From positions 1 to 20,553 of the IMG/VR virus record IMGVR_UViG_3300042889_002176: 20,553 nucleotides of DNA; one strand, given 5' to 3'. Positions 1 through 20,553 of the stretch are shown piece after piece. The translations under genes were made by a program, and so were the position numbers. Position 1 is the stretch's first letter. Each line of letters begins with the position of its first letter. Origin of the DNA: a virus. Lineage: Duplodnaviria > Heunggongvirae > Uroviricota > Caudoviricetes. The notes under the pieces are model-generated. The model was given only the letters and a program-made list of their open reading frames with translations. It was not told the origin of the DNA and ran no database searches.

Positions 1-7715: not shown

Positions 7716-8204
7716 TTAAATGGGATAAATCAAGGCGTTTAATACTAGTTCGCTGTCGTACACACAATGTCTTTGCAAAACTTTCAACCCAACATTGCTA
7801 CGAATTATCTTGTCTTTGTAGTAACCAACATTAAAAACTTCGGTAGCGCCACGCGGTTTGGTTCTAAATACTGCATAGTTTGAAACCACGTTGTAAACAG
7901 TTTGGTTATTTTCTTGTGTAATATCTTTAAGAAGCCCAGCACCAATCACGTGCCTTGTGTAGTACGGTTGGTGAAAAATAGTATCGGTTACACCATAAAT
8001 GCGATCTTTCAACATATCCTTGCTACATAAATCAATCAACGCCAGTGGCAAGTTGCGGTCGTGATTTTCTCGAGATTGTACAACATACCGACAGTTATCT
8101 GTAAAAAAATCAATCCAGGTTGCAAAATCACCAGTGTCTAAGGACGATGCATAAGCAACATTGAGCTGGTCGAATTCAAATTGAAAATGAATTTTATCAA
8201 TCAT
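7716..8204 (-). CDS. nagH: Aromatic ring-hydroxylating oxygenase small (beta) subunit, salicylate 5-hydroxylase NagH-like
   Basis: SRENHDRNLPLALIDL.SKDMLKDRIYG..TIFHQPYYTRH, FNVGYYKD and C-terminal CVYDSELVLNALIYPI match the NagH pattern as recalled. ATGA overlap with nagG. Confidence 0.88.
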   Translation of the reverse strand: MIDKIHFQFEFDQLNVAYASSLDTGDFATWIDFFTDNCRYVVQSRENHDRNLPLALIDLCSKDMLKDRIYGVTDTIFHQPYYTRHVIGAGLLKDITQENNQTVYNVVSNYAVFRTKPRGATEVFNVGYYKDKIIRSNVGLKVLQRHCVYDSELVLNALIYPI

Positions 8205-9469
8205 ACGCCCATTATTTTCCTATAGTATTGATACATTCCTCGTATTAGAGTTTCAGTAATCATGTGATCTGTTTGCTCTATGTCTGCTCCGCCTAGTTCG
8301 GCCAGGGCCTGACTATCAACAGGTGCTTGATTAAATCCGTGTTGACTTAATTCTATCACTTCTCCGTCATCGGCACTGACAAATCCTGCAGGCCCAAATA
8401 AATTTGATTGATTCAATCTGCGCTCAGTTAGTTCTTTGCTGTCGTCCTTAAATCCAAAATGCGTCCAGGTAAATTCAAATTGGTTGTTGCCCTTAGGCAC
8501 AATGTGACGAGTGCTCATACTGTTTACTTGTTGCTGTATAATAACACTAGGAAACAATGTCAGCATAGTATTAGTAGGCATAATTTCATTATCTGAAAAT
8601 GGATCTTTGGTCGTCCACCATGCTTCTGTTTCAACATCAAGCAATCGCAGATCATTTAATTTCATTTTGGGTTTAAAACTTTCAACGCCCTTGGTCACTT
8701 CGTTTTCAACACCTTGATTGCCACGTATATTAAGCATAACTGCATGTCGACCAGTTTCGTCCTGCACCATACGACTTTTTTGATCAGCTCTAAATAATCC
8801 AAAGGTAACAAACCAGGTATGTAACAGCCCCGGATGATAAGGATCCTTGATATTTTCCATCATCAGTTTCCAGTTACCGGGTATCTGTTGTCTATTGTAG
8901 CCTAGTAACACTAGTTCTCGGCCTTTGAAAATGCGGTCAATCCATGGCATGATGCGCGGCCCAAAATATTCTTCTATTGATTCAGTTTTGTCGCTAAACG
9001 TAGCAAAGATCATTCCGTGCAGTGTTGCCACTCTTAGTTTGTTTAATCCGTGTTGCTCAATATCAAAATCCTTGGGCATTCCGCCCTTGATCTCACCATC
9101 TTTGTTTACACCGTGCTGAAACGGTAGGCTATGTAAGTCCCCGTTTAACTTGTAGCGCCACTGATGATACGGACATAAAAAATGTTTGGTATTGCCGTGA
9201 TTTTTTTGACAAAATTTAACTCCACGATGGGCACAACGATTTTCAAAAACATGAATGTTATCATCATGATCACGGCTAACAATTACTTCTCGTTCACCAA
9301 CCCAAGACAATTTAAAATCTCCTGCATTTGGGATCTCGCATGCTAAACCTACATACACCCAATGGGGTCCGTACCAGATTTGTTCTAATTCCTGTTGATA
9401 TATTTCAGGGTCGGTGTAAACCCAGTAAGGTATTTTGCTAGTATCGTTGCGTGGCCAAGACTTGGTCAT
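8201..9469 (-). CDS. nagG: Rieske aromatic ring-hydroxylating oxygenase large (alpha) subunit, salicylate 5-hydroxylase NagG-like
   Basis: Rieske ligands NRCAHRG and CPYHQW. Mononuclear Fe motif NWKLMMENIKDPYHPGLLHTWF and NLFGPAGFVSADDGEVIE. C-terminal DHMITETLIRGMY. These closely match recalled Ralstonia U2 NagG. Confidence 0.92.
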   Translation of the reverse strand: MTKSWPRNDTSKIPYWVYTDPEIYQQELEQIWYGPHWVYVGLACEIPNAGDFKLSWVGEREVIVSRDHDDNIHVFENRCAHRGVKFCQKNHGNTKHFLCPYHQWRYKLNGDLHSLPFQHGVNKDGEIKGGMPKDFDIEQHGLNKLRVATLHGMIFATFSDKTESIEEYFGPRIMPWIDRIFKGRELVLLGYNRQQIPGNWKLMMENIKDPYHPGLLHTWFVTFGLFRADQKSRMVQDETGRHAVMLNIRGNQGVENEVTKGVESFKPKMKLNDLRLLDVETEAWWTTKDPFSDNEIMPTNTMLTLFPSVIIQQQVNSMSTRHIVPKGNNQFEFTWTHFGFKDDSKELTERRLNQSNLFGPAGFVSADDGEVIELSQHGFNQAPVDSQALAELGGADIEQTDHMITETLIRGMYQYYRKIMGV

Positions 9470-10410
9470 TGTTTAATATTGATGTTGTATTTTTTAAGAC
9501 TATCTAAGTAGTTTGCACGATCGCTGTCAATTTGCTTTCGAAACTCTGGCAAACTTATCGTGTTCATTGGAATAAAATAGTTGTCAACTAGCGATTGTTG
9601 AACTGTTTGACTCGCTAACACATCTCTAACATCTTTTTCAAGTTGCAGTTTTAACGGTACTGGAACTTTTTTATTAACATAAAATGCCAACCAACTCTGC
9701 CCTATAATGTTTTTTCCGGTAGCTTCTCTTACAGTAGGAACATTAGGAAATCTTTGATCTCTTCGATTAGAAGCAATAGCAAGATAATGGATTTTGCCAG
9801 CTTGATACATGGCTCTACTAGAACCTAAACTAGCAAATCCAAATGCCAGTTCGCGATTGATAGTATCAATAAACCACTGCCCATAATCTTTGTATGGGAC
9901 GTGTGTAGCATTGCTGGCATACATACTACCAAATTCTGCACTAGTGATATGTCCAATGCTGCCAACGGCCCAGGAACCGTAAGTTGGATTTTTGTTAATT
10001 TCATTTTTTAGGTCGGCGATGTTTTGTATCTGTGGACTGGTAAACAATACCATGTCTGCGGTAAAAAAAGGAGCAAGTGGTTCCACGCCGGCTAATGACT
10101 CTTCGTTGTTATATAGAATCGGAAAAGAAACAATATCTCCTACCGAAAACAATGCAAGGGTATGCCCATCGGGCGACTCTTTGGCCAATTGACGTATGGC
10201 CACCAGACCAGAGCCGCCCGGTTTATTTTCAACAATTACTGATTTGCCCCATTTGTTAGACAACACTTCTGCAACACGGCGTAATTGTACATCGGGTCCA
10301 CTTCCGGCTGGTAAGCTGATAACAAATTTCACTGGTTTGTCAGGAAATGCACAGACTGGTAGTGAGAACAATAAAGTTAATGAAAAAATAATTTTTGATA
10401 GTAATTGCAT
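9466..10410 (-). CDS. Bug/TctC-family periplasmic carboxylate-binding protein
   Basis: Signal peptide ending VCA, then FPDKPVKFVISLPAGSGPD, VIVENKPGGSG, PDGHTL, HVPYK, RFPNVPTV. Confidence 0.92.
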   Translation of the reverse strand: MQLLSKIIFSLTLLFSLPVCAFPDKPVKFVISLPAGSGPDVQLRRVAEVLSNKWGKSVIVENKPGGSGLVAIRQLAKESPDGHTLALFSVGDIVSFPILYNNEESLAGVEPLAPFFTADMVLFTSPQIQNIADLKNEINKNPTYGSWAVGSIGHITSAEFGSMYASNATHVPYKDYGQWFIDTINRELAFGFASLGSSRAMYQAGKIHYLAIASNRRDQRFPNVPTVREATGKNIIGQSWLAFYVNKKVPVPLKLQLEKDVRDVLASQTVQQSLVDNYFIPMNTISLPEFRKQIDSDRANYLDSLKKYNINIKQ

Positions 10411-10412
10411 AA

Positions 10413-11960
10413 TTATGATACGATCCAGGGATTTTCGGTATGCTCAGAGAGCCTAGGAGCGTTGATTCTGAAATATTCTCTTAGAGCAGGCCTGCTTATT
10501 TTTCTAGCACCCATGAACTCTTGTTTGTCAAGATTTCTTGCTCGTTTTGAAATGTAAACGTTGCGATAACGTTGTCGAAACCAATTGTCTAATTCAGCTT
10601 CGGCAGTGGGGTTGCTGGACCATATGGCCAAATACACTTGTTGTTCTTCGTTGTCAACAACAATAGTAGCGCCTTCTTCGTTATTAATATTGAACAATTC
10701 GCTAACTTTAGTTTCAATTTCATGGTGCAGTATCCATTCATCGTTGATTCTGTAATCTGCTCCTCGTCCCAAGAAGTAATATTTTCCGTCACGTAACTCA
10801 AACTTGTCGTGACTGGTCTTCCATTCAGTACTACCTATCCCGGAAATCTGTATGTAAAGACTTTGATCTTGAAGATCAAAATCAAAGAAATTGTCTAATT
10901 TTGGACCAATGCAATTTGGTTCATACGCATCTAGAGGTACGCTGCAATCTACGTTCTTGACCAAAAACCCATAGCCGATCGTGGTGTCACCAAATACACT
11001 TTTGATTGAACTTACATTTTTTTCTTTGGCCAAAGATATAATATCTTTGGGACAATAATATAGTGTAGTAACATCAACAGGATGTTGCAGTACAGACGTG
11101 GTGTTCAACCAATTTGTTAGTTTGGATGGTGTGTATAAAAACAGTTTATTGATTTGTTTTTCAATTATAAAATCTGACAATTTTTTTAAATCAGCTTCGC
11201 TTACAAAGTGTGAATTCAAGATCCACTGATGCTTGGCTATCATCATGCTGGGCAAAAAGTGATAACAGGCGCTGGCTCCGTGATGCAGATTATTTGTATG
11301 CAATGACGAGGTTCCAGGTTGAAAGTTTAGATGTTTACACAATCTCTGTGCTTGCAGTACTACAGAGTTATGATCAATGCGTTGTTGTTTTGGAACACCG
11401 GTGGTGCCACTGGTAGCAGTCCATATTGCCTGACTATGTGGCGTGGCGTACACCGTTGACGCTACTTCTTTAAAACGTAAGTGATCAACAATTTGATAGT
11501 TGTCAAAATCTTTTTCGGTGATGATTTGATTACAGTGCAATTCGGTACGCAATACGTCCCACTTCGAGTAAAAATTGTTGTCTGATGGGTCTAACTGTTT
11601 GCTGTACACAATAGCATAGTCGATCTTGCCGTGAATAGAAAAAACTTTGCTATGGCACATCTGTTCGGAGTTGGCGTGAACCCAATCCACAATCAGTGTT
11701 AGACCGAGTTCCCAGGCAGCATAGATTGCTGAAAAATAATAGATATTTGTGAGATTGAACTCTATCATCACAGTCTTGCCCGGTTGAGCATGATATCTTT
11801 CAACCAACATGTATTTCCAATAATCGATCATATCGCATAATTGATGGTAATTAAAAGTTGTTATTTCGTTAGATTTAACTTCCCATTGATGTATAAGAAC
11901 TTCTGGATTGATACAATGTCGTGATAGTACGTTGGTTATAGTATTTGGTAAATTAATCAT
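10413..11960 (-). CDS. Divergent ANL-superfamily adenylate-forming enzyme (acyl/aryl-CoA ligase-like)
   Basis: A3 P-loop TSGTTGVPK, A5-like FGDT, A7/A8-like WKTSHD...YFLGRGAD...EIE, A10-like RKISRPALR. Confidence 0.8.
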   Translation of the reverse strand: MINLPNTITNVLSRHCINPEVLIHQWEVKSNEITTFNYHQLCDMIDYWKYMLVERYHAQPGKTVMIEFNLTNIYYFSAIYAAWELGLTLIVDWVHANSEQMCHSKVFSIHGKIDYAIVYSKQLDPSDNNFYSKWDVLRTELHCNQIITEKDFDNYQIVDHLRFKEVASTVYATPHSQAIWTATSGTTGVPKQQRIDHNSVVLQAQRLCKHLNFQPGTSSLHTNNLHHGASACYHFLPSMMIAKHQWILNSHFVSEADLKKLSDFIIEKQINKLFLYTPSKLTNWLNTTSVLQHPVDVTTLYYCPKDIISLAKEKNVSSIKSVFGDTTIGYGFLVKNVDCSVPLDAYEPNCIGPKLDNFFDFDLQDQSLYIQISGIGSTEWKTSHDKFELRDGKYYFLGRGADYRINDEWILHHEIETKVSELFNINNEEGATIVVDNEEQQVYLAIWSSNPTAEAELDNWFRQRYRNVYISKRARNLDKQEFMGARKISRPALREYFRINAPRLSEHTENPWIVS

Positions 11961-11963
11961 ATA

Positions 11964-12980
11964 TTATAGAGTCTGATAGATCTTCAACAGCAATTTGTTA
12001 TCGTAGAATTCTGATTCGATGTTGGTGATCTGATCTGTGACGATCTGATCTACTGATTCAAATTTGACTTCACCTGGCGCAAGGTCTTCGCCTACCTCAG
12101 ATGTCTTGTTTGGAATCAGGGCCATTTCACGCAGATCATAATCCCGAATAAACGTTTCTTTGATAAAGTTGGCTTCTTCGTAGCTGATCTCGATGTCAAG
12201 ATTCACACGCACATGCATCTTGGGCGCCAGCAAAGCAGCAGCATTATCAATCAAGTTGGCCAGTCCATACACCCGATACCTGGGCTGATCTGGCCAAGCA
12301 TGAAATTCAGGTTCCCGGCCCCATTCCAGGATCATCATGCCGCGATCATCGTCTCCGGCATCTGCATAGTTGTGCGGAAAACAGTTGCCAATGTAGGTGA
12401 TATTCTTTTTGGTTTGACGCTTGTGAAAATGGCCGGTGAACACATGTTCAAACCCGGTGAAGTCTTCTCGTTGCACCTCGCCGTGATCGGGCATTTCGAT
12501 CTGTGCATTCATCAAGTAACCGGGCAGTTCAAAGTGCCCAAACATGTACTTGCCGGTTAGTTTGGGTATGCGTTTATGATCGTCGGCACACAACCACGGA
12601 GCAATAGTAACATTGCCGTCGCTAAACCAATCGTTACATATAGTAACATTTGAAAGATGTTTGGCCCACTCCACACTTTGAATATCACGTTTGTCCCGAT
12701 AATACAAATCGTGATTACCAGGAATAAAATACACCTGTTCAAAGTTGTCATTCATATGTTCCAAGGCTTGTAGGCTGTAGTTCAGCGTGACAATGTTTAG
12801 ACTGGCACGATTGTTGTGCCAGTCACCTAGGAACATGCAGGTTTCGCAGCCCTGTTCCTGGGCCTTGGCCGTGGCCCATTTCACAAAGTTCAGGCAGTCT
12901 TCGTTGTGAAGTTGACTGTTTGATTTGAGTCCAAAGTGGATGTCAGTAAAGACGGCTGCTTTTTTAAATAGATTACTCAT
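11964..12980 (-). CDS. gp47: Mre11/SbcD-like recombination nuclease, T4 gp47 homolog
   Basis: Metallophosphoesterase motifs FTDIHFG, FLGDWH, PGNHD, FGHFE, FTGHFH. Confidence 0.95.
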   Translation of the reverse strand: MSNLFKKAAVFTDIHFGLKSNSQLHNEDCLNFVKWATAKAQEQGCETCMFLGDWHNNRASLNIVTLNYSLQALEHMNDNFEQVYFIPGNHDLYYRDKRDIQSVEWAKHLSNVTICNDWFSDGNVTIAPWLCADDHKRIPKLTGKYMFGHFELPGYLMNAQIEMPDHGEVQREDFTGFEHVFTGHFHKRQTKKNITYIGNCFPHNYADAGDDDRGMMILEWGREPEFHAWPDQPRYRVYGLANLIDNAAALLAPKMHVRVNLDIEISYEEANFIKETFIRDYDLREMALIPNKTSEVGEDLAPGEVKFESVDQIVTDQITNIESEFYDNKLLLKIYQTL

Positions 12981-13893
12981 CTAGTGAGTTTACTACATCG
13001 TCTAGACTACTCACAACCGGTCCGGACATGGCAGCCATGCTTTTGCTTCCGGAGTTTTGCCGAGTCCAGGATGGGTTCAGACCATTGATCTCCAGGATGT
13101 CATCACGGATGTTTTGATTTTTCTTTTCAATGTTCAGGATGCGAGTAAAGCTGTTGGTGATGGCAGCGGTGTAGTAAGCAAAGGGATTTTGACTTTTGCT
13201 TTCATCAAACTGTAGTCCAATCTGTGATAACTGTAGCAGTGCTTGTCCCCGCATTTCTTCGTTGTAGGTGTAGCCGCGCCAGTTTGATCTAGTGGCATAG
13301 CGTTCACACAGTTTCATAAACATCATGGCCAATTTACGAGTCATGTTGCCATGATCTCTGCAGAATTCACCTGTGGCCAAGTCGCCCTTCCAGTGACTGC
13401 GACCCACCATGAATGTGGTTTTGTCTTCATTTAATCGATAGTGTTCAAATGGTGGAAAGTTCAGTCTCACATGATTCATGTCCAGCACAGGCTCATCGAT
13501 CAGGTCGGCCAATGGGTCATCTTCGGTGACATCATCCAGATCTAGAATTTCTTCTAGCTTGCGTTTTTTGGCTTCGGCTTTGGTGATCTTTTTGGGAGCC
13601 ATGGGAATATGATCCCATGCAGTGATACGAAACACCAGATCGGTGTTGGCAATCTTTTTCTGATCAATCACTTGACCGGTTTCTCGTTTGATACGGTCTG
13701 CTCGTGCCTTGCGAGCTTCCACAATAGTGCGCTGGTTGATCTTGTCAACAGTGGGCAAAATAAGATCGTATTGATGGTCGAGGTCTCGGTCTCGGTACCA
13801 GCAGTAGGTGTTTTTGCTGGCATGTATTTCTTTGAGGATATCTCTGTTGTTGAGATAGTTAACGCGGGGAGCTGCTTTGGGTAGTAAAGACAT
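12973..13893 (-). CDS. gp55: T4 gp55-like late-transcription sigma factor
   Basis: KLCERYATRSNWRGYTYNEEMRGQALLQL...FDESKSQNPFAYYTAAITNSFTRIL resembles the gp55 core (NFSGY..EM....NFDE.K..NP.AY.T..C.NAF). Lies directly upstream of gp47. Confidence 0.85.
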   Translation of the reverse strand: MSLLPKAAPRVNYLNNRDILKEIHASKNTYCWYRDRDLDHQYDLILPTVDKINQRTIVEARKARADRIKRETGQVIDQKKIANTDLVFRITAWDHIPMAPKKITKAEAKKRKLEEILDLDDVTEDDPLADLIDEPVLDMNHVRLNFPPFEHYRLNEDKTTFMVGRSHWKGDLATGEFCRDHGNMTRKLAMMFMKLCERYATRSNWRGYTYNEEMRGQALLQLSQIGLQFDESKSQNPFAYYTAAITNSFTRILNIEKKNQNIRDDILEINGLNPSWTRQNSGSKSMAAMSGPVVSSLDDVVNSLDE

Positions 13894-13921
13894 AGTTGTC
13901 GGAATCTCCTAATGTGTACTT

Positions 13922-13949
13922 ATTGTAGCACTTTCGCAACAGTTGTCAA
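13922..13949 (-). promoter_or_regulatory. Sigma70-type promoter for the gp55-gp47 transcript
   Basis: - strand TTGACA (13944-13949), 16-nt spacer, extended -10 TGC-TACAAT (13922-13927). AT-rich upstream region and AGGAG at 13906-13910. Confidence 0.8.
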
Positions 13950-13980
13950 CCTTTTTATAAACTACATGGTTTATTTTTTG

Positions 13981-14000
13981 GGTAAATAAGGTATAGGAAA
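13981..14000 (+). promoter_or_regulatory. T4 late-promoter-like TAAATA box plus ribosome-binding site for the baseplate operon
   Basis: GGTAAATA at 13981-13988 (T4 late consensus TATAAATA) and AGGAAA at 13995-14000, ahead of the ATG at 14007. Confidence 0.55.
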
Positions 14001-14006
14001 ACAATC

Positions 14007-16115
14007 ATGGCACAGCCGTACGATCCAAAAAAAGCAGAAACGTTTAATAAACTTGTCAGACAAGGACTGAGTGAAGATGCCGCTGCTGCACAAGCAGGAA
14101 TCAATGACGCACCCTTTGGCACCTATGCCATTGGAGACAACGGGCAGATGGGAGCCCCTGTGGCCGGTGCTGGCAAGGTTGCCGGAGTTGATTTTGTAGC
14201 ACCAACTGCTGCAGAAACTGCTGAAAGTGCCCGGTTCAATCAAGGACTGCAATCACCGTCTAATTTTGAACAGGTTGATTATGCCCAAGAGGCCAAGTCT
14301 CCTCCAGGCAAAGTTACTCCAATCAACTATGTCACTACCAGTACAGAACAAGTTTCTGGTGGTGGATCTACTAATCAAGTGTCTGGGCCCAGAGTTCCCA
14401 ATGCATCCAGCCAGTCGTTGCAACCAGCAATTGCTGCAAAACAAGCTGAAGTTGATCAATTCATCAAAGATAATCCCAGCGACTTTGCTAGAAAAAAACA
14501 AGGCCTTCCGCCTCTTAGTCCTGAAGAAAAACAACAACGTCAAGAAAAACTTGACACACTAACGGCCGAAAGAGAAACACTTAAAAACAAACAAATTGAT
14601 GCTGAATCAACTACACCGCCAACAACAACCACAGTACCCAATACCACAACAACTACACAAACAGTTACTACAGGAACCACCAGCACCAATCAAGCAGTAG
14701 ATCCTGAAACTGATCAAAAGTTATCACAAGAGAATGAAACTCAACTGAGTACCACCACTTCGGCAGCCAATGCATCCACGACTCGAGCTGCTGCGCCGGT
14801 AGAAGCACAAACCACAGTGGACGAAAATGGTCAAGTGGTGTCAACTGCCCCTGTGGTGGTTGATGCGTCCAATGAAATACTAGATGGCCCGACCGATCAG
14901 GAAATACTCGCACGAAATCCCCCACCATTGGTGGTTGATGCGTCCAATGAAATACTAGATGGCCCGACCGATCAGGAAATACTCGCACGAAATCCCCCAC
15001 CAGTTGCGCTGTCAGATGAAGAAATACTTGCACGACAAAATGCCGGTGGCTTGTCTGATGAAGAAATACTTGCACGAAATCCTGAACCGGTTACCTTATC
15101 CGATGAGGAAATACTTGCACGACAAAATGCTGGTAATCTGTCAGATGAAGAAATACTTGCACGAAGCCCTACGCCAGTGCCTGACGTCAAGTATGATGCA
15201 TTTGGTAATGTGGTTCCAAACACACCTGAAGCAATTGCTGCTGCCGCACAAAAAACCGCGGAACAACAAGCAGCTGAACAACAAGCCGCAGCCAAACTAA
15301 ATGCCATCAATCAGGCCACACGACAAAGCCTGTACAAAGCAGTAGGCACGTCGGACTGGCGAGTGCGATTACAGTTGGCCGCCTCCTCAGACTATTTGTA
15401 CAACGCTAGTCCAGTGGGTATTCTAGGGCCATTGGCAGAAACAAATGGTGTGATATTTCCTTACACACCTCAGATTAGTACTGCGTACCGAGCCAACTAT
15501 GAACAATACGATCTTGTGCACTCAAACTATCGCGGTGTGTACTACAAGAATTCACGAGTAGACGATCTAAACATTCGCTGTGCATTCACAGCACAAGATA
15601 CTCAAGAAGCTGATTATTTGTTGGCAGTGATTCACTTTTTTCGTTCAGTGACCAAGATGTTCTACGGCAAAGACGAACAACGAGGATCACCTCCGCCCCT
15701 GGTATACCTCAGTGGTCTTGGTATTAATCAATTCAACGGACACCCTTGTGTGGTCACGTCGTTTACCTACACTCTGCCTGATAACGTGGACTATATACGT
15801 GCCACCAGTGTCAACAACTACGGAACTGATCTACTGAGTCGTCGCACTCCGGGCAAAGCAGCAGGAGCAGCCGGTCTTGGAGCAACAGGTAATCGTATTT
15901 TAAACGCAGGCCTAGAAAGATTTTTTCCTGGTGCAAAACCTGCTCCAGATGCTGTGGTAGGCAGTGTCAACAACTCACAACTGGCCAACTATGTGCCTAC
16001 CAAAATGGAAATTGACATCACATTAATCCCTGTGCAAACACGCAGCCAGGTCAGCAAGCAGTTCAGTCTCAAAGGCTTTGCCAATGGTGACTTGATCAAA
16101 GGAGGATACTGGTAA
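14007..16115 (+). CDS. Baseplate/tail-tube initiator-like protein (gp48/gp54-type C-terminal domain) with long low-complexity N-terminal region
   Basis: C-terminal domain GVIFPYTPQI...FTAQ...FFRSVTKMFYG...PPPLVYLSGLG...CVVTSFTYTLP...VPTKMEIDITL. First gene of the baseplate run, directly before the LysM gene. Confidence 0.7.
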   Translation: MAQPYDPKKAETFNKLVRQGLSEDAAAAQAGINDAPFGTYAIGDNGQMGAPVAGAGKVAGVDFVAPTAAETAESARFNQGLQSPSNFEQVDYAQEAKSPPGKVTPINYVTTSTEQVSGGGSTNQVSGPRVPNASSQSLQPAIAAKQAEVDQFIKDNPSDFARKKQGLPPLSPEEKQQRQEKLDTLTAERETLKNKQIDAESTTPPTTTTVPNTTTTTQTVTTGTTSTNQAVDPETDQKLSQENETQLSTTTSAANASTTRAAAPVEAQTTVDENGQVVSTAPVVVDASNEILDGPTDQEILARNPPPLVVDASNEILDGPTDQEILARNPPPVALSDEEILARQNAGGLSDEEILARNPEPVTLSDEEILARQNAGNLSDEEILARSPTPVPDVKYDAFGNVVPNTPEAIAAAAQKTAEQQAAEQQAAAKLNAINQATRQSLYKAVGTSDWRVRLQLAASSDYLYNASPVGILGPLAETNGVIFPYTPQISTAYRANYEQYDLVHSNYRGVYYKNSRVDDLNIRCAFTAQDTQEADYLLAVIHFFRSVTKMFYGKDEQRGSPPPLVYLSGLGINQFNGHPCVVTSFTYTLPDNVDYIRATSVNNYGTDLLSRRTPGKAAGAAGLGATGNRILNAGLERFFPGAKPAPDAVVGSVNNSQLANYVPTKMEIDITLIPVQTRSQVSKQFSLKGFANGDLIKGGYW
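14853..15176 (+). repeat. In-frame tandem repeats: 2 x 75 nt then 2 x 87 nt (six EILAR units)
   Basis: 14854-14927 is identical to 14929-15002 (encodes VVDASNEILDGPTDQEILARNPPP). 15003-15089 and 15090-15176 encode V(A/T)LSDEEILARQNAG(G/N)LSDEEILAR(N/S)P(E/T)P. Confidence 0.95.
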
Positions 16116-16414
16116 TGGCACAATATGACGCAACAAGTCCCTACTTTGAAACAGGGTACAGTCAGTTTTTCTTGGACAGCATGGTCAACCGACCCATACC
16201 TCGAGAGGACGACGACATCTCTTTTGTGATAAATCTCACATATCAGTATCGTCCTGATCTCCTGGCATTTGACTTGTACGGCAATGCTGCCTTGTGGTGG
16301 GTGTTTTACCAACGCAACCCCAACACCCTGACCACACCTCCTTTGGATTTTGCTGTGGGTGCTTTGATATTTTTGCCTAAGATTGCTACTTTGCGATCAG
16401 CCCTGGGATTCTAA
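16115..16414 (+). CDS. gp53: Baseplate wedge protein, T4 gp53-like (LysM fold)
   Basis: YQYRPDLLAFDLYGNAALWWVF...N motif, 99 aa. TAATG overlap with the upstream gene. Confidence 0.85.
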   Translation: MAQYDATSPYFETGYSQFFLDSMVNRPIPREDDDISFVINLTYQYRPDLLAFDLYGNAALWWVFYQRNPNTLTTPPLDFAVGALIFLPKIATLRSALGF

Positions 16415-16417
16415 CAC

Positions 16418-19400
16418 ATGGCCACAGTTGCAGAACTACAGGCTAGATTAGCTAGCCTAGAACGTTTGATAGACGCCAACCAGGCCAAGGTGGCAGCACT
16501 AACACGAGAACAAGAAAGCATACAACAACAACGACGAAAGTTGTTGGCCGGCGGCGATACCGCAGGTGCGGCTGTTTTACGAGCTCAAGAAAATGCCATT
16601 GACAACCAGATTGCAGATTTGCAAAGTCAATACCAAGACGAAGCAGCAACACTACGCCGAGAAATTGCAGGACTAGAAGCGCAACAAACAAATGCATCTA
16701 CGCCGCAGCCGGCCCCGCCTGCCACTGCAGGAGAAACTGTCAAAGATGATGCTCCGTCAGGCCCTACTGCTGCGCCGCCCGCCACTGCTGGGGCCGACGG
16801 TCGACTGACTCCTCCAGCAGAAACTGGTACCAACGCACCAGTAAAAACTGCTGAACAAACACAGGCCATCAACACAGGCAGCAACAGCGGCCAGGCATTA
16901 AAATCACCAGCTGTTGGAGCCGGGGCCGAAGGCTCTGCTGGCGAAGCTGAAGCTGCTGGCGCAGTGATCAAACCAGGTGTGGCATCGCAACCTGATGACA
17001 ACACACCTGCAGGCTCACCACAGACTGCAGTCAATGCCGAAGAACAAGCAGGCCCCAATGTCAAATCTCGACCCAATGTTCTGGATGAATACGCCAGTTA
17101 TTCGTATTCAGCATCGGTGTACTTGATGTCAGAAGTGCAGTATGCACAACTGCTGAATCAAAAAACCAAAAAAATTGATGGCTATCAATTGCTGTTTCAA
17201 AGCGGTGGCGCTGCCAACAACGTGGGAGGCATTCGTCCGCCCAACAACATTGACGCAGGGTTTGGGGCAGGCAACAGCGAGTTTGGCGGAGAAGAGGCCT
17301 ACTCTGGACCTGACGGTGGGCGCAATCCGTTTTTTGACAATGACTTTTATATCGACAGCATCACAATTGAAAACTTGCCGCCTGGCAACAGCACAGGAAG
17401 TTCGCACAATATTTCGACCATGAAATTTACATTGATTGAGCCCAATGGTATCACCCTGCTGGATCGACTGTATGATGCTGTGGCCAACTTGGCCGTGCCC
17501 GGCACCGATGGCAAAATCAACTACACATCTCCTACCTATCTCATGGTCATACGATTTTATGGCTACGATGCCAACGGCAATCTTGAACAAGTCAGAAGCA
17601 AGCCGGACCAGGAAGGCACCAGTGATCCTGCTGCGTTGGTTGAAAAATTTTTCCCATTTCAAATAACCAGTATCAACTGGAGCGTGGGATCAAAAATGGT
17701 TTCTTATGATTGGGAATGTGCACCCACAGGGCAACTGGTTGCTGGATACGCCAGCCGAGGCACCATACCTGCTGATGTACAACTGGTAAACACCACTGTG
17801 GGCGGGTTGCTGGGCGGCGCTGCCAGATATTCAAGCACCACTACTTCTGCAACCAACCCAGGAGCAGCCACAACAGTTGGCACACGCGATGATGCTAGAC
17901 AAGGTCGGGGATTTAATAGAACCAACACAGGACCAGCCACAACAACAGGAGACTTTGCCAGAGCTGATCGTAGTGCACCTGCAACTGCACCATCCAAGGC
18001 CGACGCTGCTCCCACCAACAAAAAAACTATCACAGGTGGACTCATGGGAGCCATGAACGAATTCCAGGCCAAACTGGTCAAAGACGGAGTGTTCACCATA
18101 GCCGACGAGTATGTGATAGAATTCATTGGTCCTGATGCTGCCAAAATTAGAGATGCCAAACTGCAGTTGCCCAATACCAAGGTAGACAAACGCCTGACTG
18201 CCGGTGGTAAACCATCCACGCAAGATGCTCAGTCTCTAGACCAAGCCAAAACATCTGTGGACATGATATCCAGAAGTTTCAGTATCACAGCAGGTCAACA
18301 ACTGCTGCAGGCCATTGACATGACCATTCGCAACAGCAGTTACATATCTGATCAGGCCTTGGTGATTGTGAACCCCGATGGAACCACACTACCCAATCCC
18401 AACTCAAGAAACCAACCACTCAAATGGTTTACCATTGCTATGAGTGCAGTGCCCATTGGGGACAAGATTGATCCCAAACGCAACGACAATGCTTATCGTA
18501 TTACCTACACTGTGGCTGCCCGAGAAGTCAAGAACATGATCAGCAAGTATTTTCCAATTAGCAAATTTACTGGAGTGCACAAAAGCTATCCTTACTGGTT
18601 TACTGGCGAAAACTCTGCTGTGTTAGAATATCAAGAAACACTTAACACCTTGTATCAGCTCACGGTAAATGGCAGCAACACCGAAAAAAATGCCGCAGCC
18701 AAACTTAGAGAAGTTACCACTTCCAGCATGGCTGACCTTGTGAAATACAACTACGCTCCTACCAGTACAGAATCTAACAAAGGTGCTGACGGCAAAAGTC
18801 TTGAAGCCGCAGCCAACGCTGCTGAAGTGCTGTATTCGCCAGGCGATCTAGCAGAATGCAAAGTAAAGATTGTGGGTGATCCTGCTTGGATCATGCAAGG
18901 CAGCTTGTTTCGAGTGCTGGATGAAGAAATGCTAGGCGGCGAAGCACTGCGAACAGGATTTTTACCTGATGGCAGTATTGCTTTTGACAACCAAGACGTG
19001 CTGTTTGAAATCAACTGGCAGCGTCCAGAAGACTATGATCTTAGCACTGGTCTAGCGGATCCCTACAGCCAAACACAGAAAAAATACAACAATCGAACAG
19101 CACTGCAAAGTCGTGTGTATAGATGTAAAAAAGTTCTAAGCGAATTTCGGCAAGGAGCATTTACTCAAACGCTGGAAGGTGCAATGTTTTATTTCCCCAT
19201 ACCAAACAAAACAAACACAGCCAACGCAGCAGCAGCCAACAATGATGATCCTAGACAAGGTCGAGGATTTAATAGAGCCGACACAGGCACTTCAGATGCT
19301 GGCGGCGGTCAAGGATCATCTCAATTTGCAGCCAGAGATCCTAGACGTTTGGACATAGGCGATGGCGGCAAGGCAGCCATCCTGGGAGCACAAAATCTTG

Positions 19401-19768
19401 CTAAACAGGTGCCAGCTCTCAGTACCTCAGGTGTGAATCCTGCCAGCAGCATAGCCAAAGGAGTTCAGCAAACACTAAGTCCGCCCAGGACGCTGGCTGA
19501 TCCAACGCTTACACAATTGACTGCCAGTCCAGCATACATAGCTGCAAGAGGATCAGGTCAAACGCCTGACGCTGCCTTGCAAGCAGCTAGAACTAGTTTT
19601 GCAGCCACAACAGGTGGAAGCCCGGTGACCAGCAACGGTTTAGCAGTGGCTACCAATGCAGGAACCAGTCCCCCGGTGGCAGGCAGCAATACCAGGCTCA
19701 CTCTACGACAGATTGAACAACAGTCTGCTAGCCGCAACAGCCCACCGCTGGTCAACAGAGAAACCTAA
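16418..19768 (+). CDS. Large baseplate hub-like structural protein (gp27/gp44-type position) with N-terminal coiled coil and Ala/Thr-rich linkers
   Basis: Lies between the gp53-like and gp5-like genes. Late segments KIVGDPAWI and YRCKKVLSEFRQGAFTQTLEG resemble hub-protein C-termini. Confidence 0.65.
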   Translation: MATVAELQARLASLERLIDANQAKVAALTREQESIQQQRRKLLAGGDTAGAAVLRAQENAIDNQIADLQSQYQDEAATLRREIAGLEAQQTNASTPQPAPPATAGETVKDDAPSGPTAAPPATAGADGRLTPPAETGTNAPVKTAEQTQAINTGSNSGQALKSPAVGAGAEGSAGEAEAAGAVIKPGVASQPDDNTPAGSPQTAVNAEEQAGPNVKSRPNVLDEYASYSYSASVYLMSEVQYAQLLNQKTKKIDGYQLLFQSGGAANNVGGIRPPNNIDAGFGAGNSEFGGEEAYSGPDGGRNPFFDNDFYIDSITIENLPPGNSTGSSHNISTMKFTLIEPNGITLLDRLYDAVANLAVPGTDGKINYTSPTYLMVIRFYGYDANGNLEQVRSKPDQEGTSDPAALVEKFFPFQITSINWSVGSKMVSYDWECAPTGQLVAGYASRGTIPADVQLVNTTVGGLLGGAARYSSTTTSATNPGAATTVGTRDDARQGRGFNRTNTGPATTTGDFARADRSAPATAPSKADAAPTNKKTITGGLMGAMNEFQAKLVKDGVFTIADEYVIEFIGPDAAKIRDAKLQLPNTKVDKRLTAGGKPSTQDAQSLDQAKTSVDMISRSFSITAGQQLLQAIDMTIRNSSYISDQALVIVNPDGTTLPNPNSRNQPLKWFTIAMSAVPIGDKIDPKRNDNAYRITYTVAAREVKNMISKYFPISKFTGVHKSYPYWFTGENSAVLEYQETLNTLYQLTVNGSNTEKNAAAKLREVTTSSMADLVKYNYAPTSTESNKGADGKSLEAAANAAEVLYSPGDLAECKVKIVGDPAWIMQGSLFRVLDEEMLGGEALRTGFLPDGSIAFDNQDVLFEINWQRPEDYDLSTGLADPYSQTQKKYNNRTALQSRVYRCKKVLSEFRQGAFTQTLEGAMFYFPIPNKTNTANAAAANNDDPRQGRGFNRADTGTSDAGGGQGSSQFAARDPRRLDIGDGGKAAILGAQNLAKQVPALSTSGVNPASSIAKGVQQTLSPPRTLADPTLTQLTASPAYIAARGSGQTPDAALQAARTSFAATTGGSPVTSNGLAVATNAGTSPPVAGSNTRLTLRQIEQQSASRNSPPLVNRET
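17888..19276 (+). repeat. Dispersed 33-nt direct repeat (DD(A/P)RQGRGFNR) at 17888-17920 and 19244-19276
   Basis: gatgatgctagacaaggtcggggatttaataga versus gatgatcctagacaaggtcgaggatttaataga: 31/33 identical and in frame. Confidence 0.9.
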
Positions 19769-19777
19769 GGAACACAC

Positions 19778-20553
19778 ATGTCAGAAAATACACAGCGCAG
19801 TAAAGGTAGACCAAAAAATTACAAACAGGACCGCGGCGGCGTACCTGCGGAATTTGGTCCGTTTACTGGCATCGTAATGAGTTCAGTGGATCCCACACGA
19901 GCTGGTCGTTTACGAGTGTTTATTGAGGCATTTGCCGACGGTGGCCCAGAATCCATGAACGACGAATCCAAATGGACCACAGTTAGTTACATGCCATCAT
20001 TTTTTGGATCTACTCCGGTCAGCACTGCCACAGGTATCAACAATGAAATTGGCAAGTATCCTGGCAACGCCAACAGTTATGGCATGTGGTTTACCCCACC
20101 TGACGTGGGCATCACAGTGGTATGCATATTTGTCAATGGTGATCGTAGCCAAGGCTACTATATTGGTGTAATTCCTGATGACGGTCTAGGCAACATGGTA
20201 CCAGCAATAGGCAGCAGCAACAAATTTGAATTTGATAACGAGAATCAAAGAAGTTATTTTGCTGGTGCTACTCGATTGCCAGTGTCAGAAATCAATGTTA
20301 ACAACACTAAGATTTTTAATGATCCTAGATTTTTTGAATCTACTAAACCAGTACAAAGCTATCTTGCACAAAGCATATTTCAACAAGGGTTGATAAACGA
20401 TATTGAACGTGGAACTATCAGTACCAGTAGTCAGCGGGAAACTCCTAGTTCAGCATTTGGAATATCAACACCGGGTACTCCAATTTTTCAAGGCGGCATG
20501 AAGCCTGACGATATTCGTGCAAAATTAAACTCTGGTGAAATCAAGCCTGGCGA
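19778..20553 (+). CDS. gp5: T4 gp5-like baseplate central spike protein, N-terminal OB-fold part (runs off the window; not in the ORF track)
   Basis: AAGGA RBS then ATG at 19778, open to the window end. MSENTQRS...GPFTGIVMSSVDPTRAGRLRVFI...YGMWFTPPDVGITVVCIFVNGDRSQGYYIG...SSQRETPS matches the gp5/VgrG OB-fold pattern. Confidence 0.85.
   Translation, partial: MSENTQRSKGRPKNYKQDRGGVPAEFGPFTGIVMSSVDPTRAGRLRVFIEAFADGGPESMNDESKWTTVSYMPSFFGSTPVSTATGINNEIGKYPGNANSYGMWFTPPDVGITVVCIFVNGDRSQGYYIGVIPDDGLGNMVPAIGSSNKFEFDNENQRSYFAGATRLPVSEINVNNTKIFNDPRFFESTKPVQSYLAQSIFQQGLINDIERGTISTSSQRETPSSAFGISTPGTPIFQGGMKPDDIRAKLNSGEIKPG

Follow-up and report, generated by a model that had tools for sequence, protein, structure and literature searches.

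An intact NagGH-related Rieske oxygenase in a predicted operon with a carboxylate-binding protein and a putative adenylate-forming enzyme in uncultured giant T4-like phages

The oxygenase component of salicylate 5-hydroxylase, NagGH of Ralstonia sp. U2 (PDB 7c8z), is the best match of solved structure for the phage oxygenase reported here. A second described system, TphC-TphA2A3 of Comamonas, has the same pairing as the phage locus: a Bug/TctC-family binding protein and a NagG-related alpha-beta Rieske oxygenase that act on an aromatic carboxylate. A third set of relatives, here called group A, is a conserved Comamonadaceae paralogue (Ramlibacter, Polaromonas, Hydrogenophaga, Caenimonas, Curvibacter) that annotation pipelines label 'salicylate 5-hydroxylase' without evidence. 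Its genes are chromosomal, lie in the fixed synteny MiaA-MutL-DedA-alpha-beta-AmiC-TsaE-QueG, and are found outside any nag or gentisate operon and outside aromatic operons in general. The gentisate pathway is present in the loci of another bacterial group (group C).

On the viral side, known phage auxiliary genes serve mostly photosynthesis and nucleotide, phosphate, sulfur and central carbon metabolism. Classical examples lean on host partners, such as the cyanophage phosphate-binding protein PstS and PebS, which works with ferredoxin. The preliminary description of the present locus held that ring-hydroxylating oxygenases are rarely reported as phage auxiliary genes, and no published phage example was found in the literature searched.

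The oxygenase pair and its operon

The window is the whole 20,553-nucleotide stretch of IMG/VR record IMGVR_UViG_3300042889_002176. Its features of interest are packed tightly on one strand in the order gp55, gp47, ANL, Bug/TctC, alpha and beta, so that the oxygenase comes last (Table 1). On either side of the cassette lie T4-type recombination genes, gp47 and gp46, which agree with the core phage recombination genes initially named as its flanks, and baseplate genes lie close by, as does gp55.

Table 1. Features of the oxygenase locus, in order of transcription
Feature	Position	Strand	Details
gp55-like late sigma factor, opening the operon	12973..13893	(-)	phrog_12791, E 1e-74
gp47 / SbcD-Mre11-like nuclease subunit, bordering the cassette upstream	11964..12980	(-)	phrog_100, E 1.5e-64; Metallophos
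Divergent member of the ANL superfamily of adenylate-forming enzymes	10413..11960	(-)	515 aa; borderline PF00501; AF2 fold
Bug/TctC-family periplasmic carboxylate-binding protein	9466..10410	(-)	314 aa; PF03401; N-terminal signal peptide
Rieske non-haem-iron oxygenase alpha subunit, NagG subfamily	8201..9469	(-)	422 aa; PF00355 + PF00848
Oxygenase beta subunit, NagH-like	7716..8204	(-)	162 aa; PF00866
Gap with the sigma-70-like gp46 promoter, where the oxygenase insertion ends downstream	7665..7715	(-)	51 nt
gp46 / SbcC-Rad50-like ATPase, bordering the cassette downstream	5589..7664	(-)	phrog_77, E 2.5e-98

The two oxygenase genes had been described as full-length and translationally coupled, and their stated coordinates prove exact, on the minus strand. 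The alpha stop and the beta start share an ATGA overlap. The TctC stop and the alpha start overlap in the same way, the ANL gene starts 3 nt past the gp47 stop, and the joints of the operon are either ATGA overlaps or gaps of 2-3 nt. A promoter scan detected sigma-70-like promoters in the two intergenic gaps only, one upstream of gp55 (TTGACA-16-TACAAT, 13949-13922) and one for gp46 (TTGTAA-17-TATAAT, 7701-7673), and there was no minus-strand terminator. A host-type promoter is predicted to drive the oxygenase pair together with gp55 and gp47. The preliminary description treated the pair alone; the pair is real, but belongs to a four-gene operon, of which it makes up the variable end.

The alpha subunit carries Pfam Rieske (PF00355, E 5e-17) and Ring_hydroxyl_A (PF00848, E 3e-17) domains, and beta, the adjacent NTF2-fold subunit, matches Ring_hydroxyl_B (PF00866). 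Their best solved-structure matches are NagG (PDB 7c8z_A, E 7e-175) and NagH (7c8z_B, E 3e-40), respectively. In the alignment, the Rieske ligands C79, H81, C99 and H102 (CxH-x17-CxxH) as well as the iron ligands H212, H217 and D368 and the bridging D209 are invariant in phage and bacterial homologues, which bears out the initial view that both metal sites are intact. The locus thus does hold, as first proposed, an intact NagG/NagH-type terminal oxygenase pair in a lytic-type (T4-like, jumbo) phage. On homology grounds, the pair is assigned to the NagGH/AndAcAd/TphA2A3 aryl-carboxylate subfamily as the terminal component of a multicomponent Rieske hydroxylase. By analogy with NagGH and terephthalate dioxygenase (TPADO), it would assemble as alpha3-beta3.

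Residence and selection in phage genomes

Because the source record is an incomplete metagenomic fragment (24%), the cassette might in principle reflect chimeric assembly with host DNA or a passenger gene in decay. The evidence makes such an artefact exceedingly improbable. The same insertion occurs in at least seven independent contigs from different samples with both junctions reproduced, and the oxygenase is placed identically in L002, L004, L003, L100, L098 and L099, the first of which is a complete 337-kb phage genome with terminal repeats. The gap downstream of beta is near-identical in L098, and gp47 is collinear with L097, L100 and L002. In L097, both flanks are collinear at 76% nucleotide identity and only alpha and beta are missing. 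The composition of the oxygenase genes is phage-like (GC3 0.36, as against 0.83-0.94 in bacterial relatives), they are translationally coupled to phage-specific genes, and every catalytic residue is intact. The dN/dS values proposed as a check fall between 0.02 and 0.14 (0.135 and 0.02 for alpha, 0.09-0.12 for beta), that is, under strong purifying selection. A chimeric join with host DNA, named at the outset as an outcome that would overturn the observation, is therefore ruled against, and the artefact reading is effectively refuted. Recurrence in phage genomes, ameliorated composition and purifying selection identify the cassette as genuine phage auxiliary genes, and the oxygenase is selectively maintained in an uncultured giant T4-like phage.

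Among cultured and deposited phages there was no nucleotide match. Protein matches to alpha in this set were limited to host-like 'Acinetobacter phage MD-2021a' contigs (23-30%), and TctC gave a single, unrelated match (25%).

Relation to bacterial aryl-carboxylate oxygenases

The alpha subunits of these phages form a monophyletic clade of 12 sequences (SH-aLRT support 100) in a tree whose five lineages meet in a basal polytomy. The phage alpha is only about 62% identical to characterized NagG, and the initial assignment to the nagGH of naphthalene pathways has to be corrected. Against PDB NagG, the phage protein scores 586 bits and the group A 'orphan' paralogue 597, compared with 772 for a nag-cluster orthologue; moreover, the phage proteins have their own clade and share an insert with the non-nag group A. 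The phylogeny suggested along with that assignment separates the phage clade; NagG is the best solved match.

The shared insert is an 11-residue loop after the WW motif, common to the phage clade and Comamonadaceae group A only and similar in sequence between the two. This indel alone speaks for a phage-group A sisterhood; in the AU test, neither of the constraints phage + group A and phage + nag-type was rejected (p 0.73 and 0.74). Group A comes closest to the phage protein in identity (61-66%) and likewise lacks an adjacent ferredoxin and reductase. The two differ in that group A has its chromosomal synteny where the phage genes occupy the gp47/gp46 locus, keeps W226 where the phages have F226, retains 141/144 of the nag-type invariant positions as against 115/144 in the phages, and has a further insert in the N-terminal domain, absent from the phages. 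A representative-library search returned only proteins of at most 48% identity, which were used as outgroups; this ceiling apparently arises because a single 50% cluster takes in the phage, NagG and group A proteins together. In a sample of 401 Burkholderiales genomes there were 26 carriers, which gives no host pointer. Polaromonas sp. JS666 has the group A paralogue as one of two copies.

With NagGH, the phage pair shares the alpha + beta architecture, the Rieske and 2-His-1-carboxylate ligands, the carboxylate-anchoring Arg (phage R321 = R323) and a Met (M245 = M257). It differs by the 11-residue insert, by the fixed substitutions W226F and D332E, and by the lack of the NagAa/NagAb partners, the LysR regulator and gentisate pathway genes. 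Identity with the anthranilate 1,2-dioxygenase AndAcAd was rejected using the NCBIfam equivalog models NF041684/NF041685, since the cut-offs of 750 bits for alpha and 230 for beta lie above the observed 395 and 110. Much the same scores, 358-393 bits, were obtained with nag-type, group A and Ferrovibrio proteins, and the AndAcAd match is therefore family-level only.

Pocket positions were mapped from TPADO contacts through the alignments with the PDB matches, with roles as described for TPADO (PMC9060491), whose alpha subunit is the second-best solved match of the phage alpha (1e-90). Phage I207, M245, M302, R321 and M403 are the NagG residues, so that 5/6 of the mapped positions are NagG-like. 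The salt bridge to the carboxylate is provided by R309 in TPADO (PMC9060491), and the aligned counterparts are R323 in NagG and R321 in the phage. Terephthalate, for its part, is recognized in TPADO by N224, S243 and R390 (PMC9060491). The phage has F226, M245 and M403 at these residues; it is therefore not a terephthalate enzyme, and an identity with TphA2A3 was discarded. The W226F change, which falls at the N224 contact position, is fixed in all phage copies, and the loop insert lies close to M302 of the pocket, a few residues away; together, they may shift specificity.

The carboxylate-anchoring Arg and the NagG-like pocket point to a salicylate-type aromatic mono-carboxylic acid as the probable substrate class, and salicylate itself is plausible. 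Conversion of salicylate to gentisate is a reasonable guess and not a finding, because the enzyme is a non-orthologue with an insert and W226F, and its partners and the gentisate pathway are missing.

Binding protein, ANL enzyme and proposed function

The phage TctC matches PF03401 with 119.8 bits (E 2e-34), its translation begins with a hydrophobic signal peptide, and its best PDB matches include Bug27 and the terephthalate-binding protein (~1e-26). The ANL protein scores 29.8 bits for PF00501, just under the cut-off of 29.9, while its L002 orthologue reaches 43 bits. The AMP-binding domain, the P-loop-like TSGTTGxPK motif (TSGTTGVPK in the translation) and the full two-domain fold of the AF2 model (pLDDT 85), which matches ANL structures over its full length with E 1e-19 to 1e-21, establish its membership of the superfamily. 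Neither a PDB profile search nor a fold search separated aryl-acid, amino-acid and fatty-acid ligases as models for its substrate.

Many phages that lack the oxygenase also have ANL and TctC as a pair in the interval from gp47 to gp46. A second TctC-ANL pair is found elsewhere in the complete relative G001, which carries five signal-peptide Bug paralogues and one DctP-domain protein. The ANL-TctC pair is a widespread phage module, to which a minority of these phages add the oxygenase. Since the module mostly occurs without the oxygenase, its ligand need not be aromatic.

Several components of a working pathway are missing from the phages. Fer2, a second Rieske domain, Pyr_redox_2 and NAD_binding_1 are absent from G000, G002 and G001, and the same three genomes gave no match for gentisate dioxygenase or TctA. 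Since ferredoxin, reductase, gentisate dioxygenase and TctA are missing even from the complete relative, host partners are required, and any partner of TctC must be the host's. The oxygenase would draw on a host ferredoxin and reductase and the binding protein on host TctAB, on the assumption that compatible ones are available.

Because a secreted acid-binding protein and a putative acid-activating enzyme share a predicted operon with the oxygenase, the phage probably causes its host to take up an aromatic acid and hydroxylate it. In the proposed sequence of steps, the phage binding protein would capture a salicylate-type aromatic mono-carboxylic acid in the periplasm and pass it to the host's own TctAB permease. 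The phage oxygenase would then hydroxylate the ring with electrons from a host ferredoxin and reductase, and ANL would adenylate or CoA-activate the acid or its product and so trap it in the cell. The order of these steps is itself presumed. The phage might gain carbon and energy through host dihydroxybenzoate pathways, or a supply of activated aryl acid. Taken as a whole, this explanation is held with moderate confidence.

The same enzymes might instead serve biosynthetic tailoring, in which an imported or endogenous carboxylic acid is ANL-activated and oxygenase-hydroxylated into a phage-specific product, for example an aryl-acyl group that decorates a glycan, lipid or protein made by large enzyme islands in other parts of the genome; salicylate would not be required. 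The ANL family is phage-restricted (73 homologues, all on metagenomic or jumbo-phage contigs) and is nearest, though weakly, to adenylating enzymes of the NRPS and aryl-acid types. Enzyme islands nearby and farther off abound in radical-SAM, PLP and sugar enzymes, the phage has no ring-cleavage pathway, and the fixed pocket change W226F would also suit such a role. However, G000, G001 and G002 gave no hit for a PP-binding carrier protein, the cassette stands apart from the enzyme islands, and the pocket remains largely NagG-like. The optional presence of the oxygenase beside ANL-TctC fits a catabolic add-on equally well. Tailoring is accordingly considered rather unlikely.

Another alternative, already raised in the preliminary description, is that salicylate-type stress cues, MarR-type inducers or siderophore precursors are destroyed so that the host stays permissive. 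Bacteria reportedly degrade salicylate for protection, the NagG-like pocket with its carboxylate anchor would accommodate such compounds, and early expression from the predicted host-type promoter is plausible. A periplasmic protein devoted to uptake and a ligase for activation, though, suit acquisition better than removal, and no data tie the cassette to a signalling pathway; this role is regarded as improbable.

Uptake and hydroxylation of an aromatic acid with host partners, the reading preferred here, would resemble PstS/PebS-type auxiliary genes, in which the phage likewise supplies the specificity-determining or rate-limiting part and the host the membrane and redox partners. What differs is the content: aromatic/organic acids as substrate class, a TTT-type binding protein, a Rieske oxygenase and an ANL ligase, none of which is described as a phage auxiliary function in the literature searched. 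With an intact aromatic Rieske oxygenase under selection, coupled to phage-encoded uptake and acid activation, viral reprogramming would reach the uptake and oxidation of aromatic/organic acids. It would also offer a testable case in which a virus supplies only the specificity parts, a binding protein and a terminal oxygenase, of two multi-component host systems. More broadly, and only tentatively, giant freshwater-type T4-like phages may re-specify the host tripartite tricarboxylate transporter through phage binding proteins, with a sub-lineage adding a ring hydroxylase. If so, infected cells would import and oxidize aromatic acids, such as humic or plant salicylates, unlike uninfected cells, and phages would drive a turnover of aromatic dissolved organic matter that runs on host redox partners.

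Gene order and transcription of the oxygenase pair

The record behind the window is an 84.5-kb IMG/VR virus record, estimated to be 24% complete, of which the window forms the first 20.5 kb. The genes discussed here belong to a minus-strand series, beyond which the plus strand carries baseplate and virion genes.

Genes of the minus-strand series of the window
Feature	Positions	Strand	Remark
gp55-like late sigma factor	12973-13893	minus	
gp47 / SbcD-like nuclease	11964-12980	minus	
Divergent AMP-binding (ANL) enzyme	10413-11960	minus	
Bug/TctC binding protein	9466-10410	minus	
Rieske oxygenase α subunit	8201-9469	minus	422 aa
Rieske oxygenase β subunit	7716-8204	minus	162 aa
gp46 / SbcC-like ATPase	5589-7664	minus	after 51-nt gap
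Weak aminotransferase-like protein	4493-5533	minus	in island 848-5533
B12-binding radical-SAM methyltransferase-like gene	848-2419	minus	in island 848-5533

The preliminary description had reported an intact, ATGA-coupled α/β pair at 7716-9469 with all metal ligands, flanked by phage recombination genes. The reading frames, junctions and ligands bear this out in full, and the gp47 and gp46 genes stand on either side. The gp55 and gp47 genes overlap, gaps of 3 and 2 nt separate gp47 from ANL and ANL from TctC, and ATGA overlaps join TctC to α and α to β. The two best sigma-70-like matches in a promoter scan of the minus strand coincide with its only two intergenic gaps, 5' of gp55 and between β and gp46, and a scan of the window found no minus-strand terminator between them. 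The original observation is therefore right in all its details, yet the pair forms the last part of a transcription unit of six genes.

Downstream of gp46 lies a separate accessory island of low GC3 (0.27-0.32), three proteins of which have no family match. The window (326-787) and most relatives also have a gene for a SegE-type GIY-YIG endonuclease on the downstream side of gp46, either next to it or separated from it by a few genes.

Residence in phage genomes

In several other contigs the pair is placed identically, with gp46 immediately downstream of it and TctC or ANL upstream. These include L003, L004 and L100, three contigs with a 95%-identical α (L098, L099 and one ENA/JGI contig), and L002/G001 (71% identity), a phage genome of 337 kb that is complete and has terminal repeats. 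L097, a contig without the pair, matches the window collinearly (76% nucleotide identity) over gp47-ANL-TctC and over gp46; α-β is cleanly inserted, with the stop codon of TctC on one side and the promoter of gp46 on the other. The GC3 of α (0.36) matches that of the neighbouring accessory genes (0.27-0.38), with 0.83-0.94 in the nearest bacterial homologues, while the core genes gp46, gp47 and gp55 (0.45-0.52) are clearly above all surrounding accessory genes. Values of dN/dS are 0.135 (window vs L098) and 0.02 (L003 vs L004) for α and 0.09-0.12 for β, and the 12 sequences of phage or phage-like origin form a single clade (SH-aLRT support 100) in a 103-sequence tree. An assembly chimera or artefact, including the join with host DNA considered in the preliminary description, is effectively excluded by the placement recurring in independent contigs, the phage-like GC3, the purifying dN/dS and the monophyly.

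Window positions 9436-7104 (α, β, the gap and the gp46 N-terminus) share 91% DNA identity with L098, whereas the L098 TctC and ANL upstream of this block reach only 44% and 40% protein identity and stand in the opposite order, which suggests recombination between phages. The gp46 protein measures 691 aa in the window and 693 aa in L097, and is some 100 aa shorter (587-589 aa) in L002, L004 and L100.

Identity and origin of the oxygenase

The α subunit carries Rieske and Ring_hydroxyl_A domains and β a Ring_hydroxyl_B domain. For both, the best solved-structure match is 7c8z, the salicylate 5-hydroxylase of Ralstonia sp. U2 (α 7e-175, ~62% identity; β 3e-40), with terephthalate dioxygenase (TPADO) second for α (1e-90). 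The Rieske ligands (C79, H81, C99, H102), the bridging D209 and the iron ligands (H212, H217, D368) are invariant in the alignment of homologues. Six substrate-contact positions described for TPADO, including the carboxylate salt-bridge Arg (PMC9060491), were mapped through pairwise alignments: V205, N224, S243, I290, R309 and R390 correspond to I207, F226, M245, M302, R321 and M403 in the phage and to I, W, M, M, R and M in NagG. By this alignment, R321 is the conserved salt-bridge Arg (NagG R323); the TPA-specific triad of TPADO is absent from phage α. The NCBIfam AndAc model (anthranilate dioxygenase α) scores phage α at 395 bits against a cut-off of 750, a match at family level only, because true nag-type, group A and Ferrovibrio proteins score alike. 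Thus, the phage enzyme belongs to the NagG/AndAc/TphA2 subfamily, has a largely NagG-like pocket and is probably an aryl-carboxylate hydroxylase or dioxygenase.

Bacterial relatives sort into clear gene-context classes. Group C (56-61% identity to phage α) has the classical nag-type setting, in which a LysR regulator is accompanied by genes for a Rieske ferredoxin, a gentisate 1,2-dioxygenase, a fumarylpyruvate hydrolase and a GST-type isomerase. Group A (61-66%), known from ~50 Comamonadaceae species (Ramlibacter, Polaromonas, Hydrogenophaga, Caenimonas, Curvibacter and others), shows the fixed housekeeping synteny MiaA-MutL-DedA-α-β-AmiC-TsaE-QueG, and no ferredoxin, reductase or gentisate genes were found nearby. 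Here the pair and a DedA-family gene are inserted into a conserved amiC-tsaE-queG / mutL-miaA region (bacterial loci L005, L006, L013-L066). Polaromonas sp. JS666 has a second copy (62%) besides its group A copy. In the Ferrovibrio group (L058, L059, L062, L065), a third setting for NagG-like pairs, α-β diverges from a gene for a full-length CoA ligase, and an IclR regulator and a glutamine-synthetase-like gene come after it, a context that recalls gamma-glutamylation routes for aromatic amines. Many close homologues of phage α, some clustering with group A, carry the JGI label 'salicylate 5-hydroxylase'.

In the substitution tree, the five lineages form a polytomy; neither of two constrained groupings, phage + group A and phage + nag-type, is rejected in the AU test. 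An 11-residue insert right after the WW motif (window α residues ~286-297), a few residues before M302, is confined to the phage clade and group A, which are similar in sequence within it. Descent of the phage gene from a Comamonadaceae-type group A paralogue of uncharacterised function is the most economical reading. Of 144 positions invariant in nag-type enzymes, group A keeps 141 and the phages 115; W226F, which falls on the TPADO contact N224, and D332E are present in all phage copies. The proposed orthology to naphthalene-pathway NagGH does not agree with the insert, the fixed W226F or the scores against NagG (phage 586 bits, group A 597, vs 772 for the group C α of Marinomonas, L068). 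Salicylate is a plausible substrate, yet 'nagGH' is too strong a name.

The TctC-ANL module and host dependence

The window TctC has a signal peptide and matches Bug27 and terephthalate-binding proteins at ~1e-26, matches that do not give a ligand call. The ANL enzyme retains the TSGTTGxPK motif, and its predicted model is a complete two-domain ANL fold (pLDDT 85); identity to any solved or Swiss-Prot member is only 12-17%, and its top matches mix aryl-acid, amino-acid and medium-chain ligases. A set of 5.8 billion proteins contains just 73 homologues of it, each on a metagenomic contig (up to 356 kb), and TctC has >100 relatives of the same kind. In many phages (L095, L096, L097, L012), the gp47-gp46 interval holds ANL-TctC in either order without the oxygenase, which is thus an optional third step added onto an older phage module. 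Across L095-L098, L100 and L012, this interval is a hot-spot whose content varies with the phage: ANL and TctC (in one order or the other), radical-SAM/SPASM genes, an unknown protein of 499 aa and/or α-β; the SegE-type endonuclease could drive cassette exchange.

G001 encodes five signal-peptide Bug/TctC paralogues (L102 and L105-L108, at 275, 207, 212, 126 and 161 kb) and one protein with the DctP domain of TRAP binding proteins, a repertoire of 'orphan' binding proteins carried by a phage. An N-terminal signal peptide is visible in each of the four paralogues that lie outside the gp47-gp46 cassette (L105-L108). The DctP-domain protein follows one of these four, and a second AMP-binding gene adjoins another in a back-to-back arrangement.

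None of G001 (the complete relative), G000 and G002 encodes a plant-type or Rieske ferredoxin, a ferredoxin reductase (Pyr_redox_2 or NAD_binding_1), a gentisate dioxygenase, a carrier protein or TctA. Therefore, the oxygenase and the binding protein must use host components. The data above show what the genes are, how the operon is built, that it resides in phages under selection and which partners are missing, whereas substrate, host partners and benefit to the phage are inferred. In the proposed mechanism, the operon would be expressed early from its host-type promoter, and the secreted Bug protein would bind an aromatic mono-carboxylate and hand it over to host TctAB. The oxygenase, presumably α3β3 by analogy with NagGH and TPADO, would then hydroxylate the acid with electrons from host ferredoxin and reductase, and ANL would adenylate, or CoA-activate, the acid or its product. 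The chief alternative is that the ANL-activated acid serves in tailoring or biosynthesis; signal removal is a further possibility, with less support.

No cultured phage was found with α-β or the TctC module. The earlier remark that ring-hydroxylating oxygenases are rarely reported in phages is in keeping with the PMC and bioRxiv literature, in which our searches turned up neither a NagG-type oxygenase nor a Bug/TctC module described from a phage. The enzyme family itself is already known; what is new is the phage lineage within it, together with the cassette partners of that lineage and its reliance on the host.
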